A DNA stretch of 64,000 nt from a virus: the IMG/VR virus record IMGVR_UViG_3300050821_001428, positions 64,001-128,000 of that record, one strand, 5' to 3'. Positions 1-64,000 of this stretch are shown one piece after another (within the stretch, counting starts at the first letter, position 1; every line of letters begins with the position of its first letter). The notes beneath the pieces are model-generated. The model was not told where the DNA came from. It made no database searches and saw only the letters and a program-made list of their open reading frames with translations. The position numbers and the translations under genes were made by a program.

Positions 1-1
1 C

Positions 2-1006
2 CGTCCATTCCTGTCAAAGATTTACTGGAAGGAAGCGGATGATAGTCGTTTCATCCTGATTCTCAATCCACTTGAGGAAATTGTACGTTTGAAGTTTCAC
101 CCTTTCGTAGAAACCGACGAGGGTGGTCGTGATATTATTGCCCGTACCGATCCTGGTATTGGTGAGCGCGTAGATCCGATTGAGGATAGTTGGGGTTATA
201 CCCCCCGTGTCACCGATCTTATGATCGCCGTTGAGCTTGAGCCTATTTACGAGACTAAGATCGTCAATAAGCGCGAGCGTCAGTCGGTTACTGGATTTGG
301 TGTAGTAACGAGGACTATCGAACGTCGTATTCGTGACGAAGCCGGTGAGCTTACTGATGATAAGGAAGAGGTTGAGATTCCGATTGTAGGATATATCACT
401 CAGTCACCCTTCAACTTTGGTAATCTACTCAATGCTTATGAGAATAACGAGAACCCAATCCACTTGACTCCTTTCAAGGTGACTCAGGTTGGTGCTGGGT
501 CTGGGAAGACATATAGCTTTGACGGCTATCCGGATGCTACATTCGATTTGACTAATCTATTCGAATACATTGAGAATATCTCATATGTTAGCGATCCAGA
601 TGAGTTGATTGATCTTATTGATGGTCTAGAGCAGGAGGATGCCGGTGTAGTTATCGGTCAGTACCTGCTTGATCTGAAGATTAATGAGCTTGCAGATCCG
701 GAATATTATGACGAGATTTTCAAGGCTATCACTAAGCCTTCTCGTTTTCAAAAGGAAACTAAGTCAGATAGTAAATCTGCCAGACCTAAGCGTTCTTCAC
801 AGCGTGCTACTCCTGTAGCTAAGACTGTTGTGTCGGATGATGAGGGAGATGTAGATGACGCACCGGATATAGATGACACTCCAAGTGTTTCTAATAAACC
901 CGTAGCACGCTCTCGTAAGCCAGGGGAGTCTAAGAGCAGTCCTTCCTCTGCGCGTACAAAGCTTGAAGAACTCAAGGCTCTTCAAGCTATCAAGGCCGCT
1001 GCATAA
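2..1006 (+). CDS. Replication-module protein, possibly ssDNA-binding protein (5'-truncated by window edge)
   Basis: The frame is open from base 2 (RPFLSKIYWKE...) into the listed ORF. It has a low-complexity acidic/basic C-terminal tail, is followed by a strong terminator and sits before RNase H/DnaE/RecA. The SSB call comes from context only. Confidence 0.35.
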   Translation, partial: RPFLSKIYWKEADDSRFILILNPLEEIVRLKFHPFVETDEGGRDIIARTDPGIGERVDPIEDSWGYTPRVTDLMIAVELEPIYETKIVNKRERQSVTGFGVVTRTIERRIRDEAGELTDDKEEVEIPIVGYITQSPFNFGNLLNAYENNENPIHLTPFKVTQVGAGSGKTYSFDGYPDATFDLTNLFEYIENISYVSDPDELIDLIDGLEQEDAGVVIGQYLLDLKINELADPEYYDEIFKAITKPSRFQKETKSDSKSARPKRSSQRATPVAKTVVSDDEGDVDDAPDIDDTPSVSNKPVARSRKPGESKSSPSSARTKLEELKALQAIKAAA

Positions 1007-1025
1007 TCGCTCTAGTTGATATCAT

Positions 1026-1064
1026 ACCTATGATCCACCTGTGATGGGTGGATCATAGGTTTTA
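1026..1064 (+). terminator. Intrinsic terminator
   Basis: ACCTATGATCCACC-tgtgatg-GGTGGATCATAGGT, a 14-bp perfect stem followed by TTT, 20 nt after a stop codon. Confidence 0.8.
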
Positions 1065-1085
1065 TCAGTCATCATTAGAGGTTAA

Positions 1086-1559
1086 ATGTCGCATAAATCA
1101 ACCGAGCAGCCACAAAATTGGGCGCTTTATACCGATGGTTCAAGCGACTCAAGGGATAAGTCCGGAGGTTGGGCTTGGGTAGCATTCGACGCTTATCAGG
1201 GAGAGATGTCTGATAGTGGCGGAATAATGGGTACTACCAATAATCGTATGGAAATGACAGCCTGGATTGAGGGTTTACAAGAGTTATTCCTCTTATTTGG
1301 CGCATGTCGTGTTATAGTGTACTCTGACAGTGAATATGTCGGGCTAGGCGCGATGGATCGCGGTCGGCACCGTAATAAAAATAACGATTTGTGGAAACAA
1401 TTAGATCAGATCATTGACAACCATCTTTATGTGGAGTTTAACCACGTTAAGGGACATAAAGATGATGTAGTCAATAATATTGTCGATGTCATGGCGGGGA
1501 ACGCAAGGAAACAATACCGAGATGAGCATAAAGCATATGAACCCAGCCCCATTGCATGA
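1086..1559 (+). CDS. rnhA: Ribonuclease HI
   Basis: Motifs YTDGS, TTNNRMEM, YSDSEY, NNDLWK, HVKGH and N..VD.MA. Confidence 0.93.
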   Translation: MSHKSTEQPQNWALYTDGSSDSRDKSGGWAWVAFDAYQGEMSDSGGIMGTTNNRMEMTAWIEGLQELFLLFGACRVIVYSDSEYVGLGAMDRGRHRNKNNDLWKQLDQIIDNHLYVEFNHVKGHKDDVVNNIVDVMAGNARKQYRDEHKAYEPSPIA

Positions 1560-4500
1560 TCACTCTATGTGGTCGCAGCTTGACGGTTGGTCTACCCCTG
1601 AGGAAATGGCACAAAGAGCCGTCCAGATTGGAGCGTGCGGCTGCGGCATCAGCGACCACGGCAATGTCGCCGGGCACCTAGAGTTCGCAAAGGCTACTCA
1701 TAAATATGATATCAAGCCTGTTTTTGGCGTCGAGCTATATCACGGTCTTAAACCAGTGCATGATAAAGAACGCGATCAGGCACACCTGATCGCCTTTGCA
1801 CAGAATGACGAGGGATTACGTAACCTATGGCGTCTGGTCAACCAGACTGGACGCAATGATCACTTCCACCACGTAGGTCGTGTGTTTTGGGATGACCTAG
1901 AGAAGTATAAAGATGGGATTACATTCACATCCGCATGTGCCCTTGGCTTAGTTCCTCGTGAGATTGTTAAGGGTAACTACGATTCGTTGAATCGTTATCT
2001 AGATATCCTCCGCGACAATTTCTTCATTGAAATCAGCACATATCCTGGTGATGCTGTCTTTAAGGACAAGGATAGCGAGCATGGTATATCTATGCGTACA
2101 TATAATGAAGCTCTGGTTGATATTGCTCATGAGCGCGGTATCCCTATCGTTTATGGAGATGATGGGCACTACTCATCTCCAGACCAATTTGTATTCCATG
2201 ACGCTTACTTAGCGCGACAGACTAATCAATCTGTTTATACACCTATTGAAGATCGCACGATGTATCACCCACCAAACGCGGTAGTGATCAAAGATATAGA
2301 TATGATTTATGAAAATCTTTCGTATCTTCCTGTCGCTGTGATCGATGAGGCTGTCAATAATGCTAATGTTATTATTCAACGCGCATCTGCGCAATTGCCC
2401 GAGATTCGCAGACACCTGCCTGTATACCTTCCGTCCACTTCGCCTTGGGTGACAGAAGAACAGAAGCAGCTATCGCCTGAAGAGCTATTTATTAATCTGG
2501 TAACAGACGGGATTCATGCACGATATGGAGACACGCCTTCGGATGCGGTCTGGGAACGAACCTTCTATGAGGTCGAAACACTAATCCGTGACGGTATTCA
2601 CCATTACTTCCTCATGGGTTGGGATGAGATGAAGATAGCTGATGAATTAGGCATCGAACGTGGCCCTGGGCGTGGTTCAAGCGGCGGGTCTATCGTCGCT
2701 TATGCCCTGAGTATCACTGATGTATGTCCCTTGCACTATGGGCTTATTTTTGAACGTTTCTGGAACTCAGGTCGTGTAGATGGCTTCCCCGATATCGACT
2801 CGGACTTCAGTCGTGCAAGACGTGGCGAGATGATTGAAGCATTACGCAAGCGTTGGGGCAATGATAGAGTCGTTGCTATCGGTACGACTGGTTATCTCAA
2901 GCCTAAGGCCGTTATTGATAAGCTATCTGGTGCCTGCGAAATCACTTATAAAGAAGTCGACGAGCTAAAGGGGATCGTAGGTCGCACAACTAAGATCGAA
3001 ATCCTTGGTCATGAGCAGATCGGTTGGAATCCGGATCTAGAACCCGGCAAGAAATATTATGTTAAGGATGACGTAGGCGAGGATATTATCCAATGGATCA
3101 ATGCCGACCCAGAACGTGCTGATAAGCGTGAATATTTTGTATTAATGTGTGAGGCTACCTGCTCTCGCGTATCGCAGTACGGCGTTCACGCATCTGGCCT
3201 AGTGATTAGCGATGTTGATACCGATTCCGAGCTACCTGCCCAAATTCGCGGTGGTAAGGATGGCGTACCCGCGACGATGTTTACAATGTCTGACGTAGAT
3301 AAACGTATGTTTGTTAAGCTAGATATTCTCGGTTTACGAACCCTTGACGTTCTTGCGTATTGGAAGAATGCCATGAAGGATGGGCATGATATCGATATTC
3401 AATGGTCAGGTCTTGATCGTCAAGACCATCCGGACGATATGTGGAAAATGATCCATCAAGGATTTACCGCCGGTATCTTCCAAGTCGAAGATGGATACGG
3501 GCGTCAGCTATGTAAACGAATGCTACCAAATTCTATTATGGATCTTGCGGTGATTGGTGCTTTAAACCGACCTGGACCGATCCAAGCTGGTATTCCAGAC
3601 AACTATATAGCCAGACGTAATGGCGAGCAAGAGGTTAGTTATCCGCACCCAAGATTTGAAGAGCTAATGGCCAAGCATCTTGATAATACTTATGGATTGT
3701 GGTGTTTCCAAGAGCAGATTATTAACTACTTTAATGAACTTGGTTACACCAAGAGTGAGTCGGATGCTATTCGTAAGATTATGGGTAAGAAAAAGCCAGA
3801 GCAGATGGATGCTGTACGAGATGGCGGAGATGAGTGGGAGGGTCGTGGGTATCTGCATATGGCGGTTGAAGCGGGTATCCCTCTAGATATTGCCGAGCGC
3901 ATCTGGGAAGATCTTGAGGGCTTTGCTGATTACTGTTTCAACCTGTCTCACTCTGTCGTATACGGAGTGATTACGTTCCGTACAGTATTTGCTAAATACT
4001 ATGGTGCTCCTGAATTCTATGCTGCGGTGATTCGCTCGCTTGTACCTTCTTCAGAAGATGGTGATTCTAAGAAAAAGACTTCTAGTGGCGATAAACGTAA
4101 GAAGATGCTTCCTGTTATTGTTCAAGAATGTCGTAGGTTAGGTATCGATATTCAGCCGCCCGATATTAGATACTCTAAGGGGTATACATATGCCGAACAA
4201 GGGTCGGTCTACCTCGGATTTAGTGAGATTAACACCGTTCGTGCTAGCGGTAGCTATATCGTGGAGTTGCGAGATAAACACAATCTAGACATCTCAACAT
4301 TCGAAAATTTCCAAGCATCATTTAATGCTTATAATGATAGTTGGAATGCTTCCAAAAAAGCAGCTATCAAAGCGGGAATCGGTGAGGACTATGCCAGTAT
4401 CCGTTCGCCTAAGCAGAGATTAGGTGCTAAGAAAATTGTAAACCTAGGCCGGGTCGGTGCTTGGAATAACATTGTCGGTATGACGCATTCTATGACAGAA

Positions 4501-4914
4501 CAACAGGAGATTGAAGAAGAACTCCTTGAATGTGTGCTTACTGATAACTCACTAGAAATTCTAGAATCTAACTTAGAGCGTATTAGCGAATGTGATGATT
4601 ATGCCGATGTGCTAATGTCATGGGTGGATAAGGCATATGACGTGGAAGACCCGAATAGTTACATTGATTATATGCTCCCTGGGGTGATTACTAATATTGA
4701 TGAGAAAATTGCTCGTAAAAGCGGCGAACCTTTTGGTATACTTACAGTTACATATGAAGAAAATGAAATTGAATTTATCGTGTATGCTACGTTATGGAAG
4801 CGGGTTAAGCCGAATTTCAAGATACGCACACCGGGGATCTTCGAAATTCGTCAGGGTCCCGATACGCAATGGGGTCCATCGTATGTATTCAGAAACGGGA
4901 GCATTTTAAAGTAA
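1522..4914 (+). CDS. dnaE: DNA polymerase III alpha subunit (DnaE-type, PHP domain)
   Basis: PHP motifs HDHS.WS.LDG, SDHG, GVELY and DGHY; GPGRGSSGGS; FERF; PDIDSD; HASG; KLDILGL; GIFQ; C-terminal OB fold. Start placed at ATG 1522, after AAGGAAA; the ORF track starts at 1480. Confidence 0.95.
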   Translation: MSIKHMNPAPLHDHSMWSQLDGWSTPEEMAQRAVQIGACGCGISDHGNVAGHLEFAKATHKYDIKPVFGVELYHGLKPVHDKERDQAHLIAFAQNDEGLRNLWRLVNQTGRNDHFHHVGRVFWDDLEKYKDGITFTSACALGLVPREIVKGNYDSLNRYLDILRDNFFIEISTYPGDAVFKDKDSEHGISMRTYNEALVDIAHERGIPIVYGDDGHYSSPDQFVFHDAYLARQTNQSVYTPIEDRTMYHPPNAVVIKDIDMIYENLSYLPVAVIDEAVNNANVIIQRASAQLPEIRRHLPVYLPSTSPWVTEEQKQLSPEELFINLVTDGIHARYGDTPSDAVWERTFYEVETLIRDGIHHYFLMGWDEMKIADELGIERGPGRGSSGGSIVAYALSITDVCPLHYGLIFERFWNSGRVDGFPDIDSDFSRARRGEMIEALRKRWGNDRVVAIGTTGYLKPKAVIDKLSGACEITYKEVDELKGIVGRTTKIEILGHEQIGWNPDLEPGKKYYVKDDVGEDIIQWINADPERADKREYFVLMCEATCSRVSQYGVHASGLVISDVDTDSELPAQIRGGKDGVPATMFTMSDVDKRMFVKLDILGLRTLDVLAYWKNAMKDGHDIDIQWSGLDRQDHPDDMWKMIHQGFTAGIFQVEDGYGRQLCKRMLPNSIMDLAVIGALNRPGPIQAGIPDNYIARRNGEQEVSYPHPRFEELMAKHLDNTYGLWCFQEQIINYFNELGYTKSESDAIRKIMGKKKPEQMDAVRDGGDEWEGRGYLHMAVEAGIPLDIAERIWEDLEGFADYCFNLSHSVVYGVITFRTVFAKYYGAPEFYAAVIRSLVPSSEDGDSKKKTSSGDKRKKMLPVIVQECRRLGIDIQPPDIRYSKGYTYAEQGSVYLGFSEINTVRASGSYIVELRDKHNLDISTFENFQASFNAYNDSWNASKKAAIKAGIGEDYASIRSPKQRLGAKKIVNLGRVGAWNNIVGMTHSMTEQQEIEEELLECVLTDNSLEILESNLERISECDDYADVLMSWVDKAYDVEDPNSYIDYMLPGVITNIDEKIARKSGEPFGILTVTYEENEIEFIVYATLWKRVKPNFKIRTPGIFEIRQGPDTQWGPSYVFRNGSILK

Positions 4915-6036
4915 ATGAGTAATCTTAATAAACTTAAAGAAGTATATGCTAGACGCTATGGTAATGAATACGTAAACGTAGATGGCAAGAAATATAGTCT
5001 AGATGTAGTGCCAACAGGATCGCTAATGATGGACTATAAAACCGGTATTGGCGGGTTCCCCTACGGAGGGACCGTTGAGGTATTTGGAGGTAACCGAATC
5101 GGCAAGAGTTCGGCAGTATTATATCCCGTCCTTGGCAATGTGCAAAAGCAGGGGAAGATCCCCGCTCTTATTCAGGTAGAGCCGCGCTTTCGTACAGAGG
5201 AAGATAAGGAATGGGCACGTCGTATTGGTGGGTTTGATCCTGATAATGCCCTGATCCTTGAACCCGATCATGCTGACGAGGCATTCGACATGCTCAGAGA
5301 CTTAGTGTTTGATGACGTGGTACAGTATATCGCCATCGACTCACTTGGCGCATTAGGTAATAGAACGAGTGCCGTCAAGGACGGTAAGCCTAAAGCTTAT
5401 GGTATTTCTGGTGCTGTTACTTCGGTTATGAATGATATCTTACCGCGCTTACATAAGAACAAGATAGGATTGCTGGTATTAAATCAGCAACGCCAAACCG
5501 GGCAATATAATGGCACTACTATGTACGACTCTCCTGGTGGGGAGGGTTTACATCACAATATGATGATGCGTATTCAATTAAAGCCCAACGGTAAACAGCG
5601 TTTTAACGCGACCGTTGATGGCGACACGGTATTGGTAGGACGAGATGTCAAAGCAGTATTCGTAAAGAATAATCTATCTGAGTCACAAGAGAAGACAGCT
5701 ACTTTTAATTTCTTCTTTATCGAGACAGATAAATACGGCATTGGTATTGATAAGGCTGGTGATGTTGTTAATACGGGCGTGCTGACGGGTGTTATCAAAA
5801 GGTCTGGTGCCTGGTATACACATCCAACATTCCCTAAGATCAAGAGCGGCGAGAGTAAAATCAATGGCGTAGATGCAACGGGAACATTTTTGGTTGAAAA
5901 TCCCGATGCTTATCAACAGGTTCGCGCCGAGGTGTTAGAGTCGATGGTTCGTAAGGAACTTAATGCGAAGGCGAAGCTACGCGATATTAAGCACGCCAAT
6001 GTATCGGTAGAAGCGGATACGGACGAGGATGAATGA
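4915..6036 (+). CDS. recA: RecA/UvsX-like recombinase
   Basis: PTGS, G.P.G..VEVFG, Walker A GGNRIGKS, IAIDSLGAL, LNQQR, SPGG.GL, VKN and C-terminal GVIKRSGAWY. Confidence 0.92.
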   Translation: MSNLNKLKEVYARRYGNEYVNVDGKKYSLDVVPTGSLMMDYKTGIGGFPYGGTVEVFGGNRIGKSSAVLYPVLGNVQKQGKIPALIQVEPRFRTEEDKEWARRIGGFDPDNALILEPDHADEAFDMLRDLVFDDVVQYIAIDSLGALGNRTSAVKDGKPKAYGISGAVTSVMNDILPRLHKNKIGLLVLNQQRQTGQYNGTTMYDSPGGEGLHHNMMMRIQLKPNGKQRFNATVDGDTVLVGRDVKAVFVKNNLSESQEKTATFNFFFIETDKYGIGIDKAGDVVNTGVLTGVIKRSGAWYTHPTFPKIKSGESKINGVDATGTFLVENPDAYQQVRAEVLESMVRKELNAKAKLRDIKHANVSVEADTDEDE

Positions 6037-6048
6037 ATAGACTGAGTA

Positions 6049-6411
6049 ATGGCTCATAGAGGGACTAAAAAAGAGCTATCGGTTCGTCATGAAAATCATG
6101 TAGCACATGTGTTGGGCGGCAAGCGTAGTAAGTCGTCGGGGGCATCTGTAACCGATAAGGGCGATGTTCGCGCTAATGACCTTGTTATAGAGTGTAAAAT
6201 GACAATGGGTCGCCTACCTACTTTTATAAGACAATTTGAAAAGGTTGCATCAGAAGCGTATGAAGAAGGGTTAACGCCCATGATGACACTTCGGTATTAT
6301 GATCCCGTTAGTATCATCTCTGATACTAACGGTTGGATAGATATAGCTGTTATGCTTTTGGGTGACGCCGGTGAACGAGAGGAAATATTTTATGCCGATA
6401 AAATTCGATAA
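6049..6411 (+). CDS. Holliday junction resolvase-like PD-(D/E)XK nuclease
   Basis: HE..VA..LGG.R...SGA...KGDV....VIECK pattern; adjacent to RecA. Confidence 0.75.
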   Translation: MAHRGTKKELSVRHENHVAHVLGGKRSKSSGASVTDKGDVRANDLVIECKMTMGRLPTFIRQFEKVASEAYEEGLTPMMTLRYYDPVSIISDTNGWIDIAVMLLGDAGEREEIFYADKIR

Positions 6412-7252
6412 GGATCAAAACAAAGCTATTAATAAGAAGGCTTATAACAGGGCCAACGCCGGGTCCACCGGATACCATAAGACCATCTTAGCTAATCAGT
6501 TAGATGAAGCTTTCAAACGTTTTAATGGTGATTTTGAATTTATTTATGAACCGAAAAAGAGTGATCAAGGTTGGCATCCGAGCGGTGACTGTTTACCTCC
6601 GGTGAGTTACCTATGGGGCAAGGCGTATGCTTCTTTGCATCCTGAGACAGCTACGGTACCGGGAAAGGATCTAAGCCACCTTAATAAGATTTTTATGGTA
6701 GGCCATTATTGGCACCAGATCATTCAGCATATTATCATTACAGAATGTTGGGCAGCACCTTCGGCTATTGAAGGTATTGGTTATCGCACATGGGATGATG
6801 AGGGTGAGTATATTTACACCGTGGGGAGTCACGCTGACCAGAGTCAGGTTGACACGGCACATAACAGCAACTACGAGTCTGTCAAGCCGTTTCATTATGT
6901 ACGAGGCCAAGGCGATGTAGCCCCTCTGATTATGTCTAGCTGGGCGGGACTTGTGGATATTAAGACGATGAATCCGGATGACTTTAAACGAGGGTTATTA
7001 CAGTCACGGTTTGCTAATAAATATTTAGCGCAAATCAATATATATATGGACCTATTTGATCTAGATCAAGCATTAATTCTGGCTGTAGATAAGGGTTCTT
7101 CTGCGTTTGCCGAGTATACTTTTGTCAGAGATCAAAAGCTTATCGATCAGATTTATACTAAGTGGGAAAGAGTTAGTTGGTTACTCGATCATGATCAAGA
7201 GCCATCATCATTAGATGATAATATGTTTGAACTATATATAGGAGATGAATAA
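6392..7252 (+). CDS. Cas4/RecB-like PD-(D/E)XK exonuclease
   Basis: HPS, G..WH..IQ, G.GD, LVDIKT and Q...YM motifs. Start set at ATG 6392, after GAGAGGA. Confidence 0.75.
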   Translation: MPIKFDKDQNKAINKKAYNRANAGSTGYHKTILANQLDEAFKRFNGDFEFIYEPKKSDQGWHPSGDCLPPVSYLWGKAYASLHPETATVPGKDLSHLNKIFMVGHYWHQIIQHIIITECWAAPSAIEGIGYRTWDDEGEYIYTVGSHADQSQVDTAHNSNYESVKPFHYVRGQGDVAPLIMSSWAGLVDIKTMNPDDFKRGLLQSRFANKYLAQINIYMDLFDLDQALILAVDKGSSAFAEYTFVRDQKLIDQIYTKWERVSWLLDHDQEPSSLDDNMFELYIGDE

Positions 7253-7680
7253 TGTTAGAGACATATCAAGCAGAGACTGATTACCACACAATACTCTGGT
7301 ATCAGGCCGGACCCATGAGCAAAATCGACAAATTTAATATTCCGGCATTCTTAGCAACACAGACGGACCTAAGAGATCGTGGTTATACAACACATCTACC
7401 AGCCGATCTGGACGATCCCGAGATTGTTGCTGAGCTACTAGCATCTGATGGTTCTCCTAGTTCTAGCGTCCTTACATGGGGCGAATGTCTAGCTGCCGAC
7501 GTAATCCTAATCAGTGATATATGTGGGGGTGTAGCGGTGATGACAGGATGGGAAAATTCTAGAGGTGCGTGCTTAGAAACATTCACGGCTAGATTGCACG
7601 GTAAACCTGTGGTATATACAGATACCATGCTTCCTGTTTCTTCCCAAACACTGATTGACGCCTGGGGCCAGTGGGCATAA
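7252..7680 (+). CDS. DUF4406-like / nucleoside deoxyribosyltransferase-fold protein
   Basis: Y.AGPMS...FN.PAF and GWENSRGACLE...A....KPV signature. Confidence 0.75.
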   Translation: MLETYQAETDYHTILWYQAGPMSKIDKFNIPAFLATQTDLRDRGYTTHLPADLDDPEIVAELLASDGSPSSSVLTWGECLAADVILISDICGGVAVMTGWENSRGACLETFTARLHGKPVVYTDTMLPVSSQTLIDAWGQWA

Positions 7681-7705
7681 TATTGTAACGCTATCTCTGA
7701 CATAA

Positions 7706-8089
7706 TTGGAGATGGGACAAAGACTCTGGATCTGTAAAAGACAAGTAGACAAGATCAAATGTGGCCATGTGAACCCACGGCGCTTACAGCTATGTGAGAA
7801 ATGTGGGAAGCGTAGGCCAGCAACGAAGAAACCAGCACATATGGCTGTGCTGTCCGAGGTTACATACGAGCAATGTGTTGAGCGTTGGGGCGAGAAGTGC
7901 GGAATCTGCGGGGTGACTCGTAAACCGGGCGCTAGACGTTTAAATCGTGACCACTCACATATTGATGGAACCCTAAGAGGACTTCTATGTACCCGTTGTA
8001 ACCGCGCCCTACATTCGTATATGGATTTAGAATGGATAGAGAATGCCGCAGCTTACCTGAGACGGGCTACGAAAGATATCGATATTTAA
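7706..8089 (+). CDS. Endonuclease VII-family protein with N-terminal Zn ribbon
   Basis: CGICG...L.RDH.H...RGLLC.RCN; additional N-terminal Cys pairs. Confidence 0.85.
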   Translation: MEMGQRLWICKRQVDKIKCGHVNPRRLQLCEKCGKRRPATKKPAHMAVLSEVTYEQCVERWGEKCGICGVTRKPGARRLNRDHSHIDGTLRGLLCTRCNRALHSYMDLEWIENAAAYLRRATKDIDI

Positions 8090-8114
8090 TAGATTAACTT
8101 ATTTATTGATCATA

Positions 8115-8123
8115 TGATATACT
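8115..8123 (+). promoter_or_regulatory. Extended -10 promoter element (TGnTATACT)
   Basis: TG-A-TATACT in an AT-rich gap upstream of the sigma-like gene. Confidence 0.45.
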
Positions 8124-8151
8124 AACATATACAGGTTAAGTATATATAAAA

Positions 8152-8571
8152 ATGACAACAAATAAAAAAATCCCTCGTACTATTTACAAGGAAGAACTAC
8201 CACCACATCGATTCCTACGCGAAATTCTTCGACATTATCTTGAGTTTCGTGACTACGTAGCTCAGGGGAATGATCACGTAATTGAACATAGTTATTTGGT
8301 GAAAGATCCAACAGGGCGCTTAAAGAAGGTTACTATGTCCTTCTCATTCTGGGATCTCCATAGAGGGATTAACGAATTACCTCCCCGTAAGAAGGAAGCC
8401 TTATTCTACAATATTATTCTGGATAAGAAACAGAAGGATGTCGCAGAGATTATGGGTATCAGTACCGTATCGGCTGGCCAGTATTGCGATTTGGGACTCA
8501 AGTCGATTGTAGACCAATTCTACGAAGGTGGCAAGTCTATTATGTCTGAGGTGTATCTAGATGAAAAGTAA
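8152..8571 (+). CDS. Sigma-70 region-4-like HTH transcription factor
   Basis: INELPPRKKEAL...KKQKDVAEIMGISTVSA.......L matches the sigma r4 pattern; no clear region 2. Confidence 0.7.
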   Translation: MTTNKKIPRTIYKEELPPHRFLREILRHYLEFRDYVAQGNDHVIEHSYLVKDPTGRLKKVTMSFSFWDLHRGINELPPRKKEALFYNIILDKKQKDVAEIMGISTVSAGQYCDLGLKSIVDQFYEGGKSIMSEVYLDEK

Positions 8572-9286
8572 TCTACTTGACGACTTTACAGAAGAGCCGG
8601 AAATTACAGAAGAATCCGAAGAGTTACTAACTCTCTCCGATGACGAAGAAGAGATACACGATACAGACGTTGATGAAGACCGTTGGGTACCCAGGTGGAA
8701 ACGTTCTAATTGCCCTAAGAGTACCACCGGTCATAGTGCGATTAAGGATCACATCGCTGCTAAGTTCGGTCGTACCGAATATGTGTGTGAACATTGTGCT
8801 AAACGTAATTGGACGCCATCTGAGCTTGAGTTTATTGCCGATAGTATATTACGAGAGGATTCTAACTCAGAACTCTGCCGTGAATGTTGGAAAGATACTC
8901 CCGAGTCTCTGCCATATGGCAGAGAGACAGGACACACGGAATGGCAATTACAGAAGGATGAGAATGGTGACGCGCTACTCAATGAAGCCGGGGAAGCTGT
9001 TTACGTAGGATATCCAGAACTTACATGTACCAACGGACACAGGTGGTACAAGGGAGAAGGACCGCGTAGAAATATTAATGGCGTAAATCCTATTCTATTT
9101 GAATCTCATATATATAATCGTAAGCGCCGAGAGATTTATTCCGAAGCAGGGGTTCCTGATCCGGCCTATACTATGGATCGTTGGGGCAAGCATCCGGTTG
9201 CTGGTTTATATATTAGGACTAGGCCAGATGGTCGTAAAACCAACTCGCCCGCCCAGCGAGCATCTGGTTCAGGATTCTACCGTTAA
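8561..9286 (+). CDS. Hypothetical Zn-ribbon protein with acidic N-terminus
   Basis: CxxC and C..GH motifs; E/D-rich first 40 aa; overlaps the upstream stop. Confidence 0.6.
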   Translation: MKSNLLDDFTEEPEITEESEELLTLSDDEEEIHDTDVDEDRWVPRWKRSNCPKSTTGHSAIKDHIAAKFGRTEYVCEHCAKRNWTPSELEFIADSILREDSNSELCRECWKDTPESLPYGRETGHTEWQLQKDENGDALLNEAGEAVYVGYPELTCTNGHRWYKGEGPRRNINGVNPILFESHIYNRKRREIYSEAGVPDPAYTMDRWGKHPVAGLYIRTRPDGRKTNSPAQRASGSGFYR

Positions 9287-9319
9287 TGGACTAATGATAG
9301 AAACGATAACTTAATTATT

Positions 9320-10162
9320 ATGAAAGAAGAATTTCAAAAGAAAGTTGATGAACTACTAAGTAAAGAAGCTGCAAAGGAAGCAGCCCAGCAGGAGACAAAT
9401 GCTTTACAGGCTGTATCTGGTGACGAACGCGCCCATCGCCAAGCGATTAAGCAATCACGTTCGGTGCAAGGTATGGAGAAGAAATGGCAAGATCAGGATC
9501 GAGCCGTGCTTGCCGCTGCTATTGCAGCTAATGCCCCTCCTGTAAAATCTGAAGGACGTTGTACAATCTGCCAGTCGTCCCACCGTTTGTGGGTAGAACG
9601 CCAACTGATTCGTGGCATAGCGTATACGGCTATTGCTAAATCCATCCCAGGTGTTAACGTAGACACCTTCCGTAGAGCTTTACCAAAGCATTACAAGGAG
9701 CATATGGATCTGGAAGGTGCTCAGGTCCGTGCTATCCTAGAAGAAGAATCTGATCTACTCCAGCAGAATTACGAAGAAGGCGTAAAGGGCGCATTCACCT
9801 ATCGAGCCGCGTTAGATGTCATGATTCGTAAAGGCTATAGTGATGTATTGGATGACATTACAACGGTTGAACCCAAGGACATCATCAAGTTCATGGAATT
9901 AGCTGATAAGATGAATGGTGCATCCGCTACACGTATGGTAGAAGAAGCCCGAGCAGCGGTTAACATCTTCATGGAAGCTATCCGTAATGTATTTACGGAT
10001 AATTTAGATAGAGATATGGCCGATTTTCTCTCTGCCGGTATTGTTAAAGAGGTTAAGAGACTTCGTGAACAGAATGAGCTAGAAGCTCAAATCGAAGATA
10101 ACATGAGGCAGCTACCTAGTGTCAAGTCAGCAAATAATAGTAACACCGCAACTCCTGAATAA
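9320..10162 (+). CDS. Hypothetical protein (Zn-finger/HTH plus helical region; possibly terminase-small-like)
   Basis: CTICQ..HR followed by an HTH-like segment and H...H; function is not established. Confidence 0.45.
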   Translation: MKEEFQKKVDELLSKEAAKEAAQQETNALQAVSGDERAHRQAIKQSRSVQGMEKKWQDQDRAVLAAAIAANAPPVKSEGRCTICQSSHRLWVERQLIRGIAYTAIAKSIPGVNVDTFRRALPKHYKEHMDLEGAQVRAILEEESDLLQQNYEEGVKGAFTYRAALDVMIRKGYSDVLDDITTVEPKDIIKFMELADKMNGASATRMVEEARAAVNIFMEAIRNVFTDNLDRDMADFLSAGIVKEVKRLREQNELEAQIEDNMRQLPSVKSANNSNTATPE

Positions 10163-12044
10163 GATCGAAGAGTCATCAGATGCAGAGCAAGCGCAATGGC
10201 TATTTCTAGTACAGAGTACAGAGTTCAAGGGATATTGGGAAGTCCATGGTCTTAATCAGTCATTCTTCTTAGATCTTGCAGATTTAATTGGTCCTTTTCG
10301 CCTCGTATCACCTGTTACCATAACTGAATTCATGGCAGAAGCCGGGGAATGGGGATATCAAGTCGCCTTTATGGAAGACCCCGCAGATATTCTAGTCGCT
10401 TATGAATATCTAAAAGAAAAACCGGATATTTCATTACGGTCTACCCTTGAAGGTAATGTTCAAGGGTTTCTACCCTGGCAGATCACCGGGTATAACAAGC
10501 TGATTCGCAATGAAGAAATAAGGGCCGGATTCTTTGTGTGGGCAACTGGGTCCGGCAAAACGGCAGCTATGGCATCTGCTATCAAGCACCATCAGATGGG
10601 CGAACATCGATTTAATCTGGCGTTTTGTGTGGTGAAATCTCATAATAAGATCGATACGCAGCGTAAGTTGAAATCGCTTGGTGATATAGATAGTATTATC
10701 GTTGACGGATCAAAGAAACAGCGCCAGAAGATTTATCAGATGGTAGAAGATCAGTCACAAGCGGACTCGTCTATTGTTTTGATTCTTAATTATGAGAAGA
10801 TTAGGGAGGATTATGAAGATATGATCCCCCTGGTTACCGATGCTAACTGTCTATTTTTCTGGGACGAAGCGCCAACAAAGTTGGCCAATCGGGGCACCCA
10901 GTTATATAAGGCAACCAAGAAGTTGTTATATAAGACATTTCCCAGTAAACCTCGGGCTAAATGGATGCGCCACTGGGCGCTTACAGCTACGCCGATAGAG
11001 AATTCACCCGAAGACTTATATAGCGTGGGTAATTTAATGAAGCCGGGTATTCTTGGTACATTGCGCGAATTCTACGACAACTACGGAGAGAACGTTAATT
11101 TCTTCACTGGTAAATACGACACCTGGAAGAATCTTGAGGGACTTGAGGCTAGGATTCAATTCATGACACACCGGGTATCTAAAGATGATCCACAAGTTAA
11201 AGCAAAGTTTCCAAATGTCGTTCCTCACCCGTTAACAATTGATTGGAACCCAAAACATTTCTCTATATATAATAATTTGACAGGAAAGGCTAAAGATTTA
11301 CTTGAGGATGATCTGGAATCGGTGAATATTTTGGCACTTATACAGATCATGCAGATGATGTGTGATGCCCCGTCAATGATCGCTACATCAGCAGATAACC
11401 GGAAGGTATTTTATGATATGGTCAGCCGCATAGATGATGGAGGTTTGTTACCTCCAGCCCGAGGTTCGGATATCGCTCTTATGCTAATAGAGTTATTAGG
11501 AGTAGATAAATTCACAAACGTTGGGCATTCTAAACTAGATACATGGGGAGATATTATCATTAATAAACATCCTACGGAGAAAATAGTTACACACTCTACT
11601 TGGTCGGAATATATATTCCCTATTTGGGAGGAATATCTGTCTCACCACAATGTCAGCTATGTTGTATATAGTGGGAATTCTAAAGATAAGCAAATAGCTT
11701 TAGATGAGTTTCGGACCAACCCCGAGATTCGATGCTTTTTAAGTGGAGATGCCGGTGCAGATAGTATCGATATTTCTGAAGCATCGGTAGGAATTAACTA
11801 TAATATTCCTTGGAAATGGACTACCTTACAACAACGCGAAGGCAGGCGTGATCGTGTAAATTCGCTTCATAAGCAGATTCATACCTACACGTTGACGATG
11901 CCATTCTCAGTGGATGAACGTAAGCTAGATATATGTAATCGGAAATATGCATACCACGAACAATTATTTGATGGTAAAGCCCAAGATGAAGCTATTAGTG
12001 CCAGCCTGACTTACGAAGAGCTTACGTATCTGATGTTCGGTTAA
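10119..12044 (+). CDS. SNF2-family (SF2) helicase/ATPase
   Basis: ATGSGKT, DEAP, ALTATPIEN and QREGRRDR motifs. Confidence 0.88.
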   Translation: MSSQQIIVTPQLLNKIEESSDAEQAQWLFLVQSTEFKGYWEVHGLNQSFFLDLADLIGPFRLVSPVTITEFMAEAGEWGYQVAFMEDPADILVAYEYLKEKPDISLRSTLEGNVQGFLPWQITGYNKLIRNEEIRAGFFVWATGSGKTAAMASAIKHHQMGEHRFNLAFCVVKSHNKIDTQRKLKSLGDIDSIIVDGSKKQRQKIYQMVEDQSQADSSIVLILNYEKIREDYEDMIPLVTDANCLFFWDEAPTKLANRGTQLYKATKKLLYKTFPSKPRAKWMRHWALTATPIENSPEDLYSVGNLMKPGILGTLREFYDNYGENVNFFTGKYDTWKNLEGLEARIQFMTHRVSKDDPQVKAKFPNVVPHPLTIDWNPKHFSIYNNLTGKAKDLLEDDLESVNILALIQIMQMMCDAPSMIATSADNRKVFYDMVSRIDDGGLLPPARGSDIALMLIELLGVDKFTNVGHSKLDTWGDIIINKHPTEKIVTHSTWSEYIFPIWEEYLSHHNVSYVVYSGNSKDKQIALDEFRTNPEIRCFLSGDAGADSIDISEASVGINYNIPWKWTTLQQREGRRDRVNSLHKQIHTYTLTMPFSVDERKLDICNRKYAYHEQLFDGKAQDEAISASLTYEELTYLMFG

Positions 12045-12847
12045 TCACCAAGATATGCCGGTGTAAACGGGGCACCTAAGGAGTCGTATAGCTCCCCAAA
12101 TACAATAGGATGAGTAACGTGGTATACATTGCCATCGATATCAACAGCCGTTAGTGTCACCTGTACTTCGGTCGGCGCGGCCAAGCTACCGTCAGAGTAG
12201 TTTAAAGTTCCCGTATACCAATATTGCGTTTCAACTAGTGGTCCCTCTGCTTCAATACCATTCCCTAGATCCCAGTGAAAACTTACTATATTAGCGCCCT
12301 TACTGCTAGGTTTACCTTCCGTTAATGTATCCATAGCATCAAAGGTTACATTAGTAGCTGTAAAAGCCGAAAGTGGTAATTCAAGAGTAATCCATCGAGG
12401 ATCATATATATCTGTACCGCTCGTAAATGTCTGATTAGTGCCGCCACTATATCCATCGATCACAAAGCAACATTCAAATGTATTGCCGGATATAGCTGCT
12501 GCCCCACCGCTTGTAATAGTGTAACCGATTAAGGCCCAGTGTGTCGGTCCTGTGCCAATGTATAGAGTCCCGACAGGGATAGGATATTGCCATTTTGGTA
12601 CCTCAAATGACGTACCGGCCAAATTAGAGCCACCTCCACCGACAAAGGATGATGCATCTGCTACTGTGATTGTGAATGGCGTAGACTTACTAGAAGGAGT
12701 AGTAAACCCGGTTATTGTAGATAATCCGTAAGGTACGGTAAATTCCCCAATCGTGGTTTCTAAGGGAGTGAGTATGCTAGCGGATCGCCAAGAGAAATCT
12801 ACTGGCGAGTTAATCAGTGGTGCAGGAATATGGTTGATAATAGGCAT
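12041..12847 (-). CDS. Virion protein with C-terminal PKD/Ig-like domain
   Basis: IVSFHWDLGNG...VTLTAVD; last gene of the baseplate cluster. Confidence 0.6.
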   Translation of the reverse strand: MPIINHIPAPLINSPVDFSWRSASILTPLETTIGEFTVPYGLSTITGFTTPSSKSTPFTITVADASSFVGGGGSNLAGTSFEVPKWQYPIPVGTLYIGTGPTHWALIGYTITSGGAAAISGNTFECCFVIDGYSGGTNQTFTSGTDIYDPRWITLELPLSAFTATNVTFDAMDTLTEGKPSSKGANIVSFHWDLGNGIEAEGPLVETQYWYTGTLNYSDGSLAAPTEVQVTLTAVDIDGNVYHVTHPIVFGELYDSLGAPFTPAYLGD

Positions 12848-12861
12848 TGTGAATTTATGAA

Positions 12862-14691
12862 TTATAAACTAAGAAGGGTCGTACCATACCCTCTGTTATT
12901 AAAGTTATCGACAACCGCTGCCGTTGCGTAGTATTGACCTATATCGGTGGCACCCTGAGTATATGTGTATATCCGTGTAGTATTAGGCTCCCCTTGAATC
13001 CATTGATCAAATGCATATCCGCCATCACCAAATGACCATTCAATATTATAGATGGTGCCTGTATCAGAAGTAATATCTGCGGTGAACATAAATGTGTCAC
13101 CACCAAGAGATGTAGCCGTGACGGTTATATCTGACGATGGAATTACTATAGGATCGGTTGTATCAGCTACTATGCGACCTAGTTGGGCGTAATTAGGAAC
13201 TACGGTATAACCATTGTAAATCTCAGCATCTTGTTGAAGTGCCTGGGCACGCACCTGGAGTGCATATCCCGGTTGATCGAATCTGATTCCCGAATTGTTA
13301 GCATTCACCGTACTACTAAATGGTACCCACGGAGCTAAATCCTTTATATAAGGATTATTGTCTGTAACGCGCCCGGACCAAGATACCGCCTCCGATGTAA
13401 TTTGTAAATTATCAATCCATGCGGTAGTAGCTCCACCACCAACGTAGAGCACGGCGAATTTATACAATCCCGATGGGATAAGTCTGTTAATAGGAACGGG
13501 TGTGGACAAAATAGTATTAATATTCTCGGTGAGAACAAACGGAGTTACATTAGGATTCACCAGTACGCTAATCACACCATGATTCCACTTATTAGGGACA
13601 ATTGAAGGTAGTTGCAGCGGTATACCATATCCTTGTTCGTTAATCAATAAACCAATGAAGGGGTTTAGTGTATTAGCTATCGCGCTGGATTCAATCCATA
13701 TATCAAAGCTGGCACTGATAGCATTATAATCTGTAATTCCAGATATATCATCTCCAATTGGAGTAAGAGGTTGGGTAGTCAACCCTTGAAAAGTCTCCGT
13801 AGCTGCGCTTTGGCCAAATACTATTCTAGAACTTTGGCCTGTCGTAGTGCGTCCCGAATCCAAAGTAACAGTAGGTGTTATGCCGTCTGAACTAGTGACC
13901 GTCATGAATGGAGGATAGAATAATTGTGTAGGAGGGGTATTCTGGGCGTATAGCTGGGCACCGATAACTGGCGTGTGACTATTAAAGGTATTAGACTCAA
14001 ACTCCGCAAACATGGTGTGATATGGACGTAGCGAATATACTGCCGCACCGGTATCCAAGGTATTTACGTTGATTCCCACATGGCCCGGGATACGACAGAA
14101 TACAGATGTATCTTTAATAGGCGCGGATGTAAATACCGGGGCATCAAGATACCCCTGGTTGTTAAACGGATATATAGATACTTCAATTGTCTCATCATCT
14201 AGTATCGCATATAGTAAGTAATTAGTATTAGGGTTTAATTCAGACGTATGTAAGATATCGCCACTTACCAAGGTGTTGTATTGATAAACAATCGGGCTGG
14301 TACTATTGCTTAGCGATATTTGGTAACCTATGATTCCATCGAAATCTCCCCATTGAAGATTTACTTGAATATTGAAGGCATTAGGTGCTGGGGTACCCTG
14401 TAGACTAGGAGGCAATGTATCGTTACTAGCTAGTGCATATCCATCAAGGGTACCAACTAATTGATTATTGAGTGTGGCTTCGGTCACCGGTACATTCTCA
14501 TTGCCACGAAGATATAATGTAATATTATTACGATTTATTTGGGCACCGCTATTAAATTTAATGCCAATAGTAGAGTTTATTGGTTGTGGATCATCAACGC
14601 CTGGACTATCGGCACTAATCCATTCTACCCCACCTGTATTTGTTATGCCACTTGGCCAGACCTTGGTGATAGGAACATTAACTGGAGGCAT
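12862..14691 (-). CDS. Baseplate/tail protein with C-terminal PKD domain
   Basis: Beta-rich; WSFGDG...YTY...G.Y.AT..VVD. Confidence 0.6.
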   Translation of the reverse strand: MPPVNVPITKVWPSGITNTGGVEWISADSPGVDDPQPINSTIGIKFNSGAQINRNNITLYLRGNENVPVTEATLNNQLVGTLDGYALASNDTLPPSLQGTPAPNAFNIQVNLQWGDFDGIIGYQISLSNSTSPIVYQYNTLVSGDILHTSELNPNTNYLLYAILDDETIEVSIYPFNNQGYLDAPVFTSAPIKDTSVFCRIPGHVGINVNTLDTGAAVYSLRPYHTMFAEFESNTFNSHTPVIGAQLYAQNTPPTQLFYPPFMTVTSSDGITPTVTLDSGRTTTGQSSRIVFGQSAATETFQGLTTQPLTPIGDDISGITDYNAISASFDIWIESSAIANTLNPFIGLLINEQGYGIPLQLPSIVPNKWNHGVISVLVNPNVTPFVLTENINTILSTPVPINRLIPSGLYKFAVLYVGGGATTAWIDNLQITSEAVSWSGRVTDNNPYIKDLAPWVPFSSTVNANNSGIRFDQPGYALQVRAQALQQDAEIYNGYTVVPNYAQLGRIVADTTDPIVIPSSDITVTATSLGGDTFMFTADITSDTGTIYNIEWSFGDGGYAFDQWIQGEPNTTRIYTYTQGATDIGQYYATAAVVDNFNNRGYGTTLLSL

Positions 14692-17032
14692 ATGTATCCC
14701 ACCATCCCTGATTAGTTAATGTAAAATCATTCACACTAGCATTTATCATGTCAATACCGGTTTCTGTGTATACGGTCGAATCTCCTACGACTTCTCCCTG
14801 ACTACGTAGAAATACTATATTATTCATTCCAAAGAAATATGCCTTATTGTCGGCTATAGTAGCCTGCTTCTCCATGTAACCGTGGCGACATGTATAGAAG
14901 AAGTACATATCCGGAGATAACAGTTCGCCAAGAATACTGTCTCGCTGAAGCGATGATACGGTAGTAATCGCAGGATATGTTGGTGGTGCCGCTTCAGTTA
15001 CTTGCTGGGCACCATCTATGACATTATTTATTTGATTGGCGGATATTGCACCGATAATAGTGGTGGTATCCGCCTGCACACCAAGCGCATCTTGATATGG
15101 AGACACCGTTAGGTCTATCTGCCCAAGGGTGGTATTATCCAGATTAGAGCTTGAAGAAGTAGAGTAAATAGTGGGCGACGGGACAGATGGTATCACCGGC
15201 GATTGTTGGAGATCACTAAGATCCGGGGTATATAAGGTCGTGAGCGAATCGCTTTGTACTACTACTTGATCAGTGTCCCAAGTAGGGTAATCTACTTGGG
15301 AGAAGAAATAATTCTGCACCCAACTAGGGAACGTCTTGTAATTAATTGGCAACTGGAAGGTGCCAGGATCATAAGGTTGCATCTGAGGATTCGTTAATTC
15401 TATTTTGATATATGCAGCCCCAATAGGCTGGGGTAATACTTGGGTTTCATTGCCGAAATTGCTTGTAAGGGATGCGGCCCTAGTCCACAATTTGTTCTCC
15501 CAATCATCTGAGGTCACAGGGGTTGCATCATTGCCGTTATTATCGTTAGAATAGTATATATTATAGTGTTGATTAGGAAAGATGGGATTGAGGACTAAAG
15601 CATCAACTACTATAGGATCGTCTGAAATAGGATTTGTAATAATCTGAACCGAGGATGAATCGCCAGGTTGACCTGCCCATTCACAATCAGCAGAGTCACC
15701 ATCAAAATAAGCAGTTGGTAATACGGTATCTTGGATTACACATATTCCATCAATATACATTGTTATATTCTGGGTACTAGATGAAGCACTATAACCTGTC
15801 ACGGTAACCCTAACGAGGGTGGCTCCGACAGGTGCCGGTGCGATTAGCGAAGCTAGCTGATTGCCTCCGGGGATAGCTTGGATAGTGCCAATTGAACTGG
15901 AAAGATATACTGGTGAATCCACAGTTCCCGAGTACCAGTCGTATTGTAAAACACCATAAGCGTTAGGTGGCGAAGCGCCCCAACTGATATTAGCGAATCC
16001 GGAATAATACAATCCACCTGTTACCGGAAGTAATTCATTAGTATATGCCTGGATATAGCTATGGGCTGCGACGGTATTAGCACTTAACTCTAATAGCTGA
16101 ACACCAGTTGATGCTGGGATTGTGGTTGTGGCATTTATTACAGAGAAATTAACTATAGAACCTGATGCCAGGTTATAATCCCATGTAGATGGTGTGCCGA
16201 GTACGTCGTATTCAAAACTCGGATCTGGAACAATATTCGTTTGTCCATTTTGAGATCCATTTTGGGATCTTCGCATATCGAAATATAAACTAGCAACAGC
16301 GTCCGAAGCGGGGAGAGCAGGACTCATCCAGTAATTCCCGATACCTCCGATATTTACCTGTGAAGCATTAATATTACTCACCGGGGTAGTTAGCACAACC
16401 GATCTATATGGATTATTCAAGAAATCCGTCCCGCTATCTCCCGCTAGACTTAATACCCTGAAATTACAGGATACGGGTTCGTTATCACTAGATAATGATG
16501 TTATCATATTTTGTGAGTATGGTGATGCTTCAAGATTCGTTACGATAAATCCTTGAATACGGTTATCGTATCCGCCGGTTCCTAGATGGAAGAATGGGAT
16601 ATAATCGATATCCGTACACTCTAGCTGTATAATCCAGATATTATTGATCGTGTCTGTAGTCACCGGTATAGCCTGATCAAATATAATATCGAACCAGACC
16701 ATACCGCTCTTAGATGCACCCTGGGTAGTGCCACTACCAACCTCGGTTATTTGGGATGTTACATTACCTACACCAAACACCGGTTGGGTAACGTATCCAA
16801 TCGTCCAGTTAAAAGCCGCAGTAGTTGTATCTGTGATATGGGTTAATATTTGGAACCCACTAATATCGGGGATACGTTGTTCGGCAGGGTTGGAGCCACG
16901 CGCATACCCATCTGGAAGCATGAAAGTTTGGCAAATTACACTGCTATCAGATGCATCCCATACGTGATCATAACCATAATTATAGTCAATGCTAATGCTA
17001 GAGTAGTCTCGACTTATGATATTCACATACAT
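14678..17032 (-). CDS. Baseplate/tail protein with carbohydrate-binding-module-like insert
   Basis: TNIVPDPSFE...YFDGDS insert typical of actinophage minor tail proteins; position in the baseplate cluster. Confidence 0.6.
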   Translation of the reverse strand: MYVNIISRDYSSISIDYNYGYDHVWDASDSSVICQTFMLPDGYARGSNPAEQRIPDISGFQILTHITDTTTAAFNWTIGYVTQPVFGVGNVTSQITEVGSGTTQGASKSGMVWFDIIFDQAIPVTTDTINNIWIIQLECTDIDYIPFFHLGTGGYDNRIQGFIVTNLEASPYSQNMITSLSSDNEPVSCNFRVLSLAGDSGTDFLNNPYRSVVLTTPVSNINASQVNIGGIGNYWMSPALPASDAVASLYFDMRRSQNGSQNGQTNIVPDPSFEYDVLGTPSTWDYNLASGSIVNFSVINATTTIPASTGVQLLELSANTVAAHSYIQAYTNELLPVTGGLYYSGFANISWGASPPNAYGVLQYDWYSGTVDSPVYLSSSIGTIQAIPGGNQLASLIAPAPVGATLVRVTVTGYSASSSTQNITMYIDGICVIQDTVLPTAYFDGDSADCEWAGQPGDSSSVQIITNPISDDPIVVDALVLNPIFPNQHYNIYYSNDNNGNDATPVTSDDWENKLWTRAASLTSNFGNETQVLPQPIGAAYIKIELTNPQMQPYDPGTFQLPINYKTFPSWVQNYFFSQVDYPTWDTDQVVVQSDSLTTLYTPDLSDLQQSPVIPSVPSPTIYSTSSSSNLDNTTLGQIDLTVSPYQDALGVQADTTTIIGAISANQINNVIDGAQQVTEAAPPTYPAITTVSSLQRDSILGELLSPDMYFFYTCRHGYMEKQATIADNKAYFFGMNNIVFLRSQGEVVGDSTVYTETGIDMINASVNDFTLTNQGWWDTYASS

Positions 17033-19269
17033 TACGCGGCTGAGGTAAATGAAACCCCAAAACTGTTCGCAACACGGCCTATACGCAGGTTTCTAACCTC
17101 GATGCTATAAGCCGCCTGATTGCTGCCGATTTGGAAAGGCTCGCCTTGCGATGTGCGGGTAAATCCGATACGGATATAGCGTGAATAAATCATAGTATCG
17201 AGTGCATTAGTAATCGGTAGATACACAATCGTCCATGGATTGGTGTTAGATGCAGAATAAGATAATGAAGTGACACTTGGCAAGATTGTCGATATCTCTG
17301 CATCTATAAACTCTCGACTATTTGGCTGATCTAGAGATTCATAAGCCACTGAAATAGAGTATGGTTTGTTAGTAGCTTCAAAACATATGAAATTCACTGG
17401 TTGTGTAGATCCAAGATCAATCTCAAGATAATCTGTACCGGTTGCCCGTTCATATGAAGACCAGAAAGGACCGCCAGTCAGCGAGTTGTAATTAACTCCG
17501 GGTAAGTTTAAATATGATGTTGGATAAGTATCATTAATCAGTGTCACCAAATCATTTGTCACCGTAGTTATCAGAGGTTGATTCGGTTGGATAGCCTCAG
17601 CATACATGGGCTGATATATCGTTGAGCTATCCTGATACTGGGATAGCATGGGATACAGCAGTTGTTGTACCTGATTAAATTTGCCTACATGGGTATCATA
17701 ATATGAAGCCCAAAAGGGCTGAACGGATGCGGCTTGTGGTGTGTTATAATTAGGATCGACAAGCGCACCCTCATTATACGCTACGATATCAAGGATATTG
17801 TGAAAATTAGTATACTGACTCTGATAGCCGCCAGACAATTGTGGCGCTTCATGCTCTATATCTGGTTCTATCCAATTGGTTATATTATCGGGGGATGGCC
17901 AATTAACAGCCGGGTTACCAGTCACATAAGGTTGTACCGTGACATAAGCCTGATCAGCGAAATAAGAGCTTGGTGATTGACGTGTGTATAAGCTCTGTCC
18001 ATCAACGACAGATATTAGAGATGTTTGGGGACGAAGAATATCCACCGCCTCCAACATCAATGCCAGGTCAGCCTCGGCAAAATTAATCCCTAACCCATCG
18101 ATATCTGTGCCCGCTATACCTACATCAACAATAGGGGTAGTCGCCGGGGTAAGGCCCGACGATCCGCTCGTTACATCGGCTATGGTCTTGATAACCAATG
18201 ACCCAATACTGGTATTAGCAAGTTCCCCGGTAAAGATCACCTGGATAGGTTTATAAGGCAATGGACCACCTAGACAAACTACATTTTGTAATCCGCCGAT
18301 AATAGGCAGTACACCAAGTGCTTCACGTACTGTGTCAGCCGTGGCATTATAAGGGATTGGTGCTGTCTCAGCGCGACTAATAGATATTCCTCCGGTAAAT
18401 GTGGCACCGGTTGTGTATACGGGGTTTGTAGTTATAGTGTGACTACCGAGGATAGCTGTGCATGTCCACACGTTACTTGGATTACCGCCGTCGATATTTG
18501 GGCCATAAAACCAACCATTAGCTGAGAACAATTTGCTATTGGGGACAGTGACCGTACCATCAGCATTAAATGTCATAGATATTTTGGAGGTTACGAAAGG
18601 TGGCCCGATAGGAACAATGATTGTAAATTCCCCACTAGTAGGAATAGTCGAGAACTCAAATGTCTGTGCTACATTTTGAGGTATATTATTACGAGGTATG
18701 AGGACAACTTCATCTAAACTATCAGTAGATCCCAAATAAGGTAAGCGAAGGGGCGCATCTGTGTACTGATCGACTAATGCCTTGTAATTCTCTATTGCCT
18801 CGACGTTCTGCCCTAGTCCCGAGGATGCGGTTAGAGAAATACCTAAAACACTACCACCTGCGCGAACCGCCTGAATCCATAAACGGGCGCGGTTGCGGAA
18901 TGAGGCATCTGCTGCTAGTATTTGCGCCCTTTGTGCCACCGGTAAAAGTTGCGCCTGGGCGTCCCACAAGTATGATTCCTCAGTTAGACGCTGAAAACCA
19001 AACGCACCTGTATATAAGGCATCTAGATTAGCATCTGTAATATTACCTGCTTCGGTCTGAAGACGTTCAAGAAAGTATGACTCTTCAAGTAGTCCGGCAC
19101 CAGCCGGACCTAGCAATGCATACATCAGGATCGATAAATGCGAATCTACAGATTTGTTATAAACCGCATCCGGGAAATTACTAAGGAATGTAGAACTATT
19201 CGAAGCCCCATTCAGCGCATCGATAAAGAAACTTTGGTCGATTATGTTCGTAAGAATCGGCGCAGACAT
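17032..19269 (-). CDS. Baseplate wedge protein (gpI/gp7-like position)
   Basis: Follows baseplate J; LD.LY...FG..RL..E and FRNR motifs; C-terminal discoidin-like YLEIDLG. Confidence 0.6.
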   Translation of the reverse strand: MSAPILTNIIDQSFFIDALNGASNSSTFLSNFPDAVYNKSVDSHLSILMYALLGPAGAGLLEESYFLERLQTEAGNITDANLDALYTGAFGFQRLTEESYLWDAQAQLLPVAQRAQILAADASFRNRARLWIQAVRAGGSVLGISLTASSGLGQNVEAIENYKALVDQYTDAPLRLPYLGSTDSLDEVVLIPRNNIPQNVAQTFEFSTIPTSGEFTIIVPIGPPFVTSKISMTFNADGTVTVPNSKLFSANGWFYGPNIDGGNPSNVWTCTAILGSHTITTNPVYTTGATFTGGISISRAETAPIPYNATADTVREALGVLPIIGGLQNVVCLGGPLPYKPIQVIFTGELANTSIGSLVIKTIADVTSGSSGLTPATTPIVDVGIAGTDIDGLGINFAEADLALMLEAVDILRPQTSLISVVDGQSLYTRQSPSSYFADQAYVTVQPYVTGNPAVNWPSPDNITNWIEPDIEHEAPQLSGGYQSQYTNFHNILDIVAYNEGALVDPNYNTPQAASVQPFWASYYDTHVGKFNQVQQLLYPMLSQYQDSSTIYQPMYAEAIQPNQPLITTVTNDLVTLINDTYPTSYLNLPGVNYNSLTGGPFWSSYERATGTDYLEIDLGSTQPVNFICFEATNKPYSISVAYESLDQPNSREFIDAEISTILPSVTSLSYSASNTNPWTIVYLPITNALDTMIYSRYIRIGFTRTSQGEPFQIGSNQAAYSIEVRNLRIGRVANSFGVSFTSAA

Positions 19270-22200
19270 TAGTTGATTACTGGTCTATAAAATGTGTTCT
19301 CGGCGCGTGTCTGAGCAATCAAACCTGGCAACGTGTCGCCTGCAACCATACCCATTGGTAAGGCGGGAAGCTCGTCATCCATTAGAAAGAAATCGGTATT
19401 ATATAGATATATACCCTGGGAAATAGTATTCAATACAGTAGGTACAACTGGCTGTGGGGGAGTAACAACCCCGCCAGTTGTCAATATCCCTGACGGGACT
19501 CCACCAGCTATAGTGTTACACCCTGTAAACGTTGTGCTTGTTGTACCTGTATAAGAAATTACAGCGATACCATTACCAGTCTCAACATTGATCGTTCCGG
19601 TCGTTGGATATGCGGGTGATACGGTAGTAGAGGCAACGTTTAGCACACCGGACCCGGTAAAGGTAGATACATCAATATTATTAGATCCGGACGCCACGGT
19701 AGTCGCGGGAGTAGCGTAAGTAACCAGATATTGCGTGTATGGATTAAGAGTATCCGGAGATCGATATAGCTGTGTGACTGTAACCCCATTTTGATATGGC
19801 AATGCAAAACTTTCTATTACCGTGTTGATTGCAGTTTGTATATCCGAAGCTGAGGCCGTGTAAGATATAGGATTGGTTGTAAATGTCCCTAGCACGCTAT
19901 CATTCCATGTTAATCTGTAATTATCGGTTGAACCGAAATTAGCCCCGGTGACCTGGAGGGTAAAGGATGCTTTGTTAGCCGATGAGTATGGGGCATAACG
20001 GTCTGTTTGAACCCCAGCTAGAGGATTTCCGTTAATATCGGTTTCAATCACTCTAATCTGATTTGGTGGAGTAGGTAGGTCATTGCTCCAGCGTACATTT
20101 TGCACACCAGATACGGCACCAATCTGCTCCAAGATGCTAGATAGCTGTACAATCGTTCCAAAATACTGATTATTAAGATAATTAGATAAGGTTGACGTGA
20201 TAGCTGACTGCACACCGGCAGCGCCAGCATTTTGTGCGTACATTAAGGTAACGTCAAATTTGAAATAACGTATCTTAGCACCATGCGCCAGCACATCTGT
20301 AGTTACAGGAGATTGTGCGTCATAGGTCGCCTGCATATTGATGATATTCGCATCGTTGGAATAATTATCTACTTCAATAGGAAGTTTACTCTGACCATAA
20401 TTCATCACCGTAGATGTGCTATCCCCACCGGGTAGATATCCGGAGTTGTCGATAGGTGGTGTAGTTTGATTGTCGCCCCAGAATTGATAGGACCATTCAA
20501 TACCATCCCGGCCTCTAATGCTATTAGCTAACTCATCGATTTCATGGACTAACCAATAATGTACGTCCAAGAAGAAGGTTGCGCCGTCTGGTCCTGTAAT
20601 AGAAGCTGGTAAGCTTGTGATAGGGGGATTGAAAAGAGGGGTCCAGTGATTACCAATGTTAGGACGACGCTCGGGTTCGCCATCTCTACGGAAATTATCT
20701 ACATAAAACGGACTAGATGTCGTGTTAGTAAAGATTGCAGTCAGCGGGTTCGTGCTAGATGATGGGGGCATGAATACGCACGATGTCTGCTGGGGATTAG
20801 ATCCATTGACGTATACATCAATACAGTTATTAAGATTAATATTTAGATTATTACGTGATGCCGTCGAGACATAGCGGAATTCAGACTGGATCACTTGGCC
20901 AGGGGTAAGGGTCTGCACGGTGATTAGATTATCTGCTGGGTTAACTATTTCTGAATTAGTTACCCATTCCCCAGTAGTCGTATCAAATAGTCTTGTGTAT
21001 TGGCCAGTAGCGACATCAATAACGCTATTGATATTAGTAAACGTGAAATTAGGACGTTCTTCCGTATCGGTGGGAATTAGGTAGATCGGGTATCCAACAA
21101 ATGTCTTAGCTGTTCCACCATACGTCGGGACTGTGTTACAACCCGTAAACTCCGGTGTATACTGACCGCCACTCGTATTGATATCGATGTTTGTATAAGT
21201 GACCGTGTACCAATTAAGATCACTAGCATATAGGTATAAAGATCCTGAGGTTGGGAAACCTGTGGTGGATTCTACCGGTATTGCGAAATTAGTCCCGTTT
21301 AGCGAAATCTCGCCCGTAGAAGGAGGGCCAGCCGCAGTAGTCACATGTTCGCGCAACGCATCTCCTTGTAGGAGAGGTGGGGTATTATATGTATAATCTA
21401 CATCCTGTTGGTAGTAGTAGGTGCCCGTACCATTATCAGAAATAAATGTAGGAATAGAAGTGAAAAGATTCTTTGCGTACGGAATATCGGATAGTGCCGT
21501 GGTCCATAAACCACCGGCACTTGCGCCAGCGGTCATCGCTTGAATATTCCCATTGATCAATTGGATAGAGCTATTAACAATCCCTGCATCATCGGCGTTA
21601 GGGACTTGGATATATTCGATAAATGTAGATTGTTGACCAATACATACAGCTTTGGTAGTAAATGCCCCTGCAAGAGCTACTGCTAGATATGAACTGGTTG
21701 TACCAGATAGGTTGCGCGCCCATGTGTTCTGGAAACGCGATTTAAAGATATCATCATCTTCCGGATCTAATCCATTTGTAATCGCCGTAGGATTAGATAC
21801 CGATGAAACTCCTGCGGGGATTGTCCCTACAAACTGATTTAAGGCACCAGCAGGAACGTTTGTCGCAACACCAGCGGTAACGGCCTGCACTGGTACAGGG
21901 GCGCTAGCGGTTTCGCCTTGGGCAATTGTTCCCGGGGAGGATGTAGAGTATTGTACGGTTGTCGGGCTATTAGTATTAACACCATTAGCTTGAATTACCA
22001 ACCCTTGTGAGATAGTAATGTTAGTAGGGGCGGGGGATGGCCGTCTAAACACAACATAACCCTGGGCGGGCGTAGCCTTCTGGCGTTGCATACCAAAATT
22101 AGCTGTAAATTGATCAAGTTGGGAGCCGACCTTTGAGTTAATATTCAAGGCGTTAGATAGCCCCGTCATGTTTACTTGGCTAGCGGCAAGCGTCTGGGCT

Positions 22201-22319
22201 ACAGACGAGAACATCTTGTATTCTGGACTTCCAACCGCGCCACTAAAGCTAGGATCAAGCAAGCGGGCTTGTACTATCATCTGGTTTAGCCAGTCGTCTG
22301 CTGTTAATACGATAGACAT
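19269..22319 (-). CDS. Baseplate J-like protein
   Basis: G.QLD....FG.QR..A..A.G.V.F, V.A...G...NV.AG, V.NP....G.D.EDD..F.R and GT..S motifs; enlarged by inserted domains. Confidence 0.88.
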   Translation of the reverse strand: MSIVLTADDWLNQMIVQARLLDPSFSGAVGSPEYKMFSSVAQTLAASQVNMTGLSNALNINSKVGSQLDQFTANFGMQRQKATPAQGYVVFRRPSPAPTNITISQGLVIQANGVNTNSPTTVQYSTSSPGTIAQGETASAPVPVQAVTAGVATNVPAGALNQFVGTIPAGVSSVSNPTAITNGLDPEDDDIFKSRFQNTWARNLSGTTSSYLAVALAGAFTTKAVCIGQQSTFIEYIQVPNADDAGIVNSSIQLINGNIQAMTAGASAGGLWTTALSDIPYAKNLFTSIPTFISDNGTGTYYYQQDVDYTYNTPPLLQGDALREHVTTAAGPPSTGEISLNGTNFAIPVESTTGFPTSGSLYLYASDLNWYTVTYTNIDINTSGGQYTPEFTGCNTVPTYGGTAKTFVGYPIYLIPTDTEERPNFTFTNINSVIDVATGQYTRLFDTTTGEWVTNSEIVNPADNLITVQTLTPGQVIQSEFRYVSTASRNNLNINLNNCIDVYVNGSNPQQTSCVFMPPSSSTNPLTAIFTNTTSSPFYVDNFRRDGEPERRPNIGNHWTPLFNPPITSLPASITGPDGATFFLDVHYWLVHEIDELANSIRGRDGIEWSYQFWGDNQTTPPIDNSGYLPGGDSTSTVMNYGQSKLPIEVDNYSNDANIINMQATYDAQSPVTTDVLAHGAKIRYFKFDVTLMYAQNAGAAGVQSAITSTLSNYLNNQYFGTIVQLSSILEQIGAVSGVQNVRWSNDLPTPPNQIRVIETDINGNPLAGVQTDRYAPYSSANKASFTLQVTGANFGSTDNYRLTWNDSVLGTFTTNPISYTASASDIQTAINTVIESFALPYQNGVTVTQLYRSPDTLNPYTQYLVTYATPATTVASGSNNIDVSTFTGSGVLNVASTTVSPAYPTTGTINVETGNGIAVISYTGTTSTTFTGCNTIAGGVPSGILTTGGVVTPPQPVVPTVLNTISQGIYLYNTDFFLMDDELPALPMGMVAGDTLPGLIAQTRAENTFYRPVIN

Positions 22320-22781
22320 TTAGCCACCCACACTCGATGTTAGTAGTGATGTGCCAGAACCGGTTGTTAATGTCGCGGTCATATGTACCATTGTTTCTAC
22401 TTGTTGAATATTAATATTTGAAACACCTAGTAATGCCTCACCAGCGGTCAGTGTGGAAGATCCGTAGGTCGAGAGATCATTCTGGTTACGTTGAACCTGT
22501 AGCATTTGATAGTTCTGACAAATACGTTGAATTTCAGCCTGAATCATAGCGGCTACATCCTGATCGTTATTACTACCAATTAATCCATGGTAAACATTAC
22601 CATCGGCATCAATTCCGCCTTCGATGATAGACCCAAAATTAGGATCATTATAATCTGTACCTAGGGGTTCAAGAATGCAGCAAGACAGGTCTTGCACAAG
22701 TTTGTTTGCACCTGTTACGGTATTCAAACCCTTTGGGCCGTAGGAGATATCTCCATTAGATATTGCTAGTGACCAACTCAT
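22320..22781 (-). CDS. Baseplate wedge / gp25-like sheath initiator
   Basis: GDI...V.G..KLVQDL...L.EP.G....P.FGS; immediately upstream of J. Confidence 0.75.
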   Translation of the reverse strand: MSWSLAISNGDISYGPKGLNTVTGANKLVQDLSCCILEPLGTDYNDPNFGSIIEGGIDADGNVYHGLIGSNNDQDVAAMIQAEIQRICQNYQMLQVQRNQNDLSTYGSSTLTAGEALLGVSNINIQQVETMVHMTATLTTGSGTSLLTSSVGG

Positions 22782-22811
22782 TCAATGATTACACTTGTGT
22801 AGTAGTAAAAA

Positions 22812-23735
22812 TCATGAACCGTGGACAATAAACCAATTGACAACGCTTACCGGAGGTAGAATATTCATAGGGGTACTGCTACCCACCGAGGAAGTGATAG
22901 CCTCCCCGCCATAATGCGAGACACCGTTTAAGGGAGGTGAGTTGCTATCTCCCCCTAGCCAGATACTAGTTGTGTCACTACCATGGCTGATATCTAATCC
23001 GGTAGTATGCGTGTGGCTCGTTATCTCCGATGTTAGCTGTACATGAGATTGCTCTCCACCCGGGCCATATACCGGTTCGTTACCAATATCCCAAGTAGTT
23101 CCGTGGTCAGCATCGCTAACACCAGCGCCCAAAGGTACACGTCCGGTAAGTTTAGGCACCCTTAGACCACTTCCAGATTTATACGCCGGGTGAATATTAG
23201 CGAATAGATTAGGGTAATCTGTCTCGGCGTTAGGGTAGAACTGTCCATCGCATAATAGGGCACCTGGGTAAGTAGCCGTCGCAGCCGGGACTAACGCCCC
23301 TGGTCTAATTGGCATCAATTGTGTAACAACACCCGCATGAGAGTAAGCTAGATTTTCTCCGTTAAAAAATATCTCAAAGTCAACATTGTTGTTATCGGCG
23401 TCGGGGATACTACCAACGACCGCCACCTTACCCGTGTCTGAGTTTAGAACTAAATCACCTTGGTCGTAATCTGTAAAGGAATTCGCCGCAGCCGTCTGCT
23501 GGGGAAATAATCCATCCAAATACCAAGACCCGTTATATTGAATAACCATCCATGTTTCCCCAACCACCGGCCAACGAAAAGCAGGGGAGATATTATATAA
23601 ACAAATCTGGATGGCTTTACCGGATTTGATAGCGCCTTCGATGATAGGCGCGGGCGCTCCGATTGACGTTGTAGCATTAGGATCAACCGTGGTTATTACG
23701 CATGTGTATCTAATTGTACCCGATTGTATAGCCAT
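22812..23735 (-). CDS. Baseplate spike-position protein: OB-fold-like N-terminus plus tail-collar domain
   Basis: WPVVGETW.V; LLCDG...YPNLFA.I...VP.L.GRVPLGAG; HTH motif; NILPP...VNWFI ending. Confidence 0.65.
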   Translation of the reverse strand: MAIQSGTIRYTCVITTVDPNATTSIGAPAPIIEGAIKSGKAIQICLYNISPAFRWPVVGETWMVIQYNGSWYLDGLFPQQTAAANSFTDYDQGDLVLNSDTGKVAVVGSIPDADNNNVDFEIFFNGENLAYSHAGVVTQLMPIRPGALVPAATATYPGALLCDGQFYPNAETDYPNLFANIHPAYKSGSGLRVPKLTGRVPLGAGVSDADHGTTWDIGNEPVYGPGGEQSHVQLTSEITSHTHTTGLDISHGSDTTSIWLGGDSNSPPLNGVSHYGGEAITSSVGSSTPMNILPPVSVVNWFIVHGS

Positions 23736-23762
23736 ACTAATTATGTTACTGATCCGTAGATT

Positions 23763-26630
23763 TTAGCCCCGAATAATATGGTGGCCACCGCCGCCTTGCG
23801 CTGGCTTTTTCGGTGTTTTAGGAGGCTTAACTTGGGCATTGCCCGCATCCTGAACCGGCTCACCTAAGGCAGCAACCATATTAGGCGGTAGTCCGGTTTC
23901 ACTAGAGGAAAACCCCTTCATGATACTCGGGGAATTAAGCTGTGCCGTTGTCGTGAAACCCGATGTGTAATCAAAAGTATGAGTTACTTGATTCACATAC
24001 ATCATCAACCCATGTGATGGGAATCCGATCTTCCCTCCCGGGAAGATTTCCGGCATAAAGGTAAAATCAAAATGAGATTCAAACTGATTAGACCAAGCTT
24101 TCATGAAAAGCTGATAAGCCATAAACATTTCGAATACACCGGAGCGCACCATTGGATATTCTTGGACATAAGGTCTGGCCCCATATCTCTTAATGAAATT
24201 CAAAGCGTCTTTGGTTCCCATTACCTCACCGAGTCCAGATTGATCTGTACCATTTTCGATTAGACCCGGAGATTGAAATGCGTTAAACACTGTAATAGTA
24301 CCGGCTGAGAATAACTCATTTAACATTGAGTCGTTGATAGGATATGTATTATCTCCGATTGCGTATACATGGGTAGCTAGAGAATCATCTGAGATATTGA
24401 TTGTACCGCTAGTAATTTCGATATCATCAACATACCAATAAGGATCATGGTGGCCCATTTCGCCAAAATAATCTGGGTAAAACGCATAGAATGACCCATC
24501 GGGCAAGCTCATAAACTCACGCATAGATGCCTGGCATACCTGTTGGATAAATGGCAATAGCGATTGATCATGCATCAGACCCTTGCCTTCTGAGCCTAAC
24601 AAGATAGCGACGATAGAATCTTGAATTGAAGGGAAATCAAGACTCTGCGTAAATGCCTCGGCAGAGGTCTGACTAATCGTATTACCGCTATTACCACCTC
24701 CATCACTACCACCACCCGACGCATCGTTAATCGTCGTTGATCCCGCCGCTATATCCAATCTATATTGGGCATTAGGGGTAAGAAAGGATGCGGGAATATG
24801 ATAAGGTTTATATCCTTGATCTGATCTAGCATACAATGGATTACTATCTCCCTTAGATAACCATCGTGGACCATTGCCAGGTGCGCTGCCATCCGCAGTA
24901 CCCCAATAATACCCTTTGGTACCTCCAATACGCATAAAAATATGCTCCCCAGGATTATCCCAAATAGTTATTGACTGTGATGAGTTATCAACATTAGGTA
25001 CTAATATCCCTTTCTCAATTAATGCATGAACAAGTCTTGAGTCGTTGGGCACCGAACCAGCAGGTAATAATCCATCATACAATCCCGCCGCATATAATAC
25101 AGCAGCAACCGATCCCGAACAATCATATCCCTTTCCGGGAGTCCCCCCGTTTTCTCCCGATGTGCCGATAGACGGGACGCCGACTTTGGTATGACCTCCG
25201 CCCCAAATATACGGATATTTTTCGTTAGCAATAGCATTCGCGGCCTGTACTATCACATCGTAAGTACTAGTAATGGTATCCCCTAGAGCGTTAACATTAC
25301 CTAACCCATTGGAGTTCATGTATTTAGCTAATGGGCCTGAAAGAGTAAATTTCTTTGTTTTATCTGATTTGGACGCTCCGGGTTTACTGCCATCCTTATT
25401 ATTTGATGAAATTCCTTGTCCGTATTGCTTATATACTTGCTCAGCATGTTGCTGACGCCCTTTCAAATTTAATGCCGCCTGGGTTGAGGGCGAATTTTTG
25501 GCCTGGCCGTCTTCAAATCCTATCAAAAATGTAAATGCTGCCTGGGATGGGGTACCGGCAGAATTCAGTTCTGCAATCAGAGCAGAAGACATGTGATTAT
25601 ATATATATAATATCTGACCATTTAGCGTGGTTGGATCTTGTCCATGGTTTTTGCACCACTGAATCAAATCAGCATATAAACCGACTCCATTAGCATAGCT
25701 GTTGGTAAACTGGGCAATGCCGTAACCCACGCCCTTTTGTCCTAATTGGGCTGTAGTATCCCCTATTTGGACGGTGGTGGGGCTGAGTGTAGAATCTTCT
25801 ACGAGAAAATTACCCATCATGCCAGAGGCTGCTATCTCGGTTAAACCAAGGCTTGTTAATCCATTGAAAATCTTCTGTGCATTGGTATTCCCCGTGAGCG
25901 AGGGATTCATGGCTCCGTTTCCTGAACCCTGTCCGTTAGCGCCGAGCATCATCGTAAATACCTGCTGTAGTTCTGTAGCCGCAGCGGCATCCAATGTATC
26001 CATCGCATTCATAAGCGTCAGGACACGATTAACGATACCATTAGCGCCTTGTGGCAATGGCTCGATCCAGATGTCGCCATCATCCCATTGGCCTACGTCG
26101 TACAACAATCCCCAGAGTAATCTGGAGATACTACCATCTTCCAGTTTTGCCTTATTCTGCTTAAGATTTTTAGCATTAATACCTGACGCAGAGATAATTG
26201 AACCTTGTCCGGTATTGATCCATCCATACTTCTCAAAGAACGAAATCATAAATGGTAACGATGGATCAAAATATGAATATAACAAACGTTTCAAAGTACA
26301 TGATGCTTGTAATTGGATAACGGCGGGCTGAAGTTGTAGATAAGGCGTCTGATCTAGATACCCTGTGAAGACCCTGACCGGAAATCCGGCGATACGCTCC
26401 ATATAAATCGTAATGGGGTCTTGGGGATGGAACGCAATACCATTGCTAGGGGTAGTAAAAATCTTATCCGGGTTACGCAATACCAAAGTAGCCGTAGACA
26501 CCTGACCGATATTACGTTCGATTTCGCCAGATACAATAAATGGCGAAATATCTAGCGTTACATTCTGCGCGTTCTTAGTATAAGCATAAACTTTTGGTGA
26601 ATAAACCAGGCGGTTAGGCATTACCGCCAC
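23763..26630 (-). CDS. Baseplate hub with tail lysozyme and NlpC/P60 peptidase domains
   Basis: Hub-like termini; AASGMMGNF.VE...GYGIAQFT (tail lysozyme); YIWGGGH...DCSG.V...HIFM (NlpC/P60). Confidence 0.82.
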   Translation of the reverse strand: MAVMPNRLVYSPKVYAYTKNAQNVTLDISPFIVSGEIERNIGQVSTATLVLRNPDKIFTTPSNGIAFHPQDPITIYMERIAGFPVRVFTGYLDQTPYLQLQPAVIQLQASCTLKRLLYSYFDPSLPFMISFFEKYGWINTGQGSIISASGINAKNLKQNKAKLEDGSISRLLWGLLYDVGQWDDGDIWIEPLPQGANGIVNRVLTLMNAMDTLDAAAATELQQVFTMMLGANGQGSGNGAMNPSLTGNTNAQKIFNGLTSLGLTEIAASGMMGNFLVEDSTLSPTTVQIGDTTAQLGQKGVGYGIAQFTNSYANGVGLYADLIQWCKNHGQDPTTLNGQILYIYNHMSSALIAELNSAGTPSQAAFTFLIGFEDGQAKNSPSTQAALNLKGRQQHAEQVYKQYGQGISSNNKDGSKPGASKSDKTKKFTLSGPLAKYMNSNGLGNVNALGDTITSTYDVIVQAANAIANEKYPYIWGGGHTKVGVPSIGTSGENGGTPGKGYDCSGSVAAVLYAAGLYDGLLPAGSVPNDSRLVHALIEKGILVPNVDNSSQSITIWDNPGEHIFMRIGGTKGYYWGTADGSAPGNGPRWLSKGDSNPLYARSDQGYKPYHIPASFLTPNAQYRLDIAAGSTTINDASGGGSDGGGNSGNTISQTSAEAFTQSLDFPSIQDSIVAILLGSEGKGLMHDQSLLPFIQQVCQASMREFMSLPDGSFYAFYPDYFGEMGHHDPYWYVDDIEITSGTINISDDSLATHVYAIGDNTYPINDSMLNELFSAGTITVFNAFQSPGLIENGTDQSGLGEVMGTKDALNFIKRYGARPYVQEYPMVRSGVFEMFMAYQLFMKAWSNQFESHFDFTFMPEIFPGGKIGFPSHGLMMYVNQVTHTFDYTSGFTTTAQLNSPSIMKGFSSSETGLPPNMVAALGEPVQDAGNAQVKPPKTPKKPAQGGGGHHIIRG

Positions 26631-27534
26631 CTCCTAATGTTGAGATAACATTGTTAGTAGCGCCCGCAACCGACTGTAGAGTCTTAACGTTATTCTTTTC
26701 GTTCTGCTTAGTAAGCCAGTTTTGTGATTTAGTTCCGTGAAGCATAGCTAGCCATGTCTGGGTTGGTTTCTCAAATGCTTCTGATTCTGTGAATAACGGG
26801 CTACGAAGCATCTGAACGACAATGAAATGCGCCGTCCACGTTGGACGATGATTACCTGCTTGGTGACTGCGGGATATGGTGTCTATATACCCCAGGCACA
26901 TAATTTTGCCATGTCCGCCTACAATGTTCTGATTGTAAGCATGTGGAATTGGTTTTTCATTATTGATTTCAAGCGTTACCTTGCGACCATCGGTACGCCC
27001 ACCTTCCGGAACCGTACCGATACTACGCGCTAGATAAAATTGCACCAAATCTGGCGTTCCACTATGATTGATCAATGCATTATGCTGAGACATGTGGATA
27101 TATTCGGTCAGCGCCCCATAATGCGCTGTGCTATAACATTGCCCTTGAATAGTAAATGATGGTATAGTGATATTATGTGGATAAAAATCTCTAGTCTTCT
27201 GAGACTGAGCGGTCGTTCCTGAAATCCCTAAATCAATTTTAAGGTCATTAACGAATAATGGTACATAGTATTCGGAATTACAGAAATTAGCGTTAGCGTG
27301 TTTTAGGAGATTCCTCCAGCGGTTCTGATAGGCTACTTGGCTAGCCCTTGCATCATAACCGCTGTTCCAGTCTTGGGAAACCGGCGCGAGCTGACCGTTA
27401 GGCCATTGTTGGTATGTAAATCCCAACGCCCCCGGTCCTATAGTTGAAGCAAATTCCGATGAGGGAAGGGTATCATCCCAAAGCTTGATTGATGGGTTAT
27501 TCCAGTTGTATGGTATCGCTGGTGGTTTAGCCAT
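26614..27534 (-). CDS. Tail tube initiator/baseplate protein (putative)
   Basis: Position between the tape measure cluster and the hub. Confidence 0.45.
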   Translation of the reverse strand: MAKPPAIPYNWNNPSIKLWDDTLPSSEFASTIGPGALGFTYQQWPNGQLAPVSQDWNSGYDARASQVAYQNRWRNLLKHANANFCNSEYYVPLFVNDLKIDLGISGTTAQSQKTRDFYPHNITIPSFTIQGQCYSTAHYGALTEYIHMSQHNALINHSGTPDLVQFYLARSIGTVPEGGRTDGRKVTLEINNEKPIPHAYNQNIVGGHGKIMCLGYIDTISRSHQAGNHRPTWTAHFIVVQMLRSPLFTESEAFEKPTQTWLAMLHGTKSQNWLTKQNEKNNVKTLQSVAGATNNVISTLGGGGNA

Positions 27535-27536
27535 TA

Positions 27537-28361
27537 TTAACCCTTCTTAGGTTTGGTCGGAGTCTTTTTCTGTTGAAGCGAGTTATGAGTCGCATTTTGA
27601 TTATTCTTACCAAAATTAGGCTGTGAGCCAACCGCACCAACTAAGCTGGAGAAATCACCCTTCATATACGCTGGGATAAGAGAACTATAATAATCGGCCC
27701 ATTTAGATGCTTGTGCTTGGGCCGCTGAGTCGGACTGATCGCCAGACTGAAAGGGATTGGTATTCGGGTTGTTAGAATGAGGGCTAATATTACCGGTAAG
27801 GCTAAAGGTTCCAATCTGCTTGGCCGAACCGCCATCTAGGGTTGAGCTAATATCCTTGATAGCTGCTGCCTTTATGCCATCCTTAATCACAGATAAATCT
27901 GGTGAATCATCAATAATATGCGCTTGTAATTGCCATTGTGGGCCTACCATACCTGTTTGATAACCAAACCCCGGGACTGATTTAGGATAAATAGCGAATT
28001 GCCAATTACGAGTTGGATATGAACAGATCATTGGCTCTAGATTATAAGATTCATTTGGCGTAGGAGATTGAGCCTTACCTTGGGTTGCGATAATTAGGTA
28101 TCTAGAGAAAAACTTATAAATATGCTCTAATTGTTTATATGTAGCACAAGTACCAGTCATCGTTAGATCATCAATATATACAGATAAAATCTGCACAACT
28201 TCTCCACCATAAGTAGGATAAGTTTGGGTATTGAGTCCATATGCCCATTGAGCTTCATCAATACCGTTATCTATAGTTAATGATCCAAGATACTTATGCG
28301 AGAATCTTATAGTATTAGTAAACCCATGGTCCTTATTTTTATGTGGAGAAGCTGTTGTCAT
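27537..28361 (-). CDS. Tail/baseplate protein (putative tube initiator)
   Basis: WAY.LNT..YPTYGGEVVQILS..IDDLT..G, recalled from Bxz1-like phages; directly after the TMP. Confidence 0.5.
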   Translation of the reverse strand: MTTASPHKNKDHGFTNTIRFSHKYLGSLTIDNGIDEAQWAYGLNTQTYPTYGGEVVQILSVYIDDLTMTGTCATYKQLEHIYKFFSRYLIIATQGKAQSPTPNESYNLEPMICSYPTRNWQFAIYPKSVPGFGYQTGMVGPQWQLQAHIIDDSPDLSVIKDGIKAAAIKDISSTLDGGSAKQIGTFSLTGNISPHSNNPNTNPFQSGDQSDSAAQAQASKWADYYSSLIPAYMKGDFSSLVGAVGSQPNFGKNNQNATHNSLQQKKTPTKPKKG

Positions 28362-28364
28362 TGT

Positions 28365-30452
28365 TTAGTAGGCGTAGGACTGGGTGGCTGGATGATATGG
28401 CTGAGTACTTCCTGTTGGGTGATCATTCAACCCCGCCCAAGCCTTACGATGTATAACGTCGGACTGATCGCCACCGACTTGGTTCTTCTTTATATTAATA
28501 GGCGTTCTTCCTGCATTAGACTCGCGCTTGCTTTGTGATGGTCCCTGCACAATCTGAAGAATCCTGGCGGCCTGAGGTGTTAAACCAACGGTTACGTTTG
28601 TCGCATTTATCTTGTTATCCTTGCCGCCACCGCCGATACCTGATAAATATCTATCTGTCTGATTTAGACGATCTTTCCAATTCTTGTCATTACTTAGTTC
28701 CCGAATATGTTTAGCACTAATTCCTGCTTCGCGCAAGGCGGGGATGACCTGGGCATTCCAATCTCTGTTCAATGTTTCTCGGTTAGCACCTGTTACTTGT
28801 CCATGACCGGCCTTTCTAGCCACCTGGAAGGCGTCCCACATACCAATGCCATTGGTAGACGATCCTAATACTTCCTCGGCAGCAGCGACATGGGAGTATC
28901 GAGTATCTTCGCCAAGCATACGTTGTACTACGGACTTACTAATACCTAACATTGAGGCTATCTGTGCGGCCTCCATCTCAGAACCATTGCGGGTTCTTAA
29001 AGACGTACCATCCTTACGTGAGTACGTATCGTAATTAATGCTCTTAAGACCTTGATTTAACATTCGGACAGCTTGTAACGTCGTGCTAGTGAATTGCCCG
29101 CCACCCATGCTGCCAAGACCAGATGGCAAAACACCCTGACCGAGAGCTAGACCTTGTACAATTGGAGATTGTGCCAATTGAGCAGCCACATGAGGGTCCA
29201 AGCCGGTAGCTTCTGTGAAGCCCGTTACCGTACCGATTGATTGCGCTAATCCTGATCCCATGTTTGCTAATGCCTGTGCCGAATCAGCTACAGAGCTACC
29301 AAATGTATTAACAGATTCTTTCGCAGCGCGAGCCTGGACATCCATATTGGAAAGAGCATCCGCTAACTGGGAAGCTGATGTGCCACCATTACGTAGAGCC
29401 GGGTCAAATTGACCTAATGTTTCGGCAGACAAACCTGGCATTTTAGAAATCAAAGGCCCCATAAAATTCTTAGCTATTGTTGTCGCATCTCCACCAGGGG
29501 TAGACCATGGTGTAGGCGCGACATTAGGGGCAAATCCTTGATTCAAAATAACATCAAGCATCGACTGTGCTTGATTGCTAGTCAGACCTTGACCCGTGCC
29601 AAAGTTGACTAGATCCCTGCCGGTAAGGTAGTTCTGTAATGCCAGAGCGCCCATACCGATGCCTTGAGCCTGGCTGATATCTCGCGTAAATAGTTGATGA
29701 CCTAAAATAGCATTGCCACCCGCACCAGGGCCATATCCAAATGTCTGTCCGATAGTTGCCTGGGTACCTAGCCAATCATCAATGTGACCAACGCCTTTTC
29801 CTACCGACGATAGAATTTGAGATGCACCTTGTGCTAACCCCGGCGTTAGAGTTCTATCACCAAATTTTATACCTTGCGCGACAAGATTATTATGGGCATC
29901 GTAGACCATTTGACCATAATTATCACTAGTTTTATCCTGATTCGTATAATCAATAAATTGATTGGTAAATCCCTGCCCGAAACCTCTACTTAGATTGCCT
30001 ATCATCCCCGGGCTAGTGGCGTCCGTCATGTTCTGACCAACATTAGATGCCATATTTAGATTTTGTTGGAGATTATATGAACCCAAACGCCATCTGCGGT
30101 AAAACTGTGGTCCGCCCTCACCAATCTGAGCGGCGGCGATCACCTGACCGAGATTATCTCGGTCATCATCAATATTTTTTGCTACAGTAGCCGGATCACT
30201 TACGGCAATATTCTTCTCGTTACCCAGACTAGGTATACTCGTCGGCATACTCTGTCTAGCTTGTCTAATCGAAGCGGCAGCATCGGCAACATTGGTCGAG
30301 AATCCATTTGTTTGTATTGCCATTTGGACAGCCGAAGCAGAATCATAAGTACCAACGTTAGGCGACACTCTCTGTTCCGTATAGAACTGATTTAGTTGTG
30401 AAATCTGCGTTGTTAAACTCTGCAACGCATTGACTAGCTGATCATCTGGCAT
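28365..30452 (-). CDS. Tape measure protein
   Basis: A/G/Q-rich helical 695-aa protein following the tail assembly chaperone. Confidence 0.7.
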   Translation of the reverse strand: MPDDQLVNALQSLTTQISQLNQFYTEQRVSPNVGTYDSASAVQMAIQTNGFSTNVADAAASIRQARQSMPTSIPSLGNEKNIAVSDPATVAKNIDDDRDNLGQVIAAAQIGEGGPQFYRRWRLGSYNLQQNLNMASNVGQNMTDATSPGMIGNLSRGFGQGFTNQFIDYTNQDKTSDNYGQMVYDAHNNLVAQGIKFGDRTLTPGLAQGASQILSSVGKGVGHIDDWLGTQATIGQTFGYGPGAGGNAILGHQLFTRDISQAQGIGMGALALQNYLTGRDLVNFGTGQGLTSNQAQSMLDVILNQGFAPNVAPTPWSTPGGDATTIAKNFMGPLISKMPGLSAETLGQFDPALRNGGTSASQLADALSNMDVQARAAKESVNTFGSSVADSAQALANMGSGLAQSIGTVTGFTEATGLDPHVAAQLAQSPIVQGLALGQGVLPSGLGSMGGGQFTSTTLQAVRMLNQGLKSINYDTYSRKDGTSLRTRNGSEMEAAQIASMLGISKSVVQRMLGEDTRYSHVAAAEEVLGSSTNGIGMWDAFQVARKAGHGQVTGANRETLNRDWNAQVIPALREAGISAKHIRELSNDKNWKDRLNQTDRYLSGIGGGGKDNKINATNVTVGLTPQAARILQIVQGPSQSKRESNAGRTPINIKKNQVGGDQSDVIHRKAWAGLNDHPTGSTQPYHPATQSYAY

Positions 30453-30473
30453 ATCATATATTAAAGATGCGCC

Positions 30474-30502
30474 TTGACAAAAAATCTCTCATGGCGTAAC
30501 AT
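30474..30502 (+). promoter_or_regulatory. Sigma-A/70 promoter, leaderless
   Basis: TTGACA (30474-79), 17-nt spacer, TAACAT (30497-502); ATG follows 6 nt later. Confidence 0.8.
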
Positions 30503-30508
30503 ATAGAC

Positions 30509-30844
30509 ATGAGCAGATACGCTCCCCGTGATAAAGCAGTAGAACAATTATATCAAGAAATGAACCGACCGAATCAGAGTCGAAGCGAAGACATCTTCGA
30601 CTTTATCATTGCAGGCGGAATGATTCTGAGTATTATTCTGGTGCCGCCTTTTAATGTGATCTTTGGTCTGGCGCTTGTCGTTAATACCTTTCGGTGGGCA
30701 TCTCAAAAGTTGAAAAGTCGAAAGGCGCGTCGTCTGGCAAGAAAGGCGCTGGTAAGAAAGGCGAGGCTAAAGGTTGAGGTTGATCAAATTCGCCAGGATC
30801 AGGCGCGGTTTGCTGTGGAACAAGAGCGTCTAAACCGTCCATAG
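30509..30844 (+). CDS. Small membrane protein, antisense to the tail operon
   Basis: Hydrophobic hairpin FIIAGGMILSIILVPPFNVIFGLALVV followed by a basic tail; own consensus promoter. Confidence 0.65.
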   Translation: MSRYAPRDKAVEQLYQEMNRPNQSRSEDIFDFIIAGGMILSIILVPPFNVIFGLALVVNTFRWASQKLKSRKARRLARKALVRKARLKVEVDQIRQDQARFAVEQERLNRP

Positions 30845-31666
30845 CCTCCCATTCATCCATCATCGACCATAGTTCGTTAAGGTCGCTGGGCTGATAGAAG
30901 TTCACACCACTTGGATCATCATCAACGGCGTCACTTGGCAACTGCTGTGGTTCGAATAAGCGTTGATATAGGTATGGGTCTACTACGCCAATAGACGTAG
31001 CAAAAATGCGCTGCTTGAAGTTCTCTTCGCGTTCAGCGACAACAGACTTGTCATCCCATCTCTGTAGATGCGAGACTAGGATTCGTTGGAAGGTAGAGAG
31101 GGCGGGATACCCGTATTCATCGCGCCTGTCAAAGACTCCGATTCGTTCAAGATATCTTCCAAATCCTGCAAGAACGCTGGCTGCGGACTCGTCTGTTGAG
31201 ATAAAAAATTTAGTTGCTCAACCGCCTTGGTCGCCTTGAGTTCCAGTATTTGATACTGATACCATAGATATTCTATAGTAGGCTCGTACCAACCGTCGTC
31301 CTTATTACTAATGAAGTTTAGACGACCTTGAACAAAGTCTTCTATATTAGGTCCAATAGAATCGCAGAAATCGGACCTACCGTCAACGTGCGTCAACGCC
31401 GCTGCGACATGAGCATTACGCCAAATCTTGTCGGCTATTATAGTATTACGATAAGGCTGAATAACCTGGGCGATTGCATAATGGTATTCCGGACGCAATG
31501 TTTGCAATCCAAATGTGTGTCCTGATAATTTAACAGTTTCCGTGACACGACCTAGATATGCTACACCCTCGATTATATGCTGTACCGCAGGGGTGAATAG
31601 CCGAATAGGGTCTATCGTATCGTCTTGCTTCTGACCTTGACTTTGCTCTGGCGTTTTATCCGCCAT
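30681..31666 (-). CDS. Tail assembly chaperone, -1 frameshift product (GT-like, about 328 aa)
   Basis: In-frame U UUU UUA at 31208-31202. The -1 frame is open (FISTDESAASVL...) to the stop at 30681 and includes listed ORF 30681..30941. Confidence 0.85.
31076..31666 (-). CDS. Tail assembly chaperone (G-like)
   Basis: Lies between the tube and TMP genes and contains a slippery site. Confidence 0.8.
   Translation of the reverse strand: MADKTPEQSQGQKQDDTIDPIRLFTPAVQHIIEGVAYLGRVTETVKLSGHTFGLQTLRPEYHYAIAQVIQPYRNTIIADKIWRNAHVAAALTHVDGRSDFCDSIGPNIEDFVQGRLNFISNKDDGWYEPTIEYLWYQYQILELKATKAVEQLNFLSQQTSPQPAFLQDLEDILNESESLTGAMNTGIPPSLPSNES
31202..31211 (-). promoter_or_regulatory. Programmed -1 ribosomal frameshift slippery sequence
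   Basis: A AAT TTT TTA gives overlapping X XXY YYZ heptamers in the correct phase. Confidence 0.85.
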
Positions 31667-31692
31667 ACTTGACTACTTTCCTTTGTTGATAT

Positions 31693-32379
31693 TTAAACGC
31701 CGTTACGAAGAGCTAAGGCTGAATTAGTAGAGCCTTGCCTCGTAGAATAAGTATAGTTAACCGTAATTTGCTTTACGATTTCCAATGTGCCAACCTGAAT
31801 AGTTTCATCGTCGCGCACATCGGTAATAGTGCAACCGTGATATTGAGTGTATCCAGATCTAGCGGGACCACCTATGCCTTGCATATTAGGAATCTGACGA
31901 ATATATTGTACGATACTCATTTGGGATGGTGTCGCTTGAGCCTGGGCAATTACCACATCTAGAATATCTGAAGCATTTTTAAAGATACCGCCGCCAGTGA
32001 CACTGGCAGATCCCTGACCGGTTCCTGTGGTATCTGCGCCGGGGATACTGCCATCCGCGTTCGGCGTGCCGTCACTCGCGCCGCCTCCATTACCTAAACG
32101 ATCCCAAATCTTATCTACATTTTTATCGCTTTGGGACCATAGATCTAATAGGTTTAGTACCAGTGTACCCGGGCCAGCAGCGACAGGGGTAAGAATCTCG
32201 ACAACATATGGCTCGTCCATCGGTTGAATAAATGAGGGATTATTTACTAAACGTGGAGACTGATGCGAAACCTGCTGTGCGAAAGCAATCGGCATACCGC
32301 CGAATAAGAATACCGTGAAACCAGAACCACCACGACGAGTGTATCGTAGATTATTTTGTGGGAGTGTGTTATCCGCCAT
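31693..32379 (-). CDS. Tail tube protein
   Basis: Directly downstream of the sheath; Y.GC.ITDV.D.E.I.VGT....K.ITV.Y. Confidence 0.78.
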   Translation of the reverse strand: MADNTLPQNNLRYTRRGGSGFTVFLFGGMPIAFAQQVSHQSPRLVNNPSFIQPMDEPYVVEILTPVAAGPGTLVLNLLDLWSQSDKNVDKIWDRLGNGGGASDGTPNADGSIPGADTTGTGQGSASVTGGGIFKNASDILDVVIAQAQATPSQMSIVQYIRQIPNMQGIGGPARSGYTQYHGCTITDVRDDETIQVGTLEIVKQITVNYTYSTRQGSTNSALALRNGV

Positions 32380-32405
32380 TACTAGTTAATATTCCGATCT
32401 AGCAA

Positions 32406-34079
32406 TTAACTAATCGAAGTAGTTACTGTCCCGGTTGTTAGGTTCAAGCCAAATGTAATGTTAATGTAATTTAGTGGGAAGGCTGGTTGATAGCTAAACG
32501 ATACACTGATCGTCGTTGGATTAAGACTAGTTAATGTCGCATTTGGTGCCGTGAACCCGACAATGATCTTTGATCCCTGAAGGATCTGTAGGATACTATT
32601 GATAGTGGTTTCCACAATCATTGGTGAATTAGCGTTGGCTATGATCTGACCGATGATCTGATTATCTAGCGTCTGCTGGATGCTTTCGATCATTACGAAC
32701 TGCGAGCGGACAACTGAAATTTCCTGACCAGATGAACCATCGGCAAGATCGACCGTAATACCCTGACGGCAACGAATACCGTTATTTATATTCTCTAATA
32801 CAAGTAGACCGTTAGCAGCGTCATTGTTTTTATCGGAAGGGGAACGGTTGTCAACGATAGATGAGAATCCGCTGATGTATTGGCGGGTCAGGGCACTCGA
32901 TGTTGCACGGGATACTAACGCTCCACCAATTGCAGCCGCAGCATACTGACCGCCGACCGTTATGGTTCCACCCTGAGCACCCGGTACATTGATATTGAAA
33001 GAGCTGGTATTTAGAAGGATACATTGCTTACTCAATGCGCCACCATAGTTGGAACGTAACGCGCTAGCATGAGTCCACAGCAGGCTATTTGGTGGTGACA
33101 GAGTACGTAGCTGCGCCGGGTTATAAGTACCATCTTCAGCTAAGACGGTCACCATGAAATCATTCTGTGAATTCTGATATGCGATATGTGCCTGAATCGA
33201 TTCAAAAATCTCAAGGATCTGAGCGTTAGTCGTAACGCTTGCATTATCAAATCCGACTACAGGAATGATAACATCCAAATTCGTAATAGAACGCAGAGTG
33301 TACAGTGTGTCACTCCAAGTCTGAGGGTTACCGATAGCTGTCGCCGTTGCTGGCTGCTGGGCACTTGTAGGATCACCCGGAGTTGCACGTTCAAATAAAG
33401 GCTGAAGGATAACTGACTGGGCACCATTCTGGAAAGCAAATGCTGCTGCTAGGGATAGCGGAGAATTGACGCCTGTGTATACAGTCAAACCATTGGATAG
33501 CGTATCGGTTGCCCATGCGTTACCAAATCGAGACTGAACCGCTCCAATGTCATACATGCGTATCGGATTCCAATAATCGGTTGGCGTATACGTATAAGTG
33601 ACGTTGACTAACTTAGGAACCCATGTGGTACCATCGTTGCTTGGATTAAAGGCACCACCTTGGATTGGGGTGAGCGTACCTGTTGAAGCAGAAGGGGTGA
33701 TTGAGTTTACGCCACCATCGGGTGGGCCTTCACCAGATTGTACCGAGTAATCCCCAGGGACGCTACCGGTGTGCTGGATATAACCGGTACCGGGTGGAGT
33801 ACCATAAGAAGGATTAATCGCATCCGTCATGCTCAAGACTTCAACAAGGACTGCATCATCATTAATTGACTCAATGGTCGGAAGCACCATCGGGGAACTA
33901 TTGACACCGAAGAGAATCGTATCTGTAACGGTTATAGGAGATAGCCCGCTAGCCGAATTACCAGGGACACCGACAAGGCATAGATTTGATCCAGAGATAA
34001 CGTTAGGTGTGATCTGTTGAGTGGTGATTCCGGTGACGGTCACTCCGGGAGGTGTATAATTCGAATTAGAGACAGACAT
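32406..34079 (-). CDS. Tail sheath protein
   Basis: N-terminal YTPPGV; PLSLAA.FAF.NGA; EISVVR; C-terminal Y.PAFPLNYI.I.F. Confidence 0.9.
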   Translation of the reverse strand: MSVSNSNYTPPGVTVTGITTQQITPNVISGSNLCLVGVPGNSASGLSPITVTDTILFGVNSSPMVLPTIESINDDAVLVEVLSMTDAINPSYGTPPGTGYIQHTGSVPGDYSVQSGEGPPDGGVNSITPSASTGTLTPIQGGAFNPSNDGTTWVPKLVNVTYTYTPTDYWNPIRMYDIGAVQSRFGNAWATDTLSNGLTVYTGVNSPLSLAAAFAFQNGAQSVILQPLFERATPGDPTSAQQPATATAIGNPQTWSDTLYTLRSITNLDVIIPVVGFDNASVTTNAQILEIFESIQAHIAYQNSQNDFMVTVLAEDGTYNPAQLRTLSPPNSLLWTHASALRSNYGGALSKQCILLNTSSFNINVPGAQGGTITVGGQYAAAAIGGALVSRATSSALTRQYISGFSSIVDNRSPSDKNNDAANGLLVLENINNGIRCRQGITVDLADGSSGQEISVVRSQFVMIESIQQTLDNQIIGQIIANANSPMIVETTINSILQILQGSKIIVGFTAPNATLTSLNPTTISVSFSYQPAFPLNYINITFGLNLTTGTVTTSIS

Positions 34080-34115
34080 TATAAGATCACTTTTTAAATT
34101 GTAGGAAAACGAGGT

Positions 34116-34901
34116 TTATATATCTGATTCGGCAGAAGCCGGACTGGTGAACTCATAGAAATCCGTACCTACGTTGGTAGTCGGATCATTTAGTTGCAAA
34201 CTCTCTGTAACCGTTAGATCAACAACCTCGATTAGTGATGACCCTCCGTAATTAGAATTAGCGTTAGGAGTGGCTGAGTATAAGTCTCCCATAATCTCTA
34301 CGCTGTACCCGGCGCAATAAGCTAGCTTATCTTTGGCGTTCCAAGGGAGGGGGCTTTGTGTCTCTGAAATAGGGTAAATTCTGTCTGTATTTAGGAACGG
34401 CATATTGTAGTATCCGTAGGGAGTTTGATTCATATAGAAGTACAGACGCTGTATGAATTTATTACCCCATGGAGTAGCATCAGTGGTTGCTAGAATTTCC
34501 ACCAAAGCGTCACGAACCAAACCAAGGTCAGTTGAGGACTGTGCATATGCTTCAAATACTATCTGGCCGTGATACAGACGATGATAATACTTCATAAAGA
34601 CGCTCGGGTTCTGCGGATCGGGATCATATGGTGAGGGTAGCCATTCTTCATGGCCTACACCGGCATTAATATTATCTCGCTCTATATACTTAACCAAGAC
34701 AGCAGGTAGCGTGTATTCATCCTGATTGAATGAAACAGCTACTTTGGTCGCATTAATACGCTTGGATATATGTGCGTCGAAGGCATCTTGCATAGACTCA
34801 GCCGCCCAACGCTTAATGAACGTAACATATTGCCATGATGAAGTCTGCAACACATAATTACGAGGTGGTTGATAGAATTCGGGATCGTGAGTAAAGCTCA
34901 T
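34116..34901 (-). CDS. Tail completion/terminator protein
   Basis: Upstream of the sheath; LPA.LV.Y and Y.G...FE.YA.SS......DAL pattern. Confidence 0.55.
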   Translation of the reverse strand: MSFTHDPEFYQPPRNYVLQTSSWQYVTFIKRWAAESMQDAFDAHISKRINATKVAVSFNQDEYTLPAVLVKYIERDNINAGVGHEEWLPSPYDPDPQNPSVFMKYYHRLYHGQIVFEAYAQSSTDLGLVRDALVEILATTDATPWGNKFIQRLYFYMNQTPYGYYNMPFLNTDRIYPISETQSPLPWNAKDKLAYCAGYSVEIMGDLYSATPNANSNYGGSSLIEVVDLTVTESLQLNDPTTNVGTDFYEFTSPASAESDI

Positions 34902-35659
34902 CTATCCACCTCTATGCTATACGCAATATCAAAATCCGGTATCTTGCTGATTTCACCAGCATATCCAATAATCATGCGATTATTATTTGCTGTGATAGGG
35001 CCATCTCCAACGCCGCGAGCACCACGGCGATTGACACCATGCATACTGATTGGACTCATTTGTTTCAATTGATAACGTTCGTAAGTTTCTGTGATACGGC
35101 CTTGATTATCTAATGCACACGTTATTAAGATATCATTATCACCAACCTCTGGATACCATGGCAGTTGTACAGTCGCCGTTTGCATACGTGTCAAAGCTCC
35201 CTGTTCGGATAATTTCCATTGATCTTCTGGGCGGTCGGGGAGGATGACATAAGTTAGGAAACCGGGACCATACCCACGATACTTAGGGGCAGGGACAAAC
35301 CAAGGGAACGGCTGTTCATTTGATTCGATAATTGTAAAGATATCGGGGTTGTCTGGGTCTTCTGATCCAAACCACTCTCCTGGTTGAGTCTCTATCGAGC
35401 AGATACCAATACCATGTGAAAGTACATCACCCCAATACTCAGATTGTCCCATAACATAATCAAAAGTAGCAACCTTCTGAGCAATCCCATCGGTAACATC
35501 CCTTGTCGTGTACATCTTTTTTATCAATACTGGCGTACCAATATATTGATAAACATCTGCCGATGTACGCCGTAAATCCCTAACCTCCCAAGGAACCCCC
35601 GGTGTATTAGCCAATGTTATAGATGTTACGTCAGTATACTGCGGGGGGTTCAGAGGCAT
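34898..35659 (-). CDS. Neck/head-closure protein (putative)
   Basis: Position; P.V.DND.LI......ERY motif typical of neck proteins. Confidence 0.5.
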   Translation of the reverse strand: MPLNPPQYTDVTSITLANTPGVPWEVRDLRRTSADVYQYIGTPVLIKKMYTTRDVTDGIAQKVATFDYVMGQSEYWGDVLSHGIGICSIETQPGEWFGSEDPDNPDIFTIIESNEQPFPWFVPAPKYRGYGPGFLTYVILPDRPEDQWKLSEQGALTRMQTATVQLPWYPEVGDNDILITCALDNQGRITETYERYQLKQMSPISMHGVNRRGARGVGDGPITANNNRMIIGYAGEISKIPDFDIAYSIEVDR

Positions 35660-35721
35660 ATTCAACCATTATGCTCTGGGAATTAGGTAATCTGTGATAC
35701 AGGCTCCCAGGCATGTTGTAT

Positions 35722-36045
35722 CTAATGAAGTCCAATCCTCACGGAATACCAATGTCCATGTACCCGTTGGTCCATGTGGTTGGGAACAGCAACTGGCGCT
35801 CTAGAGGGGCCAGTGGGACCAACGGGTAACGCCAAAGCAGCCTGTAACTCACTTAGAGCATCAGCAACGTATACCTGTGCGTCACTTACGGTAGTCGCAG
35901 CTTTAATCAAACTAGCCTTACCGCCCTTATTGATCATTACCTCCTGAGCATTGTGAATGGAGTTTGCTATCGATGTTAGATATGTTTGAATGCTCGTAAT
36001 ATACGTTTGGGCGACGGTAAGATCTATTTGTAATGAATTAGCCAT
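35722..36045 (-). CDS. Hypothetical helical protein
   Basis: Co-directional ORF in the operon; short GPTGPS tract. Confidence 0.5.
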   Translation of the reverse strand: MANSLQIDLTVAQTYITSIQTYLTSIANSIHNAQEVMINKGGKASLIKAATTVSDAQVYVADALSELQAALALPVGPTGPSRAPVAVPNHMDQRVHGHWYSVRIGLH

Positions 36046-36054
36046 AAAGTTAAA

Positions 36055-36453
36055 TTACTTATGCGCAGGATGGTATAATGTATTTAGATTAGTAACGGAT
36101 ATACAGTTAACAGGGCCAATCTGCTTAGCAATCGATCTAATTTCTTTAATAGATGCATCGGCTTGGGTCACCGATATCAGATGCTTGTGCTCCTGCGCCC
36201 TAACCTCTGGGATAAACCCCAATGTGATATTTTTCAGAGAAACACGGAGCTTATTGCCTCGTTTACATTGTTGGACGAGAACTGATTGTGTGTTCGTCTT
36301 TAAACGGTGGAAAATCTCCTGTGTTAACATCTTCTGGTTATGATTTTCCATATTAGAATGGGCACGCTCCTGATGAAGAGTGTAAATAACCACCGCCGTA
36401 AGCATTGCGTAGGCTACTACGTGCCAATTTATCTTGCTAAATAAATTACGCAA
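36055..36453 (-). CDS. Single-TM membrane protein with coiled coil
   Basis: GGAGG RBS; N-terminal TM segment; two Cys residues. Confidence 0.55.
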   Translation of the reverse strand: MRNLFSKINWHVVAYAMLTAVVIYTLHQERAHSNMENHNQKMLTQEIFHRLKTNTQSVLVQQCKRGNKLRVSLKNITLGFIPEVRAQEHKHLISVTQADASIKEIRSIAKQIGPVNCISVTNLNTLYHPAHK

Positions 36454-36503
36454 TTTGATATAACCTCCTATATATTAGACACACCGATTTGTTAGTTATA
36501 TAA

Positions 36504-37586
36504 CTAAAAACCTCGATATACGCCCCGAGTTGAATAGTTCGAATAGGGATATAAACGCCCTGCTTTGGATAGAGTAAGTAATGCAGAGTGGCCCAGGCGA
36601 AGTTCGGTTCTCTTCATGAGGCGAACAGCAGCGATATAGTCCTCGTATTCAATTTGATAGATCTGCCCCCACGCTTGTTGATAACGAGTACGGTCAGCCC
36701 AAACCAACTGTCCCTGTCCGGTTGGGGTGAAGATTTCCGTATAAGAACGCATGAGGTGGCGGATAGTCAATACTAATACGCCCTTTGTTAGCAGGGGCAT
36801 ATTGGGATTCGGTACAGCACCGGCATGTGCTGTAAAATTGTCAATAGTGTAATTAGTAGGAGGCATCTGCACGTTGATATCGAACAGAGCTTCGGGGATA
36901 AACCGGGAGATTTTCTCCTTGTCGAAATGATTCAAAGTACGGTCGCGCAGCCACGGACCTCCTTCATTAGAATCAAACACATCTTCAAGGCGCATCCAGA
37001 CCGAATCGGTAATCTGATCTATCGCTGTCGGCTCAGGTAGATTAAAGGGATCAACTACCGTAAACGATGTAATAACCGAACGCTTCTCGCCTGTAACGAG
37101 GTTGAATTGTGCAGTAGCTATATAAGGGCCAATAGCTTGGGTTTCTGTCCATAATAGGGTAGCTTCTCCGCTATCAAGGATCGTGCCTCTATCGGAGATC
37201 GTCGTTAAAAATGTACCAGGGGTATTGAATGCAATTACGGCACCATTAGTTCCGCCCGATACACCGGTAATCTTAGTACCGTTAACGCCTGTATAAGTGA
37301 ATTCTTCAACACCGATACTATCCTGAATAAATACGGTTCCTGACGATGGTATATCCTCTAAGGACTGAAAATTAATTTCGGTCACCGGTAGAGTATAAGA
37401 AACCCCACCATCCGTCATCTGTAGTACGGTCGGTGTTTGTACGGTATAGTTGACCCCAGTGACTTGATCGGCGGTTACTGGCTGTCCGTTGATTTCAAGA
37501 TTACAAAGCAGATTAAGACTATCTCCTTGAAATACCGAACCTAAGTATGAATTATATACGCCAAGACTCAATTTAAACACCACCAT
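36504..37586 (-). CDS. Head-tail adaptor (putative) with N-terminal Ig-like insert
   Basis: C-terminal D.FDS.EGGP.L....HL.RSY.E...DR..Y...W, recalled from Bxz1-like adaptors. Confidence 0.55.
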   Translation of the reverse strand: MVVFKLSLGVYNSYLGSVFQGDSLNLLCNLEINGQPVTADQVTGVNYTVQTPTVLQMTDGGVSYTLPVTEINFQSLEDIPSSGTVFIQDSIGVEEFTYTGVNGTKITGVSGGTNGAVIAFNTPGTFLTTISDRGTILDSGEATLLWTETQAIGPYIATAQFNLVTGEKRSVITSFTVVDPFNLPEPTAIDQITDSVWMRLEDVFDSNEGGPWLRDRTLNHFDKEKISRFIPEALFDINVQMPPTNYTIDNFTAHAGAVPNPNMPLLTKGVLVLTIRHLMRSYTEIFTPTGQGQLVWADRTRYQQAWGQIYQIEYEDYIAAVRLMKRTELRLGHSALLTLSKAGRLYPYSNYSTRGVYRGF

Positions 37587-37659
37587 ATAGGAATGCAATC
37601 AAGGTCACTAGCACCAGTAAACAAGATATGTAGAGAACAAGCATCATCTATTATCGATC

Positions 37660-37668
37660 TGCTAGAAT
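37660..37668 (+). promoter_or_regulatory. Extended -10 promoter (TGcTAGAAT), probably leaderless
   Basis: ATG 37677 lies 8 nt downstream, with no SD. Confidence 0.55.
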
Positions 37669-37676
37669 GTATTCAT

Positions 37677-38180
37677 ATGAACGTAGAATATAAAGCCGTA
37701 CTGATTTACAATTACTCGGACGGGGGATTCGTGGGCTACGGAATCCAGGGGTTAAATAAACTTCAGAGTACCAACATTTGGACCGAAGGAGAAGAAGTCG
37801 ATCTTTTTAATAGGTTGCAAGCCCTAAACGAATCCAACGATATCAAATCATGCTGGCCACATCCTCAAGATCCGGATGTGGTGTCGCTACTAGACGATCA
37901 TAACTTCCACCCAATCGAATATACCGTTACTGACGTTATTGATAAGGATCGTTCCACCTTGGTATATGAGCAGATTGAAGATCGAGATATAACAGGAATC
38001 ACAACTGGTAAATTTGTAGACGGAGATATTGATTTGTCCCGCAGCGATGTGGTATATAAATCAATTCAGATTCCTAAGAATCCATCGGATATGAAGATGC
38101 GCCTTCAAGATGCAATGGAAACTATTGCTAGACGTAGGGTTGCGAATAGTCAAGCTAGACGTGCTAGACTAGAGATATGA
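37677..38180 (+). CDS. Hypothetical protein
   Basis: ORF with a probable start at 37677; ATGA-coupled to the next gene. Confidence 0.6.
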   Translation: MNVEYKAVLIYNYSDGGFVGYGIQGLNKLQSTNIWTEGEEVDLFNRLQALNESNDIKSCWPHPQDPDVVSLLDDHNFHPIEYTVTDVIDKDRSTLVYEQIEDRDITGITTGKFVDGDIDLSRSDVVYKSIQIPKNPSDMKMRLQDAMETIARRRVANSQARRARLEI

Positions 38181-38965
38181 GCGATTCATTCCTAATAGGT
38201 GATGTTCAGGGCCAAGATGCCCTACTTAAGCGACTCTTGATCCAAGAGGGCTTAATGAGCGAGGCCGGTGAACGGCTCCGTCCAGAAGTCACTGTGATCC
38301 AACTCGGTGACCTGGGACATTTTGCAAGATATCATATGGGTAGTGATCGTATCGATCCAGAAAACGATGAGGCTTGCTTCAAGCTGCTTGAGGATGGAGT
38401 GATCGACTTGATGCTTTGGGGCAATCATGATCGTCCTATCATGTGCCACCTAAGCATAGACAATATCTTTGGTGGATACCTAGCGCCGTCACTAGATTTC
38501 GTTCATAAAGTTCAGGGACTTAGAGCACAGGGTAAGATCAAACTTGCTCAATCTATTGACGGATTCTTACTAACCCACGCGGGCTTACATTCTCATTGGG
38601 AGCATATGGATATCACTGATCCAGAGGATATCGCTGGCATACTAAATTCATATGACGAATTCCACTTCGATGGCGCATCGTCCGTACATAGAGAGGTCGA
38701 ACAGTTTATCGACACGATTGGACCAACACGCGGAGGCCGGGACAAATTTGGTGGCATCTTGTGGCGCGATAATAATGATGAGCCTTTATGGAATGGTGTA
38801 CGCCAAATCTATGGCCACTCGGCATATGAAACAGTACAGACGCAACCCTCACGAAGTGAGGTTTCATATTGCCTCGATGTGAGTAAATACGATCGTATTG
38901 GTGGGATTTGGCTACCAAGCGAAAAGATCGTCACAATCGGGTTAGATGATGTTACCCTCGACTAG
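38177..38965 (+). CDS. Calcineurin-like metallophosphoesterase
   Basis: GDVQG, LGDL, GNHD, THAG and GHS motifs. Confidence 0.88.
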   Translation: MSDSFLIGDVQGQDALLKRLLIQEGLMSEAGERLRPEVTVIQLGDLGHFARYHMGSDRIDPENDEACFKLLEDGVIDLMLWGNHDRPIMCHLSIDNIFGGYLAPSLDFVHKVQGLRAQGKIKLAQSIDGFLLTHAGLHSHWEHMDITDPEDIAGILNSYDEFHFDGASSVHREVEQFIDTIGPTRGGRDKFGGILWRDNNDEPLWNGVRQIYGHSAYETVQTQPSRSEVSYCLDVSKYDRIGGIWLPSEKIVTIGLDDVTLD

Positions 38966-39095
38966 AATCGTGCTGGTTGTCGTAGCTTGTACATCTTTTG
39001 CCTTACTAGGCATTGTAAATCTATTTACTGGCGATACTAATGCAGGTATCGCTAGCATTTTGCTAGCGATAGCAAATGCTTTATTGCTACTTTAA
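38946..39095 (+). CDS. 49-aa two-TM microprotein (below ORF-track cutoff)
   Basis: MMLPSTRIVLVVVACTSFALLGIVNLFTGDTNAGIASILLAIANALLLL; overlaps the end of the phosphoesterase. Confidence 0.55.
   Translation: MMLPSTRIVLVVVACTSFALLGIVNLFTGDTNAGIASILLAIANALLLL
39047..39071. terminator. Hairpin at a convergent junction
   Basis: TATCGCTAGCA-ttt-TGCTAGCGATA, an 11-bp stem. Confidence 0.4.
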
Positions 39096-39407
39096 CCTAT
39101 ATGGCTGATATAGGTCGTTAGTACGATCTGATGATAACGAGTCTGGGGACCAATACACTTCTGTTAGCGTATTAGAAGTATCTACTTCCCAATAGTAATC
39201 ATTTAAATCAGATTGCACCTGTACTTGTTGCCCAGATATATCGGTCGGTTGATATATATACCCCATAATAGGATACGTATTGTAACCCGCTTCGATCCCT
39301 AAGGTAGTAGTCGTTGTATTTTCGACCACCCATTGTTTTTCAATTGAAATATCAAGGCTAGGTGCTACATTCTCTGTAATATTGATATTTGTATTATGAG
39401 TAGGCAT
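39087..39407 (-). CDS. Hypothetical protein
   Basis: Co-directional ORF after 39417. Confidence 0.5.
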   Translation of the reverse strand: MPTHNTNINITENVAPSLDISIEKQWVVENTTTTTLGIEAGYNTYPIMGYIYQPTDISGQQVQVQSDLNDYYWEVDTSNTLTEVYWSPDSLSSDRTNDLYQPYRLK

Positions 39408-39416
39408 TGCTAATCG

Positions 39417-40046
39417 TTACTGATTTAAGAATTCCCAAGATAATACAAGGGTATCTCCCTCTGTCAACCCAAGTGGAGCAAAATTAGCCTTAGCAAATAG
39501 ATTACCACCTGTTACAGTAGAAACACCCGGAGGATTTCCTTGGGTAACAGGATCATTAGTAACTAGCGTAGATAATGCCGTAGTACCCTTCTGTGCCCGC
39601 ACAACCGTTAGAGTAGTCGTACCCGAACCGGCTGTGACTTGCATAACCTCAGTGCGTATCTGGATATATCCGCCATTTCCGGGGGTTAAAGGAGTATTAG
39701 TGACGACTTGAGTACCGCTAAATGATCCAATTACAGTCGATGACGATTGTAGTACACCGACAAGGGGTACCGTAAATACATCGGAGATACCAGCTTCGGA
39801 GATAGTAATAGAACCACTTGGTTGAATCGTACCTGTAATCTTTAGAGTATCATTAGTCGTAACTGTCGTAACAGCCGATGCAGTGGCTAGAACCCGAGGC
39901 CCAGCTTCTTTGAACAAGGCGATATCAGTAGCCGCAGACGTTAGGGCAAGCGGATTACTACCTGAAGATAGATAGTAGGAAATTGGACTGCCAGCCATTA
40001 TGCTGACCGCCATCGACTTTCCTGTATTCGTTAATACATAAGCCAT
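39417..40046 (-). CDS. Virion structural protein (fibre-attachment-like)
   Basis: VLTNTG...D.AL..E...ISEAG..D...F....L..GDTL...W, a tail-collar/fibre N-terminal-like pattern. Confidence 0.5.
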   Translation of the reverse strand: MAYVLTNTGKSMAVSIMAGSPISYYLSSGSNPLALTSAATDIALFKEAGPRVLATASAVTTVTTNDTLKITGTIQPSGSITISEAGISDVFTVPLVGVLQSSSTVIGSFSGTQVVTNTPLTPGNGGYIQIRTEVMQVTAGSGTTTLTVVRAQKGTTALSTLVTNDPVTQGNPPGVSTVTGGNLFAKANFAPLGLTEGDTLVLSWEFLNQ

Positions 40047-40054
40047 TACATTTA

Positions 40055-41113
40055 TTATGCCGATGGTACTTCATAGAAACCTTGGCCAAATAATGTTTGC
40101 AAATGTCTGAAATATTTATCATATTCAGGGCCAATCGCTGCTAGCGAAAATCTTTGTATTGTTTCGGTACGAAAAATAGTCCGATGAAGAGATGTTAGCT
40201 GCTGTGCCTCAGCGACTGCGTTACAGAATGATGCAATCGAATTACAACGCCATTTTGGAGATATGTTCTCTGCAAATGCCCCCCAATTAGTTGTAATTGC
40301 TGGCGTACCCATAAACAAGGATTCAATAGTCACACCGCCAAACGGTTCGATATATAGTGTAGGGGCTAATAGGGCAATTGCTCCACCCATTAATTTCGAA
40401 CGTTCCTGAGGTCCGACAACGCCATGATATTCAACCCAATTAGGTAGAGGGTAATTGCCTGACCCAGCTATATGTAGTGGTAATCCGGTACGTTCAGCTA
40501 CTTCAAGAACAATTTGTAATCCCTTGCGTTCGATGAGTCTGCCTACATAAAGAAGATAATTACGATCATTAGACATGTATTTTGATGGAAATTCGCACTT
40601 ATCGAAATAGTTCGGGATTACCGTATCATAAAAACGTCCATTCAGATCATGGGCATCATTGATTTGACTTCCATAAACCGAATGCATCCAAGCAAAAGAT
40701 TCAAATACATGGTGTGTATCCGGAATAATCCCCGAATATCCAATGCCGAATTCGCAAACTATATGATTAGGAAATGCTTCCTTAATTGGTAGCTGCGCCC
40801 GTCCACCAATAAGACAGATGATATCGTGTTGTTCGATGCGATCTTTAATCAACATGATAGATTTATCATTAAAGCGTTTGAAAATACGGTTATCGGGATT
40901 AAATTCGGGTATAAATCCATCGAGATATTTCTCATCGGTAACGGCTAGGTATTCCGTGCATCTAGCTTCGTTTTCAACACCGGCATAAAGGTAAACTTCA
41001 TGCCCTTGGTCCATCATCATGTCACAGAATTTCTTGACTTTTTGTGTATACGCGCACCATGAATATTCAGCAGTAGTGCAAGTATGAGGTAAGCTAGGGA
41101 TATGAAGGCGCAT
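40055..41113 (-). CDS. Glycosyltransferase family 4 (GT-B)
   Basis: VIPN.FD, LLYVGRL..RKG, EPFG....ES...GTP.I....GA..E. Confidence 0.88.
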   Translation of the reverse strand: MRLHIPSLPHTCTTAEYSWCAYTQKVKKFCDMMMDQGHEVYLYAGVENEARCTEYLAVTDEKYLDGFIPEFNPDNRIFKRFNDKSIMLIKDRIEQHDIICLIGGRAQLPIKEAFPNHIVCEFGIGYSGIIPDTHHVFESFAWMHSVYGSQINDAHDLNGRFYDTVIPNYFDKCEFPSKYMSNDRNYLLYVGRLIERKGLQIVLEVAERTGLPLHIAGSGNYPLPNWVEYHGVVGPQERSKLMGGAIALLAPTLYIEPFGGVTIESLFMGTPAITTNWGAFAENISPKWRCNSIASFCNAVAEAQQLTSLHRTIFRTETIQRFSLAAIGPEYDKYFRHLQTLFGQGFYEVPSA

Positions 41114-41215
41114 AGCTTATATTATATCATACTAAAAGAAAAATCCACCGGGATCGAATCGAACCTACTGATTAGCGATACGCCGTAGTGCCGCGCGATT
41201 TGTTGCGACTAGGTA

Positions 41216-44200
41216 TTATGAGAGGGCAGTCCAATATGGGACCGATGTGGCCACAAATGCGGCTAGGTTTGCTGGCATCGAGGTGGTCCGGCCTGTGTCG
41301 GCTGAGGCGAAGCGCGAGTTTGCGAGCGACAGTCCTGCGTTTGGGGTGCCTACGGAAGTCGTTCCGACCTTGAATGTCGGGAGTGTGGTTCCGTTGGCGA
41401 AGAATGCGACGATATATAGGCCGGACGTGAGGTTCGTCTGTTGCGTGGTGAGCGCCATTGTTTGCAAGCCGCCGGAAGACCAGTTTGTCGATTGGTCAGC
41501 GGTCGCGGACAGCAAGGTGCCGGAGGGGCTGTAGAGCGCCGCGAAACACTGCCCTGCTGTAAGTCCCGATCCTGCGCCGTTGATGGCCAAGAGGATGTTA
41601 CTCACAGTTGTCGCAGCGGGAACCTTCACCTTCATGCAGTACACGGTTCCCGCTGCGGGCGGAACCTGTGATGCGTTGTAGGAAGCGGGATCTCCTGTCC
41701 ACGTAATCAGTCCTTGGTCAGATGCACACCACAACGCGCTTGTGCTTACCACCGATGGCGGTAGCTCGGCTGTCTTCAATAAGCCCCCAGCATCTAGTCC
41801 AGCGTACCCGTTAGCTACATCTTTCTGGGAAGTCTGTTGGATACTTGACGGCGCATAAGTGAACTGGGAGAATGTTACGGCGTCTGTACCAACAGTATTA
41901 ACTGTGGAAGTGACAACCCAACTTGTAGAGGCGTTTGCAGTACCGTTAATTACAGGGATCGCGCCCGTGTTATTGATATCTGATGGTTGATCGAAATCAA
42001 GAACCCTGGTTAAGATATAAGGCAGAATCCCAGTACCAAGCTGCGTGATGTTATAGATGCCATTCTGGAATGCAGAAGCCTGGTTCTTTACAAGCAATCG
42101 CTGATTCAGAGTAGGTGTATACCCATCTATTGTAAGTACAGCATTAGCCCCAGCCGTCAGTGTAGCTCCTATACCTGCTGCACCATTTGAGTAAGTTGGC
42201 GTATTAGGCAACACTCCTGTCGTGGCAGCTTGGACCGCGACGGCGGGGTTCACTCCAGCAATAGCGTTATTAACAGCAGTAGTTACAAAAGCATCGGTGG
42301 CTATCTTAGTAGAGTTATCGCCAGCGGTTTGCGTAGGAGCAGTGGGCGAGCCTGTTAATGCTGGTGAAGCTGAAGGAGCAGCACCTGTAATTTGGGCTAC
42401 TGTATAGTCGCCAGTAGTAGCTACTACTGTACCCGAACGGCCAAAGACCGATGATACTGTACCAGCAGCCTGTTGCCATTCGGTACCATCATAAATTAAT
42501 GAGACAACGGTAGTTGTATTAGCTACGACTGGAACCGCAGAAGTGATATTATAGCTAGTGCCCCATGTGACTGCATATGGAGTAGACCCCTGCTGAATAA
42601 TAAAGGTCATTCGCATTCCCTGATATAACCAAGTACCAGAAGTAAATACGCCACCGCTGTAGGCATTGGCAATAGTAGTTGCGCCAGTTAAATAAAGCTC
42701 ACTTGTGGCACCATAATACGGATTTGGATTATAAGTCCCAGAAACTCCACCATTAGCTTGGTTGCTCCAAGGACTGTACCCATAACCTTGTTGGTTGAAA
42801 CTAAGATCAAGACCTGCTGGTGCCGCAGACGTAGCAGTAAGAGGAGGCATAAGCGTCGTGCCATTATTGAGCGTCCCAAAGTATTGTAGGTCAATCTTAC
42901 CATTTGCATTTACACTATTTAGGTGTAATGCAGCAGCCTGCTTATTAAGATTCGCGCCGCGGTCCCAGGAGACGCTGCCGGTGATCGAGAACGCGGGGTT
43001 GTTGCCGGTGCCGTCGACGTCGAAGCCGGCGTAGGACCCGACTGGTGTTCCGCCTGTGGTGCCGTTGGCGGTGCCGTTGTTGTTGTTGGAGTCGGCGACG
43101 CAGCTGGCGAGGCTGATGCCGCCGGTGCTGCGGATGTAGAACCCGGAGCGGCCGCAGTCCTGCGCGATGCAGCTCGCGAGGGTTGAGAGTGATGCCCAGT
43201 TGCCGGCGGGGTCGGTGGTCCGGAATCCGTTCCCGAAGCCGTTGGCGTAGCTGTAGGTGATGCCGCTTCCGCCGTCCCATGGGTTTGGTGGGGAGCTGAC
43301 GGTCTTCGCTACCGCGTTCTGGCCGGCGCTGTTGCCGCTGGTCAGCGCGGTGCCGCAGAACCAGGCTTTGCAGTTCGCGACGGTAACGGAGTCGCCGATG
43401 ATGAACCCGTCGAGGCCGTTGGGTCCGACGTCGCACCCGCTGAGGTGGTCGTCTTGGCTGGTGATGATCCCGAACCCTTGGCAGCGGAACGCCTGACAGT
43501 CGGTGATCGCGCACACGCCGTTGCCCCAGGAGACGATCCCGTCACCGGTGAAGTTCTGCACCACCACATTATTGATTTCATGTCGTGCGTCAAGGTACTC
43601 GTAACCGCTTGAAGGACTAGGGTTTTGAAATACAATTCCACAATTATAAAAGCTTGTACCAGTAACTCCAGAACCATCAATAAGCATATCTCTAACACCG
43701 CACATTGAGGCGCTTGTGCCGCTAACTCCTTCATTTTGTTCATTAGTGATGAAATTAGCATACTGTGTCCCACTGTTCATGTATAAACGCGTAGCACCAG
43801 CGCCAGCGCCAGCCAGAGTCACACGTTCTGGAAGTACGATTCCTGCATTGCAGTACCAATCACCATAAGGAATAAATACAGTTCCAGACTGTCCTGTAAT
43901 CGTGCTAGGGGTAACGGCGGCGATAGCATTGGTGATAGCCGTAGTGACATTAGCACCTCTAACAGCGCCATAGTCCATAATATTAGCATATAGAGATGTA
44001 TGAGAAGTCAACAATCGCGCATACCACTTGCTCTCAGAAGGCAAGTACGTCATCTGAACATGATCTAGTGCATTATTTACCGTCGATAATGTTGGGTTAT
44101 TTTCCCATACAACATTAGATGGCCATGTCGCAGTCCCGGCGGCTCCAGATGAAGGCTGCGTAATATAGAGATCAATCTTGGCAGCCAGCCCAGTTGGCGC

Positions 44201-46543
44201 GTTATTAAATGTTAATGTTGTATTTCCATTTCCAAGCTGAAAAGATGTGATGTCCCCATCAAAGTAGATATTACCTAGATATAAATTTCCTCCAGATCCA
44301 CCCCCGGTTAATGTTCCTAACTCGGTATAGAGGGAAGTTAAGCCTGCCTGAGCCATCTGCGAGTGCCCTACCGTTGGCAATGAAATAAATCCAGAAAAGG
44401 TTAAGTTATTTGAAATAAGAAGATTAACCGGATTCTGCCAGTCAAGGTGAAAGATTAGGCGTCCATTAGCATAAATCCCTGAGGTTCCTGACCCCATAGA
44501 AATTGGAATAGCTGCCTTAGTGATAGGTGAAGCTGTTCCTGTTTCAAAAGTGATATCTAATGTACTGTCATCAATAATCGAACCACCGCTACCGGTAACG
44601 TCCATCCCAATAGCATAACTGGTATTAGTACCACTCGACGCTATATTGAAATTACCTCGTCCCTTAATCTCGCAACCATAAAGACTTGCGCTATTCTGGA
44701 GAGAGATACCATTTTGATTTGCACCAGCTACAATAATAAAATCATAGTTGCTGTAATCCCAACTAGATGTATCAAAGGTAACAGCATTACCATTGCTTAT
44801 GAGGCTAATGCTGGTCCATTCACCCTGTTCACTGTACCCGCTAACATTCTTCAATAAGGCTCCTGTGCCAGCAAAACCATATATTGATATGTCATTATTA
44901 CGGGCGGCCGTCATATCGCCAAAATAGAAACCTACTGGCGTACCGCTGGCACTATAACCTAGAATACTATATCCACCAAATCGCCCTGCGTGTCCGCTAG
45001 GGTTCCATGTTCCAGGTAGAGCCTTAATCGCTATTCCACTACCAACATAGTTAATAGTTGTATGAGGTGATCCTTGCCCGATAATACCCTGATTATATCC
45101 AAATGATAGAATATCCCCAGTAGTACCCCATTTATATATTCCCTCTCCCAGAACAATCAGGTATCCGTTACTTCCTTGGGCAGTCTGTAGTGAACGGATA
45201 AGTGTTGTTTGATCTGTAGTTCCTGTAGGATCGCCACCATGAGCATCGAGATAAATCAGGTTTAGACTAGGACCAACTGGCCCAGTAGCACCGGTTGGTC
45301 CCGTAACTCCAGCGGCTCCCGCCGTACCCGTTGGGCCTGTTGATCCTGTTATACCCACTAAACCGGCCAGCGAGAATTGCCAGGTAGAAATTGTACCGGC
45401 ACCGTTCACATTTGTACTAGTTACCGTTATAACACTGCCAGCTATACTTGTGATGACACCTTCAATCCAGTTGGTTGTGCTAGCCGTGTTGATAACGCGA
45501 ACACGGTCGCCAACAATATAAGCCCCGACACCGGATACGGTGAATGCGGGGGTAGCAGCACCAATAGTAATAGTAGTAGTACTTGTAGTATTACCATATC
45601 CTAAGCCATTAGCTCCGGTAGCTCCCGTTGGTCCCGTTGGTCCTGTGACACCTGTCGGACCAGTTGGTCCTGTAAGACCTTGAATACCCTGAGGTCCGGT
45701 AGCTCCAGTAGCACCGGTTGGTCCCGTAACTCCAGCTTGTCCAGCAGCATACACGTATCCCGAGTTGTCTGACCAAACTATAATTCCTTGATTTGGCTGT
45801 AGCGTAAGATTACTATTTAATCCGTTTAGAGGTAATCCGTTAGGATTTACAGTCAATGACGAATTGTGGATATTAATGATGGTGACTAGCCAAGGTGGAG
45901 ATGGCGAGACAGATGGGAGAATAGCGTCTAGATTAGTGCCATTAAAAACAAATTCAGTACCATTATCGGAGTCGAGAATCGTATAGCTAACGGTCTTCGT
46001 AATCGCACTACCAAATCCTAAACCGCTATCTCCTGTCACACCTGTAGGCCCGGTTGAACCAGAAGGTCCGGCAACGCCCGTAGGTCCAGTGGAACCGCTC
46101 GGTCCAGTTAGACCTTGAATACCTGTAGGCCCGGTTGAACCGCTCGGGCCGGTAACACCGGTTGGACCTGTGGCACCCGAAGCGCCAGAAGCGCCAGAAG
46201 GTCCGGCGATACCTGTCGCACCGGTTGGACCTGTAACACCAGTAGCACCTGTGGGTCCACTGACACCTGTAGGGCCGCTAGCACCTGTAGGACCGGTTAC
46301 ACCTGATGGTCCGGTTGGGCCACCTGATGGTCCGGTTGGGCCTGATGGACCTGTTGGTCCTGTGGCACCGGGGGAGCCAATCTGATAAGGCAGGCTGCTA
46401 TAAACGGTAACACCGTCACCAATCTTCCATTTATGTGTATCCCATTCAACCCCCGGTTCGCCTTCAGCGAGCACAGGATTGACAGTCGCCCAATTAGCAG
46501 CGGTGTCATTACGTAATTGAATACGAATTAGCTCATCGGTCAT
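41216..46543 (-). CDS. Giant fibre: Mtd/hyaluronidase-N-like anchor, collagen GXY tracts, two beta-helix (pectate-lyase-like) domains, distinct C-terminal tip
   Basis: IQLR.DTAANW...NPVLAEGE.G...KIGDG; (GPT/GAT/GPS)n; [10 protein letters not shown] and NIMDYGA....AI..A...VFIP.G beta-helix caps. Confidence 0.85.
46025..46378 (-). repeat. Collagen-like G-X-(T/S) repeat tract (further tracts near 45610-45740 and 45270-45360)
   Basis: Long GPTGPSGATG... run with 9-bp periodicity in the DNA. Confidence 0.9.
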
Positions 46544-46998
46544 GCGCCGCCGCCGTTAAGGTCGGTATTAAAAATTGAGAATGCATTACCACCATTTATT
46601 ACATTAGTGGGCGGGGGATTTCCTATATATAATTCGGTATTAGCATTGATAATTGAGCCAAATAACAATGGTACAGAGGTTGCCTCAGGCGGGGTCACTA
46701 GGAATTGATAATTAGCTGGGCCTAGAAGCGCTGTTGTATCGTTAGCAATTAGTATTAAATCGATAATACCATTAGTAGGATCGACACCATCGCCACCAAA
46801 GAAGATACCACTGTGACCTGTGGTGCCTAAATGATATGTAATTACCGCGCCATTAGTGTCGGTGACAATCCATTGTGCCGTATAGTTAGTGAGGTCTACG
46901 GGATTGGTCGAACCGGATGGACCTTGAATATATTGAAAGCGGAAATCAAATAGTACACCGGGTATGTATTTTAATAGGTGGTTGGCGGGCAGGATCAT
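46540..46998 (-). CDS. Virion structural protein (BppU-N-like adaptor, putative)
   Basis: PVDLT.YTA....G.I.L.....DT..L....Y pattern; coupled to the fibre gene. Confidence 0.5.
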
Positions 46999-47019
46999 TA
47001 CTACCTATTAAAACCAAAG

Positions 47020-47044
47020 AAAGCGGCTATTTAGTAGCCGCTTT
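47020..47044 (-). terminator. Intrinsic terminator
   Basis: AAAGCGGCTA-5nt-TAGCCGCTTT, followed on the minus strand by CTTT. Confidence 0.65.
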
Positions 47045-47128
47045 GATTGGTTCTATTTTTTCTACAGTTCCGTCCTTACGAATGACCTGTATCTTGAGTG
47101 TGGCCGTTACTGGCCGTTTGATTTCCAT
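47027..47128 (-). CDS. 33-aa microprotein
   Basis: MEIKRPVTATLKIQVIRKDGTVEKIEPIKAATK; the ATG abuts the stop of the upstream gene. Confidence 0.5.
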   Translation of the reverse strand: MEIKRPVTATLKIQVIRKDGTVEKIEPIKAATK

Positions 47129-47611
47129 TTATACGCGGTGTACATGCCCCTCGGCTACTGGCGACTGATGATTCTTGAATCGGTCAGCCCACTCCTGAGT
47201 CGTGTTAACTGCCTCAGCAACAGCATCTTTAGCATCGACAACGGCCTGATCAGCAACTTCCGCAGCAACTTCTGTTACATCCTTGACAGCTTCGCCAGTT
47301 AACACGGTGGCGTCGGCCTGTGCTTCTGTTACAATAGCTCCCGGGTTACCTTCTGTAATATCAGCAGGGGCACCTACGGCAATAGTCTCTGCATCCTTGA
47401 CAGCTTCATCGGCAACCTTAGTTGCATCAGTTTCGACCGTCTTAACGTCAGCCTCAACCTGTGGCTTAACGTCCTTAGCAACCTTTGCTACTACAGCCTT
47501 TGCATCAGTTTCGACCGCTGCACCAACCTTTTCTACTTCAGTTTCTACTTTCTTGACTTCAGTTTCGATAGCCGCTTCAACAGCCTGTATATCTTTCTTT
47601 ACATTTGCCAT
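47129..47611 (-). CDS. Amphipathic repeat protein (A/V/E/K/D/T-rich)
   Basis: Recurring VETDA/EAVKD units; AAGGA RBS. Confidence 0.6.
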   Translation of the reverse strand: MANVKKDIQAVEAAIETEVKKVETEVEKVGAAVETDAKAVVAKVAKDVKPQVEADVKTVETDATKVADEAVKDAETIAVGAPADITEGNPGAIVTEAQADATVLTGEAVKDVTEVAAEVADQAVVDAKDAVAEAVNTTQEWADRFKNHQSPVAEGHVHRV

Positions 47612-47672
47612 ATTGATTCCTTAAATTAGTGAATATTTCACTTATTACCTTGATGAATATAATCCTTATTAA

Positions 47673-48650
47673 CTACGTACGTTGCGTAGGTGCAACCGTT
47701 ACGGTCATATTTCCCAAACCAGCGGCTGGGCCTTCAAGACCCTTACGACGCGCAATATCATCCTGAATACGGTTGATCGCTAGAGGATCAAACGAGATAG
47801 AAGCTGGGTTACCTCCGGTCGGGATAAACTGAGAAGATGATTGATCTGACTGATTTCCTCTGTTTAGTCCTGCGCCAAGATTGCCAGCACGGTTGAATTG
47901 CTTATCGTCTACACGACCCTGCTGAACGCTCTGATCAATCGTCGCAACGGTAATACCCTGAGAGTTGTACTCAGCTTCAATCTTGATAACCGGATTCTCT
48001 GCTACATTACGTCCATTATCGCGGAGTATCTTATACTCATTGCTGAGGATCTGGGTCGGTGTATGAACACGGGTATTCATATTACGAGTTTGCTTCTCGA
48101 TAATAATCTGAGCTTCACCGGCGGGGATTACTTCGATAAATCCCATGTTTAGGTTAGTTATTAGAACCGTGTCAAGTGCATCTTCTTCTCTGATCGGGTG
48201 CATATCACCAGGAACGCCCCTCGGCTTTAGTTCAATACGGCGAGGGCGATGATTACTATTCCCTTGCTGACTATCTAGGCGCAAGTTAAATGGGTTATTC
48301 ATCATATTACGGATATAAGCTGGCCCGGTTGCATTAAGATGGGCGACACGCTCATTTAGCTTGTCTTGCGCCGACTGAATTGCAGCTTCCTGCTCTTCGA
48401 TCTGCTTCGATTGAACATTAGTAATCCAATCTTCAACAGGGATACGAATAGGATCAGGAATCGGAGCACCGACATTCTTCAGAGTCCAGTAGCTATCTAC
48501 TAGAGCTTGACGATGGGATGCATCTTCTGGTAATGAGATTTCGTAGCCTACAGGTTCGACCTGAGGTTCTATAGCCTTGGGCTTAGAGGTACGCGGGGTA
48601 GTAGTTTTACGCTGCGTTGTCTTTGTGGCAGCAGTAGTGGGAGTAGCCAT
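47673..48650 (-). CDS. Hypothetical protein (possibly virion-associated)
   Basis: 325-aa ORF with a T/K-rich N-terminus. Confidence 0.6.
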   Translation of the reverse strand: MATPTTAATKTTQRKTTTPRTSKPKAIEPQVEPVGYEISLPEDASHRQALVDSYWTLKNVGAPIPDPIRIPVEDWITNVQSKQIEEQEAAIQSAQDKLNERVAHLNATGPAYIRNMMNNPFNLRLDSQQGNSNHRPRRIELKPRGVPGDMHPIREEDALDTVLITNLNMGFIEVIPAGEAQIIIEKQTRNMNTRVHTPTQILSNEYKILRDNGRNVAENPVIKIEAEYNSQGITVATIDQSVQQGRVDDKQFNRAGNLGAGLNRGNQSDQSSSQFIPTGGNPASISFDPLAINRIQDDIARRKGLEGPAAGLGNMTVTVAPTQRT

Positions 48651-48806
48651 AATTTCTTTCTTGTCGATATATTACTGAACTTTTTACTATTTGTGGTTGT
48701 GAGCCACAGACTTTCCTAACTTTTATGTATAGGACTTATAGGATTTAGTAGGTCTGTATCGTAACTAATAGTAAATAGCGATTTGATTTGAAAAGGAAAG
48801 ATTGAT

Positions 48807-49598
48807 ATGGAAACTCATATTACACAGGCTGATCGGGCCGCAATGGTATCGTTTGGCGAATATCTTATTCAGCATAATGGCCTGATTCATTATGCTGAAG
48901 AAAGACCAATGCAGTTGTGGTCCGAAGCTGAAGTTAAGACTAGATTTTCTAAAGGCGAGTCTATTACTATGGACTGTTCTTGGGCAGTTACCGAAATCTG
49001 TTATGCCTGTGGGCTTTTAAGTCCTAGCGGCCCAGGTTTTGGATACGACGGGTATGGTAATACGCAAACTATGCTAAACTATCTGCCTCATATCACCGAT
49101 TGGAACGAAGTCCACGCCGGTACGATCATTATTTTCGGTGGTCCAATGAATCTGCAACATGCTGTTATGGTTCTTGAACCCAACGGTGACAATCCAGTAG
49201 TTTTCTCCCACGGTACAGAGGCTGGACCAGTTCGTACAACTCTTGCATACGAGGCCACAGGGCATCGCGGACAGCCTATTATCCCGTTAGCAATCGCGGG
49301 ACTAGGTACTACGCCCGTTGATACATATCATTATTTATGGTTTGATGATGCAAGAGTTCAATTAGCTAATGATACGAATAGTGAACGTGCAGTAGTTGAA
49401 AACTATGATATAGCTAGATTAAAACCCGTAAGTAATGTTCAGCAATTAAAAAAGATTAAAGAGAATCTAAATTATTTAATTGCTCGTATTGAGACTAATA
49501 TGAAGACCTCACATGATCCCCATGGCAAGCTATATCATCGCGCTTGGAGATTAGCGCAGCTAAAGGAACGCGCTGCGGGTCGTCAGGTGGTGTCATAA
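48807..49598 (+). CDS. NlpC/P60-like peptidase, candidate endolysin
   Basis: DCS..V...G.T......FG....HA.M....SHG (Cys-His-His); AAGGA RBS. Confidence 0.7.
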   Translation: METHITQADRAAMVSFGEYLIQHNGLIHYAEERPMQLWSEAEVKTRFSKGESITMDCSWAVTEICYACGLLSPSGPGFGYDGYGNTQTMLNYLPHITDWNEVHAGTIIIFGGPMNLQHAVMVLEPNGDNPVVFSHGTEAGPVRTTLAYEATGHRGQPIIPLAIAGLGTTPVDTYHYLWFDDARVQLANDTNSERAVVENYDIARLKPVSNVQQLKKIKENLNYLIARIETNMKTSHDPHGKLYHRAWRLAQLKERAAGRQVVS

Positions 49599-49604
49599 CA
49601 TCTT

Positions 49605-50447
49605 ATGACTGAACCAATGCTAAAGACCGGAAAACGCCCCGCCCAGTATCACCCCGAGCTAACAAGACTAGTTGATATTAAAACCTCAATTGGGCTAGCG
49701 ACACCTATTTATAAATCCAGCTTTGGTTATGGAAATGATTTTCATAACGGTCCTACTGGGTGGAAGATATTAGGCAACGGACCTCCCGATGATAATTCAA
49801 TCCCTCAAGCGGATGCCGCTGCTTTACAAGGCGCGGGAGATTGCGCATGGGCTGGATCCGCGCATGAAACTATGCTATTATGCAAGAATGCACGCCGCCC
49901 AGTGCCCAAGTTCACTGGCCTAAATATTCTACAGCAGTATTCCGCATATTCGGGTTATGATTTGGTCACGGGTGCTAATGATAATGGGTCTGATGTCGTA
50001 GAAGTTCTCAAATGGCGTCAGACTAAAGGTTTAGTAGACGCTAGCGGCGGTATCCACAAGATTGGAGTCTTTGTATCATTGGAAGTAGGTAATCTCACCG
50101 AATTATGGGAGGCGCTATACTACTTTGATACCGTAGGTTTGGGTATAAATTTCCCCGAGAGCGCTATGACCCAGCTAAATCAAGGTCAGATATGGTCTGT
50201 CGTATCTGGCGCACAGATTGAAGGAGGACATTATATACCACTAGTCGGTCGCCCAACAGCAAATACATGGACTTGTATAACATGGGGTCAGAGACAGATT
50301 ATGACTGAACAATTTGTTACTACATATATGGATGAAGCATATTGTTATATAACTTTAGAGCGTTACAATGCCGTAACCGGAGAGACACCTCAAGGCGTGA
50401 AGGATTACGATCTTGAGAAGTACCTGTATTCCCTACCAAAGCAGTGA
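49605..50447 (+). CDS. Papain-like cysteine peptidase
   Basis: GDCAWAG, D.G, GGH.I.LVG and ITWG motifs. Confidence 0.65.
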   Translation: MTEPMLKTGKRPAQYHPELTRLVDIKTSIGLATPIYKSSFGYGNDFHNGPTGWKILGNGPPDDNSIPQADAAALQGAGDCAWAGSAHETMLLCKNARRPVPKFTGLNILQQYSAYSGYDLVTGANDNGSDVVEVLKWRQTKGLVDASGGIHKIGVFVSLEVGNLTELWEALYYFDTVGLGINFPESAMTQLNQGQIWSVVSGAQIEGGHYIPLVGRPTANTWTCITWGQRQIMTEQFVTTYMDEAYCYITLERYNAVTGETPQGVKDYDLEKYLYSLPKQ

Positions 50448-50504
50448 TACCTTGTTACGAAGATTCATGGTATACTAGGATAGATTGAGCATCACAAGAG
50501 CATT

Positions 50505-50532
50505 GAAAGCCTCCAAGAAATTGGAGGCTTTC
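50505..50532 (+). terminator. Intrinsic terminator-like hairpin
   Basis: GAAAGCCTCCAA-gaaa-TTGGAGGCTTTC. Confidence 0.7.
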
Positions 50533-50548
50533 GTGTATACTGTGATGA

Positions 50549-51892
50549 GTGGAGCCATTATCATCCCAACCACCATCCTATATCACCAAGAAGATGCTAC
50601 CGGGAGCGCTACCGGTAAAGAACCAGGCCGCCAAAATGGGAGTTGATCCGAGATCCGCGCAAGTTGGCCTTGCATCGGGTCGTTCGTTGCTACCGCCGTG
50701 GCCCCCCGGGTCGCCGGTGCAGAAGAATAACGTGACCTGGCAATGGGGGGACGAACTATCTGAGATATCTCAGATAGTTACTAATATCAATCAAACCCTT
50801 GAAGAAACCGATAACATGAGTATCAGTGTTGCACAACTAAAGACATATATCAAGACGGATCTAAACGTCTTGATAGTTGGTCCCGCCGGGACAGGTAAGA
50901 CCGCTATGCTTCAGGAAGCATGTGAGGGCCTTGGATTACGAATGAAATACTATCACGCAGCTACTTTGGACCCATTCGCAGACCTTATAGGAATCCCGGT
51001 GCCCGATCAGGAAACAAAGACCGTTGAGTATTATCGCCCACATGACGTGGATAACGCAGAGGTTATTTTCTGCGATGAGCTAAACCGCGCGTCTACGCAG
51101 ACGACCAACGCTATCTTCGAAATGATTCAGTTCCGTTCAATTAACGGTGAGCCTCTACCTAAGCTGCGATGCGTAGTAGCTGCTATGAATCCAGTCGAGG
51201 ATGCATACGATACCGACGAATTAGATATCGCTCTTCTAGACCGGTTCGATGTATATCTAAACGCCCCGGCGCAGGTTCATGCGGAATATTTTATCAAGAA
51301 GTATGGTCGGGATTACGCTAGGGTCGGTATTGAGATTTTCAATGAATATCAGGCTGATTATAATGCCCCGCAGCGTAGTAAGGATAACAAGCCAATAGGC
51401 TACTTTTCCCCACGTCGCTTGGATAAGTTAATGGATATTTTCCAGAAGTTTCCGACACCCCAGACGGTTAGTGTGGTGCTACCTCATAATGTCATCTTAA
51501 ACAATAAGATGATAGCGAATAAATTCAATATTGCTCTTGGTAATCAACCCGCTCCTTCTCCTGAGAAATCCAAGGAAGAAACCCACACAGAATTCTTGGA
51601 TCAATATTACCAGAGCGATATTAGCTATAGACGTAATATCAAGCAAGCACCCAAATTGGTAGAGGCTTATAAGTGGGTAGTAGCTAAGAGAGATCAATCC
51701 ATGGCTGCGAGTATCCGTGATCACCTTGCCGTCGATCTAAATCAGCAGGTTGGTGTTGATAAGATTGTTGGTAACTTTAAACTAATTATTCAGGATTTTG
51801 ACGATAAACAACTGGAGATACTTATGAACAAGTGGAATTATACCAAGATGCGTAAGTTTAGTCAATCCTCTATGAATTGGTCGGGTTGGTAA
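50549..51892 (+). CDS. MoxR-like AAA+ ATPase
   Basis: GPAGTGKT, IFCDELNRA, AAMNP, ALLDRF and SPR motifs. The start may be later, at MSISVAQL. Confidence 0.88.
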   Translation: MEPLSSQPPSYITKKMLPGALPVKNQAAKMGVDPRSAQVGLASGRSLLPPWPPGSPVQKNNVTWQWGDELSEISQIVTNINQTLEETDNMSISVAQLKTYIKTDLNVLIVGPAGTGKTAMLQEACEGLGLRMKYYHAATLDPFADLIGIPVPDQETKTVEYYRPHDVDNAEVIFCDELNRASTQTTNAIFEMIQFRSINGEPLPKLRCVVAAMNPVEDAYDTDELDIALLDRFDVYLNAPAQVHAEYFIKKYGRDYARVGIEIFNEYQADYNAPQRSKDNKPIGYFSPRRLDKLMDIFQKFPTPQTVSVVLPHNVILNNKMIANKFNIALGNQPAPSPEKSKEETHTEFLDQYYQSDISYRRNIKQAPKLVEAYKWVVAKRDQSMAASIRDHLAVDLNQQVGVDKIVGNFKLIIQDFDDKQLEILMNKWNYTKMRKFSQSSMNWSGW

Positions 51893-51902
51893 AGTAAAAA
51901 TC

Positions 51903-53207
51903 ATGTTTGGATCCCCTGAACTTAAAAAGTACAGAGAAGCCATCAAAGAGTTACTATGGATTCACCCAGCGGTTGGATCAGTAGCACGATCAATGGGTGA
52001 ACCTATTTTCACTCATGATGAACCGACGGCGTTTTTAGAGTTAGATGATAATAAAGAAATTCGCTTCAATTTTAATCCAGAATTTATTCTAGATACAGAT
52101 ATAGAAATAGTCTCTGCGGTGATTGCTCATGAGTCGTATCATTTGGTTCTTGATCATTTTCAGGAATTGGTAGACAAGGTAATATTCCCCAATACCAAGA
52201 CTCTAGTAATTGCTCAGGAGATTATCGTAAATGATACTATTGAAAATATCTATCATATGACTCTTCCCGACTTCGTTTATCGAGGTTTGCAAACTCTAGG
52301 CGAGGATTGTTCACAGTACACATCCAAGCAGGTATATGATAAGTTACTTGAAGATCAAGATGAGAATCAAGATCAGAACGGCGGTCAAGGTAAGGACGAG
52401 CACGGATGCGGCGGACTTCATAATAGTGACGGAATATCAGATGAAGATGCTAAAACTGCCAAGGGTATACAGGATGCGTTTAATGATCTCATTGATGATA
52501 TTGCCAAATCAGAGGGTAAAACACCAGATGAGGTAAAAAACGATCTTCTAAATGACCACGGCGGAGGATTTTCAATAGGTAATTTACAGGGAGATCGTGA
52601 TGGTGCGCTTAGCCGCGAGCGGCTAAATTGGAAGCACCTGTTAGCCCAGATCAATCCTAAGATCATGGATTCAGGGTCACCTAAACGTCGTACGGAGAGC
52701 AATTGGATGAAGCCAAATCGTCGTATGGTTGCCATATATCCAAAGGTAATTGTACCTGTATCACAACCAAAGGAGAAATCTTCTGACAACGATAATGGTG
52801 ATATGATTCCTTCCTTCGTAATCGCCTTAGACCTATCAGGTAGTATTCCTCTGACATTAGTCGATACGCTACAAGGGTTTCTAGAAGATATTCCAAGTGA
52901 TCTGATTAATGCTTTCCCTTGCACTTGGAGTAGTCATTTAGTGCCATTTGACCCTGAGACTCGAAAAATCTGTAGACGCGACGGAACGTCTATTAGCAGG
53001 GTATCTCGATATGTCAATGAGGTTAAATCTGAGACAGGGAGAGATCCATACGTCCTTGTAATTACGGATGGTCAAATTTATGGAGATTTTACTAGGCCCG
53101 GAAAGCAATGGTACTGGATGGCTATCAATGCTAACTCTGTAAGTCAATGTCAGAAACATGCAGATAAACCTGAATATGTGTATAATATTGAGGATTTCAC
53201 AAATTAA
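51903..53207 (+). CDS. HExxH metallopeptidase-like plus VWA domain protein (DUF2201-like)
   Basis: FNPEF, AHESYH, W...L....W.KPNRR, MIDAS DLSGS, GT, VITDG. Confidence 0.82.
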   Translation: MFGSPELKKYREAIKELLWIHPAVGSVARSMGEPIFTHDEPTAFLELDDNKEIRFNFNPEFILDTDIEIVSAVIAHESYHLVLDHFQELVDKVIFPNTKTLVIAQEIIVNDTIENIYHMTLPDFVYRGLQTLGEDCSQYTSKQVYDKLLEDQDENQDQNGGQGKDEHGCGGLHNSDGISDEDAKTAKGIQDAFNDLIDDIAKSEGKTPDEVKNDLLNDHGGGFSIGNLQGDRDGALSRERLNWKHLLAQINPKIMDSGSPKRRTESNWMKPNRRMVAIYPKVIVPVSQPKEKSSDNDNGDMIPSFVIALDLSGSIPLTLVDTLQGFLEDIPSDLINAFPCTWSSHLVPFDPETRKICRRDGTSISRVSRYVNEVKSETGRDPYVLVITDGQIYGDFTRPGKQWYWMAINANSVSQCQKHADKPEYVYNIEDFTN

Positions 53208-53223
53208 CAAGGAAAACTAATCA

Positions 53224-53400
53224 ATGATGCAAATTCTACCCAATTGGACCGTTACTTATAAGCAAATCGATGGTGGTGAGGAACAATTAATTGTACCAAA
53301 CGGCGATTTAGAAGCAATTGTACGTATCTTTAAATATAGTGGAATAAAATACTTTTTCGTTCATGAGCAGGAGCTAGATAATATTCGGTCTATTGTATGA
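53224..53400 (+). CDS. 58-aa hypothetical protein
   Basis: AAGGA RBS; MMQILPNWTVTYKQ...; ATGA overlap with the HNH gene. Confidence 0.55.
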   Translation: MMQILPNWTVTYKQIDGGEEQLIVPNGDLEAIVRIFKYSGIKYFFVHEQELDNIRSIV

Positions 53401-53708
53401 TGTATAGAAGGAAATTAAATAGTGTAAAGCGTAGAAAAAGACTAGTGACAATAGGTGAGCGTGACGGTTGGATTTGCCAACTGTGTCATGGCGAAGTAGA
53501 CCGTCTAGATAGCGTAAATCATAAAAACAATGTCGGAGAGCATCGTGCTAGTCTGGATCACATCAATCCATTATGCTTAGGTGGTAACGATGATAATAAC
53601 AATGTACGTTTAGCACACCAAAGCTGTAATAATTATATAATCGGTGATAATGTGGAACCTTATCAACCGTTTGATAAAACACCCCTATTTGGTATCGATC
53701 AAGAATGA
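53397..53708 (+). CDS. HNH endonuclease
   Basis: RDGW.CQLC...SLDH..P...GG.....N.RLAH..CN. Confidence 0.88.
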   Translation: MMYRRKLNSVKRRKRLVTIGERDGWICQLCHGEVDRLDSVNHKNNVGEHRASLDHINPLCLGGNDDNNNVRLAHQSCNNYIIGDNVEPYQPFDKTPLFGIDQE

Positions 53709-53761
53709 CTTATGATTGATCATCATAAGATATTAGGTATCTTATAAAATTGCTCTACTTA

Positions 53762-53770
53762 TGCTATAAT
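53762..53770 (+). promoter_or_regulatory. Extended -10 promoter TGcTATAAT, leaderless
   Basis: Perfect consensus; ATG 53777 lies 6 nt downstream. Confidence 0.75.
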
Positions 53771-53776
53771 GAATGA

Positions 53777-55225
53777 ATGCAGTTTTGTGCATATCATCAA
53801 ATAGAGCATCTAGAAGGGGATTTCAACGCCACCCAACTCAAGCGCAAGAATAGTGCTTGGTGTCGCAAGGCTCTAGCTGAAAATAAACGCCTAAAGACCC
53901 ATGGATTAGAGTCCAACTCTAAGGCCAAAGGAAAGGGCGGAAGACCCAATTGGTATACCCTTGAGGATTTAGAGAAGATTCAAAAATGGCTTCAAGAGGG
54001 TAAATCTTATAGCTGGATCGGAAGGCAATATAACCCCGATAGACAAGCTGCGGTTATATCCAAATTGGCGCAAGAACAAGGATGGCAAAGCCAAGACGCC
54101 CTAAAACTTCAGACAAAGTTTGTTGAACCGGAAAGCAAGGTTTGCACCTGGTGTCATGAAGAAAAACCCATTGAAAAGTTTCCTTTAAGATCAGATAGGG
54201 AAGATAATAATGGCATTTCTCGCTATGAAGCAAAATGTCATATTTGTCGTAGATTAGTAGTCCCAGAACGACAAGCGTATAATCGTAATTATCATCAGAT
54301 TAATGCAGATGCTATTCGCCAAAATAAACGCGATTATCGTAAACGTCATCCCGAGACTCATAGGAGAGCGAGTCATGTTAGGCGTGCTACTAAGAATGCC
54401 ACCCGCGTAGAAGCCTACGATGAACGCCAAATATGGGAATCTTATGATGGATTATGCTATGTGTGTCAGAAGTCCGTAGATTTCAATAAGCGTGGACACG
54501 AAGGCGATTCTTTTACATTAGAACATATTGTTCCTATAAAAAAGAAAGGGCCAACTTCATATAATAATTTAGCCGTATCACACAAACGTTGTAATTCTAG
54601 TAAGAAACGTTTGATAGTTCCTGATGTATTCGCTGAGGACAATTATTCGGTAAAAGAAATGATAGATAAATCCGAAGCATATCGTCTATCTTTAGAAAAA
54701 CATTATCTACATCGGAAACGATCATTTAGTTATGTATATGGGTTGTATAGGCATGATCAATTGATGGGATTTGTGGGATTTAGTTCGCCAACTTCGAATC
54801 GTATCTCGAAATCAGTATGCCCTGATGATACGCGCCTAGTCATTGAATTAAGTCGTTTATGGATAGATCCTCAAGCTGCCGTTAATGCTGGATCGTGGCT
54901 AATATCTCGGGCATTAAAAATGCTCCCTCCGTATATTGTAATTTCATATGCAGATTCGGCTATCCAAGATACTAGACATACTAAACCACGCAATCATAAT
55001 GGCCTGGTTTACCAGGCAACTAATTTCTATTTTGCTGGTAAAACCAAACCCTCGCATGAATACGTTGCTAATAATAGTAGATCGGTAACTAAGGATACAC
55101 CTGGTGCTATCAAGCAAGAAGTATCCTCTAAATATCGCTACTGGACTTTGACCGGTAGCAAAAGAGATAAAAAGAATCTTTTCCGATTATGTAATTGGCC
55201 TATACTGGACCCGAAAGATTCCTAA
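53777..55225 (+). CDS. HTH/Zn-finger HNH endonuclease fused to a Mom-family (GNAT-fold) DNA-modification domain
   Basis: HNH: CYVC..TLEHIVP...G.....NL..SH..CN..K. Mom-like: HYLHR, YGLY...L.G...F..P, ELSRLW, SWLISRAL, ISYAD, H.G.VYQATNF, K.RY. Confidence 0.8.
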   Translation: MQFCAYHQIEHLEGDFNATQLKRKNSAWCRKALAENKRLKTHGLESNSKAKGKGGRPNWYTLEDLEKIQKWLQEGKSYSWIGRQYNPDRQAAVISKLAQEQGWQSQDALKLQTKFVEPESKVCTWCHEEKPIEKFPLRSDREDNNGISRYEAKCHICRRLVVPERQAYNRNYHQINADAIRQNKRDYRKRHPETHRRASHVRRATKNATRVEAYDERQIWESYDGLCYVCQKSVDFNKRGHEGDSFTLEHIVPIKKKGPTSYNNLAVSHKRCNSSKKRLIVPDVFAEDNYSVKEMIDKSEAYRLSLEKHYLHRKRSFSYVYGLYRHDQLMGFVGFSSPTSNRISKSVCPDDTRLVIELSRLWIDPQAAVNAGSWLISRALKMLPPYIVISYADSAIQDTRHTKPRNHNGLVYQATNFYFAGKTKPSHEYVANNSRSVTKDTPGAIKQEVSSKYRYWTLTGSKRDKKNLFRLCNWPILDPKDS

Positions 55226-55228
55226 AGA

Positions 55229-55256
55229 AAAAGGGCACCCAATTGGGTGCCCTTTT
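55229..55256. terminator. Bidirectional terminator
   Basis: Perfect 28-bp palindrome AAAAGGGCACCCAATTGGGTGCCCTTTT between convergent genes. Confidence 0.85.
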
Positions 55257-55278
55257 CATTACTATGATAGCTTTTAGA

Positions 55279-56367
55279 TTATAGCTGCCACTGAACAGGA
55301 GCACCTGTGGATAGACCACCGATGTCTAGCTTGCTCGGAGCCGCTGTCGAATCACTCTTTAGAACTCTTGCGATACCACGGGGGTTCAATACAAGCATTC
55401 CGATAAGTTCATCGAGTACCCATCCCTTGTAGAACTGCTCTACAAGGTGATTCTCTTCAACGTCTAGCGAGTACATGACTGGCATAACGCCGACGAACTC
55501 TGGCTCTGCGGTTAGGAAGACCTCGCCCTGAGGAACGATGATCGAACGTTGAATCTGGAACTCACCGAACGATGTGATCTTACCACCTGCAAACACCTCA
55601 TCCTTGAACTTGAAGCCTGTAACATTCAGATCCCATGTGTAAAGGTCACGAATATCAACCGGGTGTGCTAGCACGCGGCGAGCCTCAAGCTGGTTGATTT
55701 CGATCTGCGATACAGCGGAGTAGAAGTCCGATGGCTCTAGTGGGTTACCTGCGCCTAGAAGAACGGTATGCTCATTAGGAGCAACCGATGGACCGGCTGC
55801 GATACCAGAAGCAATACCACCCGTAGGTGCTAGACCAACTGTGCTACCCGACTGCAATGTCGAGCCAAGATTCACAATCGCCTGCTCTAGAAGAAGAATT
55901 AGACGAGCGTCCTCCTGCTTCTGAATTGCCTGACGAGTTTCATCCTGAGCATACTCAACCGCATTTACACGTAGGAAGTAAAGGTCTTCCTTACGAATAC
56001 GTGGGAAGGATGCGATACGGAATAGCTGTGGGAAAGCCTGCTTGCCTTCGAATGGAGTGATCTTGACTTCAGCGTCAGTGCTGTTAAGCACGTAAGCTTG
56101 ACCAAGGTCATCCAGAATATCATAAGGCATAAGTGGGCCACGCTCTAGAGTATCTTCCACAAGGACATTACGTACAATACCCTCATAACGAAGACGGATC
56201 TGGATAGGACCAATCATTCCCTGACCAATTCGACGTAGAGCATTCTGCTTGTCGGCTAGAATAGCTTCCAAACGTGCTGACTTCTGCGTCTTGGAAAGCT
56301 TCGGAGAACCCGATAGCTTCATTTCATAATCTGCGGAACTAACCGCTTGTCTTGTAAATTCTGACAT
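55279..56367 (-). CDS. Major capsid protein (Bxz1/cluster-C-like)
   Basis: MIGPIQ..LRY.GI.RNVL.EDTL...YD.LDDLGQAY...ITPFEGK....LFRIASFP.I.KEDLY matches my recollection of the Bxz1-group MCP. Confidence 0.88.
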   Translation of the reverse strand: MSEFTRQAVSSADYEMKLSGSPKLSKTQKSARLEAILADKQNALRRIGQGMIGPIQIRLRYEGIVRNVLVEDTLERGPLMPYDILDDLGQAYVLNSTDAEVKITPFEGKQAFPQLFRIASFPRIRKEDLYFLRVNAVEYAQDETRQAIQKQEDARLILLLEQAIVNLGSTLQSGSTVGLAPTGGIASGIAAGPSVAPNEHTVLLGAGNPLEPSDFYSAVSQIEINQLEARRVLAHPVDIRDLYTWDLNVTGFKFKDEVFAGGKITSFGEFQIQRSIIVPQGEVFLTAEPEFVGVMPVMYSLDVEENHLVEQFYKGWVLDELIGMLVLNPRGIARVLKSDSTAAPSKLDIGGLSTGAPVQWQL

Positions 56368-56380
56368 AGTTATTATTTCC

Positions 56381-56980
56381 TTAGATCACTAGCTGGATTG
56401 TTAGAGCAGCATTGCTTTTACGTTCAATAACTCTTGCTACTGGAACGGAGCTAGTTGCTGCGGTACCGCCATCCGTGGTTAGAAGGCTTAGACGGCCATC
56501 TGTACCCGCGTAAAGTAGAACCTGCGAACCTGCACCCGCCGCTGCAATCTTCGCTGCTAGACCGGCATCATTCCAAGCTGGAGCCAAAAGGTCATAGACT
56601 GAATCCGGACCCATCCATACGGAGATTTGATTATTCTGGCCTAGACCATCGAACGTTCCGCCGATCCACTGACCTAGTAGACCCCAAGGCTGTACGCCTG
56701 CGGCACCGTTAGCTACTACTGCATTTGAGTTTTGATTCTTAACCATAACAGTTCCGGGAACAATGGAACCATCATAAGTAAATGCGTTGGCGCTACGACT
56801 TAGCGGAGTCGTGTCGGTGCTAACAGGGACACGAATCGAGCCATCCGAATTTCTCAAAGACGGATCAAGGTAGGCCGCATAAGGGAAACCTTGTGTCTGT
56901 GCATAAGCAGGTCTAATTAGACGCTTTTGAGCCGTGATCGAGATATTGGTAGCTGCACCGGGTGAGTATATGGTCTGCAT
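56381..56980 (-). CDS. Capsid decoration/cement protein
   Basis: AQKR.IRP.YA..Q..P...LDP and PG.VM motifs; immediately upstream of the MCP. Confidence 0.7.
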   Translation of the reverse strand: MQTIYSPGAATNISITAQKRLIRPAYAQTQGFPYAAYLDPSLRNSDGSIRVPVSTDTTPLSRSANAFTYDGSIVPGTVMVKNQNSNAVVANGAAGVQPWGLLGQWIGGTFDGLGQNNQISVWMGPDSVYDLLAPAWNDAGLAAKIAAAGAGSQVLLYAGTDGRLSLLTTDGGTAATSSVPVARVIERKSNAALTIQLVI

Positions 56981-57137
56981 ATTTGTATATCAACCTTTGG
57001 TGTATTGTGCTCAAAAGCCCTAATCTACAGGGATTTTGAAACCATTTCAATTATTGTTTAGAGGGAGAAATATCAAAAAATAGTATGAGTAAGAAAAATT
57101 ATAAGATATTCTTGGGGATTATGATAGTAATCAAAAC

Positions 57138-57177
57138 ACAAAGGGTCAGTGTAGAGAAATCTACACTGACCCTTTGT
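57138..57177 (-). terminator. Long hairpin terminator after the protease/scaffold gene
   Basis: 18-bp perfect stem ACAAAGGGTCAGTGTAGA-4nt-TCTACACTGACCCTTTGT, followed by GTTTT on the minus strand. Confidence 0.8.
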
Positions 57178-57218
57178 AAGATATTCACGGCTCAATTACC
57201 AAATTACCGTATGATTAC

Positions 57219-60200
57219 TTACCTACCGAAAATAGCGGAATCCAATACATAGTCATCCATAGGAGCATTGCTCGCAGCCGTGTGATCATTCGCTACGCGA
57301 GTGAAACCATTAGGTGCTGAGCTAAACTTGCCGAACATAGACGGAACCTTAGTTAGACCAGCGGTGCGGTGCTGTGCAATCTTAGCCAGACCAGCAGTCT
57401 TAACCTTACTTAATGATTCAATCTGTGCTAATACTACAGTTTCATCAGTATTATCGAGAGTAGCAATACGATTGAACTTTGCATCAACCGGGGATAAACC
57501 TAATTCAATTTCTAGTTCTGCTAGCTTGATAGATGAGATACGCACAGAGCCGGTGTGAAGCTTCACGTCAGGCGTAGGTACTCCACCAAACTCCATCTTA
57601 TCCTTGGTGGTAGGATCTTGCTGCTTCAGTACGCCATTTCCGTCAGTACCGCTCCAAGTTGTTGTCGGACCAGAGTTATTGGCGGGAGTAGTCTGATGCT
57701 CAAGTAGATTGACGCGCTTATACGAGTCAGTCGCCACCGAATCAGTGGGCTGAACTCCCTGAACCGCTGAACCTCCCTGGGCAACAGGCTTGTTACCCTG
57801 CTGTTCATTCTGTTCTAACGTGTTATCGTCGTAAGAATAACGAGCTTGTGCATATGCATCTTGTGCCTGCTTGACAGCGGCATAATAAGCATTTGCAGCC
57901 TTTACTCCATCTTCGGTTGCTGGGAACGGGTCGCTGGTCACCGGATCAGTAATACCCTTTGCGGTACCATCCGAATCGCCAAAGGTCTTAGTTGGACCAG
58001 AATCTTCAGTTGTCTTATCGGTATTGAAACCGGAATCATCGCTCTTTGGATCAGCGGTCGTAAGGGTTTCGGTCTTATCAGGCTCGACACCCTCGACACC
58101 CGTACCACCAATACCGGTTACATCAATTTGCTTCTGTGCAGTCGAAGCTGCTTCGTTTGATGCTTCATCGAAACCACCAACACCGACAACATCAATGCGC
58201 TCCTTAGCGGAGGTGCCGTCAGGCGGGGTAGCTCCATCAGCAATCTTGGTATTACTCATAGATTCTCCTAAATGATTATGATTGTGATTGCGTTGTGCAG
58301 TTGCCATTAGACGTTGTGCAGTCAGCATTGCTGAGGTAATAGGCGTTCTCTGATCATTCAGAATAACCTGATTACTTGGTTGATTGGTTACAATAGTATT
58401 AGGCTGCAAAACAGGGTTTTCAACCTTGTTAATTCTTGCAGCGGTCTTTTCTGTTACTAATGGAGTCCAACTCATTCTATTATTTACATTGGCGGTGGGT
58501 TGCTGTTTATTAGGCATTTGTCCGATTGGTGCCTGAGTTTGTGGACCAGCAGCAGTTTCTTCTTGAGTCTTCATCTCGTCACGAATTTGTTGTGCCTTTT
58601 GTAGATCGGGGTTGTCAAAATCCTTAGGACTTTGGACAAACCCACACACATCACAAGTTTCACCTTCCATTTGCGCCCCACAATTATGCACTAAAGCGCC
58701 CTCTACAACATATGTATGATCTACATCAACCTCTAGATTGTAAACATATCCATCATATGGTATTTCTTGAATCGAAGAAATCTTAGAAAGATTATATCCG
58801 CCAAATGCCCATTTGTTTTTGCCATACTTGGTTGAATAATCACAATTTGGATTAACTTTATAAGCATTTTCTACCTGATACGTTATCTTTTTATTCAATG
58901 GGTATGTGGTAGTAATTGAAGGCTTATAACAATTAATACGATTACCATACTCTGCCACTTGTAGAGCTAATGTTCTTGATGTCTGCTTAAGGTTACCCTT
59001 TTTATCATGGCCATCTCCATTTAATACTCCTTCAATAATATATTGAATTTTATTATCAGGTAAGAGCATTAATTCAGCCGGTATGATCTTATTATGAGAA
59101 TGTTTACCAATCCAAGCAGGGAACCACCTAGCCAACACAGTGCTACCTACTACTACCCATATACTATTAGGCTTATTAGGAACGGTGTAGAGCGTAGGAT
59201 GATATCCTAATTCAGTAAATATCCTTATTAGACGATCTTGATATTCTGTTTCCTTACGATGTAAAGCGAAATTAATCTCTCGTTTATTATTGCTACCCTC
59301 GGCTATATACATACCAATAGCCCATAAGAAATCTGGAGTTAATTCAAACTCGGTTGGTCCTAAAGTACGAGATCCAGATTTAATACCGATTTTACCTCGA
59401 TAAATTTGACTTGCTATATGGCGCGAAACACCCGTAAGTTCCCCGATACGTTTCCATCCCAAATGATCTACCTCACGCAACATCTTAATTTGAGGCTTGA
59501 TATCAGAATAATCTACATATTCGTTACCCCTAAATTGCTCCGGTACAGATACAGTTGTGATATCACGAACAATGCTAGGACCAACATGCACCAAATAATT
59601 CTGATTTGTTAAAGACGATGCAGACTGGAAATGTAAATGATGATTTTCTTCAAATGACTGTGATTTGTCGCAGACGCCGGGGGCGCACTTTTGATGATGA
59701 TCACCTGTTTGAGCAAGAGTATAAAATGGGTGATCAGGAGTAGCAATAACAGGTTGAGTAAATAAGCCAGAATCAATTTTGATGGCATTACCCGTAAATT
59801 TATTCTCCATCACATTGAGGACGGGATGGAAATGACCATCTCCGGTTAATACCTTGGTACCCATCTTAATCATCTCAATAGGTTCATACCCATTTTCAGT
59901 GCGTACCAATGTACCGGGTGCAAAGCAAATAGGACAGATATGTTCATCTCTCAATGTGTCGATATCGTCTGGGGCATGTACCTTCATTGACTGTGGAAGC
60001 TCGTTTTCGGAAGTATGTACGTGTGACCAACGAGGGTCATTCTGAGTGACTTGATTAGGAATCGCTTCAGGACCACCATGTAGTTCCTGATCGTAGATAC
60101 CACCGGGAGGGGTTGGACGTGCAGGAGATGGAGAACCAATCGGTAATCCATTTTCATCTACTTCTTCATTCTGCTTCATGAAGTATGGTAGCTGAACGCC

Positions 60201-61187
60201 CTGTTCGTCCAAATGAGGAACACCTTGATTATACTGGCCATAACTCGGATCTTCAAACTCCTGATATGTCCCGTCAATACCTTGTGTATGTGGGGCAAAT
60301 TTGTCACGGTCGTCAGGATGTATGATCCCTGGACCATTCGGATCATATTGACCCTCAGCTACAGGATTATAATAGTTATTATCCCATCTACCACCATCTC
60401 GACCCGAAGCAATAATTTCCTTAGTTAAAGCTGTCTCGTCTGCTGGATTAAAGACACCGGAGATTTCAAAAAATTGAACACCACCAACATTTTCATAACT
60501 CTTCTTTTTGATCTTCTGACCAGAAGCGGTCTTATAATCATGTTCATGACCCTTAAGCTTCACATGTGAGCAGAATTCAGCAGCAGTATGCGCTTTATTG
60601 CCACAATGTGAACATGTAGAGAATTCACAATTACAACCCATAGAGAAACCGTCAATATGACCTAGCTTTACTGCATTAGCAAACTTAGGATAGCTCTTGG
60701 CATCAATCTCTAGCAGTAATTCAATCTCACAAGCAGGTAGATGTGAAGAATCTACTTCTCTAGATGACCAATATGGATCAAGGTCGGCCGTTTTAGCATC
60801 TAAGACACGGAACTTAGAATCAACAATCATACCTCTAGTCTTCTTTGGATCACCGTTATTGTGATCGACAAAGATAGGCTTATTCATAAAGGTAGCAAAG
60901 CCATACTTCTGATTACCGTTAGAAGCTTCTAGTGTGAAACCGTCTGTCGAATGGTGCTTTGCTAGAATGTCAGGAGATCCAGCTAACTCTACCGTAGGCC
61001 AGCCGTCATGATTCTGATTTATGCGCGAACTGATAGAACGGATTCTTACATACAGAAAATCATCGTCTGTACGGAAGTCGTTATATTCCGACATCTTATT
61101 TAGGGAAGCGGTGTAGATGCGATCCTTAGATCCCTTGAGGTCTAAAACGTCGGCAATCTCGGCTGATGCATATTTGGTCAGGCTCAT
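57219..61187 (-). CDS. Capsid maturation protease/scaffold polyprotein containing an intein
   Basis: Protease-like motifs N.N.D, PIFVDHN, G.I.D, FSMGC...CS.CG...C.H, E...V.FFEIS.V..PAD.TA; repetitive acidic C-terminus; upstream of decoration/MCP. Confidence 0.78.
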   Translation of the reverse strand: MSLTKYASAEIADVLDLKGSKDRIYTASLNKMSEYNDFRTDDDFLYVRIRSISSRINQNHDGWPTVELAGSPDILAKHHSTDGFTLEASNGNQKYGFATFMNKPIFVDHNNGDPKKTRGMIVDSKFRVLDAKTADLDPYWSSREVDSSHLPACEIELLLEIDAKSYPKFANAVKLGHIDGFSMGCNCEFSTCSHCGNKAHTAAEFCSHVKLKGHEHDYKTASGQKIKKKSYENVGGVQFFEISGVFNPADETALTKEIIASGRDGGRWDNNYYNPVAEGQYDPNGPGIIHPDDRDKFAPHTQGIDGTYQEFEDPSYGQYNQGVPHLDEQGVQLPYFMKQNEEVDENGLPIGSPSPARPTPPGGIYDQELHGGPEAIPNQVTQNDPRWSHVHTSENELPQSMKVHAPDDIDTLRDEHICPICFAPGTLVRTENGYEPIEMIKMGTKVLTGDGHFHPVLNVMENKFTGNAIKIDSGLFTQPVIATPDHPFYTLAQTGDHHQKCAPGVCDKSQSFEENHHLHFQSASSLTNQNYLVHVGPSIVRDITTVSVPEQFRGNEYVDYSDIKPQIKMLREVDHLGWKRIGELTGVSRHIASQIYRGKIGIKSGSRTLGPTEFELTPDFLWAIGMYIAEGSNNKREINFALHRKETEYQDRLIRIFTELGYHPTLYTVPNKPNSIWVVVGSTVLARWFPAWIGKHSHNKIIPAELMLLPDNKIQYIIEGVLNGDGHDKKGNLKQTSRTLALQVAEYGNRINCYKPSITTTYPLNKKITYQVENAYKVNPNCDYSTKYGKNKWAFGGYNLSKISSIQEIPYDGYVYNLEVDVDHTYVVEGALVHNCGAQMEGETCDVCGFVQSPKDFDNPDLQKAQQIRDEMKTQEETAAGPQTQAPIGQMPNKQQPTANVNNRMSWTPLVTEKTAARINKVENPVLQPNTIVTNQPSNQVILNDQRTPITSAMLTAQRLMATAQRNHNHNHLGESMSNTKIADGATPPDGTSAKERIDVVGVGGFDEASNEAASTAQKQIDVTGIGGTGVEGVEPDKTETLTTADPKSDDSGFNTDKTTEDSGPTKTFGDSDGTAKGITDPVTSDPFPATEDGVKAANAYYAAVKQAQDAYAQARYSYDDNTLEQNEQQGNKPVAQGGSAVQGVQPTDSVATDSYKRVNLLEHQTTPANNSGPTTTWSGTDGNGVLKQQDPTTKDKMEFGGVPTPDVKLHTGSVRISSIKLAELEIELGLSPVDAKFNRIATLDNTDETVVLAQIESLSKVKTAGLAKIAQHRTAGLTKVPSMFGKFSSAPNGFTRVANDHTAASNAPMDDYVLDSAIFGR
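58683..59927 (-). mobile_element. Intein (415 aa) with HTH and LAGLIDADG homing endonuclease
   Basis: Block A CFAPGTLV; block B ATPDHPF; IGMYIAEGS and IEGVLNGDG; blocks F/G VYNLEV..HTYVVEGALVHN/C. Confidence 0.93.
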
Positions 61188-61254
61188 TTATCTATTACCT
61201 TTACTACGAATGCATTGTTTTAAAGCCATATCGTATATTAATATGAAGGAAATC

Positions 61255-61437
61255 CTAGTTATCTTCTAAAAGATTAACTAGGACTGCCTCCTGATCATAA
61301 GTTATGCTTTTGAGTAAGGAAATAGCAGAACGCTCTTGACGTTCGTCAAGGCCCATAGCCTCGATCGCGCCAGCTAACCGACCGCGCAAGCGATTCATGC
61401 TATTATGTATCTCCTGCTCAAGCTCTTCGGAAGGCAT
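61255..61437 (-). CDS. 60-aa hypothetical protein
   Basis: GAGGG RBS; co-directional. Confidence 0.55.
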   Translation of the reverse strand: MPSEELEQEIHNSMNRLRGRLAGAIEAMGLDERQERSAISLLKSITYDQEAVLVNLLEDN

Positions 61438-61447
61438 ATTACCCTCT

Positions 61448-62338
61448 TTAGTGCATTGAAATTACAGCACGCGCTATGCGCTCACCGGCTGGGTCAATAG
61501 CTTCTTCAAGCTGTGCTACTCGATATCCGCCACCAAGCTCGTTAGTTAAGGATACAAGCTCCGCATGAACATCACTAATTGGACGATTACCAATATGCTG
61601 TTCTGTAGGAATAGAAGCAACCTTACCTGCGACATGCTTCCATGGATGATTTTCACGTACATGGGAGAATGCAGGCGCTCCAATTGGAGTGCCGCCAGGA
61701 GGAACCTCGCCAGGCTTCAAAGCCTTTTCGTGGATAATGTGCTGATCGCCAGGGGCACCATGAGCGGAGCCACCATCTGGGCCAGCCGATCCACCAATGC
61801 CAGGAGGCGGTGGTGGAACGTTATCAGGACCACCGGGACCGAGAGGGGGCATACCGCCACTCGGGTCAGATGGGTCACCGCCAAGAGCATCTGATGGATT
61901 AGGAATACCAAGACCCTGGAAGAGAGCATCAAGCATTTGAATAATCTGCTCTTCCTTACCGCCCTTGCCATCCTTACCCTTAGATTTGTCACCCTCAGAG
62001 TCTCCTTCGGATGGAGGACCTTCTAGACCTTCTGTATCCTCAGGGCTTTCGCCCTCTGGGGATGGTGGACCTTCGGACTCGGGAGCAGTGTCATTTGGAC
62101 CTTCGCTCTTTGGACCTGGGGCTTCTTCGGCTTGATCAGCAGGACCACCAAACGGTGAATCTGCATTAACTACTATTGCAGCTACCCAACGCCCCTCAAG
62201 CTGCTCAAGCGCATATGCAGCACCATTGGCAATCTTAGGACCAAACTTCTTGTTCTGGCGTAGTCCGGCCTCTGCTGCCTCGCGGGTAAATTCGCTGACT
62301 AGTGGACCTGGGACAAATTCTACGGAGTTTCCTGACAT
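61448..62338 (-). CDS. Pro/Gly/acidic low-complexity head-region protein
   Basis: Composition; position upstream of the protease. Confidence 0.6.
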   Translation of the reverse strand: MSGNSVEFVPGPLVSEFTREAAEAGLRQNKKFGPKIANGAAYALEQLEGRWVAAIVVNADSPFGGPADQAEEAPGPKSEGPNDTAPESEGPPSPEGESPEDTEGLEGPPSEGDSEGDKSKGKDGKGGKEEQIIQMLDALFQGLGIPNPSDALGGDPSDPSGGMPPLGPGGPDNVPPPPPGIGGSAGPDGGSAHGAPGDQHIIHEKALKPGEVPPGGTPIGAPAFSHVRENHPWKHVAGKVASIPTEQHIGNRPISDVHAELVSLTNELGGGYRVAQLEEAIDPAGERIARAVISMH

Positions 62339-62364
62339 ATCAAATCTTATCCTATTGTAAATCG

Positions 62365-62628
62365 TTATTTATTAGTCTTAGGCGAGAAAGGATTATAACT
62401 TCCGGGTAAATTCACTACCACCGGGCCAACTTCGCCATAGTTTCCATAGCGATTGTTATCTTCGTCCTTACTTAAACCTTGACGCTCTTCAGTTAGGGTA
62501 AAATGGCGTGGTTGCGCATAGCTCTGATTACCACTACATAATCCACATTCGGGTGCTGGACCACCATCACGGCCACAAATCGAACATTCTATATTAGAAG
62601 GTTCATTTGACTTGACTTGATCAGACAT
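62365..62628 (-). CDS. Small Zn-ribbon protein
   Basis: CSIC...CGLC; AAGGA RBS. Confidence 0.6.
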   Translation of the reverse strand: MSDQVKSNEPSNIECSICGRDGGPAPECGLCSGNQSYAQPRHFTLTEERQGLSKDEDNNRYGNYGEVGPVVVNLPGSYNPFSPKTNK

Positions 62629-62678
62629 ACTTTACTTTCCTTTTGATTGGGGTTTACTCGTTAATATACGGGAAAAGC

Positions 62679-63998
62679 CTAAAGGCCAAGAACAAGGTGT
62701 GAGTCAGGTACGTCCATCCCATTACCCTTGCGACGAGAGATATATTCTTCGTCCACGCGGTAATGAGTGTTATTCAGATCCAGTTGATCAAAATTACGTG
62801 CATGACCATGTTCATCAATCAGTGCCCGCTTCTCAGATTGACTGAAATTCTTACCGGCATTATGTTCCATCATTCCGCGTATAGATTGATTAGTTTCTAA
62901 TCTTTCACGAATCTCAGCTAAACGTGGATCACGGGTTGCGATCTCTCTGATATTTCTAGAAGCACCAGAAGTATCTCGCGCTTCACGATGTGCGGCCATC
63001 TCAGCGGCGAAACTATCGTCGTCGCCATTCATTAACCAATCTAATTGTGAATTACCCTGATGTGAACCATAGTCATTATCTTTGGTTTCCCATACAGCCG
63101 AGCATCGATAACACTCATGCATAGTCGTCGTAGGTGATGACATAAAATCGTTAGTATCATCACTGCCGCACTTATGACATGAACCATCATTGTTGTGAGC
63201 CGACGTTACACTATCATTAGGATACATATTTGTAGCCTCATCGGTGGTCGGTTCTGGGATTACATTGGCATTATCTAATGAGTGATTACCATGAGGTATC
63301 TCGTTATTGAAAGCTGCGCTGTTGGTAGCCGGTTCAAATGAATACTTACCGTTTTGTAGATCGCCTGGGCTAATTCTGAAATCAGCACTTGTACCGGCTA
63401 ACTGGAGTTGTAACTCTCCGGGCTTCTTAGCAACTACTGTAACCTCATCTGGGACAGGTACGCCAGCGGTATATAATGAATACTGATCGCCCTCTTGAAT
63501 TGGATGACCATTTGTATCTACCCAAGTACGCTGAGGATCTAGTGCCGGATTAGTTAGTGCTACCAACCTCATTTGGCTTTGGCGGGCATTCTTTTCATGT
63601 AGCGGGAAATCGCGCTGACAACTATGACAATGACCATGCTTATGATCATCCTCGCCATCTCCACCATCTAGGATTGAAGTAGTTGCCGAATCACAATAAG
63701 GGCAGCGATTAACAAGATTATTAGCATCGCCTGTATTAGCAATAACACCAGTATTAGATGGTAATTGTTTAATGTAACTCAATGTATATTGTGGGCCATA
63801 ATGGGTCAACATATCATCAATCTGATGCTGTACCGCCATCGGTAGGTTACGACGTAGGTCAGCAATTGACCTTAATACACTCATGTCACTGAAAGCCGAC
63901 ATTGGTTGCATTGGCTGTCCGCCACCACCACCGGGTTGTGAGGGGTCTATAACAGGCATCGCACCAGGAGCCGATGGCATAGCACCAGGCGGCGCAGG
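62679..63998 (-). CDS. Head-region protein with two Zn ribbons (5'-truncated)
   Basis: The frame stays open to the window edge; CPYC..CHSC and CHKC..CYRC. Confidence 0.6.
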   Translation of the reverse strand, partial: PAPPGAMPSAPGAMPVIDPSQPGGGGGQPMQPMSAFSDMSVLRSIADLRRNLPMAVQHQIDDMLTHYGPQYTLSYIKQLPSNTGVIANTGDANNLVNRCPYCDSATTSILDGGDGEDDHKHGHCHSCQRDFPLHEKNARQSQMRLVALTNPALDPQRTWVDTNGHPIQEGDQYSLYTAGVPVPDEVTVVAKKPGELQLQLAGTSADFRISPGDLQNGKYSFEPATNSAAFNNEIPHGNHSLDNANVIPEPTTDEATNMYPNDSVTSAHNNDGSCHKCGSDDTNDFMSSPTTTMHECYRCSAVWETKDNDYGSHQGNSQLDWLMNGDDDSFAAEMAAHREARDTSGASRNIREIATRDPRLAEIRERLETNQSIRGMMEHNAGKNFSQSEKRALIDEHGHARNFDQLDLNNTHYRVDEEYISRRKGNGMDVPDSHLVLGL

Positions 63999-64000
63999 TT

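Follow-up and report, generated by a model that had tools for sequence, protein, structure and literature searches.

In the phage genome examined here, an HNH endonuclease and a Mom-like DNA-modifying domain share one reading frame beside the major capsid protein (MCP) gene, and the question is what such a combination does. The first-pass annotation proposed, as its headline, a single-gene 'cut and protect' module and, as its alternative, a homing endonuclease spreading an anti-restriction gene as cargo. The analysed stretch, hereafter the window, comprises 64,000 nucleotides of a 144,267 bp genome of a Bxz1-like phage (myovirus). Its MCP shares 54% identity with those of cluster C mycobacteriophages such as Mycobacterium phage Myrna and 72% with a contig in a Solirubrobacter genome; we infer an actinobacterial host.

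The fusion gene and its surroundings

The call of a single uninterrupted 482-residue ORF was confirmed: it contains zero internal stops, with a probability of ~2e-14 that such a frame would be open by chance, and has a GC3 of 0.32 (genome median 0.37). The 'perfect leaderless promoter' ascribed to it stood only in part. Its -10 element is indeed a perfect extended TGcTATAAT with the ATG at 53777 starting 6 nt downstream, but a good -35 is missing and the site is absent from the list returned by the sigma70 scan. About 10 related elements have a similar -10 hexamer at a spacing of 6-8 nt from their start codon, and this recurring layout supports the start codon of the fusion ORF. The transcript is predicted to be leaderless, starting at or beside the ATG, and the promoter looks like one read by the host polymerase. 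Separate production of the Mom part from an internal ATG at 54659 is unlikely, as there is no ribosome-binding site at a usable spacing, homologs have no Met at this position, and a predicted strand (aa 290-293) would be lost from the modelled fold.

Table 1. Features of the fusion gene and of the adjoining capsid gene (window coordinates)
Feature	Position	Strand	Basis
HNH-Mom fusion ORF (P0001), 482 aa	53777-55225	+	ORF call, Pfam, PHROG
Extended -10 promoter, TGcTATAAT	53762-53770	+	sequence; layout recurs in related elements
N-terminal C/H zinc-finger-like motif, aa 4-30	53786-53866	+	conserved in P0002-4, P0154-6, P0045
Helix-turn-helix, aa 58-103	53948-54085	+	Pfam HTH_38, model helices, alignment
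R-x-D-R zinc finger, aa 123-157	54143-54247	+	family signature
HNH nuclease, aa 227-277	54455-54607	+	PF01844
Mom-family GNAT domain, aa 290-477	54644-55207	+	Pfam, PHROG, structure match, residue mapping
Intrinsic bidirectional terminator hairpin, common to element and MCP gene	55228-55256	both	folding energy; relatives
MCP gene, anchor and probable target gene	55279-56367	-	PHROG 2522
Candidate homing target, MCP codons 314-321	55405-55428	-	statistical inference

The palindromic terminator had been assigned to the element itself. The hairpin is real and strong on both strands (-21.9 and -22.9 kcal/mol, z -7.1 and -5.3), but nearly all relatives, including those with nothing inserted, have a similar one behind the MCP gene, which indicates that it is the terminator of the capsid gene, borrowed by the element, and not a part of the cassette. 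Since the region beyond the terminator varies between loci, no clean insertion boundaries can be drawn.

Several neighbouring genes deserve mention in their own right. Directly upstream of the fusion lies a second, small HNH gene (103 aa, 53397-53708, + strand) with a similar A-H-x-x-C-N ending and 28% identity to the HNH part of the fusion. A MoxR-like AAA ATPase followed by a DUF2201/vWA-like protein (50549-53207, +) was not seen near the MCP in the other loci searched. On the other side, a 1322-aa head protease/scaffold protein (57219-61187, -) carries an intein-like Hint insertion at aa ~420-835, and its homolog in locus L002 also has Hint insertions. A short EndoVII-like segment occurs elsewhere in the genome (C1, ~71895-72086; window ~7895-8086).

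DNA-binding, nuclease and Mom-family domains

The helix-turn-helix (HTH), the CxxC zinc fingers and the complete HNH motif noticed on first reading are all present. The HNH matches PF01844 with an E of 1.1e-8 (35.5 bits against a cut-off of 21.4), and its catalytic and zinc residues are in place (C227, C230, H250, N264, H269, C272, N273); in the family alignment N264 and N273 are invariant and H250 nearly so. Support for the HTH is a weak HTH_38 match (E 0.056) together with AlphaFold2 helices at 62-73, 78-84 and 91-101; it is an optional module, missing from P0154, P0155 and P0156 in the alignment. In the R-x-D-R zinc finger, C123, R138, D140, R141, C154 and C157 are invariant in 14 aligned members, HNH-only forms and forms with another GNAT included, and this finger is likely the DNA-recognition module. 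The N-terminal C/H motif is a putative metal-binding site. The nuclease is an HNH and not the REase/Vsr-like domain of Hef-like endonucleases; PHROG 559 and 3339 match the Mom part alone. A search for shorter homologs with aa 100-284 gave no matches.

Is this nuclease still active, and is the fusion real? The nuclease could be inactive or decaying, leaving a DNA-tethered modifier, or the joined frame could be an artefact of assembly or read-through. Relatives do show decay, with an in-frame stop in L123 and, in L269, an HNH-Mom linker interrupted by TnpB, and their HNH parts are only 29-44% identical to that of the window; for L001, L002 and L004 the N-terminus shares 67-69% identity with the window's protein and the HNH just 29-31%. 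However, the HNH catalytic and zinc residues are retained here and throughout the family, and P0002 is 47% identical to the window's protein over 99% of its length. Independent full-length fusions argue against misassembly, and we consider this whole explanation very improbable.

The four motifs first noted in the C-terminal half (HYLHR, ELSRLW, ISYAD and G.VYQATNF, here GLVYQATNF) were all found, and their assignment to a Mom-like domain was borne out by profile and structure. PF25680 matches aa 295-434 with an E of 1.8e-22 (80.5 bits, curated cut-off 27.1), and PHROG 1384 matches aa 287-470 with an E of 1.7e-28. In a Foldseek comparison of the AlphaFold2 model (mean pLDDT 85.5; pTM 0.51, which leaves the orientation of the domains unsure) against the PDB, the best hit was Mu Mom, 8BV8 (E 7.4e-11, TM 0.69 by target), and the next family reached 1e-4. 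Of seven catalytic residues compared with Mu Mom, whose roles are known from mutagenesis (PMC13219725, bioRxiv 10.1101/861617), six are kept: mapped on 8BV8, H58, Y59, R111, S124, D149 and Y159 of Mu correspond to H309, Y310, R360, S373, D393 and Y412. The equivalents of H58, Y59, R111, S124 and Y159 occur in 11/11 fusions and that of D149 in 10/11, with one D-to-E change, the same degree of conservation that 99 stand-alone homologs show. Comparison of the fusions with one another gives saturated synonymous divergence (pS 0.74-0.88) and a pN of 0.26-0.41, which indicates purifying selection on the Mom domain. Both a nuclease and a modifier function are thus far predictions from sequence.

Two features that are essential in Mu Mom differ. 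Mu R151 has no match, the D+2 position being Ala here and variable in the 99 stand-alone homologs as well; an extra insertion of 7-9 residues after D393 of the YAD motif contains an Arg. The counterpart of the HTH-like insert of Mu (175-209) is ~30 aa of different sequence, with no HTH helices in the model. The product and donor of the fused domain may therefore differ from those of Mu Mom, which makes 6-NcmdA using Gly-tRNA; by analogy, the chemistry here would also depend on Gly-tRNA.

These same differences suit a reading in which the GNAT helps the nuclease in some other way, by binding DNA or tRNA, by dimerising, by autoregulation or through acylation confined to a protein or a local site, with no genome-wide anti-restriction marks. 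Mu Mom is dimeric and binds dsDNA (PMC13219725), so that an HNH fused to it might make double-strand breaks where alone it would only nick; moreover, Hef-like genes present in several copies in Bacillus phage AR9/PBS1 also have Mom-like tails, and more than one copy of a global modifier seems redundant there. We nevertheless regard this as rather unlikely, given catalytic residues conserved as in stand-alone homologs, mycobacteriophage genes included, and a Mom-only allele in the same slot. The mycobacteriophage genes in question, annotated 'acetyltransferases' (Ohno789 gp40, DillTech15 gp95), have the same motifs and 42% identity over the Mom domain, but they have no nuclease, lie at another genome position and do not contain the insertion after the YAD motif. 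The Mom-domain tree did not place the window's protein, and it is this common insertion that groups it with the fusions.

Alleles at the post-MCP slot and a candidate target in the capsid gene

Both further HNH-Mom fusions and relatives with an empty site were found. In a search of 1.8 billion representatives, the closest Mom domains belonged mostly to HNH-Mom or EndoVII-Mom fusions. Wherever the context of an HNH-Mom gene was readable, in ten cases (the window, L001, L012, L023, L108, L109, L111, L113, L117 and L269), the gene lies just after the MCP gene, in convergent as well as co-directional orientation; in L117 an HNH remnant intervenes between the two. Occurrence is patchy, most relatives being empty at this slot, and on the starred branches of the MCP tree five changes are forced for six HNH-Mom carriers. 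Unrelated HNH genes and remnants occupy the slot as well. The homolog search found no full fusion in cultured phages.

The slot also holds partial and alternative combinations. A zinc-finger-HNH gene with no fused modifier is present at the same site in L074, apparently intact, and in L123; both genomes are partial, and a Mom gene may lie elsewhere in them. The R-x-D-R zinc finger and HNH are joined to a second GNAT family, PHROG 24928, in L002 and L004, and L110 has a Mom-only allele (91-678), convergent on the MCP gene and nested among fused Mom domains, which probably lost its nuclease. Two apparent stand-alone Mom genes were rejected as independent examples: P0011 is really a fusion truncated where its contig begins, and P0005 is located at the MCP slot. 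In L269 the TnpB-family element interrupts the HNH-Mom gene within 660-3588.

Two genes further upstream, between the protease and cement genes, sit the two EndoVII-Mom genes; they encode tandem EndoVII domains fused to Mom and run antisense (L002 8624-10147, +; L112 2245-3768, +). In L002 a nuclease-GNAT fusion thus stands on either side of the capsid module, an arrangement like that of a HEG-island (PMC10448857). PHROG 24928 is listed as 'unknown function' with >1000 homologs (L002 5715-6197, L004 4385-4870); its model has a GNAT fold with invariant RHY and FRNE motifs, which makes it a candidate second DNA-acylating family. Its assignment to Mom itself was not supported (hhalign probability ~1%; 8bv8 Z 11.8, rmsd 3.0 over 136 aligned residues, a tie with generic GNATs).

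If the element homes into empty genomes, a trace might be expected in the MCP gene, and a candidate was found at residue 318 (KGWV-M-DE). In the window codon 318 (55416-55414, -) is CTC (Leu), in most non-carriers ATG (Met); it lies 137 bp before the MCP stop and 191 bp from the stop of the element. The residue is non-Met in 7/9 near-clade carriers against 2/38 non-carriers (Fisher p 1.9e-5, kinship ignored), the strongest carrier association of 275 MCP columns, with seven changes on the tree. This test was post hoc, the site having been noticed before testing, and only four independent pairs are available since kin share labels, too few for a sign test to reach significance. The replacement codons differ between carriers (CTC, CTG, TTA). 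A sliding nucleotide scan, normalised per genome divergence, had its maximum between MCP nt 946 and 958 (max-T p 0.012); a drop in GC3 at the MCP 3' end gave a p of 0.07 and was set aside. Among new metagenome loci, 3/5 with a downstream HNH were non-Met against 1 of ~15 without (p 0.03), L123 (Cys) being the only one of these held-out loci from the R-x-D-R zinc-finger family.

Further to that, carrier L074 and empty L029 differ synonymously at 6/99 codons through 316 and at 14/18 beyond, a sharp breakpoint, although 8/30 empty-empty comparisons likewise have excess 3' divergence. The MCP of Myrna retains Met at 318. The ATG is also retained in carriers L004 and L113 of the near clade and in the distant L109; the Phe318 found in the distant clade (L108, L111, L269, L081) could mark that clade as such, and the counts do not include it. 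Loss of the Met318 codon is thus usual in the carriers compared, whether or not they have Mom, and the altered codon and the breakpoint fit free-standing homing with immunity by target change.

Homing, self-protection and known nuclease-Mom fusions

These alleles bear directly on the cut-and-protect proposal, in which Mom would mark self DNA and the HNH would cut what is unmarked, be it DNA of the host or of competitors in general or just the homing site of a rival genome that lacks the mark. At least 12 diverged proteins retain the fusion, each with both sites intact, and GNAT domains have independently been joined to HNH (twice), EndoVII, T5orf172 and Hef-like nucleases, which suggests functional coupling. 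Adenine is the base lost in the recoded targets, the carriers that keep the ATG (L004, L109, L113) all have a GNAT, and the fusion is the sole Mom gene in this genome.

On the other hand, a fused modifier does not always accompany the nuclease: HNH-only alleles with the same zinc finger occur at the site (L074, L123), of which that of L074 appears intact. The candidate target is changed in most Mom carriers too, which would be needless if the mark protected it, and PADLOC returns weak HNH matches only. Zinc-finger and HTH arms and fidelity to one locus suit a long homing site and not a short restriction site. As HNH-only and HNH-Mom carriers are both recoded, Mom is not required for self-protection, and we consider the cut-and-protect module unlikely.

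We instead favour, with slightly better than even confidence, the alternative of the first-pass annotation: a homing endonuclease aimed at the 3' end of the MCP gene, immune by recoding, with an active anti-restriction Mom domain as cargo. It best fits the fixed locus, the patchy occurrence, the HNH-only alleles and the changed candidate target, and the gene occupies, in some genomes only, one intergenic position next to a conserved gene. On this view Bxz1-like myoviruses harbour an intronless, free-standing gene for a homing endonuclease, which ends in a Mom-family modifier of intact catalytic residues and would be transcribed from a leaderless promoter of its own. When carrier and non-carrier infect one cell, the R-x-D-R zinc finger, helped by the HTH, would recognise the MCP gene of a non-carrier near KGWV-M-DE and the HNH would nick or cut it; repair templated by the carrier would then copy the MCP 3' end together with the element, the carrier being immune through its recoded target (ATG to a Leu or Cys codon). 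The Mom domain would acylate adenines of phage DNA, probably from Gly-tRNA like Mu Mom, and guard it against host restriction. Such a benefit would maintain selection on the element once the site is filled, and would account for the recruitment of GNAT domains by several nucleases at this operon.

The closest precedents for homing are the free-standing seg and mob endonucleases of T4, of which segD lies antisense beside capsid gene 23; such enzymes cleave at a site hundreds of bases away from the gene that encodes them, and the stretch in between is co-converted (PMC2988022). The element resembles them in being intergenic and optional and in adjoining a conserved essential gene; it also has a candidate cut site hundreds of bp away and a possible co-conversion tract. 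Unlike them, it has an additional enzyme domain and its own leaderless promoter, its cleavage is a prediction, and its DNA-binding modules precede the HNH, which comes first in mob genes. Endonuclease-specific promoters of T4 are middle or late (PMC2988022), and the host-polymerase-like promoter of the fusion gene counts against the homing reading.

Compared with Mu Mom (8BV8, PF25680; Silva et al. 2026, PMC13219725), the fusion shares the GNAT fold and six catalytic-residue equivalents, but adds zinc fingers, HTH and HNH, and differs at R151 and in the insert region. Fusions of Mom to REase-fold endoDNases were described in jumbo phages by Iyer et al. 2021 (PMC7824862), who proposed cut-and-protect for them; both the fusions and the idea are therefore already published for that nuclease fold, and HNH-Mom and homing are both unmentioned in that paper. 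Proteins of this kind are annotated as Hef-like homing endonucleases in AR9, PA5oct and Campylobacter phages. The window's protein has the same layout in one chain, the nuclease N-terminal and the Mom-like GNAT C-terminal, with structural matches to such proteins, and differs in its HNH nuclease and in being single-copy at one fixed locus of a Bxz1-like actinophage lineage. The Hef-like protein of Bacillus phage AR9 (g188; L118 379-2127) ends with Mom-like ELSRF, GSF, YAD and NVY motifs recognised by eye, with zero Pfam Mom match, and AR9/PBS1-like phages have 6-12 related places per genome. In the literature searched we found no description of HNH-Mom, although an earlier mention is possible, and no experimental test of the cut-and-protect prediction for Mom-nuclease fusions.

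The two functions could also be combined, in that a homing endonuclease would use its own tRNA-dependent adenine hypermodification as the self/non-self mark at its capsid target and so home without altering an essential codon. We hold this to be distinctly unlikely; if true, the GNAT domains that HNH, EndoVII and Hef nucleases have acquired time and again would amount to a general epigenetic immunity of homing genes.

What is new here is the candidate MCP target and the series of alleles at one locus. HNH-only, Mom-only, HNH-Mom and HNH-other-GNAT alleles occur naturally at a single site, alongside a named candidate target (ATG versus Leu allele), and this makes the cut-and-protect question directly testable. 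Depending on the outcome, selfish homing genes would prove to spread DNA-hypermodification enzymes as a useful cargo, or a mark other than methylation would prove able to confer immunity on a homing nuclease.
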